Below are positions 1 through 64,000 of a stretch of 64,000 nucleotides of DNA, piece by piece (the first letter of the stretch is position 1; the number at the start of each line of letters is the position of its first letter). Below the pieces are notes generated by a model. It had not been told where the DNA came from, made no database searches, and saw nothing but the letters and a program-made list of their open reading frames with translations. This DNA is from an uncultured archaeon (GTDB taxonomy: Archaea; Asgardarchaeota; Lokiarchaeia; Sigyniarchaeales; SOKP01). A program made the position numbers and the translations under genes. The stretch spans positions 1-64,000 of the forward strand of contig CAZBPC010000003.1 of NCBI GenBank assembly GCA_964493715.1. The letters run 5' to 3'.

Positions 1-2844
1 AAGAGAAATCTTGTAATTTTCGTAATTTGATGTCAGTAAAATTTCATCTTTTATTCCATTTGGCGTGATTACTCCAATTTTATGCTCGGTACGTACGGGA
101 TAAAACGATGCTAATGAATTAATGATATGAACATTTGCTTTTTGACCGGGTTCAAGTATTGATGATCCAGTTAAGTAATTTACATTAGTGAATATATCAT
201 CTGTTGTATCGTAATAAAAATTCTCTAAAACTGCAACATTTTCTCCCGTATTTTCAACTTCAAGATAGAGGTCCGCATGAGTGTCATCAACTTGAACTAC
301 CTTGCTATTTTCCCTATTAATACGAATTTTTTCCTCTTTTGCTTCCTTTACAAGTAAATTGCCCGTGCTATTAGAGAATATGTATGGCTTCCCTTCTAAA
401 GCAATGGATTCTGCATTAACCGTGATGCTAACAACGTCATTCTTATGAAATGTCGTTCCACCAGTTTTAAGATTAACCCATATCAAATCATCATCATTTG
501 CTCCAATTTTATTATCGCTTATACCTTTTCCAAGAGAATAGCTATAACTCACTCCATTAACTTTTACATCTGTAATCGTTAAATTTTTAGTTCCGGTATT
601 CTCAATTTTTAGAGTAGCATATCCACTATCAAATACTTCGGGATTAACTATTGAAAATGACGATTCCAATGCAGTGTAGTCCATTTTATATAATTTTACA
701 GTGCCCCAAGTTGAATTGTACACGGGTTTGAACACTTTAAAATCATAATTTCCATTTAAAGGAATATGTTGAGCCCATGTAAGTCCATTATCATCGGTTC
801 TGCTATTTATTGTATCTCTATAGTTCTTCTCAAGTTGATTCACCTGCTCTCCACTTGCAACTGGAGCAGTAGGAATCCCAGAAAACATGAGTTCTACGAT
901 CATGCTTTGAAACCAGGAATTTTCTGCTTTTTGGCTTGTTGAATTCCAATATTTTGCTTCATCAAATACGGAATTAGCTGCCCAATTATCTTCTTCTAAA
1001 CCCATCGCTTTATATGTTTCATAATGATCGTTACATATACGTAACATCCATGGCCACTTCCCTTCATCACCACCTAAAGCATTATACAAGTATCCGAAAT
1101 ATACCAACACGTAATCTGCTTTAAGGAGCTTGAAAATTTTAGCACTATATATTTCATTCGTTTGCGTTAAAGCCATTCCCGTGAGACCTATTCTTGTGCT
1201 ATTTAACGTAGCGTTATCATTCACGGTGGTCACGTTGCCAATAGGAGTCAGCCAGTACCCATAGTCCCACCACGAGACGACCACGGTATCTCCAGGTAAG
1301 TTTGTTTTCATCCATGTTAGACTTTCTTCCCAATCATGAAATTGTGCTCCCGGAGAGATTTGACTATAAGCAAGATCATTTGTTGCTATATTTGCAGCAT
1401 GAGATACTTGAGCAAATAGCATCAAACCTACAATAAAGTAGACTAATCCTATTTCAAATTTGCCAACTGTTGCTTTTATTTGTCGCTTTCTTTTGCGGCT
1501 TAGTATGCGTTTTTCATCAAAAAAGCTTCCGTAAATTTTCAATACATTACTTAATCCGTATGCAGCTACTAAAGAAGCGACTGGAGCAAAAAGAAGAATA
1601 ATACGAATCATACTACCTGTAAAGTAGAATATTGTCATTAGGAACACTAATAAGAATATATCTATGTAATTAGATCTTTTAAACGCAAAGAAGACTCCTA
1701 ATGGAAGTAGCATCAAGGGTATTAAAGTATTGTAGTAGAAAACACTCCAAGCACTTGGCGCATGTTCGGCAACTGATGCAACAAGGTTAATTTGTTCCCG
1801 AAGTAAGGGACTCAAGATACTTAATAACCTTTGTCCTAATCCTAATGGAATAAAATCTGGATTAATCCACAGAAGTATTGCAATTACAACGCTACCAGGT
1901 ATTACTATCCATTTGATCGTAGTTAAAATTCTGCTATAAAGTTGAGGTTTATCAGTTTTAGCTCGATATATTAAGTGGAAAACTACAAGAAGCAATGAAA
2001 AGAAAAATATTCCCCCAACATCTAAGCTTGAGATTAAATCCTCAAATCGAAAATTGATATAAAGTGAAAATATGAGTAAGCCTGTACCTATAGTTCCACT
2101 ATATGCAATTAAAACTTTGGGGTCATACTTACCGGCCAAGACAATAATTGCTGTTATTAGTGGAAGTACATAAAAGACAAAATTATATCCTCCCCAACTG
2201 AGAGATAAATAACCTAAGAATACTCCTCCTAATATAGCGTGGGTAATTCTTCCTGTTCGGATGGTCTTAATAAAAAAGTAAAAAGTCATTATGGTACCAA
2301 ACACTCCAATAGTTTCGTTATCAAAAAATCCCGCGGTAGTTCTTTGCATAAAGCCTACATTAAATGCCATAAAGAAGGCAAATAATAATCCACATTTCTT
2401 ATCTAATACTTCTTTTCCTAATAAGTAAGAAGCAAGTACGGTTATTCCTCCCATCACTGCAGGAAAATAAAAACATACATTATAAAGAGTGATTGGGATG
2501 CCAATAGCATTGAAAAAATTATAAACGGCAACAACGGTGAAAGTAAGACCAGGTCTTAAATTAGCTCTATAAATACCTGTGGGAAACCAACTTTTAAAAT
2601 CATACCAATTAAAGTATTGATAAATGGTATGATTTGATAGATAATCTGCATTGTAAAGTTGGATCCAAGGGTCAAAAGCTTTAATAAGGTAATTGTTTGC
2701 TGCAACAGGAGATAATCTAACAACGATAGCTACAATAACCACTAGTCCTAATGCTATTAAAAATAGTAGGTTTTGTCGTTTAATTGTTAAACCAGATCTA
2801 ACACGATCTCGGAAATTTTGAAGAGAATTAGTGAATTTGCTCAT
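1..2844 (-). CDS. aglB: Oligosaccharyltransferase AglB/STT3 (C-terminus runs off the left edge of the window)
   Basis: Not in the ORF track. Manual translation from ATG at 2844 gives MSKFTNSLQNF...LIKAFDPW, many TM segments, SVAEH and VVSWWDYGYW (WW at about 1272, in frame). Confidence 0.93.
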   Translation of the reverse strand, partial: MSKFTNSLQNFRDRVRSGLTIKRQNLLFLIALGLVVIVAIVVRLSPVAANNYLIKAFDPWIQLYNADYLSNHTIYQYFNWYDFKSWFPTGIYRANLRPGLTFTVVAVYNFFNAIGIPITLYNVCFYFPAVMGGITVLASYLLGKEVLDKKCGLLFAFFMAFNVGFMQRTTAGFFDNETIGVFGTIMTFYFFIKTIRTGRITHAILGGVFLGYLSLSWGGYNFVFYVLPLITAIIVLAGKYDPKVLIAYSGTIGTGLLIFSLYINFRFEDLISSLDVGGIFFFSLLLVVFHLIYRAKTDKPQLYSRILTTIKWIVIPGSVVIAILLWINPDFIPLGLGQRLLSILSPLLREQINLVASVAEHAPSAWSVFYYNTLIPLMLLPLGVFFAFKRSNYIDIFLLVFLMTIFYFTGSMIRIILLFAPVASLVAAYGLSNVLKIYGSFFDEKRILSRKRKRQIKATVGKFEIGLVYFIVGLMLFAQVSHAANIATNDLAYSQISPGAQFHDWEESLTWMKTNLPGDTVVVSWWDYGYWLTPIGNVTTVNDNATLNSTRIGLTGMALTQTNEIYSAKIFKLLKADYVLVYFGYLYNALGGDEGKWPWMLRICNDHYETYKAMGLEEDNWAANSVFDEAKYWNSTSQKAENSWFQSMIVELMFSGIPTAPVASGEQVNQLEKNYRDTINSRTDDNGLTWAQHIPLNGNYDFKVFKPVYNSTWGTVKLYKMDYTALESSFSIVNPEVFDSGYATLKIENTGTKNLTITDVKVNGVSYSYSLGKGISDNKIGANDDDLIWVNLKTGGTTFHKNDVVSITVNAESIALEGKPYIFSNSTGNLLVKEAKEEKIRINRENSKVVQVDDTHADLYLEVENTGENVAVLENFYYDTTDDIFTNVNYLTGSSILEPGQKANVHIINSLASFYPVRTEHKIGVITPNGIKDEILLTSNYENYKISL

Positions 2845-3002
2845 GAATCTTTTTCCTTTTAGTGTAATTTTAAATTATTTAATAAAATTCTGATTAGAGT
2901 TTAGAATATAAAAATTTCCCTAAAATTAAAAGATTATTTTTTAATTAATGAAAGCGTCTTGATATCATAACAAATACACAATAAAAGGTAAGAAAATCTG
3001 TT

Positions 3003-3833
3003 ATGAGTGAAACAAGATACTTATTTAAATTTTTTTATGTTGGTGAGAATTATTATGGTTCTCAAAGACAAATAAATCATATTACTATTGAAGAATGCAT
3101 AATTGATGCATTATTGAAAAAAAAATACATGATAGATGTCAGAAACTCAGGATTTGAAGTTGCCAGTCGAACAGATAGGCATGTATCCGCAAGAGGGGCT
3201 GCATTTTCTTTCATCACAAAAAAACCTCCTATTTTAATGGAGATTAATTCAGTTTTACCTAAGGATATAGGGGTATGGGCACATGTAAAAGTTCCACAAG
3301 ATTTTTTATCTCGTTTTAATGCAGAACATCGTCATTATAAATATATTCTTCCAATGTATCCTAATGATTCAAACATGGATTTAGAAATAATGAGAAAAGC
3401 GTGTAAGGAGCTTGAGGGAAGACATGATTTCGCAAATTTCTTCAAAAAGGAGAATGATGAAGTCAACACATTAAGAGACTTAATGGTTGCTCGATTTGAA
3501 AAACGTGAGAGCTTTTTAATTTTTGATTTTAAAAGCAAGGCATTTTTAAGACAGCAGATTAGGAGAATGATGGCAAAAATCCTTGAATTAGGGAAAAATC
3601 AGATCTCTTACGATGACTTTCTGCGACTTTTTAATCCATCTGAAGAAATTTCTTATGAACCCGCTAAAGCTAATGGCTTAATATTATGGGATGTAAATTA
3701 TGGACAAAATTTGACATTTGAAATCGATAAAAAATCAGTAGAACGAATGAAAACTTATTTATTGCAACGTTACAGAGATCTATTTTTGAAATCGGGATTA
3801 ATTCACATCATGGAGCAAGACGATCTTAGCTAA
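3003..3833 (+). CDS. truA: tRNA pseudouridine(38-40) synthase TruA
   Basis: YxGxxYxGSQxQ, ASRTDRHVSA (catalytic Asp), GRHDFANF, FLRQQIRRM. Confidence 0.92.
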   Translation: MSETRYLFKFFYVGENYYGSQRQINHITIEECIIDALLKKKYMIDVRNSGFEVASRTDRHVSARGAAFSFITKKPPILMEINSVLPKDIGVWAHVKVPQDFLSRFNAEHRHYKYILPMYPNDSNMDLEIMRKACKELEGRHDFANFFKKENDEVNTLRDLMVARFEKRESFLIFDFKSKAFLRQQIRRMMAKILELGKNQISYDDFLRLFNPSEEISYEPAKANGLILWDVNYGQNLTFEIDKKSVERMKTYLLQRYRDLFLKSGLIHIMEQDDLS

Positions 3834-4772
3834 TAATGCTTTAAGTTGGATCTCTTCTGTCGCTCCCTGACTTAACCGATATTCAAATTCCGCAAGGAGT
3901 TTTGAAAGCTCTATCTTTTTAATTTCGGAAATTTTGAGATCATATAACTCTCGATAGATATTTTTGATAATATTGATTCCAGAGAGCCCATATTCATTCA
4001 TGATGTCATCTAACAGTTTAATTGATAATTGTAATTGTCCTTCTAAAGCTGCTTTTAGTATGTTTGTAGTTTTATCAGATGGAACTTCTCCTGCTACTCT
4101 AAATACTATTTCTTGATCAATTTCTTTAGATATTGTTCCGCATGACTGCAAATAATTAATTGCTCTTCGACAATCTCCATGAGATACTTGGACTAATGAG
4201 GATAACCCATCTGGAGTTAGGGATATATTTTCTTGTAAAGCGACATATTTTACTCTTTCTTTAATATCTTCTTGATTTAAGGATGAAAACCGAAAAACTA
4301 CGCATCGAGATTGAATGGGAGGGATAATTTTATTTGAATAATTGCATATTAATATCATGCGACAATTTTTTGTATACTTTTCCATTGTTCTTCTTAAAGC
4401 TTGTTGCGCGTTCGATGTCATATTATCTGCTTCATCTAGTATAAGGATTTTAAAAGGAATGTCTAATGGAGGTTTTGACTTCGCAAAATCCTTAATATAT
4501 GTCCTGATGACGTTAATTCCCCTCGCATCACTAGCATTTAATTCAAGATAAGTAATATTTACAGCCATTTTTTTTTTATAAATTTCTCTAACCATGGCTA
4601 ATGCTGATGTTGTCTTACCCGTCCCCGCGGGACCTGCAAAGATCAGATGGGGCATTGATTTGTCTTTGACAAATTGTTTCAATCTTTCCATTATTCCTTT
4701 TTGATTTGTAACTTCATCAAGTGTGCGGGGTCGATATTTTTCAACCCAAGGTCTGTTTTTGATGGATGACAT
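3798..4772 (-). CDS. rfcS: Replication factor C small subunit
   Basis: PWVEKYRP, GPAGTGKT, ELNASDARG, LDEAD, IQSRC. Confidence 0.97.
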   Translation of the reverse strand: MSSIKNRPWVEKYRPRTLDEVTNQKGIMERLKQFVKDKSMPHLIFAGPAGTGKTTSALAMVREIYKKKMAVNITYLELNASDARGINVIRTYIKDFAKSKPPLDIPFKILILDEADNMTSNAQQALRRTMEKYTKNCRMILICNYSNKIIPPIQSRCVVFRFSSLNQEDIKERVKYVALQENISLTPDGLSSLVQVSHGDCRRAINYLQSCGTISKEIDQEIVFRVAGEVPSDKTTNILKAALEGQLQLSIKLLDDIMNEYGLSGINIIKNIYRELYDLKISEIKKIELSKLLAEFEYRLSQGATEEIQLKALLAKIVLLHDVN

Positions 4773-4890
4773 AGTAATGTGGAATAACTAAATAGAATTG
4801 AAGATTTATTATATTATATAATTAACTCTCTTAAGAAATAAAATTTCTTTATTTTTCAAATTTCATAAAACTGAATATTTGGAGATTAAC

Positions 4891-6198
4891 ATGACAGATT
4901 TTAAAATTTCAAAAATTAAATCGCGATGGATATTAGATTCACGAGGTAATCCAACTGTAGAAACGGATATTTTTGCTGGAGATATTTTTATGCGCGCAGC
5001 TGTACCATCTGGGGCATCTACCGGCGTTTTAGAAGCATTAGAATTGAGAGATGGAGGAAGTGCATTTTTAGGAAAGCACGTAACAAAAGCGGTTGCAAAT
5101 GTAAATGAGATCATAGCAAAAAAATTAATAGGTTTTGATGTACGTGAACAAGAGAAAATTGATTTAGAAATGATTAATATTGATGGTACCGAAAATAAAA
5201 GTAAGTTGGGAGCCAATGCAATCTTATCAGTTTCACTTGCATCGTCAAAATTAGCTGCTCGACTTCTTGATAAACCCTTGTTTAAATACCTATATGATTT
5301 GAGCCATAGCCAGTCAAGAAATGATTATCTATTACCTATACCTTGTTGTAATATAATAAACGGCGGAGAACATGCAGGGAACAATTTATCGATACAGGAA
5401 TTTATGATTCTACCCATTGGTGCAAAATCTTTTTCACAAGCAATGCAAAATGTTTCCGAAGTTTATCATAATTTAAAAAGCATTTTAATGGAAAAATATG
5501 GAAAAACAGCAGTTAATGTTGGTGATGAGGGAGGTTTTGCACCAAATTTATCAAGTACAAAGGAAGCTATTGAAGTAATTGTTGAAGCAATTGAAAGTTC
5601 AGGGTTTTTAATGAATACGGATTTTGTTTTAGGAATGGATGCAGCTGCAAGTGAATTTTATGATGGGAATATCTATGATATAGATGGAAAAAAATTGAAC
5701 GAAACCGAACTTCTACAATATTACTTAGATATGATAGATGACTTTCCTTATATTAAATCTATCGAAGATCCTTTCAGTCAACAATCATTTCGTGGATTCT
5801 CTAATTTAACCGCAAAAATAGATAAATCAATTCAAATTGTTGATGATGATTTGACTGTTACAAATATTAATATACTCCAAAAAGCAATTCTTAAAAATGC
5901 TGGAAACGCACTTTTACTAAAAGTTAATCAAATTGGTAGTTTGACTGAAGCTATAAAAGCTTGTAAAATGGCTTTTGATCATAAATTTAATGTAATGGTT
6001 TCTCATCGTTCTGGAGAAACAGAAGATCCATTTATAGCGGATCTGGTGGTGGGATTATGCACTGGTCAAATTAAAAGTGGAGCACCATGCAGGAGTGAGA
6101 GAACCAGTAAATATAATCAATTGTTACGTATAGAAGAGCTTTTAGGCGATAACGCAAGTTATACAGGATCTCTTGATTCATGGAAAAATTATCAATAA
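4891..6198 (+). CDS. eno: Enolase
   Basis: DSRGNPTVE, PSGASTG, GDEGGFAP, SHRSGET. Start placed at ATG 4891, 6 nt after GGAG. Confidence 0.97.
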   Translation: MTDFKISKIKSRWILDSRGNPTVETDIFAGDIFMRAAVPSGASTGVLEALELRDGGSAFLGKHVTKAVANVNEIIAKKLIGFDVREQEKIDLEMINIDGTENKSKLGANAILSVSLASSKLAARLLDKPLFKYLYDLSHSQSRNDYLLPIPCCNIINGGEHAGNNLSIQEFMILPIGAKSFSQAMQNVSEVYHNLKSILMEKYGKTAVNVGDEGGFAPNLSSTKEAIEVIVEAIESSGFLMNTDFVLGMDAAASEFYDGNIYDIDGKKLNETELLQYYLDMIDDFPYIKSIEDPFSQQSFRGFSNLTAKIDKSIQIVDDDLTVTNINILQKAILKNAGNALLLKVNQIGSLTEAIKACKMAFDHKFNVMVSHRSGETEDPFIADLVVGLCTGQIKSGAPCRSERTSKYNQLLRIEELLGDNASYTGSLDSWKNYQ

Positions 6199-6213
6199 AT
6201 TTATTTTCTATCT

Positions 6214-6852
6214 TTATTTTTTTGTAATTCGATATATTTTAACCTTGATGTCCTTCTTTTTTTGACTGTGAAAGGGAAACGTTTTTTCTAATCTCATTTT
6301 AAACGGATACGTGTAATTAATTTTCCAACCATTTTTAGCTATGAATTTTGAGAGAAAATCGTGCACTTTTTCATTATGCAGATGAATTGTGTAAATGATA
6401 TCTGAAAAATTAAAAGCTTTTAAAAGGAATGCCCTATCTGCAGTTCTCTTTTGCACACCAAATGGAGGATTCATGATCGTAGTGATTTTTAGAGAATCCG
6501 GTAGATTAATCTTACTAAATTCAAAATTGGATACATTCGTACAGATCGGATTAATGAGCTGATTCAAACCAAGATTATTTATATTTTGTTTAAAAATCTT
6601 GATTGCAGACCAATCAAAATCAATACCAATTACTTGATTTGCACGGAGATATACGCTTGCAATTGATAATCTTCCCGTGCCTGAACCTAAATCAATAATT
6701 AAATTATTACAAATGTCGTTAAATTCTAATCCCGCAAAATAGATAATATCAGCAGCACTTATCGCATCGATCGTATATTGCTCATATTCAACTTTTGGGT
6801 TTGAAAATGGTGCCGTCGATTGAATTATCGAAATTAATTCTTTTTTATTAAT
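6214..6852 (-). CDS. METTL5-family RNA adenine N6-methyltransferase; probable ATT start
   Basis: The frame stays open about 95 codons upstream of the track ORF: FSNPKVEYEQY, IDLGSGTGRL (SAM motif), then NPPFG. Confidence 0.85.
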   Translation of the reverse strand: MNKKELISIIQSTAPFSNPKVEYEQYTIDAISAADIIYFAGLEFNDICNNLIIDLGSGTGRLSIASVYLRANQVIGIDFDWSAIKIFKQNINNLGLNQLINPICTNVSNFEFSKINLPDSLKITTIMNPPFGVQKRTADRAFLLKAFNFSDIIYTIHLHNEKVHDFLSKFIAKNGWKINYTYPFKMRLEKTFPFHSQKKKDIKVKIYRITKK

Positions 6853-6966
6853 ACCAATCTCCTAAAAAACTCGCTCTGGTTTAATCTCATGAAACATAAT
6901 GAATAAATTTATTTGTTTTATAACCATAATTATAATGAGATAAATAGAAAAAAATTGCTTTTTATC

Positions 6967-7563
6967 ATGAAAGAATCAATTAAAACAAACGAAATTGTGT
7001 TTGCTGGTCAATACTTAGGAGTGGTAGAAGAGTATTTACCAGATAAAAATTCGACTTATATCAAAGATGGAAATATCTATGCTACCAAATCCGGAATACT
7101 CTCAATAGATAAAAATAAAAGAGAAATTGAGATAAAGAGTCATCAAGATAAGGATAGAAAAGTCGTTGAGGTTGGAGACATAGTCATTGGAACAATACTG
7201 TTCTTAAGACAATATTCAGTGGGACTTGATTTTCAAGCTATAAATCAAAAGCTTCATTTTAATAGTTCCTATTTCGGTAATATTCACGTTTCTCAAATTT
7301 CTAACAAATATGTTGAAAAAATAGCTGATGCTTTTCAAATCACTGATATTGTGCGAGCAAAAGTACTCGAGCAAGAACAAAATGAATATAAATTAAGTAC
7401 ATCTGGTAACAACTTGGGGGTTATCCATGCAGATTGTAGTATTTGCGGGACACCATTGGAAAGCATAGGATTTAACAAGTTGAGATGTAACAGGTGTGGT
7501 AATCTTGAATTTAGAAAACTTGCTTCAGATTATCGGAATGTCTCTGAAAAACTTAGATATTAA
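6967..7563 (+). CDS. csl4: Exosome RNA-binding protein Csl4
   Basis: N-terminal GQYLGVVEEY, S1 domain (DIVRAKV), LGVIHADCSIC...CNRCGNLEFRKLA zinc ribbon. Confidence 0.9.
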   Translation: MKESIKTNEIVFAGQYLGVVEEYLPDKNSTYIKDGNIYATKSGILSIDKNKREIEIKSHQDKDRKVVEVGDIVIGTILFLRQYSVGLDFQAINQKLHFNSSYFGNIHVSQISNKYVEKIADAFQITDIVRAKVLEQEQNEYKLSTSGNNLGVIHADCSICGTPLESIGFNKLRCNRCGNLEFRKLASDYRNVSEKLRY

Positions 7564-7618
7564 ATTATATTTTTTTCCATTCCAATCAAAATCATATTAA
7601 AATTTAAGAGACCTAAAT

Positions 7619-7846
7619 ATGGCAAGAAAGGGCGGGCGAAAAGTTCTTCATTTCTATAATTCAAGCGGAGAAATAGAGAATATCATACAATTTCTCCAAG
7701 AAATCCAAAAAAAAATTAATTATCTTACCTTAAACTGTTTAGTTGAGGGAAAATCGGTTAAAATCACGATATTTGGACCACGTGATCTTCAATTTCTAGC
7801 TACGGAACGATTAAGAGAATTGGCGAATCGTTATCTGGCTTCTTGA
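7619..7846 (+). CDS. Small conserved protein, possibly DUF2067-like
   Basis: 75 aa alpha/beta protein in the csl4-rpoL slot where such a gene is common in archaea. Confidence 0.5.
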   Translation: MARKGGRKVLHFYNSSGEIENIIQFLQEIQKKINYLTLNCLVEGKSVKITIFGPRDLQFLATERLRELANRYLAS

Positions 7847-7938
7847 AGGATCCGAGCCACTCAGAGAATTAGAAACCATAAAACATTTATTTTAAATAAT
7901 ATTAGATTAATTAACTCTCAATAATAGGTGTAATGTAA

Positions 7939-8358
7939 ATGGCTAAAAAACCTGCTAAAGAAGAAGATCTTGACGATACAATCGAATTACCTCCAAAAAT
8001 TTCTGAAGATGATGATGATGACGAATATTCAGACGAAGAAGAAGACTATGATGAAGAAATAATTGAGAAAAAGGATTATAAACATCTAAAACTTGAACTA
8101 ACCAAGGGATTGAACGAAAATGATCATATTTTATTAATAGAGGGTCAATCACATGGCTTCTGTAACGCGTTAGTAAAACAATTACTCCCTCTAAAAGGAG
8201 TGACTTCAGCAGCATATAGAATCACTACAATAAAACCCCCAGAAATATTTATTCGATTAGAAGAAGGATATAAAATTACAGATATCTTATTTGAAGCGAT
8301 AGAGTCTCTAAGAAGAGAGACTCAAGAAGTAGAGGAAATTTTTAAAAAATTAATGTAA
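7939..8358 (+). CDS. rpoL: RNA polymerase subunit Rpo11 (RpoL) with acidic N-terminal extension
   Basis: IEGQSHGFCNAL...GVTSAAYRI matches Rpo11; located downstream of csl4. Confidence 0.82.
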   Translation: MAKKPAKEEDLDDTIELPPKISEDDDDDEYSDEEEDYDEEIIEKKDYKHLKLELTKGLNENDHILLIEGQSHGFCNALVKQLLPLKGVTSAAYRITTIKPPEIFIRLEEGYKITDILFEAIESLRRETQEVEEIFKKLM

Positions 8359-8403
8359 TTTACTCATATTTTCTATCCATTTAGAAATAAATAACTGATT
8401 TTA

Positions 8404-8856
8404 ATGACGTTTAACTTCCTACTTGATGATCTAAACCAAAATTTATCCCAAAAAACGATTGGGACGGATAAAGGTTTAGCGAAGTTGGGAGATAGTATCG
8501 TTAACCTTGCATATTCCATGGCAAAATCAATATATTTAACACGCAATAATCAAAACAATAGAATTATTCGGACGGGTAATAAAGTTAGTAAAACAATCCT
8601 CGCTGAAGCATTAAAAAATGCAGAGTTAAAACCTTTTGCAAAAAATAGGGGGGATGCACATGACATGGCAGATACCGTTGAAGGAATAGTCGCATATGTC
8701 TGGTTAAGTAATAAAATGAGTCTTGATGAGATTATAGAAGTATTATGGAAATCTTTATCAGGAGATTTTTCAAATAGAACCCAAGAAATTGATATTGCAA
8801 GGAACGCATTTACTAATCTATTAAATGTAATGAAAAAATTTCTGCCCGATCATTAA
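8404..8856 (+). CDS. Archaeal ribonuclease III-family (mini-III-like) protein
   Basis: LAKLGDSIVN and ADTVEGIVAYVW RNase III signature elements. Confidence 0.8.
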   Translation: MTFNFLLDDLNQNLSQKTIGTDKGLAKLGDSIVNLAYSMAKSIYLTRNNQNNRIIRTGNKVSKTILAEALKNAELKPFAKNRGDAHDMADTVEGIVAYVWLSNKMSLDEIIEVLWKSLSGDFSNRTQEIDIARNAFTNLLNVMKKFLPDH

Positions 8857-8918
8857 TTAAACTTAAATCGAGTGGATTTTAAACAAAAGGTTTGAAATTG
8901 GTGAAGTGATAGTAGAGC

Positions 8919-9413
8919 TTAGTCCATTTCAGTTTCATACTCTAAAATCTCTTTCATTCTCTGTCTCAATTCTGGACGAATAGCCGACATTCCATACGTT
9001 TTTACGCCGCCTAATTTTTTCTGAACTTCTTTTGCTGATAGAGCACCGGGGAGATCTTGTTTATTGGCTATTGCAATTATTTTCGTGCCAATACTCCGCA
9101 TAAACCTGTCATATATTTCTCTAGTTTTCTCTAAGTTTTTGTCTGTAGAATCACATACCAAAACAGCTAAACCCGCTCCTCGTAAAAAATCTTGCCACAT
9201 GAATTTAAATCGTTCTTGCCCAGCTAAATCCCAAATTGAACAGTTCGTGCCATTCAATACGGAGTCTTCAACTTCAAGACCTACAGTAGGAACACGTTTT
9301 TCTAATACTTCTCGTCCTTGAAGGAGAGATAATAGGGAAGTCTTTCCTACTCCCCCTTCACCAATCAAACAAATCTTCGACTTTGATGTGAGAACTTTCA
9401 ACAACCCTTCCAA
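8919..9413 (-). CDS. Small GTPase, Arf-like
   Basis: GEGGVGKT, PTVGLEVE, WDLAGQ, NKQD, SAI. Confidence 0.92.
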   Translation of the reverse strand: MEGLLKVLTSKSKICLIGEGGVGKTSLLSLLQGREVLEKRVPTVGLEVEDSVLNGTNCSIWDLAGQERFKFMWQDFLRGAGLAVLVCDSTDKNLEKTREIYDRFMRSIGTKIIAIANKQDLPGALSAKEVQKKLGGVKTYGMSAIRPELRQRMKEILEYETEMD

Positions 9414-9693
9414 GGTAAAAATGTCGTTAAATAGAAAAAGAAGTTCACTCTACTAAAATTGAAATAATATTAGCATGTCACGAGGATGTTATGATCCTTT
9501 TATCAGTAGAACCTCAAATTTCCAACATGAAAATTCATCTAAAAAAGAGGGATGATAAAAAATCTTTAACAATTCCTACACATACAGTTCGCCCGGCCGC
9601 CTCATCTCCTCATCTAAAGAAGATTGAGTTAAAAAATTGAAAATGGATAATATTATAAAAATAGTGAAATAAAAAAATATACGATTTAAATCT

Positions 9694-10998
9694 TTATTCT
9701 CCTGTTACTAAATCTTTTACTATGCCTACGCAGACCGTTCTACCCATATCTCGCACGGCAAATCGTCCCATTTCTGGAAAATCTTCATATTTTTCAATAC
9801 AAAGTTTCTTTATGGGTTGTAGCTTTACAATAGCAGATTCGTTTCGTTTTATAAACTTCGGGGAATCTTCTATCACGGCCCCTGTTTTCTGATCAAGCTT
9901 TTTAATGAGTTCTAAGAATTTTGCTGCTACTTGAGCGGTATGAGTGTGGATAACGGGCGTATAACCTTGAGCGAGGGCAGTTGGATGCCAAATTACAATT
10001 ACTTGTCCAATCCAATAACCTTTTGGGGTGACGACAGTTGGTGGATCCTTAGGATGACCCATGCAATCTCCCCGACTAACATCTTTAAGTTCAATCCCTC
10101 TAATGCTAAATCCAATATTGTCTCCTGGTACTGCTTCTTGAATTTCCTCGTGATGCATCTCTATGCTTCGGATTTCACCTTGGAATCCAGTTGGTTGAAT
10201 GATAATCTTATCTCCTTTCTTCAATATTCCAGTTTCGACCTTTCCAACGGGTACTACACCAGTACCTTTAATTCGATATGCATCTTGAATAGGAACGCGT
10301 AATGCCTTACCTGTAGGTTTTTCTGGAATCTCAAAAGCATCAATAGCTTCAATTAGAGTAGGTCCCTTATACCAAGGCATATTAGGTGAAGGTTCGGTAA
10401 GATTTTCAGCTTTAAGTCCGCTTACTGGAACGAAGTGGATTTTCTTTACGGGAAAACCGATGTTTCGGAGCAATTCAGAGACTGCATCCACGCATTCTTT
10501 ATATCGAGCTTCGCTATACTCATAGTTATCAGCCTTATTTATGGCGACAACCAATTGTTTAATGCCTAAGGTTTGAGCTAAGTAAGCATGTTCTCTGGTT
10601 TGACCATTGGCTGCAATACCAACTTCCATCTCTCCTTTCTTTCCCGAAACGACAAGCACTGCGGCATCAGCTTGAGAAGCACCAGTGATCATGTTCTTTA
10701 CGAAGTCAGCATGGCCTGGAGCATCAATAATGGTAAAGTATTTTGAATTGGTTTCGAACTTTCGGAATGCTAAATCAATTGTAATACCTCTTTGACGTTC
10801 TTCTTTAAGGCGATCAAAGACATATGCATAAGACCAAGATTCTCGATCATATTCTTTAGCGATTTTTTCGAGCTCACGAGATTCTCTTTCTGAAATAGCT
10901 CCCGTTTTGATAAGCAAGGCACCCATCATGGTGCTCTTCCCATGATCTATGTGTCCGATTATTACGAGATTTAAGTGAGGTTTTACTTTACTTGACAT
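9694..10998 (-). CDS. tuf: Elongation factor 1-alpha
   Basis: GHIDHGKST, RGITID, DAPGH, NKAD, GRFAVRDMG. Confidence 0.98.
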   Translation of the reverse strand: MSSKVKPHLNLVIIGHIDHGKSTMMGALLIKTGAISERESRELEKIAKEYDRESWSYAYVFDRLKEERQRGITIDLAFRKFETNSKYFTIIDAPGHADFVKNMITGASQADAAVLVVSGKKGEMEVGIAANGQTREHAYLAQTLGIKQLVVAINKADNYEYSEARYKECVDAVSELLRNIGFPVKKIHFVPVSGLKAENLTEPSPNMPWYKGPTLIEAIDAFEIPEKPTGKALRVPIQDAYRIKGTGVVPVGKVETGILKKGDKIIIQPTGFQGEIRSIEMHHEEIQEAVPGDNIGFSIRGIELKDVSRGDCMGHPKDPPTVVTPKGYWIGQVIVIWHPTALAQGYTPVIHTHTAQVAAKFLELIKKLDQKTGAVIEDSPKFIKRNESAIVKLQPIKKLCIEKYEDFPEMGRFAVRDMGRTVCVGIVKDLVTGE

Positions 10999-11248
10999 TT
11001 TCCTTCAATTTCCTTTATTTTAATTTCAAAACCATATTTAAGACTTTAATACTACAAATCTGAAATATAGTTTGAATAATCAATTAAATGTTATAAAATA
11101 TATATTTTTTACTATAATTTCTAGAACTTCCATGATAAATTTATGAAATAATAAAGTAAGGACCTTTTTCTTGTTTCCAAGCAATGAGCTTACTGAAAAC
11201 TTTTAATATTAGAGATTAATTTGGATTAAAGTGAAATCATATCCTAAT

Positions 11249-11686
11249 TTAAAGCAGATCTTCAAGGAGTTCATCGTAATTTTCGTTGAATAATGAGAAA
11301 ATTTCATCTATTTCTTTCATGAAATTAATGCATTCTCCCTTTTCATCAATAATTTCTGAAGGTACTTTTTTCTTTAGAAAGTTTGCAAATATGATATCAA
11401 AATCCCGTACACTTAATCGTGTTTCTTTTAAAAAATCTAAGAGATGATGAATGTAAAAAGCCTTCACGTACATTTTCTCATTGCTATATTGTTTATCGAG
11501 ATCTTTTTGGTAGAAAAACTTTAACTGGCGTGAAGTGTTGGTCTCTTCTTCATCAATGCTGTTTCGGGATTCTTCAGAAAATGCCCATTCTGTTCCATAA
11601 TCAATATTTTGATTGACATAATTTGCGATCAAGCGATCAATGTTTGCTTTATCTGTCCATTTGCTATGTATGACCCAATTTGGCAT
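11249..11686 (-). CDS. Hypothetical protein, possible metal-binding helical hydrolase
   Basis: MPNWVIH at the N-terminus and a later HHLLD motif. Confidence 0.55.
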   Translation of the reverse strand: MPNWVIHSKWTDKANIDRLIANYVNQNIDYGTEWAFSEESRNSIDEEETNTSRQLKFFYQKDLDKQYSNEKMYVKAFYIHHLLDFLKETRLSVRDFDIIFANFLKKKVPSEIIDEKGECINFMKEIDEIFSLFNENYDELLEDLL

Positions 11687-11851
11687 TTTTATCCATAATT
11701 ATTTTAAAGCGTTATGTGATGAAAAATAGATATAAAATAATAAATTTTAAGGCATTGAAAGCTAAAAATAAAAAACGATAGATGCTTACAAATATTAAAT
11801 TGCATGATTTGCAATATTAAAATAATATACTTAAACTATTGTTGATCCCCC

Positions 11852-12676
11852 ATGGTTAGAAATAGAACACCTTTTCCAAAAGAAGGAGATTTTGTCATTG
11901 GTCGAGCAGTTAATATTCAAGATCAATATATTTATGTGGATTTAGCTGATTATGAAGGGTTACCTTCAGAGGAATTTGCTCGAGGGATGATTCATATTAG
12001 TGAGATTTCTAGTCGTTGGATAAAGAACATTAGAAATTATGTTAGGATTGGTCAAGTCATTGTGTGTCGAGTTTTAAAGGTGGATCCTTCAAAAGGACAC
12101 ATTGATCTTTCTCTTAGAAGAGTAAATTCGGCGCAGAAGAAGAAGGTTGCAAAAGAAAGGAAATATGCTGTAAAATTTGACAACATCTTGCAATTCTTAA
12201 CTGAAACTGAAGGAGTAAATATGACATTAGATGAAGCATGGGATCAAATTGGATGGCCTTTATTAGAAAATTATAAATTTTATCAAGAAACCATTGAATC
12301 CTTGAAAGAAAATGGCGAAGAAATCATAAGTCAAATTACAAATGTTCCTGAGGATATCAAAGAACCATTCTTACGAATTGTAAATGAAAATGTGGAAATT
12401 ACTACTGTCAAAATTAAGGCAAAGATCAAGCTTATCAACCGACAAGGCGATGGAGTTGATCGAATTAAAGATACTCTAATAAATGTTAAAAAAATTGTAG
12501 AAACTCCTAAAGAAACGCGAAAACTCGATATTACTTATCTTGGGGCACCATATTATCGAATGGAAGTGATCTCTAAAGATTATCTTGACGCGGAAGGCAT
12601 TATTTCTGACGTAATTGACGTATTAGAAGCAAAGTCAGCGGAACATAAGGGAATATTTGAATTCATTAGAGATTAA
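11852..12676 (+). CDS. eif2a: Translation initiation factor 2 alpha subunit
   Basis: S1 domain, IHISEISSRWIKNI, KGHIDLSLRRV, GAPYY. Confidence 0.96.
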   Translation: MVRNRTPFPKEGDFVIGRAVNIQDQYIYVDLADYEGLPSEEFARGMIHISEISSRWIKNIRNYVRIGQVIVCRVLKVDPSKGHIDLSLRRVNSAQKKKVAKERKYAVKFDNILQFLTETEGVNMTLDEAWDQIGWPLLENYKFYQETIESLKENGEEIISQITNVPEDIKEPFLRIVNENVEITTVKIKAKIKLINRQGDGVDRIKDTLINVKKIVETPKETRKLDITYLGAPYYRMEVISKDYLDAEGIISDVIDVLEAKSAEHKGIFEFIRD

Positions 12677-12696
12677 AGCACTTAAATATAAAATAA

Positions 12697-12897
12697 ATGA
12701 ATATTATGGTTAAATACCTCTTGAAATGTAAGGTTTGTAATCAATACGGTCTTATTAATGCCGAGTCAAAATGCTCACATTGTGGAGGCCAACTTTTAAA
12801 TCCAAGACCTCCAAAATACTCTCCTATTGATAAGTATGGAAAATATCGACGTGAATATTTCAAGGAAGATTTTAAAAAGAGATTTGAGCAAGATTAA
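12697..12897 (+). CDS. nop10: H/ACA RNP protein Nop10
   Basis: CxxC...CxxCG, PPKYSPIDKYGKYRR; follows aIF2alpha. Confidence 0.93.
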   Translation: MNIMVKYLLKCKVCNQYGLINAESKCSHCGGQLLNPRPPKYSPIDKYGKYRREYFKEDFKKRFEQD

Positions 12898-13544
12898 GCT
12901 AATTCTATTTTTTCAGCGAATTTTTCATTTATCAATATGATTGCATTTTTATAGGGCAAATTAATGACGTCTTCCTTCTCGAAAGGACCGTAACTTTTTA
13001 AATCAACACCAACCAGGGGTGGAGTTTTCTTTACCATCCGAACGAGAGTGTAACGATATTCAGATTCCTCTTGGAGATTTCTTGATTTTAATTGTTCTGT
13101 TTTTTCTGGAACTTCTAAAGTATTTTTTTCTAATATCGGTTTGGTAGATTCTTCGAGGACTAAATCTTCTTGTGGTCTTTCTAAGAGATATAAGGTTTTG
13201 ATTTTATTATAACCCTTGATCGAACCGACGAGATTCTGATAAAAAATTTTTTCATATTCAATCAGATTGTTAAGATCAATTTCTTCCAAAGCCATGGCTG
13301 AATTAATTATTTTTATCTTTCTAATATGCAAGAAATCATCAAAAAGGTAATTAAAATTATCTTGATATATTTTTACAAGCCAGATCTTTATAGGATCATT
13401 GTCAATGAGATTAAAATTATTAATTTGAGACATAATATCTTTATATCTTCTGAACTGTTCCTCCGATAAATCAGTGAGATTAACTTGTTCTACTTCAGTT
13501 ATCCAATGATTATAAAGGTCCTCATATTCCTTTTTAAGTTTCAT
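12894..13544 (-). CDS. GINS complex subunit (Gins15/51 type)
   Basis: Helical A domain (RKIKII) and C-terminal B domain VGVDLKSYGPFEKEDVINLP; downstream of priS. Confidence 0.88.
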   Translation of the reverse strand: MKLKKEYEDLYNHWITEVEQVNLTDLSEEQFRRYKDIMSQINNFNLIDNDPIKIWLVKIYQDNFNYLFDDFLHIRKIKIINSAMALEEIDLNNLIEYEKIFYQNLVGSIKGYNKIKTLYLLERPQEDLVLEESTKPILEKNTLEVPEKTEQLKSRNLQEESEYRYTLVRMVKKTPPLVGVDLKSYGPFEKEDVINLPYKNAIILINEKFAEKIELA

Positions 13545-13600
13545 TTGAATCTTATCTAATCTGATATATAAAACAAGTTGACATATAATTAATTTTTAAC

Positions 13601-14878
13601 CTAAATAATTTTTGCTACTCCCTTACATAATAAGAATACGGCTACATGATGAGGAACTTCAATTTTTTCGCCCCATTCATAATCTCCATACGTTATTCCT
13701 TTAATTTTTGTGGCAGGAACTTTAAGATCAGTTATTTCCAATTTTTGAGTAATTTGTTTCTTACTTTCAAATACAATTGGGTCAATTAGTTCATTGCTTT
13801 CGTTTAGTGGGTTGAATTCATCAAGTTGATCATAATCAAGTTCTTGAACCTTAAACCCTGTCTTTCCATGCAATGTTCCAGGGTATCTAATAAGTCTATG
13901 GATATCAATTGAGACGGGTTCATCGATCTCTGCCCCAACTTTCTTTACAACAGCTCTAAGTAATTTTTTCCACGTAGTTAAGCCAAATCCTTCAATTGAC
14001 CAAATATTTTGTTGTTTGCTATTAATAACCTCTAAAAATTCTTCTCGATATTTTAGCAAACTACTTATTCGGGCGGAATTTAGATCACCCCAATTTGGAT
14101 CGCGTAAGAAATGTTCAATCTCAAGGGGTTCCATTCGCAAAATCTCCTCAAGTTTAGTCATAATTTTGTTTGACCATCCTTGGTTATCTTTTATGAGTCC
14201 AAAAATACTTGCCTTTTCATGTAAACCCAAAATTTCAAATGAAATATTATGCCCCGTTAGATAATCGACTATTTCTCTTCGTTGATCACTGGTTAAGGTT
14301 CTAATTCTTGGATCCTCTATTTTTAAATGATATCCACGATGTCCCGAGAAAGCTATATTAATTTGGTCAAGATTTACTGCAAAATCAGGAATTAAAAAAT
14401 TATCTATTAACTTTATAATTTCTTTTTTCGCAATGTTTAAACAGTTCTCACATATCCACGCAACCCGGGTTATTTTTAACTTTTCACAATTAGGGCATTT
14501 TTCAATCATGCCTCTACCATTCGTTCCACACTCCTTACAGTACCAGAGATCGTGATCATTCTTGCATCCAGTGTAAAAATGATCAACATCAATATCTATT
14601 ACAAAATCACAACCTTGATAACCTTTATTTTCCATATCATCATTATCGGGTTGCCTATAAAGAGAACCACTTGAATAAGCATGCATTGGACTTTTTTGAA
14701 TAAGGAATTGTCTTAAATCTTCAATTTCGGCAAAACCTAAATGTCTTTGCATAAATTTGTTATCCCATAGAAGAAAGCCAAATTCTCTTCGATCTAGCAT
14801 ACTTACAGCTGGAATATCCTTCTGGGATTCTTGATAGAATGCTTGGAACAAATTCCTAAGAAAAATCTCATTTTTCAT
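13601..14878 (-). CDS. priS: DNA primase catalytic subunit PriS
   Basis: REFGF, DFVIDID, FSGHRGYH, IDEPVSIDIHRLIRYPGTLHGKTG. Confidence 0.96.
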   Translation of the reverse strand: MKNEIFLRNLFQAFYQESQKDIPAVSMLDRREFGFLLWDNKFMQRHLGFAEIEDLRQFLIQKSPMHAYSSGSLYRQPDNDDMENKGYQGCDFVIDIDVDHFYTGCKNDHDLWYCKECGTNGRGMIEKCPNCEKLKITRVAWICENCLNIAKKEIIKLIDNFLIPDFAVNLDQINIAFSGHRGYHLKIEDPRIRTLTSDQRREIVDYLTGHNISFEILGLHEKASIFGLIKDNQGWSNKIMTKLEEILRMEPLEIEHFLRDPNWGDLNSARISSLLKYREEFLEVINSKQQNIWSIEGFGLTTWKKLLRAVVKKVGAEIDEPVSIDIHRLIRYPGTLHGKTGFKVQELDYDQLDEFNPLNESNELIDPIVFESKKQITQKLEITDLKVPATKIKGITYGDYEWGEKIEVPHHVAVFLLCKGVAKII

Positions 14879-16058
14879 TTTTATTTTTCGTTTGAACCTC
14901 CTCTTTAGGTCTATATTTACGATATTGCATTATTCGGACATAGTGTAATGGGTGCTGTATCTTTTTCTGAGATTCCAATTTTTTAGAATAATAACCTTCT
15001 AAACATAATTCATCTTTATACTGATCTGCCCTGCAGAGACTATAAGATTTTAACGTAGAACAAGAATGGGGTAAATATCCCTTTTTTTTCGCAAATTCCA
15101 CTTGATATTCTGTCTTCTTCCGATCAAAATCAGGTAATTTCGCAAAAAAGTTAACAATTTCATCAATTGGAATTTCTAAAGCATGTAAAAAGAAAACAAG
15201 AAATAATCTTTCAATGTGAGTAAGGTTTTGACCTTCATCAACTTTTTTAAGAATATCTACAATACAAGGTGGGAAACTCTCTTCTACATTTTCACCTTTT
15301 GAATATTTAAATACATACGGTTCTCCAAATTCATCTTTTTTCAATTCCCATACGTCAAGAATCCTTTCATTAAGCTCTCTGATTTCTTTAATTTCAAGCA
15401 ATTTATTCTTAAAATCATCTAAACTCGATATATCCTTCGCTTCTTGAATTAAAAGTTTTTTTCTTACAATTTCCTGCAAAAGACGAGTTAACTCTTTTTT
15501 ATCAATTAAAACAAACCCGTGATTTAAAACATTATGAACCAGTTTTCGATGATCATCTCTTAAATTAGAAGCAAGTTTGAGATAATCAATATAGTGAATG
15601 CTGAATTGTGTTTGAAGAACTTGTTTTCGGTCTTTCTCAATAATTAATCCAAAAGGAACTGCTTTATCATAATATTGGATATTTAATTTCAAATCTTTAC
15701 AAATAGAATATAAATTATAATCATTATCTTCTCTAATCATTTTATTATAAGTGTGTTTTGCATATAAGTTAGCAACTCTATTGGCAATTGGTACACTGTT
15801 ATTTATATAGAGTAGAATTTTCAAAATGGTATAAAGATAAACGTTTAACTCATCAGCTTTATAGGTTTTTATTTCTTCGACATTTTCAAAAGCTGTTTTG
15901 AATATACTAAAAATACGATCTACTAATTCCCCATCTGGATATTCTGCTATTTTTTCCTTAATAAACTCTACTGGATCTTTTGCTGCTATTTCAGAATAAT
16001 AAATTTTCTTTGAAGGTAACCAAGGATAATGCTTAACTAACTCATATGAAATGCTCAA
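14868..16058 (-). CDS. priL: DNA primase large subunit PriL
   Basis: FPPCI, LTHIER, PDFD, SCSTLKSYSLC, HPLHY (Fe-S domain). Confidence 0.93.
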   Translation of the reverse strand: MSISYELVKHYPWLPSKKIYYSEIAAKDPVEFIKEKIAEYPDGELVDRIFSIFKTAFENVEEIKTYKADELNVYLYTILKILLYINNSVPIANRVANLYAKHTYNKMIREDNDYNLYSICKDLKLNIQYYDKAVPFGLIIEKDRKQVLQTQFSIHYIDYLKLASNLRDDHRKLVHNVLNHGFVLIDKKELTRLLQEIVRKKLLIQEAKDISSLDDFKNKLLEIKEIRELNERILDVWELKKDEFGEPYVFKYSKGENVEESFPPCIVDILKKVDEGQNLTHIERLFLVFFLHALEIPIDEIVNFFAKLPDFDRKKTEYQVEFAKKKGYLPHSCSTLKSYSLCRADQYKDELCLEGYYSKKLESQKKIQHPLHYVRIMQYRKYRPKEEVQTKNKNEK

Positions 16059-16162
16059 AGCAACATCGACTCCTTTTGAATTGTTCCTTCATAATGATGG
16101 TAAAAAGTAAAGTGGTTAAATAAATTTAGACTAAGCTAATTTTTTAATTAAATGACTATGGA

Positions 16163-16981
16163 TTAAAAATCATCCATATCTTCGTCATCTTCATCTTCGT
16201 CTTCTTCGTGTTCGACTCTTGGTGCTAGAAAGAGTGATAATTCGCAATCATTTTCTAATTTAAAAATGATTTTTAGGGGATAATCTGATTTTAAACCCAT
16301 TTCTAAATTTAAGGTGATCGGAGATATTTTGAGAATCGCTTTTAAGAAATCAAGACTGTAGGAACCCATACATGTCTCATTAATATTACTAGAACGTAAA
16401 TCTTCAAGGTCGAGAGAATATTCCATTTCACCAATCGTTCCTATTGAGGAGAATAAGAGACCTTCTCCTTCAGTAGCTTTTAAACTTAGTACTTCAGAGT
16501 AAATCTCCGCATCCTTTATCGCTTCTACTAAAAATGAGGGTTCTATTTCCCAAGTAGAATTATAATCTATTTCATATAACCTATCTAAGTGAAGATTCTC
16601 GATTTCATTTTCTGAGAGTGCTAAACTAAAAGTACGGGTTAATTTTTTCTCCTCATCAGTTGTACGCTGCAACTTAATTTTAATTTTATTATCTGTTTCC
16701 TTAAATGATATTTCAAGGGAATCATTCAAAGTACTTCTCTTGAGAATTTTATCTAAATCGTCAATATTTAAATCGATATCCAATTTCTTATCGCAAGAAT
16801 ATGAATCGAAATCTTCATCTTTGATTTTAAGCTGTAGTAAACAAATACGGCTATCATCGAACGCAAGTATGGTTAATCCTTTAGGTGTGACTGTGAACTT
16901 AGCCTCTGTGACAATACTTGCAAGAGTCTCAATAATAACTTTTAAGACCCGACTTTTATCTAATTTTAGCGAAAAAGACAT
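16163..16981 (-). CDS. pcn: DNA sliding clamp PCNA
   Basis: DDSRICLL, YSLDFL, DYPLKI, FLAPRVE. Confidence 0.95.
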   Translation of the reverse strand: MSFSLKLDKSRVLKVIIETLASIVTEAKFTVTPKGLTILAFDDSRICLLQLKIKDEDFDSYSCDKKLDIDLNIDDLDKILKRSTLNDSLEISFKETDNKIKIKLQRTTDEEKKLTRTFSLALSENEIENLHLDRLYEIDYNSTWEIEPSFLVEAIKDAEIYSEVLSLKATEGEGLLFSSIGTIGEMEYSLDLEDLRSSNINETCMGSYSLDFLKAILKISPITLNLEMGLKSDYPLKIIFKLENDCELSLFLAPRVEHEEDEDEDDEDMDDF

Positions 16982-17142
16982 AATTTATACGTTCCTTAAC
17001 TTTTTTCTTCGTATTAAATATGTTTTAATGACAATATTTATAAAATTCGGTATTAGACCTTTAATAATACTTATTTATTTCTGGAATAATTATTTATAGT
17101 CACCTCAAAATTATAAAATTACACAATTCGAGAAGATATAAA

Positions 17143-17487
17143 ATGGAAGGAAATAGAGATACTCAAAAGATATCAGCTAAACGTGTGATGATAAAAGATT
17201 TTGAAAAGATGGAGATTGGTTCAGATATACAAATTATGGGATTTGTAAAAGGTAATATTGAAGAAGAAACTATTGTACTTGATGATAGAACGGGAGAAAT
17301 AACAATTAACATCAAAAATGTCAAATTTCCATTCAAAACAGGTGACCTTGTTAATGTGTTTGTCAATATTAAACCAACAATGGATGGGGAAAAAAAATTG
17401 GAGGCAATTTTTTTCCAAGACATGACTAACCTTAATTTTGATCATTTCCAGAAATTATATGACATGAAAAAAGAACTGATCGAATGA
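17143..17487 (+). CDS. Single OB-fold protein, RPA small-subunit-like
   Basis: AKRVMI, LDDRTGEITI beta-hairpin; divergent from PCNA. Confidence 0.6.
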   Translation: MEGNRDTQKISAKRVMIKDFEKMEIGSDIQIMGFVKGNIEEETIVLDDRTGEITINIKNVKFPFKTGDLVNVFVNIKPTMDGEKKLEAIFFQDMTNLNFDHFQKLYDMKKELIE

Positions 17488-17506
17488 TTTTAGTCTAAAA
17501 ATTTTT

Positions 17507-17848
17507 TTATTTCTCCCATGCATTTGGATCTTCCATGAAAAAGTGATAAATCTTGAATTTAGCATTTTTTTGGGGAGGTTGAGAAATTTTAACACCTCTA
17601 TTTAATAAATCCTTATATATCTCATCAACATTTTCCGTTACAAATGTAAGTATTGGACTTTTAGTTTCACGTGTGATAGCCATGTGTGTACAGAATCCAA
17701 TTTTACAATCGTTAGAGATATTATAAATCTGACAAACCTCTTGGTCTTTATATAAAGTAAGGTTTAAAATATTTAGAAGAAAATCCGTAGTTTTCGTCAA
17801 ATCATCAGTTCCTAAAAAAATATAACGTTATTAAGTTTTATGATACAT
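17507..17848 (-). pseudogene. Degenerate VOC/glyoxalase-family gene
   Basis: ILTFVTENVDEIY and IYHFFMEDPN are VOC motifs. The upstream ATG is separated by TAA TAA and the last beta-strand is missing. Confidence 0.6.
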
Positions 17849-17999
17849 CACACACGATTTACCTCAATAATTTCTTAATAAAGAGATGGTTCATTTTAAA
17901 AAGTAAATATTTCAACTTTAAAACCTTTTTGAAGCAAAACTTTTTTAGAGATCTTACTTTTGTTAATTTAATCTACTTGACTTATTAAATCTCTTAAAA

Positions 18000-18338
18000 A
18001 TGATTTCTTTTTGCCCTGAATGTTCTAGTCTTTTACGTGAAAAAAATATAAATGGGACGTATATATTAGTGTGTCGTTGCGGATATGAAGAAGTAAATAC
18101 TTCACATGACGATGATGTGAAAAAAAAAATTGAAAAAAAGAGACATGCAATGAGAAAAAGCCTAGTGGTAATAAAAGAAGAAGACAAAATAAAAGTACAT
18201 CCTATAGTTTCGAAATATTGTCCTAAATGTAACCATAAGGAAGCAGAGGCTTGGCAAGAACAAACTAGAAGTGCAGATGAACCAAGTACCTCATTTTTTA
18301 AATGCACCCAGTGTAAACATACTTGGCGTGAGTACTAA
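18000..18338 (+). CDS. tfs: Transcript cleavage factor TFS
   Basis: FCPEC N-terminal ribbon; CPKC...QTRSADEP...CTQC. Confidence 0.95.
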   Translation: MISFCPECSSLLREKNINGTYILVCRCGYEEVNTSHDDDVKKKIEKKRHAMRKSLVVIKEEDKIKVHPIVSKYCPKCNHKEAEAWQEQTRSADEPSTSFFKCTQCKHTWREY

Positions 18339-18384
18339 ATTATTAATTTTATAATTTCAGATATCACTCTTAGATATATAGTTC

Positions 18385-18408
18385 TTCGTGAAAGGATTCT
18401 TTCACGAA
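18385..18408. terminator. Perfect 10-bp stem-loop between the convergent tfs and rps27e genes
   Basis: TTCGTGAAAG-GATT-CTTTCACGAA; the terminator role is inferred only from position. Confidence 0.4.
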
Positions 18409-18499
18409 CTATTGGTATAATTATTGATTTAATCGAAATTGAATCAAATTAAAAATTAGTTTATAGCAAGATATATCTTATTAATTTAGATGAAAAAGG

Positions 18500-18706
18500 T
18501 TAAGAAAGAACTTCTAAAATTTTAGTTAAGATTCGTGCTTTCCCTCCAGTGGATTGTAAAAGTGTTTTCCCACATACGAGGCATTCAACATCAGTAGCAG
18601 AGCATCCAAAAATAATCTGTTGATTTCCACAGTTCAAGCATTTAACCCTTAAAAATCTGCTATTTGGTTGAGGGATTAAATCTAATTCTTTTTTCTTCTT
18701 GGGCAT
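18500..18706 (-). CDS. rps27e: 30S ribosomal protein S27e
   Basis: [13 protein letters not shown]...CLVCG...TGGKA. Confidence 0.96.
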
Positions 18707-18721
18707 GATTAAATAACAACT

Positions 18722-19003
18722 CTAAACTTCTTGTAATTCAAATTTCTTTACTCGATAAGATTTAGCATATTGTTTCTTACCACAGTCGCCGCATTCTAAT
18801 ATTGGTAAGGATCTTTTATTTAACTTGGCATTTTTATGGAAGATTTCTTTTGGGAATGAACCATATCCTCTCTTTTTTCTTTCAACTCTCCTTCTTCCCT
18901 GATTTAACATGCGTTCTTTTCCTTTCTTATATAGCGATACATTATGCTGCGTATGTGCTCTGCATTTAGGACAATAATGGTTTACTGTTCTTGGATAGCG
19001 AAT
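18722..19003 (-). CDS. rpl44e: 50S ribosomal protein L44e; probable ATT start
   Basis: The frame extends upstream of the track ORF: IRYPRTVNHYCPKCRAHTQHNVSLYKKGKER...GYG...LECGDC, 93 aa. Confidence 0.93.
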   Translation of the reverse strand: MRYPRTVNHYCPKCRAHTQHNVSLYKKGKERMLNQGRRRVERKKRGYGSFPKEIFHKNAKLNKRSLPILECGDCGKKQYAKSYRVKKFELQEV

Positions 19004-19191
19004 ATGAATCCTCTCGAGTTTTTGATAACAATCGATAAAAAATATATATTGGAATCTAATTAAGCAATAATTATAAATTTTATTATTTCCTTAGCCTAAG
19101 CTCTTAAATTATGAATTATTAATTAGAGTTAATAGATAAGATTTAAAATTATAGATTCATAATTAAAATAAATTTTTTTATTAGGATTACG

Positions 19192-20112
19192 ATGTTTAAA
19201 GAAAAATTTAAAGAGGGAATTATAACAGCTAAAGATTTCACTCGGGATGATATTGATTATATCCTAAAGAAAGCAAGAGGAATGATTAGCAATGATAAGA
19301 ATTCACAACTTTTAAGCAATAAAATCTTAGCTACGTTATTTTTTGAACCTTCTACAAGAACTAGGCTTAGTTTTGAGTCAGCAATGCATAGATTAGGTGG
19401 AAGTGTAATCGGTTTTCATAAGGGAGATGTTTCTTCTGTCACAAAAGGAGAAACTCTCGCAGATACGATTAGAACAGTAGAAAATTATAGTGATTGCATT
19501 GTGATTCGCCATAATATGGAGGGAGCTGCAAAATTAGCCGCGAAGTTTTCTAGGATTCCTATCATCAATGCAGGGTCTGGTAGTGGTGAACATCCTACTC
19601 AAGCTTTATTAGATTTATTAACAATAACTGAAGAAGGGCAAAAGTTGGACGGCATAAATATCGGAATTATGGGTGATCTCAAGTATGGAAGAACTGTTCA
19701 TTCTTTAACAATCCTATTGTCAAATTATGATGCAAATATATATTTAATAAGTCCAAATGAACTAATGCTACGAAATCGAGACAAGGACTTCTTGCAAAGA
19801 AGACAAGTAAAATATAAAGAAATCACTCAATATCGTAAGATTTTAGATGTGCTAGATGTTTTATACATGACTCGTATTCAAAAAGAAAGGTTTCCAGATG
19901 TTGAGGAATATGATCGAGTGAAGAATTTTTATGTATTTAGAAGCGATGATCTTGAGGAGACAAAAGACAATTTCAAACTCATGCATCCCTTACCAAGGAT
20001 TACAGAGATTTCTCCTGAAGTGGATAGTTCCCCTAAAGCTATTTACTTCAAGCAGACTCACTATGGGGTTCCAATGAGAAAAGCAATATTAGCAGAATTA
20101 TTATCTGATTAA
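19192..20112 (+). CDS. pyrB: Aspartate carbamoyltransferase catalytic subunit
   Basis: FFEPSTRTRLSF, HPTQ, GDLKYGRTVHS, HPLPR. Confidence 0.97.
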   Translation: MFKEKFKEGIITAKDFTRDDIDYILKKARGMISNDKNSQLLSNKILATLFFEPSTRTRLSFESAMHRLGGSVIGFHKGDVSSVTKGETLADTIRTVENYSDCIVIRHNMEGAAKLAAKFSRIPIINAGSGSGEHPTQALLDLLTITEEGQKLDGINIGIMGDLKYGRTVHSLTILLSNYDANIYLISPNELMLRNRDKDFLQRRQVKYKEITQYRKILDVLDVLYMTRIQKERFPDVEEYDRVKNFYVFRSDDLEETKDNFKLMHPLPRITEISPEVDSSPKAIYFKQTHYGVPMRKAILAELLSD

Positions 20113-20121
20113 TTTTTTGAC

Positions 20122-22098
20122 TTATTTTGGGAATATTGCGTTTATTTTTGATTTTTTTAATAAAATTAATAAGTTAAAAAGATCCTGTTCATCCTGACAG
20201 TCTGGGAGATAAAATATATTTCCCCCATCAAGTACCATTTGAAATTTTTTAAATAGATCAAGTTGTTTATCAATAGATAAAGTTGATTCTTGTCTTATAA
20301 TAGAACTGGAATAGCATTTAGCCTTCATAGAAGGATCAAACGGATTATTATTAGAAAAATCAATCAAATGATGAGGTTGAGTCAAGACATAATTTTCTCC
20401 TAAATCTTCATTCTTTTCTATAATCATTAGTTTTATTATTTCTAGCATTTTCAAGGCAAATTTTTCACTAGTCTCGATTCGATCCAACTCAATTCCACAA
20501 TGGTATTCTGTTGCTTCGTTTAACCCTATAAAGCTAATGGCTTTTATTGAGTTCTTTAAAAGATTTCCTGGTGTAGTATTAAAAATAGTCTCGCATATAT
20601 TTATCCAACGTTCTTGAAAATTCAATTTCTTGTCTAACAAATCTTTTTTAATCTCAAAAAACTCGAATATGTGAGAGATTTTCTCACAAAGAATTTCTTC
20701 AAAGTGATCATCATCTCCCTTTGAATTTACTGCGACTTTATGTAAGTTTATCAAAATTTTATCGAGGATTACATTATTAGGTATTAATCTTTGTATGGAG
20801 GGTGATTTTTTTACACAAATTGCGGTTGAATTTAATAATCCAGATGTTTTCTTGCAATAAAACTGAGTATTATAGTTTAAATTGTTGATAAGATTGTGAT
20901 CATCGTTTATTAAATCTAAACCTGAATATTCAAACAATATAAGTGGAGAATGTCCTTTCAAATTTGATTGGCATTCCTTATTCAAGCAATTCAAAAATCT
21001 TTGGGCTTCAATCATGCATTCTTTCTTATTAAATGAAAAATCTAAAGACAAAGCTGATCCATTACTGAGATAAGCACTATTTTGGCAACATAATTTAAGC
21101 AATTCTGATACTAAAAACTTGAATATTAAATCATCATGCCCTTTCAGGGAATATAATAAAGTAGAATCGAAATCACTTAGTAGAATGTCTTCAGATACAT
21201 AGGGATGTATATTTGAAAGTTTAGTCATAAATGATTGAATCATACGAAAAGCTTTTCGAGGGTCATTCGAATCATAAATTTTGGTATCATTTTCCTTACA
21301 AATTACATCCAAAAGCGTTTTTGTTTTTATGTAAGCACCAAGTGGTCTTAAACTCCAATAATTTAAGTTTAAAAGGATAATATCCCCAGAAAGGTAGAGA
21401 TCAGCAAGATCCTTAGGCAACAAGTTAAGAAGTAAAAATTGCTCTGAAACATCAGATCCAAGCTCGTGTAAAAACATTTCTGGATTAATATGTTTATCAT
21501 TAAATAATTTCTTAGCTTCAAAAGGAGGGGTTCCTAAACGTGTTAATCGATGTCTTACGTGTTCTAATCCGTTTTCTAACAATATACCATTTATATATTC
21601 ACGCATTAATGGAGTGGTCAAATATTCTACCTCAGTTCGAGAAAGTCTTTCGCTTACTTCATTTGCAATTTGTTTAGCCCGAAATAATTCCATTCCCCCC
21701 TCCCTTACTAAATATTTTTCTATATTCTCAAGATTAAAAGGTTCTGTAGAATATCTTGAAGTACGGATCATTATAGATGTATCTTGATTGTTAAGAATCT
21801 GTTCCATTGAAATTATATTTCCTAATATTTTCTTACCTAATAACGTAAGTAAGTAACCTTCATCAGAGGTTTCAATTAAATCGTTAGTCTTCAATACTTT
21901 AAGATGAAAAGAAAAATTTACTGAATTCGGATTTGATCCTAAAACTTGTTTCTGAAGCAAGGAATAACTCACAGGAGTAGTATTATTATTCAAATTCTTT
22001 AAAATATCTAGTCTAATCTTCTGACCTAATATCTTTAATTGCCGTTCTAATAGATCACTATTTTTGTCGGAATCCACTTTATTTATCCTATTATTCAA
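20122..22098 (-). CDS. ArsR-type wHTH + ATP-cone + degenerate NrdD (class III RNR)-like protein
   Basis: IRLDILK...FSFHLKVL...YLLTLLG (wHTH); IRTSRYSTEPF...LTTPLMREY (ATP cone); INLHKVA, SFIGLNEA, LDGGNI (NrdD barrel-like); no glycyl-radical loop. Confidence 0.8.
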   Translation of the reverse strand: MNNRINKVDSDKNSDLLERQLKILGQKIRLDILKNLNNNTTPVSYSLLQKQVLGSNPNSVNFSFHLKVLKTNDLIETSDEGYLLTLLGKKILGNIISMEQILNNQDTSIMIRTSRYSTEPFNLENIEKYLVREGGMELFRAKQIANEVSERLSRTEVEYLTTPLMREYINGILLENGLEHVRHRLTRLGTPPFEAKKLFNDKHINPEMFLHELGSDVSEQFLLLNLLPKDLADLYLSGDIILLNLNYWSLRPLGAYIKTKTLLDVICKENDTKIYDSNDPRKAFRMIQSFMTKLSNIHPYVSEDILLSDFDSTLLYSLKGHDDLIFKFLVSELLKLCCQNSAYLSNGSALSLDFSFNKKECMIEAQRFLNCLNKECQSNLKGHSPLILFEYSGLDLINDDHNLINNLNYNTQFYCKKTSGLLNSTAICVKKSPSIQRLIPNNVILDKILINLHKVAVNSKGDDDHFEEILCEKISHIFEFFEIKKDLLDKKLNFQERWINICETIFNTTPGNLLKNSIKAISFIGLNEATEYHCGIELDRIETSEKFALKMLEIIKLMIIEKNEDLGENYVLTQPHHLIDFSNNNPFDPSMKAKCYSSSIIRQESTLSIDKQLDLFKKFQMVLDGGNIFYLPDCQDEQDLFNLLILLKKSKINAIFPK

Positions 22099-22255
22099 TA
22101 TCTCAAGTCCTAGTTATCTAATTATTGCACATGACTGTATTTAAAATTTAGGAACTAATTGATTGTGCACTAATTTTTCATAATATCTGGGTGATATATA
22201 AGCCAATTATATAAAAAAATGCATACATAAAAAGTAGTATTAAAAAATGTGAATT

Positions 22256-22873
22256 TTACCTAGCAGAGACCGCAATGCGTTCAATTTCATCCTTCTTTTT
22301 CACTGCGCGCGATTCTTGACTATTATCTGCTGCAAGTATCAATTCTTGTGCCAAATTTGAGGCAAAATCTTTCTCATTTGAATGAGATCTTGCACTAATT
22401 GCTTGAACAATGTATTTTATTCCAAGATCAACTCTCCTTTGCGGTGATATATCAACAGCAGACGCGTAACTTATACCACCCATCGCTATCCTAGTAGTTT
22501 CTTCTCTAGGTGCGGAATTACATATCGCATCGACAATAACTTGGATAGGGTTTTTCCCAGTTTTCAATTCAATCAATATAAATGCGTTCAGTATCATTTT
22601 AATTAACTTGTTCTTTTTACCCGAATTATAGGAACTTTTACGTCCTTTGGTTTTAGATCCAATAAAACCGGGGGCTAATAGTCTGTTTATAAAACGCTCA
22701 ATGATTGATACCCGTGTTGTTTTCCAAAATCTTCGGTGCTCATGTCTTCCACAACTTTGAGGAATGATTATGGGTTTCAAATTGATATATGCTTCAAGCG
22801 TCCAATCAGATATTTCAATTTCGTTAAAAGACCATTTATTAAATAATTTTATGTCTGTAATTGTTTTACTCAT
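22256..22873 (-). CDS. rps7: 30S ribosomal protein S7
   Basis: KLFNKW, APREE, VDISPQRRVD, ERIAVSAR. Confidence 0.97.
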   Translation of the reverse strand: MSKTITDIKLFNKWSFNEIEISDWTLEAYINLKPIIIPQSCGRHEHRRFWKTTRVSIIERFINRLLAPGFIGSKTKGRKSSYNSGKKNKLIKMILNAFILIELKTGKNPIQVIVDAICNSAPREETTRIAMGGISYASAVDISPQRRVDLGIKYIVQAISARSHSNEKDFASNLAQELILAADNSQESRAVKKKDEIERIAVSAR

Positions 22874-22886
22874 GATTAATCCCTCT

Positions 22887-23321
22887 TTAGCGCATGGGTT
22901 TTTCTTTCTTTCCAGAAACTAAAGCATCCAAGGATACACCATTTACTTTTACAACCCTCCACCGAACACCAGGAAGATCTCCAATTGAGCGCCCTTTGGC
23001 ACCACCGATTCCCTCTACAATTACCCGATCGTGTTCCTCAATGAAATTAAGGCTTCCATCTCCCGGGAGAAAGGCAGTAATGGATTTTCCATTTTTTTTT
23101 AGCTGTACGCGCACGCATTTACGAATCGCAGAATTCGGTTGCTTACTTTCTCTACCAACTTTTTGAAGGACAATACCTAAAGCTTGTGGAGCACCCTCAA
23201 GAGGATCTGCATGTTTTTTTAGTTTTAATCTTGTTCTTTTATAGTCTGTCTTCGACCAGCGGAACTTTTTTCTATTTGTTCGCAATTGTCTGGCAGCATA
23301 TAATCCCTTCGGTTTTGACAT
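22887..23321 (-). CDS. rps12: 30S ribosomal protein S12
   Basis: [23 protein letters not shown]. Confidence 0.98.
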
Positions 23322-23419
23322 TTTCTTTTCCTAAATCGAGTAAGTTAACTAGATGGTACTAGATAATATGTGTATTATTTCCTTAAACTTAAAATTTATG
23401 AAATTAGAAAAGTTCTTTT

Positions 23420-23893
23420 CTAATTTTTTGTATTAATAATAACGTTATCCACTTCAAAATGTCGAGTAACTAATAGTTTTACTTTTCGAATCATCGAACC
23501 TTCCTTTCCAATAGCTTTTCCTCTATCTTGGGGTTTCACTGAGATGATAACGGTTTTTTTATCGTTTTTATTCTCTTTAATTTCAATCTCTTGAACTGTT
23601 ATGGAATTTTTAGAGGTATTAAGAATAAATTGAATGAATTGTTCAAGTTTTTCTGAATAAGGAATTACATCTATTTTCTTTTGAAGTTTGTTCATTAAAT
23701 CTTTAACGTGTTCTCCTGACTTACCAATCGCTTTTCCAACATCTTCTTTTTTAACTAGGAAAATAATAATCTCTGAGTTATTTTCTGGGGAATCAAACGT
23801 TAAACAATCTTTTATAATGGCTCCTGAAAGGTTGTTAAATAACGAGATGAGTTCCATAGATTTTCTATCGAATTTGATATTTCTCCTTATCAT
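23420..23893 (-). CDS. nusA: Archaeal NusA (two KH domains)
   Basis: Two GKAIGKxG motifs; lies between L30e and S12. Confidence 0.93.
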   Translation of the reverse strand: MIRRNIKFDRKSMELISLFNNLSGAIIKDCLTFDSPENNSEIIIFLVKKEDVGKAIGKSGEHVKDLMNKLQKKIDVIPYSEKLEQFIQFILNTSKNSITVQEIEIKENKNDKKTVIISVKPQDRGKAIGKEGSMIRKVKLLVTRHFEVDNVIINTKN

Positions 23894-23926
23894 ATTAGCC
23901 TGTACTCTTAAGTATAAATATTTTTA

Positions 23927-24295
23927 TCACTTTGTTTTTAAAGAAACTAACGCACTATCACCGAATTCATTGATTCCTATCACCGAGATCATGTATGGTT
24001 TTCCCATGGCTAATCCAAGTTCCCAAGAGGAACCTATATATTTGTAAATAAAAATACTATTTCCCGCAAGGCTATTATAGTAATTTAATTGATTTTCAAA
24101 TTCGGTAGGACAATTTTGCGCGATTATAATCATTTTAAATGGTTTTTGTCTCAATTGACGTAAGACTTGACTTTTACCAAAAATGATTTTCCCCGTTTTA
24201 TACGCGACTTTGATATTTGTTTCGACATCAAGTTCCTTTTTCTTCTTGCGCGATAGGTCGATTGTGTCGCTTATATTTTTGCTCTTCTTTGCCAT
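23927..24295 (-). CDS. rpl30e: 50S ribosomal protein L30e
   Basis: TGKIIFG, IAQNCP, ELGLAMGKPY. Confidence 0.93.
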   Translation of the reverse strand: MAKKSKNISDTIDLSRKKKKELDVETNIKVAYKTGKIIFGKSQVLRQLRQKPFKMIIIAQNCPTEFENQLNYYNSLAGNSIFIYKYIGSSWELGLAMGKPYMISVIGINEFGDSALVSLKTK

Positions 24296-24489
24296 CGTCT
24301 TAAAAACTATTTAGAATTTATAATACAATAATTAAGTAATAAAAGAAATTCATGATGATTTAAATTTTTAATGCTAATTTGTGCTAAATTTTGAGAAAAG
24401 AATTAAAATAATTATAATAATATAGATGGTTCAAAATTATTTTAGCGCTCAGTATTGGAGTTAATGATATGCTTGAAAAATTTGATATT

Positions 24490-24845
24490 TTAATCATTGA
24501 ATCCTTCGATTTGTTCTTTACGAAAATCTCCTAAATTCTTTCCTTTTTTCTTTTTTTCCATTATAGAAATATAAAACTCTTTATTTATATTCCAACACCG
24601 AGGACAAAACCACGCACCCGTGACATAATTACGAATTCGATCTCCTTTAAGCGTGTGACAGGTGGCACATTGCTAGATCGATTTGTTATAAGCAATCTTC
24701 AAACCTTCTGCTTGAATATACTCCTTTGATGCTTCTAAATCATCGATCCGTTCCCATACAACTTCAAACCAGGCATTTCGAAAATTTTGAGCTATTTGCC
24801 GCAAGCGGGGATCTGATATGGAGATCTTTCTTTTTTTTCATCATG
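24490..24845 (-). pseudogene. Decayed small zinc-finger protein gene (CxxC...WFCxxC)
   Basis: Reads ISDPRLRQIAQNFRNAWFEV...YNKSI*QCATCH...GAWFCPRCW, with in-frame TAG at 24673-24675 and apparent frameshifts at both ends. Confidence 0.55.
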
Positions 24846-25055
24846 AACTAAATACCAATATTTAATTTTAAAGATTTGCCTCCTAAGATTAAATTCATAT
24901 GATTGTTATAGGAATGGGAGGAAAAAAACCTTTATAGGGCTATTAGTACTCCAATAAAATGAAAAAAAATTTGTATAATCACGAAAAAGGGTTTTTTTTT
25001 TTTAAAAATAAGGAAAGAGCTCAGAAGGTATTTAACTTCAACATAATGTATCGAT

Positions 25056-26258
25056 TCATGGAACTCTTTTATTCTGCTCTAATATTTCCAGGTTTCGATC
25101 GAGATCGAACATAATATTTACTCTGCCGCTGCCTATAGGGCATACTTGGCCAACTATCACATTTTCAGGTATTCCCAGAAGGCGTTCTTCTTCACCATAA
25201 AGTCCCGCATCAAGCAATTGGTTTACAGTGACTTCGAAAGCAGCCCTGGCAAAAACACTCGATTTTGATCCAGAGATACCGTGCCTTCCAATGGATTGAA
25301 TCGCGCCATCTACACACATTAAATCTGATAGAATAAGTAAATGCCTTAGATCTACGTCTAATCCTTGTTGATCAAGTACTTTCTTAGCTTCTCTAATGAT
25401 TAATGATCGAGCAGCTTCAATACCGTATAATTTTTCAATTTCATGAATGTGATTCGAAACGGTTCTTGAAGCATCCACGCCTTCAATTTGAACAACACTA
25501 GGTAAATTCGTGCCTTCAGTTTTAATGACCCATTCTTTATTGTTATCTGTAGGAGTAAGGAGGCCCCTTTTTATCCCTCTTATTCCTTTCACGACTTTCT
25601 TAAGAATCTTTTCTCTCAGTTTTTGAAGGCTTTGCAAGTCTTCTATTCCAGGATCAATGATGATTGAATTTCCTTCCCGCACGATTGTTCCTTTTTTCTT
25701 ATAACGCTTCAAAATTTCCGGAATTTTGTCAATATCTATGCTTTTTTTCTCGCAGATATCAGGTATGAGATGAATTACTATTTTCCAGTCAATAAAGTCA
25801 AGATCCACATCCGAAGCAATTTGTTCGATTCGGATTTGTTCAATGCGATTATGAACCTCGATCGCTTTTGCTTCACTTTCGTTGTAAGGTTTTTCTAAGT
25901 ATATCTCCATCATGGGAGTTGATGGAAAACGACGTGCATCAACAATTTCAATCAGTCGGGGAAGTCCTTGAGTTACTGAAAATTCTTCTACTCCTGCATA
26001 ATGAAAGGTTCGAAGTGTCATTTGGGTACCTGGTTCTCCAATTGATTGGGCAGCAACGGTGCCAACAGGTTCAGAAGTTTCTACACGTGCATTATTATAA
26101 TTGATATAGATCTTATTTAGCAAGTATTCTAATTGTTCTTCCTCTAATTCCTCGTGCGTGAGTTTATTTCTTATTTTGTCTATTAGATCTTGCGGAATAT
26201 CATCATCATATAAATTGGTTAATTTTTCTTCTAAATATTTTTTTGTTATAACTACCAT
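25056..26258 (-). CDS. rpoA2: RNA polymerase subunit Rpo1C (A'')
   Basis: [33 protein letters not shown]. Start placed at ATG 26258. Confidence 0.97.
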
Positions 26259-26266
26259 AAAATCAC

Positions 26267-29200
26267 TTATAAATTGTATTTTTCTTGTTTCCAATCTAAA
26301 TATCCTTTAGTTAATTTCCCTCTCCATTCAGCATTTTTTCTGGTAGCTTCTTCATAAGCTTTTCTCATTGTATCCTCATCAGGGGTGGAGTCCTGTGTTT
26401 CTATTGCTTTTTCTATTTCCTTAGGTTTAGCAACAGCCTTTTTAGGGGTTGGTTTTTTAGTGCTTGATGTTTTAGGTTGAGCATTGGATCTTAGTTCATC
26501 TCGAATTTCATTAATATCGAGCGCTTTAGCTTTAAGTAGTAATACATCGAGATTTACAGCATCACTATGATCTGTGTGCATGGGATCAATTCCATCATCA
26601 CCATAATAAAATTGAATAATATTTTTATCAGAGTTCCTTACTGTGTTATCATTCTCTACAACCATGTCTTGTAACGCGTTCACAAGCCTTCTTTGCATAT
26701 ATCCCGAGGTGCTTGTTCTTACCGCGGTATCTACTAAACCTTCTCGACCACCCATTGCATGGAAGAAGAATTCCTCTGGTTTAAGACCGTTCCTATAAGA
26801 TGATTCTACAAAACCTCTCGATTTTGGAGTGAGGTCATTTACTTTGAAATGTGGGAGAGTTCTTTGACTGTATCCCCTATTAATTCTTTCTCCCCTAATT
26901 GCTTGTTGCCCAACAACCGCAGACATTTGTCCTAAGTTTAAGATATTCCCTCTTGCTCCAGACTTAGTCATAATTACTGAATGAGCTTCATCACCAATAA
27001 AATCAGCTGCAATTTCTTCAGCTTTTTTACGTGCTTCTGCTAATAATTGGCGAATTCTCAATTCTAACGTTTCTTTTAACGATCGTCCAGGAGCACGTTT
27101 TAATACTGTTGTATCTTCCTCATAAAATGCGTTAATTAACGTATCAGCTTCTTCATCAGCGTCTTTTAATACCTTTTGTATTGCCTCATAGGCATGACCA
27201 TGAACATAAACTTCATCCAGCCCAATCGTCATTCCATTTTGTCTGATTACATATAATAGCATTTTAGTTGCATTATCTAAGAATTGCCTTCCTCGAGCAT
27301 TTCCATGATCCTTAATTATTCTTTGTAGAATGCTATTAGACTGCATTGGACCAAAAGAATTTTCATCTATTGTCCCTGTTATTAATTCACCATTTTTTAT
27401 AACAACGTAAGCGTCATATTTACAATTTTCTTCCTCGCAGACTTCGCATTTTTTACAAAATTTTGATTTTACTTTGATATTTAAGTCATCTGGAAATAGT
27501 GAGCTAAAAATTTGCTTACCAGAATATAAGTTCTCAGGTTCTGTTTGGATTGGTATAAGATTTTCCAATTTGAAATCGGGATTTGTGTCAAATATACCTC
27601 CCATATAAAGCAAGTTTAAGGCGTCTTTCTTTTTATAAAGAGAGTTTAAACTAGTAAATTGAAAAACTGATGAAATAAAATCTTGAATCCCCCCTAATAT
27701 TGGTCCACCGAATCGGGGAGATAAAATATGTTCTTGTACTTTAAGTAATAATTCTGCTTCAGTTCGAGCTTCCTCACTTTGCGGAACGTGAAGGTTCATC
27801 TCATCACCATCAAAATCAGCGTTATATGGAGGGCATACAGTTAAATTAAGTCTAAAAGTTCTTCCATCCATAATTCTAACTTCATGAGCCATTATAGACA
27901 TTCTATGAAGAGATGGTTGCCGATTAAACAGTACTAAATCTCCATCACTTAAATGGCGCTCCACTGTAAATCCAGGAGCTAGGGTATCAGCTATAATTTT
28001 TCGATTCTTTACGTATCTAAGATCAATTCTTCTTCTATCGTTTCTAATTATATAATTAGCACCGGGATGCCTAAATGGTCCATTGATGACCATTTGTTTC
28101 ATTTCTTCAATATTCCAATCATTAACATTAGTAGGAATTGTTAAAATTTTAGCTATTTCAATAGGCACGCCCACTTCATTAATACTAATATAGGGATTAG
28201 GTGATATTACGCTTCTTGCCGAAAAATCTACTCGCTTTCCGCTTAAATTACTCCGGAATCTTCCTTCTTTTCCCTTTAATCTTTGAGTTAAAGTTCTTAA
28301 AGCTCGACCCGATCTATGACGAGCAGGGGGAATTCCAGAAACTTGATTATCAAAATAAGTTGTTATGTGATATTGCAATAATTCCCATAAATCCTCAACA
28401 ATTAAATGCGGTGCTCCAGCGTCTATATTTTCCCTCAGTCTCTGGTTGATGCGAATTACATCAACTAATTTATGCGTCAAATCATCTTCTGATCGTATAC
28501 CACTATCTAAAGTGATACTCGGTCGTGCACAAACAGGAGGGATTGGTAGAACCGTAAATATGACCCATTCTAAACGCGCATTTTCAGGAGAAATACCAAG
28601 TATTCGTAAGTCATTGTCGGTCATTTTTTTCAAACGCTCTAAGATTTCTATTGGGGTTAATCTTCGAGATCCCTTACTTTCTTCTTCTTCATAATATGTA
28701 GTAGGCTTTTCAATAATTATTTTCTTCTTTTTAGCCCCGCAGTAAGGACATACTTTACTTTTTCTTGCTCTTTTGAAGACAATTTTCGAAGCATCCTCGT
28801 CTCCCTCAAAGAAAATGATTCTATGTTGTTGCTGTTCTGAATGGAATTTTTCCTTTTCTTCCTCTGTAAGCATTAATCGAGAACATTCGGGGCATATCGA
28901 TCTTAATACTTTAAGCACTTTTTTTGAATATCCGACGTGTATGACTGGTCGTGCTAATTCTATATGTCCAAAATGACCCATACAATTACTGACCAGATTA
29001 CCACATGTTTGACATCGCTGTCCCGGCTCAATAGTGCCTAATCTTTGGTCCATCAATCCACTTGGAATCGGAAGGCCATCCTCATCATAAGTATCAGCGG
29101 TAATAATTCGAGCGGCACTCATCTTACGAATTTCATCTGGAGATAAAAGACCAAACTTTATCTTGTCGATTAACTTGGTACGTGAATAAGTATAACTCAT
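26267..29200 (-). CDS. rpoA1: RNA polymerase subunit Rpo1N (A')
   Basis: [35 protein letters not shown]. Confidence 0.99.
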
Positions 29201-29396
29201 ATAATTATAACATCCTCTATATTTTGAATAAAATGAATATTATTTATTATTAATTTAGAATAAGTGAACAAATACTGCACTGTAAGAAACAGAAGCAAGC
29301 AAATATTAAAAATTTTACTATTTCACCATCATTCATTAACATATCCTCATATTTCTTTTTGAAGAAATTTTATTTTAATGCAATATTTTTAACTAT

Positions 29397-30005
29397 TTGA
29401 TAATGAAAATTATGATTTTATTGAAAAACAAGCTTTTCCTTGTTTTTATTCAATTTTTGATATTAACATTAATGATTCATGGTTTTAATCATTCTTATCT
29501 GATTACTTTTAATACCCATACACCTATAGAGCAGCAAGTTATCATACAATTTCTTGCGAATTATGTTATATTTGATGATATAGGTGGTATGATATTTACA
29601 TTTTTAATTTGGATTATAGTTTCACTCATTCCTATTATCATCTTTTTTGATTTTAAAAAAGCCTATTCAACCAACTTGAGCACCTTCTTTTTACTTAACT
29701 TTTTTTTCTATGTGTTTCTTTTTAGATATGAGAAGGATTTCTTTAACAGTCATTTTCCTACTTTGATTATAAATACTCTATTACTTGGTTCTGCTATAAT
29801 TATATTTTCAATTGGATTATCAATAGGGTTAATTTTCCTCAAAAAGCGTTGGAAAATGCAGAACCACGAAAAATTCAGCCCAATTGACGGAAAACCATTG
29901 ATGACATGTCCTAAATGTGGTACAGAATTTCAATCTATTCCGATGTTTTGCTATAATTGTAATACAAAATTAATTAATGAAGAGGATGATAACTCTGAAA
30001 TCTGA
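29397..30005 (+). CDS. Membrane protein with C-terminal zinc ribbon
   Basis: About 4 hydrophobic segments followed by CPKCG...FCYNC. Confidence 0.7.
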   Translation: MIMKIMILLKNKLFLVFIQFLILTLMIHGFNHSYLITFNTHTPIEQQVIIQFLANYVIFDDIGGMIFTFLIWIIVSLIPIIIFFDFKKAYSTNLSTFFLLNFFFYVFLFRYEKDFFNSHFPTLIINTLLLGSAIIIFSIGLSIGLIFLKKRWKMQNHEKFSPIDGKPLMTCPKCGTEFQSIPMFCYNCNTKLINEEDDNSEI

Positions 30006-31458
30006 AAGTTCACAGAATGATTTTGATTTTCTGTTTAACCCTAAAAACATTATGATTTATGAAGCAACCCCGAAAATCTCATTTTTTGTGAAGGGATTTA
30101 TTAGACAAAATTTCGATTTGAACAATTTATATCTAATTTCTCCCAATTTCGATTCTATCCTCGATATAAAATGTTTCAAATCGATAGAGGAAGTTCCGGA
30201 GGAAACTATTGATTTAGTAATTCTCTCTGTCAGACGAAGCATTTTAATAGAGACTATAGAGGACATTTTATCAAAAAAAAAAATTAAATTCTTCCATATT
30301 TTTACAGCAGGCACGGGAGAAGCAGATGATGTTGGAATTGAGATCGAGAAACACCTAAAAAAGATTCTAAATCGATTTAGTGACACTAGAGCAATTGGTC
30401 CTAATTGTATGGGATTGTATTGTCCTAAGGGAAAAATTGCATATTACTCTTCATTTCCAATTGAATCAGGAAATATTGGGTTGATTTTTCAGTCTGGAGA
30501 TTTACATTCGAAAATGATAAAGTTTGGATCAAGTCGATATGATCTCAGGTTTTCTAAAGGAGTTAGTGTAGGAAACTGCGTAGACATTCAGATATCTGAA
30601 TTATTAAGTTATTTTAATAAAGATATTGATACAGATATAATTTGCGTGTATCAAGAGGGTTTTTCTCCATTTTCTAATGAAGAAGGAAAGAGATTGCTCG
30701 ATGTGATGAAAAAAATGCAAAAACCCGTTTTATACATGCGAGGTGGAAGAACAACAAGAGGTCAAACAGCTGTTTTGACCCATACTGGCGCAATCGCGAC
30801 TTCGAAGAACATTTGGAATGCGATATTCAAACAAACTCCTGCTATTGAGGTAAAATCTTCTTTAGATGAGTTAATCGACTATTCTTACTTGTTCTCAAAA
30901 TATTTTTATCATTTTAAAGCAAGTAAAAAACCGATTAACTATCCTGAAAATAAGCGAGTTTTGGTTGTTTTGTGGTCTGGAGGATTTGGAATATTAGCAA
31001 CTGATACTTTAATTGAGTTAAGCTTGGATCTTCCACATTTTACGGGCGATGCATTAGAAAAACTTAAAGGTATTTATCCTTCAAAAATTGGCAGCTTAGC
31101 AAATCCATTTGATTTACCGTGGGTAACTTCTAGGAAAGAATATTTAGATGTATGTAAGGCTGCGATTGATGATAATATTGATCTCGTTATAGTAGAAACA
31201 GATGCTTGGAATGACTTTGAATCAGACCATTTTAAGGGTTATTATCATAATTTAAGTGAAATAAAAAAACATGTCGAATCTCTGAATAAGGTCTTCATGA
31301 TTATTTTACATGAATATCCAAGTGAATCAAGAAAATTATTTCATGAAATGCTCATCGCAGACAATTTTCTAGTATATAGGAATATTGAAATCGCGGCCAA
31401 GACATTTCTTAAACTGTATGAATATGGTCAAAAACAAAAATCTCTGGGTAATCTCTGA
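29977..31458 (+). CDS. Acyl-CoA synthetase (NDP-forming) alpha-subunit-like
   Basis: IGPNCMG, QSG, VSVGN, THTGAI (phospho-His), NPFDL. Confidence 0.88.
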   Translation: MKRMITLKSESSQNDFDFLFNPKNIMIYEATPKISFFVKGFIRQNFDLNNLYLISPNFDSILDIKCFKSIEEVPEETIDLVILSVRRSILIETIEDILSKKKIKFFHIFTAGTGEADDVGIEIEKHLKKILNRFSDTRAIGPNCMGLYCPKGKIAYYSSFPIESGNIGLIFQSGDLHSKMIKFGSSRYDLRFSKGVSVGNCVDIQISELLSYFNKDIDTDIICVYQEGFSPFSNEEGKRLLDVMKKMQKPVLYMRGGRTTRGQTAVLTHTGAIATSKNIWNAIFKQTPAIEVKSSLDELIDYSYLFSKYFYHFKASKKPINYPENKRVLVVLWSGGFGILATDTLIELSLDLPHFTGDALEKLKGIYPSKIGSLANPFDLPWVTSRKEYLDVCKAAIDDNIDLVIVETDAWNDFESDHFKGYYHNLSEIKKHVESLNKVFMIILHEYPSESRKLFHEMLIADNFLVYRNIEIAAKTFLKLYEYGQKQKSLGNL

Positions 31459-31519
31459 GATCCTTTTTTTGCACAAATTTAATCTCAAAGATTTTATCTC
31501 ATAAATTATAATTATCCTA

Positions 31520-32473
31520 ATGGCTGGAGAGTTTATTGCAATCTTCGCTGTTTTGACATTTGTTGTATCAAATGTGATTTTTAAAAGAGTGGAACATGAA
31601 GCGAGCCCGATATTCATAAATTTTATTCGTACTGCAATCGGAACTCTCACTTTTTTCATATTTTCACTAGTATTCAACGTCTTCTTTCAAATTTTTCTCC
31701 TTCCGTGGGAATTGTGGATGATTCTCTTTGTAAGTTTCTTATTTGGTCAAATAATAGGTGACACGGCATACTTTATAGCACAAAAAGAGCTAGGAACTAC
31801 AATGGCTCTTGCGGTTTCAATGATTTTCCCACTCATAACTTTTATTCTATCGATAATCTTCCTAAATGAACCATTTGACCTTCGTGTAGTTTTTTCGCTT
31901 ATTCTTGTTGGTTTAGGTATTTTCATAATTGGTAAAAGCAAAGTTAGTGATAGTTTACCATCCAAATCAATCGTAAAACCTAAAAACCAGCAATCTAAAC
32001 GCCCTATAACTCAATTTAGGGCAATTAGTTTTGGAATTTTAGCAGCTTTTGGATGGGCTGTTGGCTTAGTTATTATTGATTATGCAACTAATGACATCAA
32101 TCGTATCTTAGCAGTGGAAGAGTTAAGTTCTATAATAGGAAATGTCATTAGGTTTCCATTTGCTCTAATAATATTGTTAACTATGGTTTTACGCGAAAAT
32201 TACGGAAAGAAGTCGGGAGACCCAATTATAAGAAGGAGCAGAAAAACTTGGGCACTTTTAATAATGGGTGCGATCATTGGTACATCTATTGGAGCTTATG
32301 CGTATACCGAAGCTGCTCGTGTAGCAGGTGCGACAATCATGGCTTTAATTGCTAGCGCTAGTCCCCTTTTTTCTCTTCCGTTGACATATTTTATAAATAA
32401 GGAAAAGATTACAAAATTTGGTTTTGTTGGAGTTATTTTAACCATTTTAGGGGTAATAGTTATAATATACTAA
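31520..32473 (+). CDS. DMT/EamA family transporter
   Basis: About 10 TM helices in two repeats; ASPLF...INKEKIT. Confidence 0.88.
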   Translation: MAGEFIAIFAVLTFVVSNVIFKRVEHEASPIFINFIRTAIGTLTFFIFSLVFNVFFQIFLLPWELWMILFVSFLFGQIIGDTAYFIAQKELGTTMALAVSMIFPLITFILSIIFLNEPFDLRVVFSLILVGLGIFIIGKSKVSDSLPSKSIVKPKNQQSKRPITQFRAISFGILAAFGWAVGLVIIDYATNDINRILAVEELSSIIGNVIRFPFALIILLTMVLRENYGKKSGDPIIRRSRKTWALLIMGAIIGTSIGAYAYTEAARVAGATIMALIASASPLFSLPLTYFINKEKITKFGFVGVILTILGVIVIIY

Positions 32474-32488
32474 GAATGATCAGATCAT

Positions 32489-33058
32489 ATGAATATTGAA
32501 ATTAAACCATTAACCCCAGAATTAATAGGAGATTTTTTACATTACTTTGATGAAGTAGGATTTTCTAATAATCTCGATTGGTCGGGATGTTATTGTTATT
32601 TTCATCATTTCCCTGGCTCAATAGAAGAATGGTTGAATCGTACTAAAGAGGAAAATCGAGCAGATTCTAAAAAATCAGTCTTAAGCGGTGTTACAAATGG
32701 TTTTTTAGCTTATGAAGATGGAAATCCCATTGGATGGATAAATACAGATTTAAAAGAAAATTACGTGAAAGTGCCTTATGAAGAAGAAATAAATCCATCA
32801 AAGGAAGGAAAAGTGGCATCAATAGTGTGCATATTGATCGCGCCTTTGCATAGAAGAAAAGGTATTGCCAAGCAACTTTTAAAAAATGTTTTGGTGAAAT
32901 TAAAAGAAAATGGCATAAAAATAGTTGAAGCATATCCTCGATTAGGTGATCTATCTGATGCACATCATTATCATGGTCCTCTTTCATTATATCAATCGGA
33001 AGGTTTTTTAATTGTTAAAAAGTTTAAGGATATGGTTGTCGTGCAAAAAGAGCTTTAA
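32489..33058 (+). CDS. GNAT family N-acetyltransferase
   Basis: HRRKGIAKQLL, CYC, VEAYP, LYQSEGF. Confidence 0.9.
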   Translation: MNIEIKPLTPELIGDFLHYFDEVGFSNNLDWSGCYCYFHHFPGSIEEWLNRTKEENRADSKKSVLSGVTNGFLAYEDGNPIGWINTDLKENYVKVPYEEEINPSKEGKVASIVCILIAPLHRRKGIAKQLLKNVLVKLKENGIKIVEAYPRLGDLSDAHHYHGPLSLYQSEGFLIVKKFKDMVVVQKEL

Positions 33059-33108
33059 TTTATAAATTAAATATCCATATCCTTCTTTAAAAAGGAGTTG
33101 AATTACTC

Positions 33109-33909
33109 ATGAATGATGAAAAAAATAATGGAATGGAAAGGATTCGAAAAATTGGAAACTTCATTCAACAACTCGAAGATATAAAAGAAAGTCTTATAAA
33201 ATTTTTAAACACCCGTATAGAGTTAGATGAAGTAACTAAAAATCTTTGGATTTCAGATGTGAAAGATTTTTACTATAATACCGTGTCCGCTTGGGAGATA
33301 CTTAATAGCGTAGCGAACGGAAATTTAAAATGCGTAGATGATTCTAAGAGTTTTTTACATCTCGCAAGAGGTCAGTTAGCTAAATCGATAAGTGAATTAA
33401 AGTTTTATAAAGAAGAGTTAGTATCTAATCTCATAAAAGAAGTTGAAATTAATTTTGAAAAATGTTGGAATGCTTTTTATTTTGAATTCGAATGTTTAAC
33501 ACCAATTAATAAAAGTATTAAACCCATCCCCCGAGTTATTAAGATATCTAATTTTGAATATCACTTACCTTGCTCAGTCTGTGGTAAAATTTCTATCAAA
33601 TATAAAATAGGTCCCGATTGGCTTGATGATCATGAATCACTAGTTTACAGTGGCATTACGCATAGTAGGTCATTAAGAAAGGATCTTGCAAATATGTTAT
33701 TTGAAATTCTGGATAATGAAAACCTTTCTGCAGTTCATCAGTTCATGCTAAAATATCATTCTCTAGAAGGATTAGATGCGTACTGTCCTGAATGCGATAA
33801 AATATATTGTTGGGAGCATTATGACGCAAGAGAAGAATATGATGACGGGTTCTACGATTGCACCTACGGTGAATGCCCAAATGGACATCGAAGGATGATC
33901 GATGATTAA
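33109..33909 (+). CDS. Hypothetical protein with C-terminal Cys/His zinc-binding region
   Basis: CSVC, YCPECDKIYCWEH, CPNGH. Confidence 0.7.
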   Translation: MNDEKNNGMERIRKIGNFIQQLEDIKESLIKFLNTRIELDEVTKNLWISDVKDFYYNTVSAWEILNSVANGNLKCVDDSKSFLHLARGQLAKSISELKFYKEELVSNLIKEVEINFEKCWNAFYFEFECLTPINKSIKPIPRVIKISNFEYHLPCSVCGKISIKYKIGPDWLDDHESLVYSGITHSRSLRKDLANMLFEILDNENLSAVHQFMLKYHSLEGLDAYCPECDKIYCWEHYDAREEYDDGFYDCTYGECPNGHRRMIDD

Positions 33910-33951
33910 AATGATCTTCGCGGTACCTTTTAAATTTAAAACTAAGTTGAA

Positions 33952-35031
33952 TTATTCGTAATATTGCTCAAAAAGTTTTAATTCCTCAGAGATTTCTTTT
34001 AATTTGCTCATTTCTTCTTCAGTAGGAATCTCTTCTTTGGAAATGTCATATAGCTTCAAATTCAAGCTTTTCCGAACCTTATTTTCTATTTTATTAATTT
34101 TTTGCTTGGTAGCAAAAAACTTTATTGCCTTAAATTTGATTTTAGTGAGCGGTTTTTCCCATTCCTTAGTAAATGATCCATTCTGAATATCCACGAGCAC
34201 TTTTTTCATGATTGGTTTAAGAGGGATATTGCGGAATCTTATTCCCCTGCTCATGGCTCCATATTGGCTTGTTTGTGAATGAAAGTCCACTTGTTTTATT
34301 AATCCAATTTCTGCCATTTTCTTATATGTATATGACATCTCATTACTCATATATAACTCTACTAAGACCGCTTCAGGCGGATATCCCGCATCAATTAAAG
34401 TATAGATTGCAGTGAGTAAAACTCGTCCAAAAGCAGGACCAAATCCTTGTTCATTAAATAAGTCCAATTCGGCTTCTTGTTTAAAAGTCACTTGAATTGC
34501 TCCTTTTTTTAATGTTCCTATACCATTCGCTAAAGCTAATAATATCTCTAAAGCATCTCCACTATAATTTTGTTCCACGCTTATAAAGCTAAAGAATCCT
34601 TGATTGTTAAGAAAATTTTCTCTGACTCCTACTCCAATCATTCTAGGGGCCAACAGAATAACATCAACATTTTCAGGAGGGACAATTAAATTAAATCCGA
34701 TAGTATATCCCGATGCAAACACTAAAGCACTTCCAGGTTTTAGATTACTTTTTATACTAGTCTCGAAAGTCTCTTTCATGATTTCATCAGGAATGAGAAA
34801 AAATATTATGTCAGCTATTTTTGTAGCTTCTTTAATTGTATACGTAGAGAAACCATCGTTAATAGCGACATCTTTATAATTATCTTCCCTGTTTCCGATA
34901 ATGATTCCCATTCCAGAATCTCTTAAGTTTAATGCTTGAGCTCGTCCTTGGTTTCCGTAACCTATAATAGCAATGGTTTTATCTTTCAAAATTTCTAAAT
35001 TTGAATCCTTTTCATGAAATATTTGAACCAT
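33952..35031 (-). CDS. ilvC: Ketol-acid reductoisomerase
   Basis: IIGYGNQGRAQALNLRDSG, LIPDE, DLFNEQ, SQTSQYG. Confidence 0.92.
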   Translation of the reverse strand: MVQIFHEKDSNLEILKDKTIAIIGYGNQGRAQALNLRDSGMGIIIGNREDNYKDVAINDGFSTYTIKEATKIADIIFFLIPDEIMKETFETSIKSNLKPGSALVFASGYTIGFNLIVPPENVDVILLAPRMIGVGVRENFLNNQGFFSFISVEQNYSGDALEILLALANGIGTLKKGAIQVTFKQEAELDLFNEQGFGPAFGRVLLTAIYTLIDAGYPPEAVLVELYMSNEMSYTYKKMAEIGLIKQVDFHSQTSQYGAMSRGIRFRNIPLKPIMKKVLVDIQNGSFTKEWEKPLTKIKFKAIKFFATKQKINKIENKVRKSLNLKLYDISKEEIPTEEEMSKLKEISEELKLFEQYYE

Positions 35032-35070
35032 TATTATTATCTACCTATAAATTTTAAAAAAGAAGTTATG

Positions 35071-35652
35071 CTATTTTTTAAGTATTTTTTCATAATCGAA
35101 TTCATTCTTCTTTAATATGGTTTCAACCATTCTTGAAAACACAGCATGGATGTTAACATTATCTTTGGAAGAGGTTTTGTAAAATGGAATGGAGTCATAT
35201 TTCGTTCTGAAATTTTCTATTACTAATTCATCTACTTTTTCAGGATCAGTTATTAAATCACTTTTACAACCTATCAATATCTTAGGTGTTTCCTTCGGAA
35301 CTAATTTTGATAGATGATCATTCCACCAATTTAACCCTAACAGAGAATTATTCAAATTAAATAAGCTAAAAACAAGAAAAACTCCGTTAGCACCATGAAT
35401 GTAATAACTGAACATCTTCTTGAATTGCTCCTGTCCACCAAAATCCCATATACTCAAACGTACAAATGTTTCTTCACCTTTGATAATTATTGGAAGGTCA
35501 TGGGTATAAAAGTCAATGCCTATCGTTAATTTTGTATTTGCATCGAACGTATCTAAACACAATCTTCTCGCAATGCAGGTTTTCCCTACTCCACCATTCC
35601 CAATTAGACAAATCTTAAAGATATATGTTGGTTTGACATCATCTTTAAACAT
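35071..35652 (-). CDS. Small GTPase, Rab-like
   Basis: GNGGVGKT, TIGIDF, WDFGGQ, CKSD, TSSK. Confidence 0.92.
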   Translation of the reverse strand: MFKDDVKPTYIFKICLIGNGGVGKTCIARRLCLDTFDANTKLTIGIDFYTHDLPIIIKGEETFVRLSIWDFGGQEQFKKMFSYYIHGANGVFLVFSLFNLNNSLLGLNWWNDHLSKLVPKETPKILIGCKSDLITDPEKVDELVIENFRTKYDSIPFYKTSSKDNVNIHAVFSRMVETILKKNEFDYEKILKK

Positions 35653-36052
35653 AAAGTTATTCTCTCTTTATCTTAATTTTTAGTTAAATTAAATCTATGT
35701 AAGAATAATCGACATTTTATATTTTAAATCTTTAGAAATCGCTATGATAATATTTTTCATGAATCTCAGCATTCGTTTTGGTTCCCTTCAATAGTCCAGA
35801 AATACATGTAAGTTTCTATAATAATATATTCCTTATCTTTTGGCTAATTAAAGAAGGATTATCCCTCCCAATTTAGAATTTAAAGCTCTAGACAAAGAAA
35901 AGTTTTATCTGAAGTTCAATTCTTCAGTAATTGGGTCTAAATATCATCAGAAACATAATGCAATACAATGAGTGATCCGATCAACATGCTCATTTGAACT
36001 CAGTTTTTGATCATTTTTGCATATCCGAAATTTCTACTAAAAAAATTGTTTC

Positions 36053-36136
36053 AAATCACATGTGATTTTTTTTGTCGACCATGTATCATCAATCTGATAT
36101 ATCAGATTCATCGACATCAACCAACATATTTATATA
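36053..36136 (+). promoter_or_regulatory. Histone upstream region: two perfect palindromes followed by a TATA-like box
   Basis: AAATCACATGTGATTT (36053-36068), AATCTGATATATCAGATT (36091-36108), TTTATATA (36129-36136). Confidence 0.55.
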
Positions 36137-36218
36137 TGAGTAATACCAATTTAATTATGATTAACACTAATATTATTTAAAAAACATTTAAAAAAACATT
36201 GTGGAGGAATAAAAAATT

Positions 36219-36425
36219 ATGGCAGCTTTCGCATGGTCTCCGCTTCGCTCACTTATGAAAAAAGCAGGTGCTGAAATCGTAAGTCGTGCAGCAGTAGACA
36301 AATTAATGGATTACCTCGAGGAATATGCAAAAACCTTAACTGGTTGTGCCCTCGATATTGCAAAACACTCAGGCCGCAAGAAAGTAACACAAGATGATAT
36401 GAAAATCGCTATTGGATTAATTTAA
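36219..36425 (+). CDS. Archaeal histone (tail-less)
   Basis: LMKKAGAEIVS...AKHSGRKKVTQDD histone fold; GGAGG upstream. Confidence 0.95.
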   Translation: MAAFAWSPLRSLMKKAGAEIVSRAAVDKLMDYLEEYAKTLTGCALDIAKHSGRKKVTQDDMKIAIGLI

Positions 36426-36493
36426 AGCGATTCTTATCTTGGGCTTACTGTTTAGCACAAAAACCTAACTTTTTTTTTATTATTTTTTAATTA

Positions 36494-37603
36494 CTAATTC
36501 TTAAATGATACTTTCTTTCTCATTTTATTTCCAGATAAATAAAGAATACAACACCCAGGACATATTGACATAAACTGTTTACGTGAAATATAATCTCTAA
36601 ACTTTTGATATTTCGATCCAAACCATATTTCTTCAAAAGTATTATCGTATAGATTACCCATAACGAGATCGTAAAAAATATGACATGGTGCTATATCTCC
36701 ATTGGCAACAATATCCGTTGAAACCCATGGAATAATGCAACTTTTATAATGATCGCTCATCTTACACCAATCAGCTTTTAGATAAGCCTCAAGATTCTCT
36801 GGTGTAAAAGAAGGGGGTAGAAGTAACAAATATTTATTCTTTTCTTTTAGTGCTTTCTTCACTCGAAAAACTTGACGTGATAACTCTGAACAATCTATAT
36901 TTAAAAACTCTTGAGGTTCTCTTACTAAACCTTTCCAATATTTAGCGTTTTCTATATTAAATTCTGTCTTTAAAAATCTGGCATAGGTTTCCCCCATTTG
37001 TTGAGTAATAAAATTTTGCATTTGTATGGTAATCCAATTAAAATGTTCAAGATTTAAATCTTTAAGAAAAAGTTCCTCAATTGAATCACAATTTTCAGGT
37101 GTGACTGTATAAATGATACTTAAATCTGGCTTTTTTGCATGTTGTTTCTTCTTCTCTTCAACAAGTGCTTCTATTCCAGCAATCGCTTTCTCATAACTAC
37201 CATTCCCTCTTTGAATATTATTTTGTTTACGGGGTCCATCAAGAGACACTCGAATGGAGTCGAATTTTGTCTTTACTAACATCATTGCGTTTTCCTCAAG
37301 CAATGTGCCATTGGTAGGAGTATCGACGAAACATTTAGTTTTTTTAATTTCTAGAATTAATTCTTCAAGACATGGATAAATTAAAGGTTCCCCTCCAAAT
37401 AGAGAATACATCGGATTTGCTGGAGCTAAATATTCAATTACCCGTTTTAATTTGTCAAAATCTAAAGAACTTGGTTTCATGTTTAATTTATTCTTAGAAT
37501 AAACCCCAGTTTCTCCAAAGTAATAACACATTTTACATCTTAAATTGCAATTCTCAGTAAGGTGTAAAGTAATATTTCGAGGCAGATTTAATTGTTTAGT
37601 AAT
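36494..37603 (-). CDS. Radical SAM/SPASM-domain protein; probable ATT start
   Basis: The frame extends upstream to complete LTENCNLRCKMC (CxxxCxxC); also GGEP, TNGTLL, VSLDG and a C-terminal C...GDIAPC...CPGC. Confidence 0.88.
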   Translation of the reverse strand: MTKQLNLPRNITLHLTENCNLRCKMCYYFGETGVYSKNKLNMKPSSLDFDKLKRVIEYLAPANPMYSLFGGEPLIYPCLEELILEIKKTKCFVDTPTNGTLLEENAMMLVKTKFDSIRVSLDGPRKQNNIQRGNGSYEKAIAGIEALVEEKKKQHAKKPDLSIIYTVTPENCDSIEELFLKDLNLEHFNWITIQMQNFITQQMGETYARFLKTEFNIENAKYWKGLVREPQEFLNIDCSELSRQVFRVKKALKEKNKYLLLLPPSFTPENLEAYLKADWCKMSDHYKSCIIPWVSTDIVANGDIAPCHIFYDLVMGNLYDNTFEEIWFGSKYQKFRDYISRKQFMSICPGCCILYLSGNKMRKKVSFKN

Positions 37604-37701
37604 TCATATCCCCTTATTTTCAATACTCTTCTTCCTAATTACTAGTAATTAATTCAAATTTCTTAAAATAGATTTACTTGTTAACTAAAATTAAAAGGAT
37701 T

Positions 37702-39111
37702 TTAATCGGTATGTTTTTTGATATATTCATGATAGGTACATAAATTATTCAAGGATTTTGCTAAAGCTTCAATAGATTCATATACGGGAATATTTAGCTT
37801 GAACATTTCTTTTTTAAATTGTAACCTATCTATATAGTATTTAATATCTTCAGTGATCATATAAGCGACACAGATAAAGGGTTTGTTCATTTCATAATAT
37901 GCTTTTTTGACGTATTTGAGAATTTGCTCGTCAAAATTTATTACCCACCCAAATATTATCACCGAAATGTTAGGATCTCTATCAAGTGCTAGTAATGACT
38001 TATAAAACACCTCTGGATTTATTCCACTGCTTCCGAGATCCAATGGATTTCGAACAATAGTATTAACACCTGGTAGAAATTTGAGTATGGTTTCTTGTGT
38101 TTCAGGTAATAATCTTGGAACTAATAGGTTATGCTGTTCAAGGACATCTGTGATTTGGATCGAAGCTCCACCTCCAATGCTTATCACCCCCACTTTTCGA
38201 TCTATGGATAAGTTTAAGAGATAATGAAATGTCATTGCCAAGTTTTGAAATTCTTCAGCACTTTTTACGAGTATTGCTCCAGTTTGTCGTGCTATACCTT
38301 CCCAAACAGCCTGTGATCCCGCTAAACCTCCTGTATGAGATTTAATTGCTTCTCTTGAGGATTCACCAGATCCAACTTTCCAAAGAATGACAGGTTTTTT
38401 TTTAAGAGCTAATTTTTTCAGGATTTGCCTGAAATTCTGTCCAATTTCGTTATTTTTTATATTTTCTAGATAAAGCCCTATTACTTCGGTTTCTTTATCT
38501 GTCAGGAAATATTCAAGAAAATGCACGAAATTCAAATCAATTTGGTTTCCTATTGAGATCGCTTTACTTATCGGGTTACCATAAATAGATGAGGCCATTG
38601 AAGACATTTGTATTGCTAATCCTCCAGATTGAAGAATCATGCCAAAATTTCCGGAATTCGAGTTCAATCTCGATGAAAAAGCAATATTGTTTTTAGGAAC
38701 ATAAATCCCCACGCAGTTAGGACCGAGGATTTTTATATCATATTTTTTTGCTATTATTAAGAGATCTGATTCCAAGGATTGTATACCAACTTCAGAGAAA
38801 CCAGAAGTGAATATTGTGACAAATGGAACCTTTCTCTTTCCTACTTCCTCTAAAATAGCAGGACAGAGCTTAGCAGGTACTGCAATGACAACATAATCTA
38901 TTGGTTCTTCCATCGGAATATCTAAAATCGAACCGTATACATGTAAATCCCTAATTATTTGACCTTTCAAGCGAGGATTAAAAATGTAAATAGGTTTATC
39001 AAAAGCAACGCTTTGAAGAGCCCTAAGGAAAAAACCACCACCGTAAGGTTTATCACTGACTCCTATTATCCCTATCGCCCTAGGGTTAAATAGGCGATTC
39101 AAATCAAACAT
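37702..39111 (-). CDS. Acyl-CoA synthetase (NDP-forming) alpha-subunit-like
   Basis: LGPNCVG, QSGG, ISIGNQ, SHTGGL, NPLDL. Confidence 0.9.
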   Translation of the reverse strand: MFDLNRLFNPRAIGIIGVSDKPYGGGFFLRALQSVAFDKPIYIFNPRLKGQIIRDLHVYGSILDIPMEEPIDYVVIAVPAKLCPAILEEVGKRKVPFVTIFTSGFSEVGIQSLESDLLIIAKKYDIKILGPNCVGIYVPKNNIAFSSRLNSNSGNFGMILQSGGLAIQMSSMASSIYGNPISKAISIGNQIDLNFVHFLEYFLTDKETEVIGLYLENIKNNEIGQNFRQILKKLALKKKPVILWKVGSGESSREAIKSHTGGLAGSQAVWEGIARQTGAILVKSAEEFQNLAMTFHYLLNLSIDRKVGVISIGGGASIQITDVLEQHNLLVPRLLPETQETILKFLPGVNTIVRNPLDLGSSGINPEVFYKSLLALDRDPNISVIIFGWVINFDEQILKYVKKAYYEMNKPFICVAYMITEDIKYYIDRLQFKKEMFKLNIPVYESIEALAKSLNNLCTYHEYIKKHTD

Positions 39112-39243
39112 ACTATATCATTTTTAATCATAAATTTCAAACTTAAATATAGATAATTCATTGAAACTTTAAAAGCATTTTAAAAAGGATTTTAGAACAA
39201 AAATCAACTTTGATCATTGGTTTTTAATACATAAAATAAAGAA

Positions 39244-39777
39244 TTACTCATTGATAGGATAATTCTCAAAAAGAGTTTCTGTCATGACTTCAAAGGCTTT
39301 CTCCACATTATCTCCGGTCTTGGAAGATAGTTCTATAAATGATGTTAGGCTGTAGGATTTTGCGGCTTGAATCCCCTCATCTCTTGAGACTGCACGATAT
39401 TCCTCCAAATCACATTTAGATCCTACTAGCATTATCGGTATGTCTCCAGCATTTTCTCTAATGAGTTGAGTCCATGCCGGGAGTTGTTCTAGTGTTCTTG
39501 CATTTGTGATGTCATAGAGAAAAAATGCAGCATTTGCTCCTTTACAATATTGAGAAAGCAAGAATCGAAATCTTTCTTCACCTCCAAAGTCCCAAATTTG
39601 GAGCTTTACCTTATGAACGTTATGGAACAAGATGTTTTTTGAATAAAAATCTACTCCAATAGTCATCCTCAAATCACGAAGGAAAAAGCCCGAAATGTAT
39701 CTTAGTGTTAAGGAGGTCTTCCCAACGGAAGCGTCTCCAAGCATCATAACTTTAAAAGTATAATCGAAATCCGTCAA
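39244..39777 (-). CDS. Small GTPase, Rab-like
   Basis: GDASVGKT, TIGVDF, KLQIWDFGGEERFR, SKCD, SSK. Confidence 0.93.
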   Translation of the reverse strand: MTDFDYTFKVMMLGDASVGKTSLTLRYISGFFLRDLRMTIGVDFYSKNILFHNVHKVKLQIWDFGGEERFRFLLSQYCKGANAAFFLYDITNARTLEQLPAWTQLIRENAGDIPIMLVGSKCDLEEYRAVSRDEGIQAAKSYSLTSFIELSSKTGDNVEKAFEVMTETLFENYPINE

Positions 39778-39939
39778 TATCCTTAACCTAAATAGAAAAT
39801 TCTTTCCTTTTAATTTAATAAACTTGTTATGAAGAGAGATGTTGACAATTTTATTAAGATTCTTTTATTATTTGAACTAATTTATGAATAAAAATTATAT
39901 CTATTATTATTTAATCTTTCTTCTTAAAAAATCATGCTA

Positions 39940-40593
39940 TTAAAAGAACAAAACTAAGATATTAAAGAGGGAATGTGCGATAATACATGGTAGTAGTGAA
40001 TCTTTATTTATTCTATATAATCCACCAAATAGCAATCCAAATGTAAAGTAGTATCCAAAAAACGTAATTATTGTGGATAAGGGAACTAAAAACGGGGGAA
40101 TATGATAAATGGTAAAACAAAAGGACGAAATAGTCAATGCTAGGAAATAATTTGATTTATTTTTGATTTTCTTTAAAATAAAACCTCTAAAAAATCCCTC
40201 CTCGCATGGTCCAACTATAAGAATTTGAAGAACAATTATGATAACAAGCTCAATAATTTGAGGATTTATAGGATCGACATTAATTGCATTTTGAATCGCG
40301 TTTTCTACATAACCAGTTCCCAACACATTTTTAATCACAATATCTACAAAAAAAATTAAAATCCATCCTCCTATTAAATAAAAAATGACACCAATCAAGA
40401 CTCCTTGAGAAATCAATAATATAATTCTCTTGATATTGTAGTTTGACAAACTAAAACCCATATCTACTAATTCTTCTTTAAATGATTTCTTTTCCATATA
40501 AGAGGCTATTAGATTGGGAATTATAATTAATAAAATTTCTAAAGTGATAAATAAAATCAAGATAAGTGGAGTAGCCCCTAAATTGATTGACAT
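39940..40593 (-). CDS. CPBP (Abi/Rce1-like) intramembrane protease
   Basis: EEGFFRG, FTIYH and AHSLFN motifs intact. Confidence 0.9.
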   Translation of the reverse strand: MSINLGATPLILILFITLEILLIIIPNLIASYMEKKSFKEELVDMGFSLSNYNIKRIILLISQGVLIGVIFYLIGGWILIFFVDIVIKNVLGTGYVENAIQNAINVDPINPQIIELVIIIVLQILIVGPCEEGFFRGFILKKIKNKSNYFLALTISSFCFTIYHIPPFLVPLSTIITFFGYYFTFGLLFGGLYRINKDSLLPCIIAHSLFNILVLFF

Positions 40594-40682
40594 TGTTATT
40601 GTAATAACAAATTATTTCCATTTTATAAATTATAAAACTAAATCTCTCATCATTATTATTATTATCTTGAATTTATTCAGTC

Positions 40683-41966
40683 TTGATGACTATAAAGAAT
40701 TCATTTACTTTTTTTGATGAAAATGAGAAGGATAGCTCAAATTATGATAATTCAATAAATGAAAAAATCGGATTAACAAAAGAACAGCTCCTCTTTATAA
40801 ACCTGAAAGAAATAGCACATGATTACTTTAAAATTGAGGAAATTAAAAAAGAGTTTATCAAAATAATTCAAAAAAATAGGGAACAGCTTGATTTTTCTGA
40901 ATTTATTGAGGATCCTCAATTTGATATAAAAGAAAACGTTTTAAGCAATGAAATGGTCCATGCAAATATTAGAGGACTGAATGTGGTTAGTGTTGATGGT
41001 AGTTCTGTTGTTAAACATTTCATGAATGCTGATTTCTCATTTCTGAAAGCGATTTGTGTAAAATATTATTTTTATCAAAACCATTCCTCCAATATAAAGT
41101 ATTTTCCCGATATAAGTGGATATAATAACTACTTAGTTCAAGGAAATTTCATCAATAGGGATGAAAATAATGTTGATGCTCAGATATCAATTGATATGAA
41201 TTTTATGGAGATTAGGCTTCTCAATGACTTAATTGAAAATAGTGATAATTTAGATCTTATTATTATTGATGGTTCTATTGTCCCAATGCCTATTAATCTC
41301 ATTTTTGCAAGAGACATTGATATTTCAAATGAATATGATAAACTCCTGAGAGAATATCGTCAATTATACTTCAATTGCATAGATAGAGATATTATCTTAA
41401 TTGGTTCAATCAAAGACACTAGAACATCGGCACTGATTCATTCATTGCGTAGTGGAATTCAGTTATTAAAACCAAATAACTCTAGATTAAGTGATTTCAT
41501 CAAAATAAATTACCGTCAGATAATAAATTATTTCTCTGATTTGGATTTTTTTACAAGATTATTAAATAAATCAGAGAGATCCTGTATATTCAATTGTAAA
41601 AAAGATATGGAGAAGATACGCGAATCTGGAATTAAAAGGGAAATACCAAATTATTTTCCATACAACTTCTATGCATATTATCTAAAAACAGTTAAATATG
41701 ACACTCCGTGTCGAATCGAATTTTTCACCAATGAAGATAATACTATTGAGGAAGCTTCTGATAAAGCTGATTTGATTAGCTCTATGATCTTACCAATATC
41801 AAGTTATAACGAAAATTATGGTTTACCAATACCCCAGATTGAAGCTCATAGGAGAGCCGTATTTAAACCTTCAGAAATTAATCTCTTATTTAATAATTTA
41901 ACAAGAAATCTTAGCAAAAACGGGATAACATTGCTTGAAAAAAGGAGAGCAAGAAGACCTTTTTAA
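40683..41966 (+). CDS. nurA: NurA-family nuclease
   Basis: VDGS, IIDGS, GSIKD, YGLPIPQIEAH. Confidence 0.85.
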   Translation: MMTIKNSFTFFDENEKDSSNYDNSINEKIGLTKEQLLFINLKEIAHDYFKIEEIKKEFIKIIQKNREQLDFSEFIEDPQFDIKENVLSNEMVHANIRGLNVVSVDGSSVVKHFMNADFSFLKAICVKYYFYQNHSSNIKYFPDISGYNNYLVQGNFINRDENNVDAQISIDMNFMEIRLLNDLIENSDNLDLIIIDGSIVPMPINLIFARDIDISNEYDKLLREYRQLYFNCIDRDIILIGSIKDTRTSALIHSLRSGIQLLKPNNSRLSDFIKINYRQIINYFSDLDFFTRLLNKSERSCIFNCKKDMEKIRESGIKREIPNYFPYNFYAYYLKTVKYDTPCRIEFFTNEDNTIEEASDKADLISSMILPISSYNENYGLPIPQIEAHRRAVFKPSEINLLFNNLTRNLSKNGITLLEKRRARRPF

Positions 41967-41968
41967 TT

Positions 41969-42655
41969 TTACTTGCGAGTCGCACGATTTAAGAAGATAT
42001 ATTCAAAAAAAATATGTCTCTTCATCAATACTTCATTTTTAAACCCATTTTGATCCAAAAATCTATAAAGCTCATCTAAATTTGTATTAGAGGAACACAT
42101 GTAATAGATATGGCACTTTTTTTGATTATTTAAATACATTTCCACTTGTGAGAAGAATTTAGAAAGGACTATTAGCCCATCGACTCCCCCATCCCATGAA
42201 TAATCAATTGTTCTTTTTTCAATACTTTTAATCGAAGGTAAATAAGGTGGATTAAAGAAAATTATATCAAAAGAGTTTTTCAAATTATTCGGAAAGGATT
42301 CAAATAAATTAGATTGAATATAATTTATTTTTTTTTTAATTTTATTTCTTTTTTCATTCATTTGAGCACATTTTATTGCATTTTGCAGAATATCTGCAGC
42401 GTATATTTGAGAGGGAAAGAGATTTAATGATGCTAAAAAAATTGCTATGATCCCTGTTCCTGTTCCTAAATCTAATATGTTTCTTATCTCTTTAATGGGA
42501 ATCTCATCAAACATTTCTTGAGAGATATTACTTTTTATAAAGTCTAAGAATAAATATGAATCATCTGAGGGAGAATAGACATCATCAAAAGGATTAATAA
42601 TTATAGGCTCACAAATCTTTTCTTTCATATTAATCACGTCAATTTGCATATTCAA
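41969..42655 (-). CDS. HemK2/PrmC-family methyltransferase
   Basis: VYSPSDDS, LDLGTGTG, FNPPY, WDGG. Confidence 0.9.
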   Translation of the reverse strand: MNMQIDVINMKEKICEPIIINPFDDVYSPSDDSYLFLDFIKSNISQEMFDEIPIKEIRNILDLGTGTGIIAIFLASLNLFPSQIYAADILQNAIKCAQMNEKRNKIKKKINYIQSNLFESFPNNLKNSFDIIFFNPPYLPSIKSIEKRTIDYSWDGGVDGLIVLSKFFSQVEMYLNNQKKCHIYYMCSSNTNLDELYRFLDQNGFKNEVLMKRHIFFEYIFLNRATRK

Positions 42656-43496
42656 AGAGAAGTTTACAAGTTGTAATTAATTCATCAATTTGAATATGAA
42701 AGAGTTTTTCATCTGAAATCGAATTGGATTTCAAAAAATTTAAAGTATCTGATTCGGACATTGTGAGTGATGATGTATTCTTAATATATAACTTCAAAGA
42801 ATTAGAAAATGTTTTATTCTTATAGGGAGTGATACCAGCGATAAATTCAATGAAGAATTTCCGTCTTGTTGGTTCTTTGAGAAATTCATTCAAGGTTGTT
42901 TTTGGTTTGATTTTTATAAGGGCTAAATCAATGTTTGGTATTGGATAAAAACATTTTCTTGAAATTTGATATTTATTCATAAGATCCATAAAAGCATTAA
43001 AAGTAACACCTAATCGGGAGAAATTTTTGTATATTTTAGTGTCTAAAATCCTCTGCGAGAGAGAATCTTCAATAATCATTATACCAACTGGACAATTTTC
43101 CTTATAAAAAAATTTTTCGAGTATTGGGCCTGTAATAGTATAAGGAATGTTTGAAATTATTTTATCATGAAGTGGAATATTGGTTTTTAGAACATCAGCA
43201 TTAATAATTTCAACATTTTTTGAAATTGAAAATTTATCTTTAAGGTATTGATAAAGTACCTTATCGATCTCATATGCATATACTTTTTTTGCTTTTTTCT
43301 CCAGCTCTGTAGTTAGTGCCCCTATACCGGCTCCTATTTCTAAGACTGTTTCCTCTTTGGAGATCTCAGCTTCATTTATCATTTTAATGAGTATATTTCT
43401 ATCAATCAAAAAATTTTGCCCGAGACTCTTATTCGGGATAACGCCGATTGTATTCAAAATAAGTCGAGTCTCTGCAAGATTCATTTTTTCATTCAT
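42639..43496 (-). CDS. rsmA: 16S rRNA dimethyladenosine transferase RsmA/KsgA
   Basis: LGQNFL, LEIGAGIG, SNIPY. Confidence 0.95.
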   Translation of the reverse strand: MNEKMNLAETRLILNTIGVIPNKSLGQNFLIDRNILIKMINEAEISKEETVLEIGAGIGALTTELEKKAKKVYAYEIDKVLYQYLKDKFSISKNVEIINADVLKTNIPLHDKIISNIPYTITGPILEKFFYKENCPVGIMIIEDSLSQRILDTKIYKNFSRLGVTFNAFMDLMNKYQISRKCFYPIPNIDLALIKIKPKTTLNEFLKEPTRRKFFIEFIAGITPYKNKTFSNSLKLYIKNTSSLTMSESDTLNFLKSNSISDEKLFHIQIDELITTCKLLFEYAN

Positions 43497-44148
43497 ATTT
43501 TTGCGTCTTAGAAAACAAGTAATATTTTACTCCTTCTCTTTGAAGTTCTTTAATTATTCTTTGAGCAATTAATTTTTTTGGATTTGATAAACTAGTGCGA
43601 TCAGATATATCTTGAAATGTTGTAAATTTTTGTCTGTTTCTTGCATTGAGGATCTCCCACATGTGTTTTTGTCCTATTCCAGGTAAAAGTTTTAATGCAT
43701 GCATTCGTGGTGTGATCGAAGTGGAATTATTGAAGAAATTAATGAATTCCTCTTCAAAATTTGATACTTCTTGTTCAAGTACTTGCTGAAGAAGTGCTTT
43801 TGAAGTGTTTGTTAAGTCGTTATAATCAATTTTTTTAATGACATCCCGAAGTTTATTCTGTCTCATAAATTCTTCGTAAGTAGCCTTTTCTTGTACTCTT
43901 ATTTCAGAATCTCTATTCATTTTCACTTCGTATAAAACAAAATCAGGGAATGTAATAACTTGCGCAATTGGTGTTTTTGACCAACTAGGTTTGTCTTCCT
44001 CTGGATGTCCATGGAGAAGTAAGTCTATAATAACAAGCTCTCTATATTTCTTGATAAATTGCTTTTTTTTCCCTTGATCTTTTCCTCGAAAGTCGGATTT
44101 TCGAGGTTTTCGTCTGGATCGATCTCGAGGTCTTTCCATAAGCACCAA
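43489..44148 (-). CDS. DUF655 family putative RNA-binding protein
   Basis: FFN...ITPRMHALKLLPGIG HhH motif; lies between rpoF and rsmA. Confidence 0.9.
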   Translation of the reverse strand: MVLMERPRDRSRRKPRKSDFRGKDQGKKKQFIKKYRELVIIDLLLHGHPEEDKPSWSKTPIAQVITFPDFVLYEVKMNRDSEIRVQEKATYEEFMRQNKLRDVIKKIDYNDLTNTSKALLQQVLEQEVSNFEEEFINFFNNSTSITPRMHALKLLPGIGQKHMWEILNARNRQKFTTFQDISDRTSLSNPKKLIAQRIIKELQREGVKYYLFSKTQKYE

Positions 44149-44311
44149 TTTTCTTGATATTTATTTTCCAGAGGAACATAATTAATTTTTATTTTTAATA
44201 TTCCTTGTCTTAGAATGATTCCTATCCTAAAAAGGAAATCTCATTAAATTTAATAATAACATGTATTTTAAATTCTTCGGGTTGGGAATTTCTATGTAAA
44301 TGTACCTAAAT

Positions 44312-44677
44312 TTAAACGGATATAAGTTCTTCCATTTGATAAAGGAGATCTTGTAGTTCATCTTCACTTAGAGATTTTCCAGCAACACTTTTTTCTAAAA
44401 TCATTCTTAATTCAGGAACCGTTCGTGGATAAATGTTTACGATATTTATTGCATAACTTTCTTCAATGTCATATTTATCCATTAAGAATTTTTGAAGTTT
44501 GGTTCCATCCTTTTCACTCATTTTAGCAAACTTGTTCACATAATTAAATGTAATTTCTTGAAAGTGAGAAATTCCTTCTTCCGTGTCAATTTGTTCAATT
44601 TTCTCCTTTACATTTTCCATAATTTTTTTTACTTCCGGTATTGAAACAGCTCTCTCCTTTATTTTACGCCCAGACAT
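44312..44677 (-). CDS. rpoF: RNA polymerase subunit Rpo4 (RpoF)
   Basis: VSIPEVK, YVNKFAK, IVNIYPRTVPELR; conserved gene position. Confidence 0.9.
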   Translation of the reverse strand: MSGRKIKERAVSIPEVKKIMENVKEKIEQIDTEEGISHFQEITFNYVNKFAKMSEKDGTKLQKFLMDKYDIEESYAINIVNIYPRTVPELRMILEKSVAGKSLSEDELQDLLYQMEELISV

Positions 44678-44700
44678 GATTAATCTTGTATCTAATGATT

Positions 44701-45009
44701 TTAATTTTTGATTGAAGAATTACTTAATCTAAGATGTTCTCTTCCCACTATTAGTAATTTTTTTGAATTGCCTAATTTCACTTGAATCTCAAAACATCTT
44801 CCCCTAAAACCCTTAATTGTTCCAGTTAAACCATGATATCTTCGATGAGGCATTCCACGCTTGTGTTGAGAGGGGTTTGTAATGATATCGACTTTATCAT
44901 TGACTTCAAATTCTAATAAATATTTATCTACGGAACCTATACCCTTATCTCTTACATTTTTTCGATGCCGATTTCGACACTTATTTCTATATCCTTTGTG
45001 TAAGACCAT
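44701..45009 (-). CDS. rpl21e: 50S ribosomal protein L21e
   Basis: KGYR, GMPHRRYHGLTG, EHLR. Start placed at ATG 45009. Confidence 0.95.
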   Translation of the reverse strand: MVLHKGYRNKCRNRHRKNVRDKGIGSVDKYLLEFEVNDKVDIITNPSQHKRGMPHRRYHGLTGTIKGFRGRCFEIQVKLGNSKKLLIVGREHLRLSNSSIKN

Positions 45010-45186
45010 TTTCTCCCACCTTACGACTCGATTCATTAGTTTTTGAGTAAAAGCGAGTGAATACCATACTACTTACCATCTAAACGTTCTGATGAATCGA
45101 TATCAGTTATGAGTTTCATAAATATTATAATTTAGTTAATATATGTATGATAGTATATTTATTTTGCGATTTTTAAAGTATTAAGT

Positions 45187-46551
45187 TCAAAGATCTATAT
45201 GGAGAACATCTAGTTCTTTACAAATGAGAGGAACACCAAATAATTCTGTAAAAGAGTTTTTTGTTCTTCCATTATCTCCATTAATCAATTCTTTTATGTA
45301 TGTGCCTCCTTGAGTTTTTATCGTAAATTCAAAAAGGTCTGATTTTAAATATCTTCCGTTTAATTCATAGATATACTTCGTCCTTACTTTATCTGCTCGT
45401 CGATGAGATACCCTTTCAGGTGTTCTTTGAGATAACTTCTTACCAACAAGCTGATTTTGTAAGAGATTTAAAAATTCAATAAATTGCGATTTATCAATTC
45501 TTTTTTCTGACTGTACAAGTGCCTTATATAGTTTTGTTGTGTTTTCGGCATTATTTTTAATTGATATGACTTGATTTTTATTACTAAATTGTAAATCGTG
45601 AATCATAACCTTCTTCCTTGTTGTTTTGTTCGCTTTCTTTTCAAGATTTTCCAGATTCAAGTCTCTTAATACAGGATTCTGTAATTCTAAAATAAAAGGG
45701 CGCCCTTCTCCTAACATTCTCACGTCTATATCTTCTCTTCCAGCACCGTGAAATTTGACTCCAGTCGATTTTGATGCTTTGATAAATTCAGGAATAATCA
45801 ATTCCTCAACACTCGTTTGGTGTTGCTTTCCTGTATAACTACAAAACTCACATCCCTTACCCTTACATCTTCTACAGTCCCAGTGAGTTTGCGGAATCCC
45901 TCTTATTAGTTTATTATACCTTCCATAGATGAATAGTGATCTCATTAGTAAATTGATTGAAAAAGAATCAAAATTTAGTGAAAAAATAATCGTAATATCT
46001 GGATTCGCAAAATCCGTAGTTTTATTAATCTGAGTTGATAATGATTTCCCCACTTCTCTATTAAAATGGCTCTTAAAAGACTCAGAGCCTAATATTTTAA
46101 ACCTAACCTTGAATTCATCCTCATTATTGATGATCTTACCATTCAAGTCTGTTCCTACTAAAAAACTCTCATACTCAAGATGTTCAAGCTTTTTAATTGC
46201 TTCTAGCGTGTATTTTGATAAATCCGAAAAAATATCATTACAAAGATAACAAGAAGGTTTAATTATCTCGCTCTCAAAATTTAATCCTTCTTTTTCCATA
46301 ACTTTTATAGCTGGAACAAATTTTGCTTTTTCAGCTAATAATCTTAATTGATTAATAGTCTCATCATTTTTCTCATTACTAGATAAATAAGTTTCGTGTA
46401 ATTGCATCGTGAGAGCTAGCAAGATAGAATTACCTCTTTCTAAATTAGTTGTATTTGTAGCAAAAAGAGAGAACATCCTACCTAAACAATGAGGACAAAT
46501 ATGATAATCGTGATAAATCTCTAAAACTTTCTCGTTTATTGACATGCTCAA
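45187..46551 (-). CDS. pus10: tRNA pseudouridine(54/55) synthase Pus10
   Basis: CPHCLGR, GRYNKLIRGIPQTHW, GAGREDIDVRMLG, GGTYIKE. Confidence 0.96.
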   Translation of the reverse strand: MSMSINEKVLEIYHDYHICPHCLGRMFSLFATNTTNLERGNSILLALTMQLHETYLSSNEKNDETINQLRLLAEKAKFVPAIKVMEKEGLNFESEIIKPSCYLCNDIFSDLSKYTLEAIKKLEHLEYESFLVGTDLNGKIINNEDEFKVRFKILGSESFKSHFNREVGKSLSTQINKTTDFANPDITIIFSLNFDSFSINLLMRSLFIYGRYNKLIRGIPQTHWDCRRCKGKGCEFCSYTGKQHQTSVEELIIPEFIKASKSTGVKFHGAGREDIDVRMLGEGRPFILELQNPVLRDLNLENLEKKANKTTRKKVMIHDLQFSNKNQVISIKNNAENTTKLYKALVQSEKRIDKSQFIEFLNLLQNQLVGKKLSQRTPERVSHRRADKVRTKYIYELNGRYLKSDLFEFTIKTQGGTYIKELINGDNGRTKNSFTELFGVPLICKELDVLHIDL

Positions 46552-46627
46552 TTGATAAAAGAAAGCTTTCTTTTTTTTTTTTACTTTTTTTAAATAGAAA
46601 AAAAAAATGTAGATTTAAAGTCCTATA

Positions 46628-48052
46628 TTATTTTTTCTCCCAGTCATAATCCAATTTGACATATTTTCTAGTATAAAAGAATGCGATCAATAAGATAGCT
46701 GAGGAAATTGGACCAAATAGAATTAATCCAAGTGCAACCGATCCTCCAGTTAATGTTACCATAGGAAGACTTTCAATAGCTACTCCCAAACCAAAAACTC
46801 CAAATGCTTGAAAAAGATTTAATATAATACTATTAAATCCGGCATAGATTCCTGCTTTTAGTTGTCCTGTTTTTTGTTCATCATCTTGTGCAACATCCGC
46901 ATAGACTATATAAGGAAAGAGATACCACCCACCTAAACTTCCAGTACCAATAATTATAAAAATTATTCCTAGAAGCAACCTTGGGAAAGCGTCAATTAAA
47001 GCTAATAAAGAAACTGGCAAAGTAATCACAGCAAAAAGAAATATAATTAGTAAAGTTTTCTTTTTTCCACTTTTTTCTAATATTCTTCTCCAAAAGTATA
47101 AGAAAGAGAAAATGCCTATAAGTAAAAATCCAGCAATGATATAGAAGTCTAAACCACTTAGGAACAATGCTCCTTGAGTATAAGCTAATAAAGCATTATT
47201 TAGGATAGACCATGCTAAGCTTGAAATTCCAATCATCAGTGTAATTAAGAGATAGTTCCGATTTCTCAAAACTATTTTCAGATTTTCTTTTAATTTCGTT
47301 TTGATCTCAAATTTGGGTTCCGTGGGCATAAAAATTGCCACTAAAATAAAAGCAACAGTAGCAATTATCCCAAAAAGTATCACGAAAATCAAAAAATCCA
47401 TTGGTATGGGCGCATTAGGATTTAGGGGAATTGGTGGAGCTGGGGGATCAGGTTGAGGCGGTGATAAAATATTTACATAACTGGTAAGGACTAATATAGA
47501 TACTAAAGCCATTGAGCCATTTCCTATCCAATTAAAGTAATTTTGAAATTGGGACACCTTAGGGCGTTCAGAATTAATGAATTGTTCTGCCATCCAAGAT
47601 TGATAAACAGTAGTCAAAGAATAACTTATTTTAAATAGTATATCCCATATTAAAAACCAGATAAATAACATGGAAGTACTTTCAGGAGAAAGCTCATCAG
47701 AGGGTAATAGAACTAGATCTGGCAAAAATAAAGTGGGTAGAAATAAAAATATAAAAGAGATTCCTAATAGTGGAGCTAATATTATTATATAAGGTTTTCT
47801 CCTGCCCCATTTTGTATATTTCGCATCACTTATCCATCCAAAAAAAAATTGTCCAAAACCTATAACAATGAAGCCAATAGCTTGAGCCAAAGTAACTAAT
47901 AAAGCAGATAGACCAAAGCCATTATAATATAAGTTAAATAGAGCAAATCCCTCCAATCCTATTACTAATGAACTACCCACCCGTGGAAATGCAAATAGTA
48001 ACTTTTTTCTTGTATTTGATGATCCTATGAGGATTTCTGATGTTTCAGTCAT
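46628..48052 (-). CDS. MFS transporter (MelB/GPH-like)
   Basis: GWISD...TKWGRRKPY; about 12 TM helices. Confidence 0.9.
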   Translation of the reverse strand: MTETSEILIGSSNTRKKLLFAFPRVGSSLVIGLEGFALFNLYYNGFGLSALLVTLAQAIGFIVIGFGQFFFGWISDAKYTKWGRRKPYIIILAPLLGISFIFLFLPTLFLPDLVLLPSDELSPESTSMLFIWFLIWDILFKISYSLTTVYQSWMAEQFINSERPKVSQFQNYFNWIGNGSMALVSILVLTSYVNILSPPQPDPPAPPIPLNPNAPIPMDFLIFVILFGIIATVAFILVAIFMPTEPKFEIKTKLKENLKIVLRNRNYLLITLMIGISSLAWSILNNALLAYTQGALFLSGLDFYIIAGFLLIGIFSFLYFWRRILEKSGKKKTLLIIFLFAVITLPVSLLALIDAFPRLLLGIIFIIIGTGSLGGWYLFPYIVYADVAQDDEQKTGQLKAGIYAGFNSIILNLFQAFGVFGLGVAIESLPMVTLTGGSVALGLILFGPISSAILLIAFFYTRKYVKLDYDWEKK

Positions 48053-48235
48053 ATTTTTTCCTTTTTTTATTTAGTTTTTTTTTAGTTAAAAATAATTTAA
48101 TATAAGTTATGTGAGAATTTTATTTAAGACTTTTTCGAAAAATAATTTACTATATATATAGAATAAATTATTTTTACTAAATTATTTCAAAGGAATAATT
48201 CCGTAAACGCTCAGATCGATGAAATTAGGAAATTA

Positions 48236-49204
48236 CTACTCCTCATCTTCATCCCATCCAAGATCCTTCAGAATGGACTCAAAAGCTTCAGATTCCTCAT
48301 CTAATACGAATTCAACCTCATATTCAGAAGCGGCTTCAAATTCACCATCAAAATTAGGAGGTGTTAATTCGTCAAAGGAAGGTAAAGTATTGGGTGATAT
48401 AGGTTCTTGATATATTGTAGGTTCATCTACAGATGCATCTTCTTCAATTTCCATGGGAGTGTAATCTTCAAGTGGAATTGGAGGAATTTCATCATCATAT
48501 ATTTTGAATTGAGAACCTAAATTCATTTGAGCTTGTTCATGGTGTTCGATTGCAACCCTATCGACATGTGGTCCACCAGTTTTCTCATATTCCATACCAA
48601 TGGATTTTGGGATTGATATAATGTTGCTATTAATGTTAGTTTCAAGTTCCGCCTCATCGATGCCCTCTTTTTCCCAAACATCTAAAAATCCAAGTAAATC
48701 ATCTAATGCCGCTTTATCTTGCTCTATAGACGGTTTAATTACTGATAATTCTTCTTCTATTTGGATCCCTAATTTTGCTTTTTCAGAAGCATCAAGAGAT
48801 AGTTTCATTTCAGTAACTTTATCCCCAGAAATCAAAAGGTTTAGTTTTTTTGCTAATTCACGCAGATAACCTAAGTAGTATCCGATTCTAAAAACATTTT
48901 TCAATCCACCAAACACGATATATTCATCGTTAATAGCTAAAAGAATGCTATAACCGAAAGTATTATGAAGAATTATCTCGGTAAGTGCTCCATGTGCAGT
49001 TGCTTCACTTAATCGTAAACCTAAATCTATTAAAGCCGTACTTGAAGCGGAAGTTGCATCAGCATCTAATTCAGATGATGTGGCAGAAGCAACTTTTATT
49101 CCTACTCTTGAAAGAACAGCTAAATTCTCTAAATCTGTTTTTTCTTCCTCAGCACGGAGGATATTCATCATATTTTCTCTTATATCTTGGGCTAGGGACG
49201 ACAT
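48236..49204 (-). CDS. Roadblock/LC7-domain protein with long acidic C-terminal region
   Basis: LAVLSRVGIKVAS...SASSTAL...GALTEIIL...GYSIL roadblock pattern in the first ~125 aa. Confidence 0.78.
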   Translation of the reverse strand: MSSLAQDIRENMMNILRAEEEKTDLENLAVLSRVGIKVASATSSELDADATSASSTALIDLGLRLSEATAHGALTEIILHNTFGYSILLAINDEYIVFGGLKNVFRIGYYLGYLRELAKKLNLLISGDKVTEMKLSLDASEKAKLGIQIEEELSVIKPSIEQDKAALDDLLGFLDVWEKEGIDEAELETNINSNIISIPKSIGMEYEKTGGPHVDRVAIEHHEQAQMNLGSQFKIYDDEIPPIPLEDYTPMEIEEDASVDEPTIYQEPISPNTLPSFDELTPPNFDGEFEAASEYEVEFVLDEESEAFESILKDLGWDEDEE

Positions 49205-49298
49205 TTTTCTTCAAATATAGTAAAATATAATATCAATCGAGTAAACTAATATTTATTTATTAAAACATAGAATAAAGACTAATATATTTTGTCATGTT

Positions 49299-50018
49299 TC
49301 ATTTCAAAAAATTTATCAATGTCATTTGAGTAGAAGGAGGTTTTTCTATCTTTTTGAAGGAATATCCTGTTAATTGAGAAATCAATTCTTCGATTTTTTT
49401 TATAACTTCTGCTAATAACAAGTGTTCCGTATTGATCATTAAGATTTTTGTTTTATCTGTTTTTGATATCAAAAAATCATCATAATACGAAAGAATTTTG
49501 AGTAAATAATTTCTTTTATGTTCATTCCACTCCTTTCTTATTTCTTCTAAGGACCCTCGCTGGTAAATACGCTTTAAAATAGTATCTGGTTCAGCTGTAA
49601 GGTAAATTACGTAATCTTCTCTCCAATCTACTGAATTATACATGCTTAAAATGAGATCATAATCTTTACTCTTGAGATTTAGCGCTTTTGAGTATATCAA
49701 GACACAAATTGGAGTTCTATCAAGTATTATGATCCTTCCATTATATGATTTATCAAAATTAACAATATTCGTATTCCTACGAGTTAATTGCTGAAGGAAA
49801 TGAAATTCACTCCTAAATCCAATATTTTTATCACTAGATCCAAACGGAAAAGGCGGTTTTTTAATATAACGTTCTGGAAAGAATTTAAATTTATTATTAT
49901 CATTATATTTTTTTTTTAACATGTTAAACACAGTAGTTTTACCGACACCATGAGCTCCCGCTATCGAAATAACGATATTTGCTTTTTTTCCTTTATTTCG
50001 ATAGGTTCTTTTACCCAA
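49299..50018 (-). CDS. Deoxynucleoside/thymidylate kinase family protein
   Basis: GAHGVGKTT, ILDRT, VIYL...RIYQRG. Confidence 0.8.
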   Translation of the reverse strand: MGKRTYRNKGKKANIVISIAGAHGVGKTTVFNMLKKKYNDNNKFKFFPERYIKKPPFPFGSSDKNIGFRSEFHFLQQLTRRNTNIVNFDKSYNGRIIILDRTPICVLIYSKALNLKSKDYDLILSMYNSVDWREDYVIYLTAEPDTILKRIYQRGSLEEIRKEWNEHKRNYLLKILSYYDDFLISKTDKTKILMINTEHLLLAEVIKKIEELISQLTGYSFKKIEKPPSTQMTLINFLK

Positions 50019-50128
50019 AATTCATTACTCCAATCAGTTAAATGATTTAAAATTTCAATTATTAATAATACCACTAGAGATATGTAATTTTCTTATTATT
50101 AAAGTTGCATATTAAAGCATAAAGAGAA

Positions 50129-51208
50129 TCATAGAACTAAAGTGATATTGTTATAAATTATCAAGACAATTAAGATATCATATATAATACCCGCTATTAT
50201 GGTATTAAAGAGATTTCCATTGATTTCATAAATAATTCCTAACACACTAAATACCAAGAAGTTTATTAAAAAGAAATAGACTCCTGCCGGGAAAGTGAAA
50301 AAGAGAATGAGTCCAGAATAGGTTAAAGCGACTGTTAAAATAATTGTAATTCGTCCTGTAACTTTATTATCAAAATATTCTTTTAAAGCATTATGTAATA
50401 CACCCCGATAAACTATTTCAGTTGAAATAGTTCCTAAACATAATAGAATTATCAAGGGAATTATCCAAAGAATACCAGCATCCCTAATAAGTTGATTCTC
50501 TTCAATAATATAAGTTTTAATATCATAAATATTAATTCCAAGATCGTACGTAAAATCGATGATGATGTTTGACGATAAATCAATCAAAATCAAACATATA
50601 GCTCCTAAAATACCTATTAAGAAAGCTATAAAGATTTTGTTACTTTCAAAGTTTAACCCTATTTTTTTAAAATCATGCTTTTTAGAATAGATATACCATA
50701 TTGGATAGACCCCAAAAATGATAGTCGGTATTTGTTCCAAATATCGGGCTGCCATACTCGTTTCAATTGCTAGAGTAACAATCAAGATAATTATCAAAAA
50801 TCGGAGAAAAACGTAAAACATTAACGCATTTGTGAATATACTTATACCTTCACGAATTGTCCACACATCCTTTTTCACGGCGAATTTTTGTTCTGATACA
50901 AATTTTTTATTTGTAAATATTACTCCCGTCTTTCTTTGAGATTTTTCTTCAGATTCTGTTATAGGTTGTTTGATTGCTTTCTCTAATTTGGCATTACATA
51001 TAGGGCATTGTTCTAAGATTTGAGAGGTAATAATAGATCCACATCCGGGGCATATACGTGAAATCGATGGAGGTTTTTTAGATTGAGGTTTTATTAATTT
51101 CGCAACTAATTTCCCGCATTTTGGACAATAAACTTCCGAATCACTTACTTCGGTTCCACAATGAACACAATACTTAATTTTCTTTACAGTTTCTTTATCA
51201 TTAGACAT
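50129..51208 (-). CDS. Zinc-ribbon + degenerate CPBP membrane protein
   Basis: Four CxxC pairs, then TM helices with TEIVYRG; the catalytic His motifs are absent. Confidence 0.75.
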   Translation of the reverse strand: MSNDKETVKKIKYCVHCGTEVSDSEVYCPKCGKLVAKLIKPQSKKPPSISRICPGCGSIITSQILEQCPICNAKLEKAIKQPITESEEKSQRKTGVIFTNKKFVSEQKFAVKKDVWTIREGISIFTNALMFYVFLRFLIIILIVTLAIETSMAARYLEQIPTIIFGVYPIWYIYSKKHDFKKIGLNFESNKIFIAFLIGILGAICLILIDLSSNIIIDFTYDLGINIYDIKTYIIEENQLIRDAGILWIIPLIILLCLGTISTEIVYRGVLHNALKEYFDNKVTGRITIILTVALTYSGLILFFTFPAGVYFFLINFLVFSVLGIIYEINGNLFNTIIAGIIYDILIVLIIYNNITLVL

Positions 51209-51360
51209 ATTAAATCATAGTTAATAGCTTATCTATATTAAATAATGATTATTATTGTTTCTTAGTACAATATGGAATCAATAATTTTATAGTTTATCAT
51301 TATCTTTGCTAGTTTATTAGGATGATAACCTATTATTTAGATCTTGATTTAAGTATGCTC

Positions 51361-52614
51361 TCATTTTATATTCTTTTGAGCAAAAACCGATATCTCCATC
51401 ATTAATAACCCATGATAATAAGATATTGCATCATAATATCCCTCGCCATCATCTCTATTAGCATAAATCAACGCTAAGTGTGCATTGAGGGCTGCTTTCA
51501 TTAATAGTACAACTCCTTTATAGATCATATTTGGACTCCATGTTCCACGTTCTGGATTTGCCCACCATGTAGTATCTGAACAGATACTTCTGTCATAAAA
51601 CCATCGTGCGGTATTGTAATAATTCTGAATGTTCCATTCTTTGGTTAAATCTAATGTATCTGCCAAATGCATTAGATTATTCAAACTTTTAACAATTTTC
51701 CAATAATAGTTGTGAATTTTATTTAATGGATTATGCCAAAGAGGATAGGGTAAATTCTGCTTGATGTCATTCTCAGTAGTACTCCAACTCGATTCTTGTG
51801 GGACTAATTTTATATCACTAATAGGGAAATATTGATCTAACATACTGATAAAGGTAATTTCGATCTCTTCATCATTATTTATTATTTCCAATACTTTTTT
51901 CATAAAGGTTCTTTCATAATTTTTGATATGATGCCCAAAAGTCTCTCCATCCATCGCAGTTACTATATATGTACTGTTTTTATAATGTTGTTTCTCATCT
52001 TTATGCACATTTTTCAATTCTTTTATGAATTCTTTAGCTGTAATTTTATTAAAAGAGATCTTATTACTCAAGATATCGTCTCTAAAAAATAGCTTTAACC
52101 CATTGGGAGATTTATAGATAATATCATAAGGCCAGGGAAGCATATTTACTTCTCCAGGATAAGCAATTCCACTTTGAATAACCCAATCATAACCAATTTC
52201 TCTAACATACTTAGCAATTTTTGATGATGTGGCCATTTCAGGTGGGAAAAATCCTTTTCTTTCCCAAGCATTTCCAAATTCACGTCGAATTATTTCTTCA
52301 TTTAACTGAATCTGATGGAATGTTTCTTTTTTTGGGATTAATGGGAGAATAGGATGAAACTTAGCAGTACCCATTATTTCCAATTTTAATTCTGAAACGA
52401 GATTTTTCATTAATTCAACAGTGGAATCTAATCCGTTTTCAAGTAACATTTCAATTAGTCCTGCATTAACATTTAAAGTAAATTTGGCAATTTCACTTTC
52501 ATTAATTATTGAAAATAATGGTTCATAGCATTCTTTATCAATTTGTTCAAGTATTCTTACATCTTGAGTGGGAGGCTGGTATATATGTAGTAAAGGTGCC
52601 CAGTAAGTTGTCAT
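51361..52614 (-). CDS. Glycoside hydrolase family 57 protein
   Basis: HIYQP, HPILPL, FPPE (nucleophile), DGETFGHH, SSWS. Confidence 0.9.
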   Translation of the reverse strand: MTTYWAPLLHIYQPPTQDVRILEQIDKECYEPLFSIINESEIAKFTLNVNAGLIEMLLENGLDSTVELMKNLVSELKLEIMGTAKFHPILPLIPKKETFHQIQLNEEIIRREFGNAWERKGFFPPEMATSSKIAKYVREIGYDWVIQSGIAYPGEVNMLPWPYDIIYKSPNGLKLFFRDDILSNKISFNKITAKEFIKELKNVHKDEKQHYKNSTYIVTAMDGETFGHHIKNYERTFMKKVLEIINNDEEIEITFISMLDQYFPISDIKLVPQESSWSTTENDIKQNLPYPLWHNPLNKIHNYYWKIVKSLNNLMHLADTLDLTKEWNIQNYYNTARWFYDRSICSDTTWWANPERGTWSPNMIYKGVVLLMKAALNAHLALIYANRDDGEGYYDAISYYHGLLMMEISVFAQKNIK

Positions 52615-52649
52615 AAGAACATTCCAATATTAATTTCTAAATATGATTG

Positions 52650-54236
52650 CTATTCATTAATTTTAAAGGTTGGATCCTCTAAATCATTTTCTAAAAATGC
52701 GTTCTTTCTATCTTCGCAAGGTTTACATTTATTGCACGGTTTCATAAAATCCCCGTAACAACTCCAAGTAAATTCAAATGGTACATTTAGTTCCTTTCCT
52801 AATTTAACCACTTCTGATTTAGTTAGATTAATTAAAGGTAGCAAAAATTGGACTCTAGTTTTATCTGAAGTATGTTTTGAATCATTTATCAGACTTGTAA
52901 GATTAGTGAAGAACTTAGGTCTCGCATCAGGAAAGGTTCTTGTATCTTTCACAATGTGCCCTCCTATGATTAATTCACATCCATAGACTTCTGCGTAGTA
53001 AGCAGCAATAGAATAAAATACTAAATTTTTCATTGGGATAAATCCCTGAGGTGCTTGGAATACTGAAGGTATTGGATACCCTTCCATTTTGAGATCAGTA
53101 GCCTGCTGCATGAAAATGAGTGGAACTTCAATTAATTTTATATTTAATAATTCAGTAAGCTTTCTAGCAGCTTTAATCTCATTTTTTGCTCGCCATTTGT
53201 ATAATAGTGAAAGGGCAAAGATCTCGTAACCTTGATTGATTCCCCAAAATAATGCCGTAGCTGAATCAATACCTCCTGAAAGCAATAAAATTGCTCTTTT
53301 CCTAGTGTTAGATTTAATATCTGTACCGATTTCGGTATAAATTGCTGCATCTATTGCTTCTGATATGGGTGACAATTCAAATCCTAAGTCGTTAGTAGTA
53401 ATTTTACCATTAGGAGTTAAATCACATCGCATTACATCAACCATTTCTGCGCAGATATCTAATTTTTCAGGTGCATCTTCATAAGGGATGTGCGTTATTT
53501 TGGGTCTTGGCACGTTAAAGCCAAAAGAACTCAATTTTTTTATTACAATTTCAACTAACTCATTCATAGTAATTATTTGTGATCCCACGAGATCATATAT
53601 CTTATTTATATGTCTCTCTTCTGAGGTTGCTAATAGAAAAGCGGTAATTGCATCATTCAAGTAGATAGGATTCATTGGAATATTCCCATCTCCAGCGATA
53701 ATTACCTCCCCATCCACAATTTGATTAATTATCTCAGAAATCAACTCATCATGAGGACCTAAAATGTAAGAGGGTCTAAATATTATGTAAGGAATATTAG
53801 CTTGTTTTAAAACTTTTTCAGCTTCGAATTTAGATCTAAAATACTCATTTTTAGCCCATTCTACTTTATTATATTGATCAACACCCAAACCTGATAGATA
53901 GATAACTTTCGAGACATTGACTTTTTTAGCAGCTTCAAGAATATTCTTTAGTCCCTGAACATTGACTTTTTCAAAAATTTCTTTAGAACCACAAACAATA
54001 TTAGCAAAATGAAGGATTGCAGTACAATTTTCGAAAGCTTCTGTTAGTGATGGAATTTCAAAGTTCTTAACTAAAAACACTTGTGTACCCAATAACTGGA
54101 GCTCAGACATGACCTCTTTTCTCCTTACAATCGCATTCACGTCCCAATTTTGTGAACGCGCTTTTTTAATTGTTCCCATACCGAGATATCCATTAGCTCC
54201 TGTTATGGCAATTTTCTTTTCCTTCATTATGCACAT
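52650..54236 (-). CDS. queC: Fusion of an NAD(P)-binding SDR domain and 7-cyano-7-deazaguanine synthase QueC
   Basis: N-terminal TGANGYLG and YFRSK; C-terminal LLSGGIDS, FIPMKN, FPDAR, TWSCY...CNKCKPC. Confidence 0.88.
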   Translation of the reverse strand: MCIMKEKKIAITGANGYLGMGTIKKARSQNWDVNAIVRRKEVMSELQLLGTQVFLVKNFEIPSLTEAFENCTAILHFANIVCGSKEIFEKVNVQGLKNILEAAKKVNVSKVIYLSGLGVDQYNKVEWAKNEYFRSKFEAEKVLKQANIPYIIFRPSYILGPHDELISEIINQIVDGEVIIAGDGNIPMNPIYLNDAITAFLLATSEERHINKIYDLVGSQIITMNELVEIVIKKLSSFGFNVPRPKITHIPYEDAPEKLDICAEMVDVMRCDLTPNGKITTNDLGFELSPISEAIDAAIYTEIGTDIKSNTRKRAILLLSGGIDSATALFWGINQGYEIFALSLLYKWRAKNEIKAARKLTELLNIKLIEVPLIFMQQATDLKMEGYPIPSVFQAPQGFIPMKNLVFYSIAAYYAEVYGCELIIGGHIVKDTRTFPDARPKFFTNLTSLINDSKHTSDKTRVQFLLPLINLTKSEVVKLGKELNVPFEFTWSCYGDFMKPCNKCKPCEDRKNAFLENDLEDPTFKINE

Positions 54237-54404
54237 TCCACTGTATATATTAGTACATTAAAGATTATTTAAAAAGCATTTAAAAAATATGATTATAAGA
54301 TATAGCTAGGTTTAGTAGAAAAAAATTCATTTATGATTTTCAATGAAAAATTTTTTAAATTCTTAAAATTAAATCATAACAAATCTTGATCTTAACAAAA
54401 AACC

Positions 54405-54863
54405 ATGAAGAACAAAGTCCTTATTAAATCAAGTGAAATAAAATTTAGCGCTTGTCATTTTCTTAAAGAACCCCGGAAATGTTCCAGACTGCATGGACAT
54501 AATTACTACGTCTCTGCTGAAATAAGTTCTAATTTAGATGAAAATTATTTTGTAGTTGATTTTTTCGAACTTAAAAAACAGCTTAAAATAATTGTCGCCC
54601 CACTTGATCATTACATTTTAATTCCTGAAAAATCCGAGGACTTGGATATCGAGATCCAGAATGAGAGCATAAAAATCATTACTAAAAGTGGAAAGAGATA
54701 TGTATTCCCCTTTTCTGAGGTTAAATTTCTTCCATTACCTGCTACAACAAGCGAGTTACTCGCAAAATATATTCATGATCAATTAAAATTAAGATATTTT
54801 GACAAGAAAATTAAGGTTAAAATAGAAGAAAGTAGGAGTACGTGTGCTATTTACGAGGATTAA
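54405..54863 (+). CDS. queD: 6-carboxytetrahydropterin synthase QueD/PTPS
   Basis: FSACH, CSRLHGHNY, VDF, LDH, TSELLA. Confidence 0.9.
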   Translation: MKNKVLIKSSEIKFSACHFLKEPRKCSRLHGHNYYVSAEISSNLDENYFVVDFFELKKQLKIIVAPLDHYILIPEKSEDLDIEIQNESIKIITKSGKRYVFPFSEVKFLPLPATTSELLAKYIHDQLKLRYFDKKIKVKIEESRSTCAIYED

Positions 54864-54866
54864 TTA

Positions 54867-55979
54867 TTATTTTTCAATGATCTTTTCTTCAAGGGGAACA
54901 CCATAATGGGTCGCTCCAGGTCCAATATGAACTAAAATTTCATCACCTTTTTTAATGGTTACAACCGATACAGCTTTTCCATTTTTATCAACAAGTCTAA
55001 TAGTCTCTGCATTTTGACATATGACACTCATCGTAACGGGAGAATCCTCAACTGATGAAACTAATTCAAATCTCAGCATCGGTCTGATCTCGATTTTAAC
55101 TCTAGCCACTGTAACTACTCGTGTAAGACCATCCTTATTAATTATTAATACTTGGTCTCCCCCTTTTAATTCGCTAAGATATTTAGTGCGATATTTTTGA
55201 GAACCTCCCGATGGAACTAATATATAAGCCGAAACATCACCTGCATTAACTCTAAATGGTCTTGAAGAAATAAATTTAGTATCAAAAACTTCAGCGTGGA
55301 TTAATGCAAATCCTTTAGCTGTACTCCCTATAAGCATCCCCTCTCCTACTTCAAGAATGGAAGTTGTATCTACACACACCCGTGCACTTTCAGGTATATT
55401 TTGAATATCAATAACTTTCGCATTCGTCAAGTTGATCTTAAGATTTGGTCTATAAAATTTTTTCAATTCCTCTAATTCATCTACATCTTTAGGGGCGTAT
55501 AAAATCCCATCAACTCCCATTTCCAAAACATTAAGCATTAATTCTGCTTCTTTAATCGAGTATACTTCTGCGATTAAATTTATATTAGAAGAGTGCATTG
55601 CAGCAATAAGATTTTCATATGGTATAACTTTCCAATCTTTTGCTGAGACAATAATAAAATCAAGTAAGTTGGTTTCAGCAAGTCCTATAATTATATTTTC
55701 ATCTTCTTTAGTTACTAACTCTCTATAAATGCCAATTTTTGAAGGATTGGCTTCGTTTTTAGATTTGAATCTTTTTACCTCATCTATATCTGAACAAATT
55801 AGATTATTTATTGGTAATGTAAGATCCTTAGAATATATTTTTAGCCCTTCAATTTGAGAGAATTCTTGAAACGTGTCTTTTGAGACTATAATATCCAAGA
55901 AATCATGATTTAAAGCTTCTTGAATTAATTCTTCTAAATTTGGTTCTTTTTGCTCAAAATTAAGGATAATGGTCTTCAT
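54867..55979 (-). CDS. aroB': 3-dehydroquinate synthase II
   Basis: DWKVIPYENLIA, RVCVDT, SRPFRVNAG, YLSELKGG, QNAETIRL. Confidence 0.93.
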   Translation of the reverse strand: MKTIILNFEQKEPNLEELIQEALNHDFLDIIVSKDTFQEFSQIEGLKIYSKDLTLPINNLICSDIDEVKRFKSKNEANPSKIGIYRELVTKEDENIIIGLAETNLLDFIIVSAKDWKVIPYENLIAAMHSSNINLIAEVYSIKEAELMLNVLEMGVDGILYAPKDVDELEELKKFYRPNLKINLTNAKVIDIQNIPESARVCVDTTSILEVGEGMLIGSTAKGFALIHAEVFDTKFISSRPFRVNAGDVSAYILVPSGGSQKYRTKYLSELKGGDQVLIINKDGLTRVVTVARVKIEIRPMLRFELVSSVEDSPVTMSVICQNAETIRLVDKNGKAVSVVTIKKGDEILVHIGPGATHYGVPLEEKIIEK

Positions 55980-56141
55980 ATTTCATCAACAATGAAAATA
56001 AAATTTGGACTATGAAAGATTAAAGTTTAGAAATTATTTTATTTAACTAAATTTTCTATTAATATATTTAAGTCTGAAATTTCTTAATTATTAATAAAGA
56101 GAAATAATTAAAATAAACTTCCAATATGGAGATGAAACACA

Positions 56142-56792
56142 GTGGGAATTAAAAAAAAACTCTTTCCCCGAAAAGGACAAGAGAAGGAAGAACTTGTAAC
56201 TAAAGCAAAAGCTCACATACGTAAGATAGCTTTGGTAAATAAAACCTATAGCAAAAGATCAGAAATCGCAAGAAAGAATGCAAAAATTGCTTTGAAACGA
56301 GGAGAACGAGAAAGAGCGAAGAATTATTTAATCCAATTTAAACAATATCAACAGAAGGTTGACCGCGCTAATAATATTAGAGCTAAAATAGAACGTCAAA
56401 TAGAAGCTATAGATGAAGGGCGCATGATCTCAATGACTGGCGATTTGATGGGAGGAATCCGTGATGAACTTCAAGATATTGCAAGCAAAGCAGCTCCTAC
56501 CAAAATCGCAGAAATTGCGGAAGACTCTGAGGCTTATGTTTCTGAAATCGAAGAATCTGCTGAGATTTTAGCAGGTGATCCGGAGATTGACTTAGCTATC
56601 GATGTGACAGATGAATTAAATCAACTTGAAACCGAAATGTTATTAGATCAAGGTGGTCAGATACCTGAAGTACCTTCAGATGATTTACAATACATTTCGG
56701 AGTTTGATAGCGAAGAAGAAGAGCCTGAAATAAGAACTAAGGCTAAATTAGAAGACGAGATAGAAAAATTAAGAAAAGAGTTAGAATCATAA
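56142..56792 (+). CDS. ESCRT-III Snf7-family protein (Vps20/32/60-like)
   Basis: Basic helical hairpin (AKIALKRGERERAKNYL), acidic C-terminal half, DELNQLE, IPEVP. Confidence 0.85.
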   Translation: MGIKKKLFPRKGQEKEELVTKAKAHIRKIALVNKTYSKRSEIARKNAKIALKRGERERAKNYLIQFKQYQQKVDRANNIRAKIERQIEAIDEGRMISMTGDLMGGIRDELQDIASKAAPTKIAEIAEDSEAYVSEIEESAEILAGDPEIDLAIDVTDELNQLETEMLLDQGGQIPEVPSDDLQYISEFDSEEEEPEIRTKAKLEDEIEKLRKELES

Positions 56793-56838
56793 AATCTATT
56801 ATTAATCTACATTCTTAATAGTATCAAATTTCCTTCTT

Positions 56839-58917
56839 TTATGTATAATATCGTTTACCGTCATATTCTCGATATTTTCCTTTAATATCTTCAATTTCCT
56901 CCAATTCTTGACCTAGACATTCAATGTTCTTGTCGATTGAGTAAATCTGTTTCTGAAGGTTTTTGAAGGTCCTAAAATAGTCAACTTCAGAGATTATTCC
57001 TTGATCGAATTTTGCATCTAACGCTTTCAAAGTTTCATCTAAACTGTATTTTTCCTTCTCGAAATCACGTAATTTTCGAAACCTTTCTTTTTCTTTTTTT
57101 GAATATTTTCTATTAGTGTCTAAATCATTAGAAATGAAATTATCTTGGTTAAAGTATTCGGACAAGTGATTTTTGGAGTAATCATTATATATGGAACGCT
57201 TTCCTTCATTTATATTCAAATATGAACCATGATCTCGTTGCAATATGTCATGAGATTCATTTACCTCTGGAGAATGAAAGAAACCATTTTTTTGAACTTG
57301 CTCGAGTTTTCTCATTAGAATTTTTTTATTATTTGGATCTATTCTCTGATTATTGTTAATAAATTGGTTCCTTTCATAGTTCTGAATTCTGCGAGGATCG
57401 TATAAATTTTGAGGAATAAAGCGATTATCATAATATGGTTGCTTCTTTTGATTATAAATCCTTGAATTTCCATAGAATAACAATTTTTCGGGATCTTGAT
57501 AAGGAAATCCATTAAAATTAATTTGTTGGGGGATATCCTGATATTCTAGGGGAGGAATGGGTTGCGAGACTTGATAATTCGGAATATAATTAAGTGGATT
57601 ATTATTATATGCTTGATATGGTTGTTGCTGAATTCTTGAAATATCAGGGGGAATATAATTTGATTGTCTAAACATATTTATTGGAATTAAATTGTCAGAA
57701 TTTTGATTTGCACTATTATATTGGCACTTTAAACTAAAAAAAGAGTTAATAGTTTCTTCTATAAACGCAGTTATATCATTTAAATCTATATAGATATTAT
57801 TAAGTTTCTCAGCTATCTCTTGATCATACTTAATAGTCTCATCAAAATTCCTTGCTAAAATGATATAATCCAAAACTCGGGTAATATTATTTGGTGGAAG
57901 AGTGAATTCATATCTTCCATAAGGAAATTCAATATATAATTTCTTGAACATTTTACCTTGGGATTTAATTTTAATTAAATCGTTTACAGGAGCTTTAAAA
58001 ATAACTTCTTTCTTTTTGTTTAGTTTTCCATATTCATGCACAAATGATAAGTCAAGATTTGTAATAAAAAGGATTCCTCTACTTTTTTTGAACTTATCTT
58101 GAGTGTTTAAACCATTGGCTAATTTTGCATAAATAGCATAAATTGGTTTTTCATTTTCAGCTAAATTCAAGTATTTTTTATAGGTGTCAAAGTAATAGAT
58201 GATTTTTTCAATAAATTTCAAATAATCTTGGATGCTTTCTATACTTGTAGAAATTGTTTTTATGTTATTGGATACGTATTCCTGAATGGAATTATTACTC
58301 CTTGTTAGATTCTCAAGTATTCCCTCAATAATAATTACATTGGCATTTGGTTGTGAGTAAATATCAAAAAAATATTCTTTATTCAATGATAAATGATTGA
58401 AAAGAATACTAATTTTCTCATGTAAATTTTCTTTTGCATAACTTAATAATTTAAATAATGCTAGAAGATCGGCTTCCAAATGGGGAAAGTGACAACATTT
58501 GATTGGAGGTGCTCGTGCGTTTTTTACTTTTTGGCGCAAATGATACATAGTATTTATGAGATCGTTCAGAGGTTCAATGAAGTATCGCACGTTTTTAATT
58601 AAATCTAAAAAACTTTTTTCTAAATCCTCTTTTTTCTCATAGATATTAATTATTGATGTGGAATGACATTTTGGGCAAGCTTTTAATAATTGACTCCCTT
58701 GATTTATTTGTTCACTCTCACAATCTTTGCAAGAACCATATTTACCCGAATCCTTAATTTCTATATTCTTAGAATTACAATCTTGACAAATGAAATAATC
58801 AATTTTTTCTTCATGTAAGCAATCAGAACAACAACTGGCTCCACAATCCTCACAATAATAAGCCAGCTTAATATGTCTATGGCAGAATCGACAAATTTGC
58901 ACGTTTTGTTCTGACAT
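56839..58917 (-). CDS. Multidomain protein: Zn fingers, coiled coil, PH/GRAM-like domain, N/Q/P/Y-rich linker, steadiness-box-like C-terminus
   Basis: Six CxxC pairs; RGILFITN...; SLDETLKALDAKFDQGIISEVDYFRTFKNLQKQIY. Confidence 0.65.
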   Translation of the reverse strand: MSEQNVQICRFCHRHIKLAYYCEDCGASCCSDCLHEEKIDYFICQDCNSKNIEIKDSGKYGSCKDCESEQINQGSQLLKACPKCHSTSIINIYEKKEDLEKSFLDLIKNVRYFIEPLNDLINTMYHLRQKVKNARAPPIKCCHFPHLEADLLALFKLLSYAKENLHEKISILFNHLSLNKEYFFDIYSQPNANVIIIEGILENLTRSNNSIQEYVSNNIKTISTSIESIQDYLKFIEKIIYYFDTYKKYLNLAENEKPIYAIYAKLANGLNTQDKFKKSRGILFITNLDLSFVHEYGKLNKKKEVIFKAPVNDLIKIKSQGKMFKKLYIEFPYGRYEFTLPPNNITRVLDYIILARNFDETIKYDQEIAEKLNNIYIDLNDITAFIEETINSFFSLKCQYNSANQNSDNLIPINMFRQSNYIPPDISRIQQQPYQAYNNNPLNYIPNYQVSQPIPPLEYQDIPQQINFNGFPYQDPEKLLFYGNSRIYNQKKQPYYDNRFIPQNLYDPRRIQNYERNQFINNNQRIDPNNKKILMRKLEQVQKNGFFHSPEVNESHDILQRDHGSYLNINEGKRSIYNDYSKNHLSEYFNQDNFISNDLDTNRKYSKKEKERFRKLRDFEKEKYSLDETLKALDAKFDQGIISEVDYFRTFKNLQKQIYSIDKNIECLGQELEEIEDIKGKYREYDGKRYYT

Positions 58918-59113
58918 TTTTACATCTAAATCCCAATTTAATTATGAAAAAAGACAAAATTAAATAGTACTTTCAATAATTTTGAAGGGTTTTTTTAATT
59001 TCAATAGGTATGTTATTTGTGTAATATCTCTAAAATACTGAAATTGGGTCTATTTAAATAAATAAGAAAATGATTGAAAGATTTATAACAAGTTCAAAAG
59101 ATTAAAAACGAGA

Positions 59114-59410
59114 TTATTTAATGATCTTAATTTTTGTGCCTAAAGCCTGTCCTGGTAATCCTGCTCTTTTAAAATGTGCCCTAACAGCGCCACTATTACC
59201 GTGAGCTCTAGTGATAGCACCTTTCATTTCCTTTCCTGTTGAACTAATCCATAAAACAGTTCTTCCTGCTAATTTATTTGCATCTTTTCTAGTTTTAATG
59301 GTTGGGAATACTAAGATGCAATGTTTGGGGTGAATTGTATGCCGTCCTCGTTTATAATTTGAAATCGCACCCTCTAATCCAAGAAGTTCCAATTTATTAT
59401 TCAATGTCAT
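59114..59410 (-). CDS. rpl35ae: 50S ribosomal protein L35Ae
   Basis: NYKRG, GAITRAHGNSGAVRAHF, LPGQALG. Confidence 0.95.
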   Translation of the reverse strand: MTLNNKLELLGLEGAISNYKRGRHTIHPKHCILVFPTIKTRKDANKLAGRTVLWISSTGKEMKGAITRAHGNSGAVRAHFKRAGLPGQALGTKIKIIK

Positions 59411-59549
59411 AACTTACCACTCAAAATAGTTGTATATTTTCCTTTAATTTAAAAAAATATTTAAAAAGATAAAAAATTTTCGATAAATACTATATCCTCT
59501 TTTTTATAAAAGGTAAAATTTTTGTAGATTTTAGATTTATACTAAATCT

Positions 59550-60926
59550 ATGAAAGTTGCGTTTGGAAAGAAAACAATTACTCAATTAAATTTTATAGGC
59601 ATGTCATTAGCTGGTTATACTCGTAAAAAACCATGCTTAGGAAAATTAGATGATATTCATGTTCATGGTATCTTAATTGAAGAAAATCAAGATTATCTTT
59701 TAATGCTCTCATTTGATATGCTTAAGTTACCGCTAGCTATCGTAGAATATATGAAAACTAAAATTATTTCAATTTTCCCTTATATTAAAGCAGAGAATAT
59801 TCTTATTCATGCGACACACACTCATGCTTCTTTTGATCTTACTGGAGAATTTCATTGGCCTGGAGGAACTTTTAATGTATTAAGGGGAATAATGTTTGGA
59901 TCTAACAGAAATGATTTATACATTGTTTGGTTGGTTAAAAGAGTTATCCAACTACTTGAAAAATTATCAAAACAGTTAGAACCATGTAGGATTGCTTGGA
60001 AGAAAAAGCTATTTAATCCTGATATTGTTATCAATCGAAGGCATCCGACCAGGCAATCAAAACCTGAACTTGGAGTCATTGTTTTCAAGCATTTAAATAA
60101 AGATGAAATAATTGGAATAATTACAAATTACTCTTGTCATCCAACAACACTTTCATTTAAGAATTTTAAATTATCTGCCGATTTTCCAGGAAGATATGTT
60201 GAACGAATTGAACAATTAACTGAAAAAAGAACTAATGCAGTATACTTCAATGGTCCATCAGGAGATCTAAATCCAATTACTACAAGTGGAATTGATTATA
60301 AAGCTTTAGAAGAAGAAAAGTCGTTAATATACGATCAATTAGGCACATATGAAGATACTAAAAGAATTGGATATATTATTGCTGAAGAAGCATTAAAGTT
60401 AGCTAGTTCTATTCATAATAAGGATTATTCCGATTCTATCAGAATCGATGCGGAATTACATGAGTTTTGGGTTCCAATGAAAGATGCAAAATATTTCAAT
60501 AAAATTTGGTTCTCTAATAAGCTCTATTATTGTATTAAAAAATTATTTCTCCTTAAGATTGCTCGAATAAATCTTTTGAATGCTAATTTTCCATTTTTTA
60601 GTTTGAATAAAAAAGGAAGGAAAATTAAATGTAAAACAATTGTTCAACATTTTCAAATTACAACTGATGCTAAAAATGCTTCAAATAAGTTAGATCTAAT
60701 AACTGTGCCTGGAGAATTATTTGAAGATTTAGGAAATAAGATCCTTGAAGAATCATTGTTTGGAAGAAAAAATACTTTCATTTTTCAGAATTCTCAAGAT
60801 TGGATTGCTTATTTGTTTAGCATAAAAGAGTATGAAAATTTTGGAGGATATGAGCCATTTCCAACTTTCAGTCCATTTTCTGGTGAGATTGTATTAAATG
60901 AAGTATTAAAATTTTTTCATAAATAA
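59550..60926 (+). CDS. Neutral/alkaline ceramidase N-terminal-domain family hydrolase
   Basis: LAGY, HATHTHA, NYSCHPT, SADFPG, NGPSGD, VPGE. Confidence 0.8.
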   Translation: MKVAFGKKTITQLNFIGMSLAGYTRKKPCLGKLDDIHVHGILIEENQDYLLMLSFDMLKLPLAIVEYMKTKIISIFPYIKAENILIHATHTHASFDLTGEFHWPGGTFNVLRGIMFGSNRNDLYIVWLVKRVIQLLEKLSKQLEPCRIAWKKKLFNPDIVINRRHPTRQSKPELGVIVFKHLNKDEIIGIITNYSCHPTTLSFKNFKLSADFPGRYVERIEQLTEKRTNAVYFNGPSGDLNPITTSGIDYKALEEEKSLIYDQLGTYEDTKRIGYIIAEEALKLASSIHNKDYSDSIRIDAELHEFWVPMKDAKYFNKIWFSNKLYYCIKKLFLLKIARINLLNANFPFFSLNKKGRKIKCKTIVQHFQITTDAKNASNKLDLITVPGELFEDLGNKILEESLFGRKNTFIFQNSQDWIAYLFSIKEYENFGGYEPFPTFSPFSGEIVLNEVLKFFHK

Positions 60927-62098
60927 ATTAATTCTTCTGCCTTTTCCCAAGCATAATTATTGCTTTTTTCAATTACAAGATTAATATTTTGACCCTTTAG
61001 AACAGCTTTTTTAACTTGATCAATAACTTTTTTCTCTATAAACTCTAACTTAGATAAATATTGATTTTTTAATACTTTTTTATCAAGTTCTCTAATGAAA
61101 CGAGAATGTCGCATCCAATACCAATCTGAATTTTGGTTTTTATAAGGTCTGGATTTTAATACATTTTGATTATCAATGGGGAATATGTATGGTTTATATA
61201 AGCTTAAACATGGAAGTGTGCTCCCAGTAAACCAATGAATAGAGTTATTTCCTCCTCTTTTCAGTTCAGAAACTTGAGATCCCGTTGATTCCAATCCACC
61301 ATGCATACATATCCCAACATCATGTTCTCTTAAAAATCCCATCATCAATGATTGTTCGATTTTACCAATATTTTCTTTTAGTAATAATCTGGACTTCCCT
61401 CCACGTGAAAGTGGATTAAGAATATTAGATGGATGACTTCCTGAAAAAGTGGTAACAAAATCAAAATCATTATCATCTTTACAATACCCCATTTCAATCG
61501 CATGAGTGATAATCCCTTCACGTCTAAAATCTCCTTTTCCACGTATTGATATCCCATTTGAGATTGACCTTACATCAATAACTTTCTCAACCACCCACCA
61601 ATCATCAGCAGTTTCTAAAACATATGCCTCTTTAGAATCCGCGATAATAAAAGAATTATGATAAGTCCAGGTAGAATCTTCATAAGAACATTTACCTCCT
61701 TGATGATATTTTTCTAATAATTCTGTAATGATTTTAGTTGAATTAAATGCAGAATTACCTCGTTCTAATCCTAGGCGGAGGAGGTCCATCCCAAGTAAAC
61801 CTTCGTTTCTTAATGGCTCATGTGTATATACTGCTTCATTTCCTATAACTACACCATATTCATTTGCTCCCATTTCAGCACCCCACATCCAAAAAGGTTG
61901 ACTAAGAAGAACTGCTGCTGTTTCTTTTACTTGAGGTATTGATACATGGGTGCATTTAACCATATCTCCCTCAGGATAATGAGATTTAGGCATATAGGTG
62001 ATTAATTGTATTTCATTCCGGGGACGATCGCTATTTTTACCAAAAATTACATTTCCATTATCAGTACTATTTCCCAAAGCTATTAATGTGTCACACAT
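60917..62098 (-). CDS. Peptidase C69/secernin-like Ntn hydrolase
   Basis: MCDT (N-terminal Cys), GKNSDR, WGAEMGANEYGVVIGNEAV, GMDLLRLGLER. Confidence 0.92.
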   Translation of the reverse strand: MCDTLIALGNSTDNGNVIFGKNSDRPRNEIQLITYMPKSHYPEGDMVKCTHVSIPQVKETAAVLLSQPFWMWGAEMGANEYGVVIGNEAVYTHEPLRNEGLLGMDLLRLGLERGNSAFNSTKIITELLEKYHQGGKCSYEDSTWTYHNSFIIADSKEAYVLETADDWWVVEKVIDVRSISNGISIRGKGDFRREGIITHAIEMGYCKDDNDFDFVTTFSGSHPSNILNPLSRGGKSRLLLKENIGKIEQSLMMGFLREHDVGICMHGGLESTGSQVSELKRGGNNSIHWFTGSTLPCLSLYKPYIFPIDNQNVLKSRPYKNQNSDWYWMRHSRFIRELDKKVLKNQYLSKLEFIEKKVIDQVKKAVLKGQNINLVIEKSNNYAWEKAEELIYL

Positions 62099-62236
62099 CG
62101 CACTATTTTCTTGCTTTTATAATAATAAGAAATCATTCAAATACCATTATGCTAATATTAAAGTTCGGTTTGTAAACAATAAATAATATTTATGATTTTT
62201 AAATTAAATAATTAATAATATGTAATTATAAGAACC

Positions 62237-64000
62237 ATGCTAAACATTTGGATCTTAACATTTGAATTTGCGGGTGTTGCAAAATTTGGTGGATTGGGAG
62301 AAGTACCAGCAAACCAAGCAAAGCATCTCTCCGATACTCATAATATAACTGTTTTTATGCCCTCCCATGGACAAGTTGATAGATTAAAAGACAAATATGA
62401 GTGGACTAAATTACCAATATCTTGTGCAGGAGAGATTGATGGTATACAACTGGGATTAGAAGCACCAAAAATAGAATATGAAATTTCATTTTTTCAATTT
62501 AAAATTAGAGACATAAGAATAATTTTATTAAGTGGTGAAAATTCCGCAAGCAGATTTTTTCTTGATGATAAAACAATTTATGATCCTGATACAATAAAAG
62601 GAAAGATTTGTCTGTATTCACATGGAATGAAATGTTTTTCAAATTATATTTTAAATAATCAATTGAATAAAGATCTTCCAGATGTTTGTCATTTACATGA
62701 TTATCATGTTGTATTACCCTATATTGCTTTAAAACAAGAGTTTACAAAAAATAAGTTGGAAGTTTCTTCAATATTGACAATCCATCTATTAACGTGGCCT
62801 AGGTTTGGATTGGATTATTATAGTTCATGTGGTATTGATTCTTCTCTAATCAAAATACGAATGAAAAAAGGCTTTAAGTTATTGAAATTGGAGGATATCA
62901 TCGCGTTATGTTATAATGATCTAAATTGGAATCGACCACATGAGCCTCCTACAGTAGAAAAAGTTGGAGCCTTAACATGTGATATGGTCACTAGTGTAAG
63001 CCAGTCCTATTTAAATTCGGATATTATCCCCAATTGTGGGGGAGATTTAATAGACTTTAAAGCTGATTTTATATGGGATGGATGTGATTGGGAATATCAT
63101 GATATAGTTGTATCCGTGTTGAATAATATTGGCGAAGATTTACGTAACTTCTTAGAAATTGACTCAAAAGCTCCAATCTCGAAAAGTCATATTAAAAAAT
63201 ATTTATTACAATATAAAATTGGAAATTTAAGCCAGAGTCCATTAATAAGTTCCAAAAAGGTATTGGATACTATTAATGAAATTTCAAACGGAAATCCATT
63301 CATCAAGAATGGAACTATTAGACCCTTTATGGAATCTGGACCTTTATTGTTAACTACTGGGAGAATTTCTCCCCAAAAAGGATTTGAAACGATTTTTAAA
63401 TCGGTAGACTTGGTAACTAAAGAAATTCCCGATGCAAAATTTCTATTTTTAATTTTACCGACAGACTACAGTTTATCTGAAATAATTAGTTATGCTCAAT
63501 ATGTAAAAGATAATCCAAATAATTTAAGGATCATTTTTGGGGTTGCTTCTGATATTTTTTATTTAGCACATATCGCTGCTGATGTATATTGCGCTGTCTC
63601 ACGATGGGAACCATTTGGTATCATGGCTCTCGAAGCAATGGCATCAAAACTACCAGTAATCGCTTCAAAAGTTGGAGGATTGCAGGAAACAATTGTAGAT
63701 GTAAGAGATTTTCCGGAAATCGGAACAGGAATTTTAATTGAGAAAGACGATCATATCCAGTTGGCTCATGCTATTATTTCCCTCTTTAAATCTGCAGAAA
63801 TTGCCGAAAAAACTAATCAATTGAAGGCTAATACTATTTTCACGCCTGAACTCCTTAGATTAGCAAATCAAATTCCGGATGAAATAATAAAATCAAGGGT
63901 GTTAGTTAATCCAAGTTTTTATGATATTATCAGAGAAAATTGTTATAAAAGAGTAAAGGAAAATTTTACTTGGGAGATAGTTACTAAAAAATTAATATCT
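62237..64000 (+). CDS. glgA: Glycogen synthase (GT5/GT-B), running off the right edge of the window
   Basis: Manual translation: MLNIWILTFEFAGVAKFGGLGEV, HLHDYH, GRISPQKG, SRWEPFGIMALEAMA. Confidence 0.88.
   Translation, partial: MLNIWILTFEFAGVAKFGGLGEVPANQAKHLSDTHNITVFMPSHGQVDRLKDKYEWTKLPISCAGEIDGIQLGLEAPKIEYEISFFQFKIRDIRIILLSGENSASRFFLDDKTIYDPDTIKGKICLYSHGMKCFSNYILNNQLNKDLPDVCHLHDYHVVLPYIALKQEFTKNKLEVSSILTIHLLTWPRFGLDYYSSCGIDSSLIKIRMKKGFKLLKLEDIIALCYNDLNWNRPHEPPTVEKVGALTCDMVTSVSQSYLNSDIIPNCGGDLIDFKADFIWDGCDWEYHDIVVSVLNNIGEDLRNFLEIDSKAPISKSHIKKYLLQYKIGNLSQSPLISSKKVLDTINEISNGNPFIKNGTIRPFMESGPLLLTTGRISPQKGFETIFKSVDLVTKEIPDAKFLFLILPTDYSLSEIISYAQYVKDNPNNLRIIFGVASDIFYLAHIAADVYCAVSRWEPFGIMALEAMASKLPVIASKVGGLQETIVDVRDFPEIGTGILIEKDDHIQLAHAIISLFKSAEIAEKTNQLKANTIFTPELLRLANQIPDEIIKSRVLVNPSFYDIIRENCYKRVKENFTWEIVTKKLIS

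Follow-up and report, generated by a model that had tools for sequence, protein, structure and literature searches.

Probable initiation at AUU, AUA and AUC codons in an Asgard archaeal genome, including the genes for ribosomal protein L44e and the fidelity factor aIF1

Introduction

Where does translation of a gene begin when the part of its frame that encodes a zinc-binding motif lies upstream of every ATG, GTG and TTG? This question is raised by the gene for ribosomal protein L44e in the 64,000-nucleotide stretch of DNA that was analysed here and is called the window (positions 1-64000 of contig C3). The window belongs to an Asgard genome, G000, a 3.68-Mb draft with a G+C content of about 31%, which encodes many Ras/Arf-type GTPases together with archaeal information-processing genes. 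An earlier note, made from the letters of the window, had proposed that L44e, a METTL5-like methyltransferase and a radical SAM gene share a layout of a Shine-Dalgarno (SD) motif, a 6-nt spacer and an ATT start codon, and that this lineage initiates routinely at AUU. Here, we compared genes of the window and of the remainder of the genome with 30 relatives, of which 18 belong to the same genus and 12 come from three other families of the order. In the following, ATT, ATA and ATC are summarised as ATH (AUH in the mRNA), and ATG, GTG and TTG are referred to as canonical.

Results

The L44e gene and its start

The gene and the motif in front of it are located as follows.

18722..19003, minus strand: gene for ribosomal protein L44e (eL42), with ATT 19003-19001 as start, 93 codons and a stop
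19010..19013, minus strand: GAGG, candidate site of ribosome binding, separated from the L44e ATT by 6 nt

The gene at 18722..19003 is that of L44e/eL42, as revealed by a full-length family match above the cut-off. Its product reached 91.4 bits with the NCBIfam equivalog NF004425 (cut-off 87) and an E-value of 1.5e-23 with Pfam PF00935. Since residues 2-92 lie on positions 2-92 of the 92 positions of NF004425, position 1 of the profile falls on the ATT. Members of the L44e/eL42 family have a zinc ribbon with two CxxC pairs, and both pairs were found in the 93 residues translated from the ATT, one as YCPKC near the N-terminus and one as CGDCG near the C-terminus. On the minus strand, the 5' region reads GAGAGG ATT CAT ATT CGC TAT CCA, and the spacer ATTCAT (19009-19004) opens with a second in-frame ATT; the choice between the two ATTs in ATT CAT ATT is putative and was made from alignment and spacing only. 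The frame extends from stop to stop over 18722-19090. None of the 29 in-frame codons from the upstream stop to the ATT is ATG, GTG or TTG; by the time the frame reaches its first canonical codon, ATG 18910, the first zinc-binding CPKC has been passed. The description of this gene in the earlier note, with a frame free of canonical codons back to the stop, a zinc motif ahead of the first ATG and a protein of normal length from ATT 19003, therefore holds.

Seventeen genomes of the genus have a match. Of these, 14 show ATG in the start column and one (G007) shows TTG; the remaining two, with ATT, are G000 and its closest relative G001. The latter has kept GAGAGG ATT NAT ATT, with the middle codon changed from CAT to AAT. 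The statement that even a core ribosomal protein uses ATT is thus supported for these two genomes. In the other families, seven of the 12 loci were readable, displaying ATG in six and ACG in one (G023). The ACG column of G023 (locus L018, contig C240) is situated 7 nt behind GGTGA and two codons past a TGA and is a possible ACG start.

Public sequencing runs were consulted as well, 24 of which contain the stretch 18400-19400; the organism was traced to salt-marsh sediments. The earlier note had raised the possibility that reads might show ATG at these sites; for L44e, the contigs over 18709-19082 in run X3 and over 18705-19071 in run X15, the latter from another study, carry the same letters as the window, with no difference across the L44e start region. 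As these contigs are identical at the start, the ATT is not a sequencing error. No variant at 19001-19003 is among the differences listed for the contigs of the public runs, a comparison of contigs in which rare variants are invisible. The RNA-library run X21 contributed one contig, from a related strain, which spans 18702-19009 and indicates neither where a transcript starts nor whether it is translated. Since a DNA contig of this variant strain breaks off at 19008, the end of the RNA contig probably reflects sequence divergence and not the end of a transcript.

Further genes of the window

Three more genes of the window had been named as starting, or possibly starting, at ATT.

6214..6852, minus strand: class I SAM-dependent methyltransferase gene, starting at ATT 6852-6850
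6859..6862, minus strand: GGAG, separated from the methyltransferase ATT by 6 nt, overlapping the in-frame TAG 6864-6862
36494..37603, minus strand: radical SAM/SPASM-type gene; its start, ATT 37603-37601, immediately follows an in-frame TGA
37610..37613, minus strand: GGGG, separated from the radical SAM ATT by the 6-nt spacer ATATGA
49299..50018, minus strand: P-loop kinase-like gene, starting at TTG 50018-50016, with a weak dTMP-kinase-like match only

The 5' region of the methyltransferase gene reads TAG GAG ATT GGT ATT AAT AAA, with the spacer of 6 nt that the earlier note had described, and the first canonical codon comes only 98 codons into the frame. For this gene, 16 of the 19 loci of the genus were readable. 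The start column is ATT in eight of them (besides G000, in G001, G006 and five further congeners), ATA in six, ATG in one (G016) and ATC in one (G003, where an ATG also stands two codons upstream). The preceding codon varies (GGT, AGT, GTT, GAG, GCG, ACT, AAG, ACG), and a TAG is found three codons upstream of the start in most genomes of the genus. The METTL5 label was not confirmed: no METTL5 model is among the Pfam and NCBIfam profile matches of this gene. These matches are confined to generic models of class I methyltransferases (PrmA, MTS, HemK), none of them reaching an NCBIfam cut-off, so the gene is filed here as that of a class I SAM-dependent methyltransferase.

For the radical SAM gene, the proposed GGGG with 6 nt and ATT was seen as well. 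The cluster motif CxxxCxxC begins at residue 18, and the first Met lies inside it. G006 has retained the ATT behind GAGG and 6 nt (GAGG-ATACGA-ATT ACG AAA), and the aligned column is ATG in G011, G002, G004 and G016, while three loci were left unread by the anchor. The out-of-frame ATG within the spacer (37608-37606) is ACG in G006 and is hence regarded as incidental.

Taken together, no canonical start precedes the zinc knuckle of L44e, the cluster motif of the radical SAM protein, or the N-terminus and SAM-binding motif of the methyltransferase. Homology-based start mapping and conservation in relatives, the two checks that the earlier note had put first, were both run, and all three firm examples hold. 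The tentative fourth example, an ATT just before the TTG of the kinase-like gene, was rejected. The site reads TGA ATT TTG GGT; TTG GGT AAA is conserved in G016, while the ATT is AGA there, and the start is accordingly the conserved TTG.

Of the 58 frames of the window with an orthologue on contig C82 of G016, three start at ATT. A reverse case was observed at 11249-11698 (minus strand), where G000 has ATG and G016 has ATA (AAA ATG CCA versus AAA ATA CCT); the first canonical codon of the G016 orthologue lies 33 codons into the frame. PriS (13601-14929), which had been flagged as start-less, is not counted. In the region 14868-14929, its 5' end overlaps the 3' end of PriL, and this overlap accounts for the conservation of the translation further upstream; the likely start of PriS is ATG 14878. 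A GGAGGT is located 17 nt before this ATG and at a better distance from ATA 14884. The flag on pyrB (19147-20112) was false, as were those on several AT-rich low-complexity frames or opposite-strand shadow frames.

Genome-wide tests of AUH starts

The SD signal of G000 is consistent with GGAGGTGA: G is enriched from -14 to -8, and GTGA lies mostly 6 nt before ATG. Behind GAGG or GGAG, a spacer of 6 nt is below the mode of the ATG genes and close to the lower limit of their spacing. As short 4-mers with short spacing, the motifs of the three window genes are singly only suggestive. When 4-mer SD motifs were considered, they preceded an in-frame ATT upstream of the first canonical start at a rate of 0.076, compared with 0.086 for other codons, without enrichment. 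The SD-6nt-ATT layout alone is therefore not above chance, and support has to come from homology, conservation and a stricter SD test.

This stricter test required a 5-mer of GGAGGTGA at an aligned spacing of 3-9 and was applied to in-frame codons at least five codons upstream of the first canonical start. In G000, 67 of 2296 ATH codons (2.92%) displayed such a motif, compared with 147 of 13070 other codons (1.12%), giving an odds ratio of 2.64 (p=1.4e-9). The enrichment was similar for ATT (35/1118), ATA (25/897) and ATC (7/281), and 55 distinct frames carry a site of this kind. Out-of-frame ATH revealed no excess (14/2044 in frame +1 and 8/1413 in frame +2), nor did ATH in the interior of genes (389/30023 versus 3473/252295 for other codons). 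By the same definition, a motif was found at 174 of 2136 first-canonical ATGs. In 396 kb of the congeners G016 and G017, 9 of 228 ATH codons were positive versus 20 of 1529 others (p=0.0085). For G026 and G024, which represent other families with 400 kb each, counts were few and the samples too small for this test.

Frames with a long start-free beginning were also more frequent than expected. In 3126 non-shadow frames of at least 100 codons, 76 had at least 40 codons lacking a canonical start, compared with 13.6 expected from a geometric fit to the short range. Seventy of these are free of N, and in 23 of them a Pfam stretch begins upstream of the first canonical start; the remainder include 28 frames without a family and two C-terminal fragments (c3 and c73). 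The 23 Pfam-supported frames include those for V-ATPase subunit D, SucC, RpoE'/Rpb7, PorA, a MoxR-like AAA protein, GDPD, L11, four Ras/Arf GTPases and aIF1. Read by eye, many of the 23 have a GGTG- or GAGG-type motif 6-8 nt before ATT, ATA or ATC, such as GAGGTGA-6-ATT in PorA and GGGTG-7-ATT in RpoE'. PAN shows GGTG-7-ATA; its first Pfam stretch starts at residue 70, beyond 68 start-free codons, which places it outside the 23.

Some minor features of these frames may be mentioned. The Ras/Arf GTPases that need an ATA or ATT start are L035, L068, L093 and L097 (frames c5, c40, c68 and c72). In 15 of the 70 long start-free frames, an ATT stands directly after the in-frame upstream stop, compared with about 8% where the start-free stretch is shorter. 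At their 5' ends, the 70 frames often have two Ile codons in a row (ATT ATA, ATT ATT). Where two ATH codons lie close together, in several cases as ATT ATA, the start given here is a candidate chosen from alignment and spacing only.

Orthologue mapping was based on 312 reciprocal-best pairs between G000 and the 396 kb of G016 and G017. In 26 pairs, homology begins at least 10 codons upstream of the first canonical start in G000. Hand reading of these 26 led to 10 accepted non-canonical starts and two 1-nt indels after ATG, the rest being shadows, fragments, overlaps or unclear. The two indel cases are frames of contig C2 of G000 (plus-strand index 30987 and minus-strand index 64140), in which the start codon is one base out of frame with respect to the ATG or TTG of G016; a 1-nt indel immediately behind the start is suggested by this, be it a real mutation or an assembly error. 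An automated count of conserved start-like columns did not separate ATH (13/59) from two decoy codon sets (10/59 and 8/59). As this count did not discriminate, the genome-wide fraction rests on extrapolation and on the hand reading of the 26 pairs.

In 111 pairs, the edge of homology coincides with a clean ATG in the relative, and the corresponding codon of G000 is ATG in 87, TTG in three, GTG in three, ATA in two and ATT in one. Extrapolating from the start-free frames, the SD test, the congeners and the orthologue mapping, we estimate that about 3-6% of the genes have AUH starts. The proposal that this lineage initiates routinely at AUU is thus supported as far as recurrence in the lineage is concerned; 'routinely' is too strong a word, such starts being a minority, with ATG in 87 of the 111 mapped columns, and AUA and AUC are used besides AUU. 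Frequent TTG starts, which had also been suspected, were not found, TTG accounting for only 3 of 111 and 7 of 127 mapped columns.

RpoE' and aIF1

Two genes outside the three examples of the window display non-canonical start columns throughout much of the genus. For RpoE', 17 loci were readable, with ATT in 11, ATC in three and ATG in three. A (G/T)GGTG is conserved 7 nt upstream of the start, while the codons of the spacer vary freely. The second gene is the following.

C23:30190-30528 of G000, minus strand, outside the window: sole aIF1/SUI1 gene of G000, compared over loci L100-L124

The first 57 codons of the aIF1 frame in G000 are free of canonical starts. The genus provides 13 complete loci (G000 and 12 congeners), which all show a TGA, three variable codons and an invariant ATT AAA GA(C/A), and two aIF1 paralogues have GAGGTGA, 8 nt and then ATT AAA GA. 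In the other genera of the order, the start column is ATA in two genomes, TTG in three and ATG in three. Position 1 of the NCBIfam models falls on the ATT for both L44e and RpoE', and within two residues of it for aIF1; each of the three has one match in G000. With 13 of 13 loci and the two paralogues, aIF1 is a fidelity-factor gene with a conserved weak start signal.

The initiator tRNA

Among the checks that the earlier note had suggested was an inspection of the initiator tRNA, which turned out to be of the ordinary type in G000, with the anticodon CAU and split by an intron. It is encoded at C23:5063-5172, outside the window, with A1, a GGG/CCC anticodon stem and the anticodon CAT. The intron, of some 26 nt, follows the anticodon loop, and the T arm probably contains a further insertion. 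The gene was located by BLAST with the tRNA of congeners, of which six of 18 contain GGGCTCATAACCC once each; in congeners, the intron lies elsewhere. The anticodon CAT is absent among the ARAGORN tRNAs of G000 (16 without and 27 with the intron option) and among the 26 Rfam tRNA matches listed, and two regex scans of the genome for the initiator tRNA gave no match. An ordinary initiator tRNA with CAU speaks for near-cognate initiation and not for a dedicated tRNA, as far as a gene read from DNA, in which base modifications of C34 are invisible, can indicate. ARAGORN also predicted a tRNA-SeC (anticodon TCA) and many tRNAs with long introns.

Discussion

Translation from near-cognate codons

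With a probability of roughly 85%, we consider the L44e, methyltransferase and radical SAM genes to be translated from the near-cognate codon AUU, and other genes of G000 from AUA or AUC as well. Comparison shows that the predicted coding regions begin at or very near these ATH codons, and that the habit, as predicted from DNA, is genome-wide in G000 and present in the two congeners sampled (G016 and G017). By our estimate, the genes concerned would include those for L44e, RpoE', V-ATPase subunit D, PorA, several small GTPases and aIF1. Most likely, a G-rich motif of the Shine-Dalgarno type would position the small ribosomal subunit over the AUH codon, the initiator Met-tRNA (CAU) would pair with its first two bases, the mismatch at the third base being tolerated, and the protein would start with Met where relatives have AUG. 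We infer that the initiator tRNA decodes AUH as Met, that translation is less efficient there and that AUH codons may serve a regulatory use; the relaxed or regulated start-codon selection put forward in the earlier note may likewise apply. Switching of the start column between ATG, ATT, ATA, ATC and TTG fits near-neutral drift under AT pressure and tuning of output alike.

One alternative would be that the true codons are ATG and were corrupted by sequencing or assembly. G000 was assembled from metagenomic data as a draft of 160 contigs, with N gaps, and two other genes have the apparent 1-nt indel right after ATG described above. We nevertheless regard this as extremely improbable, as ATT also occurs in separately assembled congeners (in L44e of G001, in seven methyltransferase genes, in the radical SAM gene of G006 and in 12 aIF1 genes), as the X3 and X15 contigs agree with the window at the L44e start, with no variant of its three bases listed, and as the SD enrichment is specific to in-frame ATH. 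Hardly better are the chances that translation starts at the first downstream ATG, GTG or TTG, or that the genes are pseudogenes, with a truncated product or none. A downstream start is the call expected from gene finders limited to these three codons, and real fragments do occur among the start-free frames (c3 and c73). Truncation, however, would delete the first CxxC of L44e, the cluster motif of the radical SAM protein, and the zinc knuckle and half of the SUI1 domain of aIF1; moreover, protein conservation across the genus extends into the upstream parts and gives way to freely varying codons in front of the ATH. L44e, RpoE' and aIF1 each have one match in G000, which also speaks against this reading.

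Unlikely as well, though less so than these two, is that the N-terminus is made by another route, i.e., by leaderless initiation at or near AUU, by re-initiation after a tiny upstream frame (GTG TAA ATT or ATG-A-ATT), or by programmed frameshifting from an out-of-frame ATG. The elevated share of ATT right after an in-frame stop in long start-free frames would agree with such a route, and patterns such as ATGA-ATT and GTG TAA ATY do occur; the GTG of GAGGTG TAA, however, reads as part of the SD consensus. Against a role of the out-of-frame ATG before the radical SAM ATT speaks the ACG of G006. In favour of another route in L44e, an AT-rich, TATA-like stretch seen by eye about 30 nt upstream of the ATTs could be cited, as could the RNA contig of the related strain ending at 19009, but the DNA contig of that strain ends at 19008. 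Leaderless archaeal mRNAs strongly prefer AUG. The association of in-frame ATH with a strong SD motif at proper spacing fits SD-led initiation.

Relation to known systems

NCBI translation tables 4, 2 and 5, which cover Mollicutes and mitochondria, list ATT, ATC and ATA as starts, and infC and pcnB of E. coli are bacterial examples of AUU-type starts. Mollicutes and mitochondria resemble the present case in having AT-rich genomes with common AUH starts, and differ in domain of life and in initiation factors; no sign of an altered codon meaning was encountered in G000. In the bacterial setting, several traits are alike: a third-base mismatch with CAU, SD-led initiation, restriction to a minority of genes, and an AUU at the gene of a fidelity factor. 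PMC4611024 describes AUU, AUC and AUA starts in bacteria, subject to discrimination by IF3. In contrast to bacteria, the Asgard machinery is archaeal and of the eukaryote type (aIF1, aIF1A, aIF2). Where two or three genes are concerned in the bacterial case, a few percent are estimated here, including ribosomal, RNA polymerase and ATPase subunits, as known from sequence.

For archaea, a systematic account of AUH initiation was not found in a full-text literature search. Individual observations exist: in PMC13394414, the tubulin gene AtubA from an Asgard MAG of the Kariarchaeaceae is proposed to have a 'rare ATT start codon', and in ribosome profiling of Haloferax, about 30% of the putative alternative initiation sites were near-cognate and were set aside by the authors, according to the relevant part of PMC7261190. 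The AtubA case is similar in that an Asgard gene was annotated too short and an upstream ATT lies at a plausible distance from a ribosome-binding site; unlike this single case, AUH starts were quantified here across a genome, in compared congeners and in core genes. AUH starts as such are known from bacteria, Mollicutes and organelles. What is new is their extent in an archaeal system of the eukaryote type and their occurrence in aIF1 itself.

A possible role of aIF1

The invariant ATT of aIF1 suggests that this gene may be subject to self-limiting feedback. Relevant passages of PMC6237735 describe autoregulation of eIF1 via an AUG in poor context and state that aIF1 of S. solfataricus favours the rejection of non-canonical starts. 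The two factors are homologues, and in both cases a weak initiation signal is found, which for aIF1 is conserved genus-wide here. In eIF1, the weakness lies in the flanking context, whereas the start codon of aIF1 is itself the weak element, being AUU here and AUA or TTG in sister genera; the feedback is hypothetical. As a tentative extension, to which we give clearly less than even odds, aIF1 might govern a tunable layer of weak starts, limiting itself via AUU while its level sets the output of about a hundred or more AUH genes. If so, the level of aIF1 would control AUH genes for ribosomal, RNA polymerase, ATPase and small-GTPase proteins. The weak start of aIF1 thus leads to the hypothesis that a feedback on start-codon stringency, known for IF3 and eIF1, may exist in archaea as well.

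For the initiation apparatus itself, these findings would mean that an archaeal machinery of the eukaryote type tolerates third-base mismatches at core genes. For annotation, if a few percent of genes start with AUH, gene finders restricted to ATG, GTG and TTG would systematically shorten or lose the proteins concerned. Such shortening matters for the comparison of eukaryote-like Asgard proteins, and AtubA, in the part of PMC13394414 that deals with its start, needed exactly such a correction.

Follow-up and report, generated by a model that had tools for sequence, protein, structure and literature searches.

A dead anaerobic ribonucleotide reductase joined to an ArsR-type winged helix in Asgard archaea: a candidate nucleotide-sensing regulator

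Introduction

The cysteines and the glycine of class III ribonucleotide reductases (NrdD) take part in the radical mechanism of these enzymes, and solved forms that bear an ATP-cone come from Prevotella copri, Streptococcus thermophilus and Thermotoga maritima. The P. copri account describes an NxN flap that connects the cone to the active site, a Cys radical loop and Gly711, and gives Lys7, Arg8, Tyr83, Arg87 and Arg91 as ligand contacts of the cone (PMC11226230). An ATP-cone is also found in NrdR, the bacterial repressor of ribonucleotide reductase (RNR) operons, where it is joined to a Zn ribbon in a protein of ~150 aa; according to a published abstract, NrdR is found in most bacteria and only some archaea. 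The repressors of the ArsR/SmtB family (ArsR, CzrA, CadC, HlyU, BigR, SqrR) form a third system of relevance here, in which a metal or redox site lies within a dimer of winged helix-turn-helix (wHTH) domains that pair through helices alpha1 and alpha5.

Asgard archaea are the closest known relatives of eukaryotes and, to our knowledge, the control of nucleotide supply at the level of the gene is largely unknown in archaea. Here we describe a protein, called X, in which a wHTH, an ATP-cone and a dead NrdD are combined, and which is encoded in the 64,000-nucleotide stretch of Asgard DNA that we analysed (the window). The family to which X belongs looks like an undescribed kind of nucleotide-sensing regulator. 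Our literature search found nothing on NrdD pseudoenzymes, DUF7347, Asgard ATP-cones or an NrdD with a winged helix and an ATP-cone, and nothing relevant on an Asgard anaerobic ribonucleotide reductase with a helix-turn-helix.

X joins an ArsR-type winged helix and an ATP-cone to an NrdD-derived barrel

The open reading frame (ORF) of X spans 20122-22098 on the minus strand and opens with a TTG at 22098, the start given in an earlier note made from the sequence of the window. Relatives of 651 aa, however, begin MDSDKN at the residue that matches a GTG at 22077, so this GTG is the likelier start and the earlier one is corrected here. Domain positions are given in the 658-aa numbering of the TTG start throughout.

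20122..22077, minus strand: coding sequence of X, 651 aa from the GTG at 22077; stop codon at 20122-20124
21817..22038, minus strand: ArsR-type winged helix-turn-helix (Pfam DUF7347, PF24038), aa 21-94
21559..21771, minus strand: ATP-cone, aa 110-180
20125..21522, minus strand: alpha/beta barrel derived from NrdD, lacking the Zn ribbon and the glycyl-radical domain, aa 193-658

The N-terminal 90 aa of X align with the ArsR/SmtB repressors, including the S-x-H-L-x-x-L recognition helix, which reads ..NFSFHLKVL.. in X. Pfam places DUF7347 at aa 21-94 with 40.8 bits (cut-off 27.6), and HTH_5 reaches 28.3 bits in the orthologue L097 (cut-off 22). When the profile of an N-terminal alignment (A3) was searched against the PDB, it matched ArsR (6j05, E 0.005), CzrA, HlyU and CadC, with SyHLkaL of the profile paired with SfHLKnL in an ArsR-type match; the E-values of the matches to ArsR-family structures are marginal (0.005-0.2). 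The domain also matches by fold, as the N-terminal model resembles YodB, BigR, SqrR and HxlR in a structure search. X departs from the ArsR/SmtB repressors in its sensor, which would be a cone plus barrel of 550 aa instead of a site for metal or redox sensing in the wHTH dimer, and in its dimer, which is predicted to form via the barrel instead of helices alpha1 and alpha5.

The cone of X, with the motifs MIRTSRYSTEPF...KI, YLTTPLMREYIN and RHRLTRLG, is of the same N-terminal type as that of archaeal NrdDs, with which it shares an 'RTS/RTE' hairpin, YLTAPLIRE and TRLG.P. It aligns by BLASTP with the cone of the NrdD encoded in the same genome. Pfam gives the ATP-cone (PF03477) of X only 17.3 bits against a cut-off of 25.8, whereas the cones of relatives clear that threshold at 29-36 bits (35.9 in P0364, 32.6 in L094, 31.9 in P0324, 31.7 in P0390 and 29.4 in L096); L097 scores 25.7. 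No ATP-cone was among the sequence matches of the PDB search with the A3 profile. The beta-hairpin and four-helix fold of a cone is present in the N-terminal model (pLDDT 81), which matched NrdB (5olk, E 2e-3), NrdR (9a6n, 9fxk, 7p37 and 9fvr, E 5e-3 to 2e-2), NrdD (9d3x) and NrdA (5im3), with a probability of 1.00 each and E-values that all exceed 0.001. Seven basic or aromatic cone residues are invariant (R112, Y116, R166, Y168, R182, H183 and R187).

The barrel of X derives from NrdD. Pfam NRDD covers aa 449-631 (profile positions 283-475 of 562, E 8.6e-17), and the NCBIfam NrdD equivalog scores 52 bits, far under its cut-off of 326. X is colinear in sequence with NrdD from the ATP-cone through the last barrel strand: BLASTP against the full NrdD of the genome aligned aa 121-297 (26% identity, E 4e-17) and aa 445-648 (24%, E 2e-9), and the motifs INLHKVA, SFIGLNEA, YSSS and FQMVLDGGNI fall inside these alignments. 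The AlphaFold2 model of X (pLDDT 78, pTM 0.71) has the barrel fold of NrdD, and class III RNRs occupy the top 36 ranks of a Foldseek search of the PDB (E 1e-14 to 6e-10). A PDB sequence search with X as a single protein gave chance matches only, and no Pfam or NCBIfam family other than NRDD, wHTH families and the ATP-cone matched X. The wHTH and the NrdD barrel that the earlier note had read from the sequence are thus borne out, the barrel also in the AlphaFold comparison that the note proposed; its ATP-cone stands by fold and in relatives, with the Pfam score of X itself under threshold.

Two copies of aa 193-658 were predicted to form a homodimer with a score of 0.79, compared with 0.00 for the best of three controls. 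In a benchmark the mark applied here was reached by 20 of 30 same-chain-pair proteins and 1 of 23 single-chain proteins, figures that are a rough guide for X, for which its own alignment was used. Contacts agreed by at least 97% between runs, with a partner pLDDT of at least 78, and the predicted interface (aa 195-225, 246-251, 280-300, 322-339 and 490-498) aligns with the N-terminal part of the NrdD barrel. X is therefore predicted to be a homodimer that pairs through an NrdD-type interface, although NrdD dimers have already been solved, so the result may reflect likeness to those structures.

Catalytic residues are missing throughout the family

Apart from its added N-terminal wHTH, X differs from NrdD in what it lacks: the alignments show no thiyl Cys, second Cys, NxN flap, Zn ribbon or glycyl-radical loop. 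The C-terminus falls a few residues short of the Zn ribbon and glycyl-radical loop, just ahead of where NrdD has its first CxxC, in agreement with the earlier note, which had X end before the CxxC site and the RxxGY loop.

20827..20838, minus strand: finger-loop tip remnant 'LLNS', aa 421-424 (alignments A1 and A2 and the 144-row alignment)

LLNS occupies the place of the NrdD thiyl-radical cysteine (..CCR.. or ..GCR..), which we take to be the catalytic cysteine of this column, in agreement with the T. maritima alignment. Because the region lies outside the pairwise BLAST coverage, this placement rests on the multiple alignments.

Loss of catalysis is not confined to X. In the 144-row alignment, 124 rows lie outside the two NrdD control groups, and a Cys stands in the thiyl column of only three of them (P0300, P0314 and P0361, the last a true NrdD) and within 3 columns on either side in seven. 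The radical Gly is missing from P0300 and P0314, and P0295 and P0371 keep RxxGY and lack the Cys; once P0361 is set aside, none of the 123 rows has the thiyl Cys, the second Cys and the radical Gly together. The radical-loop column holds a Gly in 30 of the 124 rows, mostly as GPY or GHY, the 66 rows of the deeper branches have all four Zn-ribbon Cys, and the NxN column, where the NrdD of the genome reads ENAN, is gapped in 122. Deeper orthologues are longer (703-773 aa), and many retain the Zn ribbon and a vestigial Gly loop, which indicates that the C-terminal truncation is lineage-specific; catalytic death is older than the truncation and family-wide. The dead reductase of the earlier note thus extends, P0361 aside, from X to its whole family alignment. 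Judged by its residues, X cannot act as an RNR by the known mechanism. It is a pseudoenzyme, an NrdD incapable of radical chemistry that is fused to an ArsR-type wHTH and has kept its ATP-cone.

X belongs to a large archaeal family and is not a product of recent decay. Homologues number 618 cluster representatives at E<=1e-3, 312 at E<=1e-10 and 122 at E<=1e-30, and a match to X was found in 155 of the 398 genomes of the phylum and in 122 of the 132 of the window's own family. Among the matches listed, 118 of 120 homologues have an intact frame of 634-677 aa, at identities down to 46%. Besides Asgard archaea, at least one record labelled Nitrososphaerota contains a member of the family. The dN/dS of X is 0.18-0.28 overall; within the gene, it is lowest in the cone (0.05-0.11), 0.07-0.14 in the wHTH and highest in the mid-barrel (aa 291-435, 0.33-0.49). 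Motifs common to the deeper members and NrdD, such as SGxQSxDxFNxFLAP, have been lost from the mid-barrel in the lineage of X, and this loss, with the weak constraint there, makes continued use of the old substrate site in that lineage less likely. The earlier note had proposed to check whether the truncated form is conserved under purifying selection, which holds for selection and for the length of close homologues but not for the longer, deeper orthologues. Those orthologues are not full-length active NrdDs.

Other ribonucleotide reductase genes in the genome

An intact nrdD elsewhere in the genome, for which the earlier note had proposed to look, is present: a full NrdD with Zn ribbon and RVTGYY loop is encoded on C34. 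A second dead NrdD (the C69 type), of ~600 aa and conserved, has neither the Cys finger loop nor the Zn/Gly domain. Like X, it is derived from NrdD without the catalytic parts; unlike X, it carries no wHTH. The true Asgard NrdD, with which it shares 47% identity, is its sister in the tree (branch values of 100 and 98), and X lies beyond a branch with a value of 99, from which we conclude that the two dead forms arose independently.

No NrdR (TIGR00244) was matched anywhere in the genome, which is rated 100% complete. For the NrdG activase, nothing in the genome exceeded the NrdG2 cut-off; of the 19 weak radical-SAM matches, among them an ORF of 199 aa on C33, none adjoins X. As the earlier note had stated, no NrdG-sized activase is near X; within the window, NrdG2 weakly matches a single ORF, a radical-SAM one of 369 aa (37151-37558).

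In four of five genomes tested (G135, G138, G143 and G158), the X-like gene is the only NRDD match. The family thus persists where the NRDD search finds no true NrdD and is not simply an accessory to nrdD, and the idea that X acts only as a partner or regulator of NrdD is weakened. Weak NrdJ_Z-like ORFs of 769-892 aa are present in these X-only genomes, which leaves the proposal that they have no RNR of any kind unsupported; the genome of the window has one of 765 aa.

pyrB is the conserved neighbour of X

The earlier note had placed X convergent with pyrB and next to rps7, and both genes were found at these positions.

19192..20112, plus strand: pyrB (aspartate carbamoyltransferase catalytic chain), convergent with X, ending 10 bp from the X stop
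22256..22873, minus strand: ribosomal protein S7, upstream of X, last gene of the L30e-NusA-S12-S7 block

pyrB is convergent with X in 77 of 80 loci, and it adjoins X in almost every locus, in several orientations and including distant lineages; in L093, L096, L098 and L099, pyrB precedes X on one strand, within ~60 bp. X stands at the end of an information-processing block (rpoA'', L30e, NusA, S12, S7), with S7 upstream on the same strand in 75 of the 80 loci. The gap between S7 and X is up to 700 bp in 45 loci, 700-1700 bp in 8 and more than 1700 bp in 22, and the larger gaps (24 loci examined) mostly contain opposite-strand ORFs, of which four of six sampled are Acyl_transf_3. The conserved neighbour of the X family is pyrB, not the ribosomal operon. 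PyrI and PyrI_C are encoded on contig C11 (95 and 56 bits), unlinked from pyrB, which rules out X as a replacement for PyrI. That X functionally fills the place of EF-2 is likewise ruled out, by two aEF-2 genes on other contigs.

A single-copy element lies upstream of X

22180..22197, minus strand: conserved upstream element ATATCACCCAGATATTAT, candidate operator or activator site
22138..22154, minus strand: BRE/TATA-like element TTCCTAAATTTTAAATA, 43 bp downstream of the 18-bp element

The 18-bp element (consensus ATATCACCyryATATTATC) lies ~100-120 bp upstream of the start codon of X. Its offset is constant in 74 of 80 related loci; five others have it displaced by ~20-28 bp, and one has a variant of it. 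When the 3.68-Mb genome was scanned with a position weight matrix (PWM) built from the 74 sites, a single strong site emerged (27.1 bits), at the promoter of X itself; the runners-up (19.9, 17.5 and 16.4 bits) score no better than chance, and not one of them falls at pyrB, at nrdD or at the second dead nrdD. The element was not found by eye upstream of nrdD or the second dead nrdD, nor in 74 pyrB upstream regions, and 12 loci of more distant orthologues lack it. Being single in the genome and absent at distant loci, it reveals no regulon. ArsR-type operators are usually dyads. The 18-bp element is not a dyad, and a factor other than X may bind it. The BRE/TATA-like block, conserved in an anchored alignment of the 74 upstream regions, is presumably the promoter of X itself. 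A search of 19900-22400 against Rfam returned only a sub-threshold SNORD107 inside the ORF of X (E 0.16), taken as chance, and hence no known RNA element accounts for the conserved upstream block.

Function of X

We lean, if not strongly, towards X being a dimeric, nucleotide-sensing regulator that binds DNA. From its domains and setting we infer nucleotide binding, DNA binding, the targets and the sign of regulation; the vacant NrdR niche, the adjacency to pyrB through changes of orientation and a regulatory region of its own favour the regulator reading. As a regulator, X is analogous, not homologous, to NrdR. Both join a DNA-binding module to an ATP-cone, but the module is a wHTH in X and a Zn ribbon in NrdR, X is ~650 aa long and carries a whole dead RNR barrel, it has no TIGR00244 match, and no repeated 'box' was found for it upstream of RNR genes.

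In such a regulator, two copies of X would pair by the NrdD-type helical interface that holds the specificity site in NrdD. The ATP-cone, and possibly the remaining effector or substrate pockets of the barrel, would bind adenine or other (deoxy)nucleotides, and occupancy would move the two winged helices or change their oligomeric state, with an effect on DNA binding. Likely targets would be the promoter of X itself, via the 18-bp element, and/or genes of pyrimidine and deoxynucleotide supply such as pyrB. A bolder and rather doubtful version is that X is the archaeal counterpart of NrdR, built independently from the reductase, with a cone that reads the ATP/dATP ratio and a site at the dimer interface that reads a second (d)NTP, so that the balance of the pools would govern how much X is made and how pyrimidines and deoxynucleotides are supplied, above all through pyrB. 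In this version, the C-terminal domain of deeper members that have the Zn ribbon and Gly loop and lack the catalytic Cys may survive as a component of the switch. At 450 aa, the barrel is large for the ligand domain of a regulator, and it may serve another role.

Alternatively, X could act on proteins instead of DNA, as a regulatory or scaffold subunit that binds nucleotides and might tune PyrB, an RNR or the replication machinery, its wHTH serving protein contacts or non-specific tethering to the nucleoid. We think this unlikely, while giving it real weight, since pyrB is the one neighbour retained in all orientations, the closely spaced same-strand pairs recur in four loci, pyrI is unlinked from pyrB and the 18-bp element shows no regulon-like repetition. 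However, the genome has its PyrI and needs no replacement, adjacency to pyrB suits transcriptional control equally well, and the wHTH, which few parts of the protein match in constraint, retains the ArsR recognition-helix signature.

That X is an enzyme with a non-radical activity (nucleotide hydrolysis or transfer) in a remodelled barrel, perhaps one that doubles as a regulator in the manner of BirA or PutA, seems to us distinctly improbable. The lineage-invariant HCGIELDR (H533, C534, E537 and D539), QPH (H576) and S302/D304, which are missing at the aligned positions of the NrdD on C34, would suit an active site, but they are not common to the deeper members, so that no shared active site is apparent; moreover, only NRDD, wHTH families and the ATP-cone match X, and the finger loop and mid-barrel are its most variable parts.

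We give equally little credence to a chromatin- or replication-associated protein that responds to dNTPs or NTPs with little sequence specificity. The wHTH profile weakly touches the chromatin protein Sso10a, X stands at the end of a core information-processing block and no regulon was found; yet the Sso10a matches (E 0.03-0.04) are weaker than those to ArsR regulators, and the gap between S7 and X, over 1.7 kb in 22 of 75 loci and, where examined, mostly filled by unrelated opposite-strand ORFs, argues that the link to the block is positional. Finally, a recently decayed or mis-assembled nrdD pseudogene, which the missing C-terminal domain and catalytic residues might suggest, is refuted by the intact frames, dN/dS and wide occurrence of the family and by the separate full nrdD in the same genome.

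As a candidate regulator, the X family offers a purifiable protein in which a DNA-binding domain is joined to the whole allosteric apparatus of an RNR, and it would be a clear case of an enzyme turned sensor, with the radical machinery of an essential enzyme stripped away and the regulatory domains under the strongest selection. An RNR label on the family would mislead metabolic reconstructions, and genomes in which X is the sole NRDD match could be credited with a class III RNR that is not there. Public records mostly label members of the family 'anaerobic ribonucleoside-triphosphate reductase'; one is labelled 'ArsR family transcriptional regulator'.

X joins a winged helix to a truncated NrdD barrel

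X, the window gene for a protein with a winged helix (wHTH), an ATP-cone and a dead NrdD barrel, belongs to a low-GC (about 31%) Asgard archaeal genome (G000; 3.68 Mb, 160 contigs, completeness rated 100%). We set the gene to 20122-22077 because its relatives, of 651 aa, begin at the residue encoded by GTG at 22077. The features considered here, with residues of X in 658-aa numbering, are:

20122-22098, minus strand: ORF of X, with rpoA'', L30e, NusA, S12 and S7 upstream
19192-20112, plus strand: pyrB, convergent with X
22180-22197: X upstream element ATATCACCyryATATTATC, candidate operator or activator site
X residues 21-94: DUF7347 winged helix (Pfam, 40.8 bits, cut-off 27.6)
X residues 110-180: ATP-cone (Pfam, 17.3 bits, under the cut-off of 25.8)
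X residues 449-631: NRDD (Pfam, profile positions 283-475 of 562, E 8.6e-17)
G000 contig C69, 7265-8692 (stretch L002, 1186-2976, plus strand): second dead NrdD, 596 aa, 47% identical to true NrdD

NCBIfam models identified an ArsR-type HTH in X and gave an NrdD score of 52 bits, far below the equivalog cut-off of 326. Alignment to the full NrdD of the same genome, encoded on contig C34, spans the cone to the last barrel strand (residues 121-297, 26% identity, E 4e-17; residues 445-648, 24%, E 2e-9), and X ends a few residues short of NrdD's first CxxC. The earlier note's reading of an NrdD-colinear barrel that stops before the CxxC site and the glycyl-radical loop is therefore borne out. The C34 protein (711 aa, with CPSC...CPKC and RVTGYY) shows that an intact nrdD exists elsewhere in the genome. 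The C69 protein lacks both the wHTH and the Zn/Gly domain, and precisely 23 residues, those of the cysteine finger loop, are deleted from it; its conserved family (about 590-625 aa) is a sister branch to the full Asgard NrdDs. No NrdR was found in G000, nor a class I/II large subunit by PF02867 search. As the earlier note had remarked, no nrdG activase lies near X: the only weak NrdG2 match in the window (29.7 bits), a 369-aa radical-SAM ORF at 37151-37558 on the minus strand, is too long for NrdG and is 15 kb away.

Predicted fold and dimer

In an AlphaFold2 model of X built from a 30-row alignment (pLDDT 78, pTM 0.71), the NrdD relationship was again evident, with class III RNRs filling the top 36 Foldseek ranks against the PDB (E 1e-14 to 6e-10), followed by other glycyl-radical enzymes and class I RNRs at about 1e-4. 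A separate model of residues 1-195 (pLDDT 81) resembled winged-helix repressors (YodB 5hs9, TM 0.83 on target; BigR, SqrR and HxlR) and the ATP-cones of NrdB (5olk, E 2e-3), NrdR (9a6n, 9fxk, 7p37), NrdD (9d3x) and NrdA, every one of these matches having E > 0.001 at a probability of 1.00. Searched against the PDB, the N-terminal alignment profile retrieved ArsR 6j05 (E 0.005), CzrA, HlyU and CadC, aligning the family's S-y-H-L-k-a-L with the ArsR recognition helix S-f-H-L-K-n-L, which agrees with the ArsR-like domain first proposed. The same profile search returned no ATP-cone.

Two copies of residues 193-658, supplied with the family alignment, were predicted to form a symmetric homodimer at 0.79 (runs 0.80, 0.78 and 0.79; best of three controls 0.00). 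For comparison, 20 of 30 proteins solved as one-chain pairs reach this mark, as does 1 of the 23 single-chain ones; the counts are only rough here because the analysis used its own alignment. Contact agreement between runs was at least 97% and partner pLDDT at least 78. The predicted interface (residues 195-225, 246-251, 280-300, 322-339 and 490-498) contains the stretch most conserved across the family (LGSDVSEQFLLLNLLP..LADLYLSGE), which aligns with the N-terminal barrel helices of NrdD. Because NrdD dimers are solved, this result may reflect likeness to them and not independent evidence.

Catalytic death is old and family-wide

We aligned 144 rows (124 of the family, 6 full Asgard NrdDs and 14 of C69 type) and marked the catalytic cysteines and glycine of NrdD. 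This assignment fits the alignments of T. maritima and P. copri and is in line with PMC11226230, where passages name a Cys radical loop, Gly711, Tyr712 and an NxN flap. Only three of the 124 family rows have Cys in the thiyl column: P0361, a true NrdD without the wHTH, P0300, which has Ser at the place of the radical glycine, and P0314, which has no Gly there. RxxGY is kept in P0295 and P0371, both without the thiyl Cys. Cys occurs within 3 columns either side of the thiyl position in 7 family rows and within 2 columns of the second cysteine in 9; the glycine column holds Gly in 30, all four Zn cysteines are present in 66, and the first Asn of the NxN flap is a gap in 122. Since no family row except P0361 has the complete catalytic set, catalytic death is old and family-wide, and the possibility raised beforehand, that the orthologues of X are full-length active NrdDs, falls away.

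Syntenic orthologues at 12 distant loci are longer (703-773 aa). Those of GTDB families f9, f7 and f21 (L094, L095, L097, L100) keep a C-terminal CxxC...CxxC with a degenerate glycine loop (RQVGPY, RNIGHY, SSNGPQ), and two family members, P0269 (269 bits) and L097 (271 bits), align with the whole of the NRDD profile; the ribbon is absent from the f3 orthologues (L092, L093, L096, L098) and from f1, the window's own family. In a 92-row FastTree tree, which is unrooted, made by a fast method and flagged for several long branches, all ribbon-less rows form one 27-row clade (support 100), and a branch of support 99 separates the true NrdDs (P0361, full Asgard NrdDs and C69 type) from all wHTH rows. 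Loss of the C-terminal domain came later than catalytic death.

X is widespread and under purifying selection

A word-indexed search, in which 8000 candidates were scored, found 472 proteins at E<=0.001; among the 120 matches listed, 118 have 634-677 aa and two are fragmentary, and identities fall as low as 46%. When cluster representatives were searched exhaustively, the yield was 618 proteins at E<=1e-3, 312 at 1e-10 and 122 at 1e-30, many of which (600-890 aa) align from about residue 10 and therefore include the wHTH. Public names are 'anaerobic ribonucleoside-triphosphate reductase', 'hypothetical protein' and 'DUF7347 domain-containing protein'; one record, labelled Thaumarchaeota/Nitrososphaerota, is called 'ArsR family transcriptional regulator'. 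At E<=1e-20, X matched in 155 of 398 genomes of the phylum, including 122/132 of f1, 12/14 of f3, 3/3 of f9 and 5/6 of f21, with no match to this query in f13 (31 genomes), f15 (12), f16 (22), f18 (12) or f19 (19). Matches in eight genomes (G204, G179, G209, G183, G218, G221, G211, G146) have one or two in-frame stops (TAA or TGA).

Between X of the window and its three closest loci, Nei-Gojobori dN/dS was 0.18-0.28 overall, 0.05-0.11 in the cone, 0.07-0.14 in the wHTH, 0.33-0.49 in residues 291-435 and 0.14-0.26 in residues 436-651. The truncation is thus conserved under purifying selection, and recent pseudogenisation is excluded by these values together with the family-wide conservation.

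A full NrdD query matched in 265 of the 398 genomes, yet in only 4 of the 14 in f3. By the NRDD family model, the X-like gene was the sole match in four of five genomes tested (G135, G138, G143, G158). X is therefore retained in genomes with no recognisable NrdD. In the remaining one, G161, the model detected an NrdD at 344 bits, which the protein query had overlooked. The X-only genomes need not lack an RNR, since they, like G000, contain weak NrdJ_Z-like ORFs (32-49 bits) that may encode a divergent RNR. Those of G135, G138 and G143 have 769-892 aa (39-49 bits), and that of G000, at C86:3170-3862, is a 765-aa ORF with a class II NrdJ_Z match of 31.6 bits. In ten relatives (G182, G215, G205, G235, G248, G157, G154, G155, G185, G271), nrdD open frames reach 1186-1687 aa and the match begins only at NrdD residue about 179-221, suggesting large insertions, possibly inteins.

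A constant pyrB neighbour and a conserved upstream element

In the best 80 of 106 confirmed loci (127 pattern matches) from named public genomes, pyrB lies convergent directly downstream of X in 77, as reported for the window, and the other three are contigs of 2.9-4.8 kb. At the distant loci pyrB is again the constant neighbour, in varying orientation: pyrB to X on one strand within about 60 bp (L093, L096, L098, L099) or 1 kb apart on the same strand (L092), X to pyrB (L101), or convergent (L094, L095, L102, L103); none was seen in the stretches fetched for L097 and L100. S7 is upstream on the same strand in 75/80, with a gap of <=700 bp in 45 loci, 700-1700 bp in 8 and >1700 bp in 22. The larger gaps (24 loci with ORFs listed) mostly hold one to three opposite-strand ORFs, with an additional same-strand ORF in L083 and L089 and no ORF of at least 80 aa in L064. 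Six gap ORFs scanned comprised four Acyl_transf_3, one double Zn ribbon and one methyltransferase, the last on the X strand; in part of the lineage (L016:3384-5684 and similar), membrane acyltransferase and double-Zn-ribbon genes are inserted on the opposite strand. X is therefore not co-transcribed with S7 there and needs its own promoter.

The upstream element sits at a fixed offset in 74 of the 80 loci, about 20-28 bp nearer in five and as a variant in one; none of the 12 distant loci has it. The element lacks dyad symmetry, and a conserved TTCCTAAATTTTTATATA block 43 bp downstream is read as BRE/TATA. A whole-genome PWM scan scored its own site at 27.1 bits, then 19.9, 17.5 and 16.4 bits, the chance range for 7.4 million positions, and placed no copy at nrdD, the C69 gene or pyrB. 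The element defines no regulon and could act as an operator or activator site for X, or be bound by another factor. The divergent pyrB/L44e intergenic region (18911-19191) has no copy of it; AT-rich blocks there (for example TAATTATTTATAAATTTTAAATTTTATTAGTTCTG and CATAATTTTAATAAAAC), near-identical by eye in all 45 rows compared out of 74 related loci, probably form a bidirectional promoter.

A putative regulator built from a reductase

Selection on X is strongest in the DNA-binding domain and in the nucleotide-sensing cone; the radical machinery has been lost, and the interface that holds NrdD's specificity site is conserved. The most economical mechanism, which we favour by a modest degree, is that X is a putative dimeric nucleotide-sensing DNA-binding regulator. 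It would dimerise through the NrdD-type interface, where NrdD has its specificity site, its cone would sense nucleotide and its winged helix bind DNA, and it would be expressed from its own conserved promoter region beside a constant pyrimidine-biosynthesis neighbour. NrdR would be its analogue in coupling an ATP-cone to DNA binding, but X is made from the reductase itself. A protein-directed regulator, for instance of PyrB, seems to us unlikely. A remodelled enzyme-regulator is less likely still, and so, to the same degree, is a nucleotide-responsive chromatin protein. No description of an X-like protein was found in full-text literature (open-access papers and bioRxiv).

Several observations concern the surrounding genes. 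In many archaea pyrI and pyrB stand side by side; pyrI of G000 is at C11:13350-13781, unlinked to pyrB. One locus, L042 (DATKTW010000033.1), is titled 'Candidatus Nanopelagicaceae bacterium' and has the archaeal order L30e-NusA-S12-S7-X-pyrB-L44e-S27e, so its label or binning is doubtful. Two aEF-2-like genes of G000 lie away from X, at C1:99085-101256 and C76:3195-5402, the latter with two TAG and one TAA inside the matched frame.
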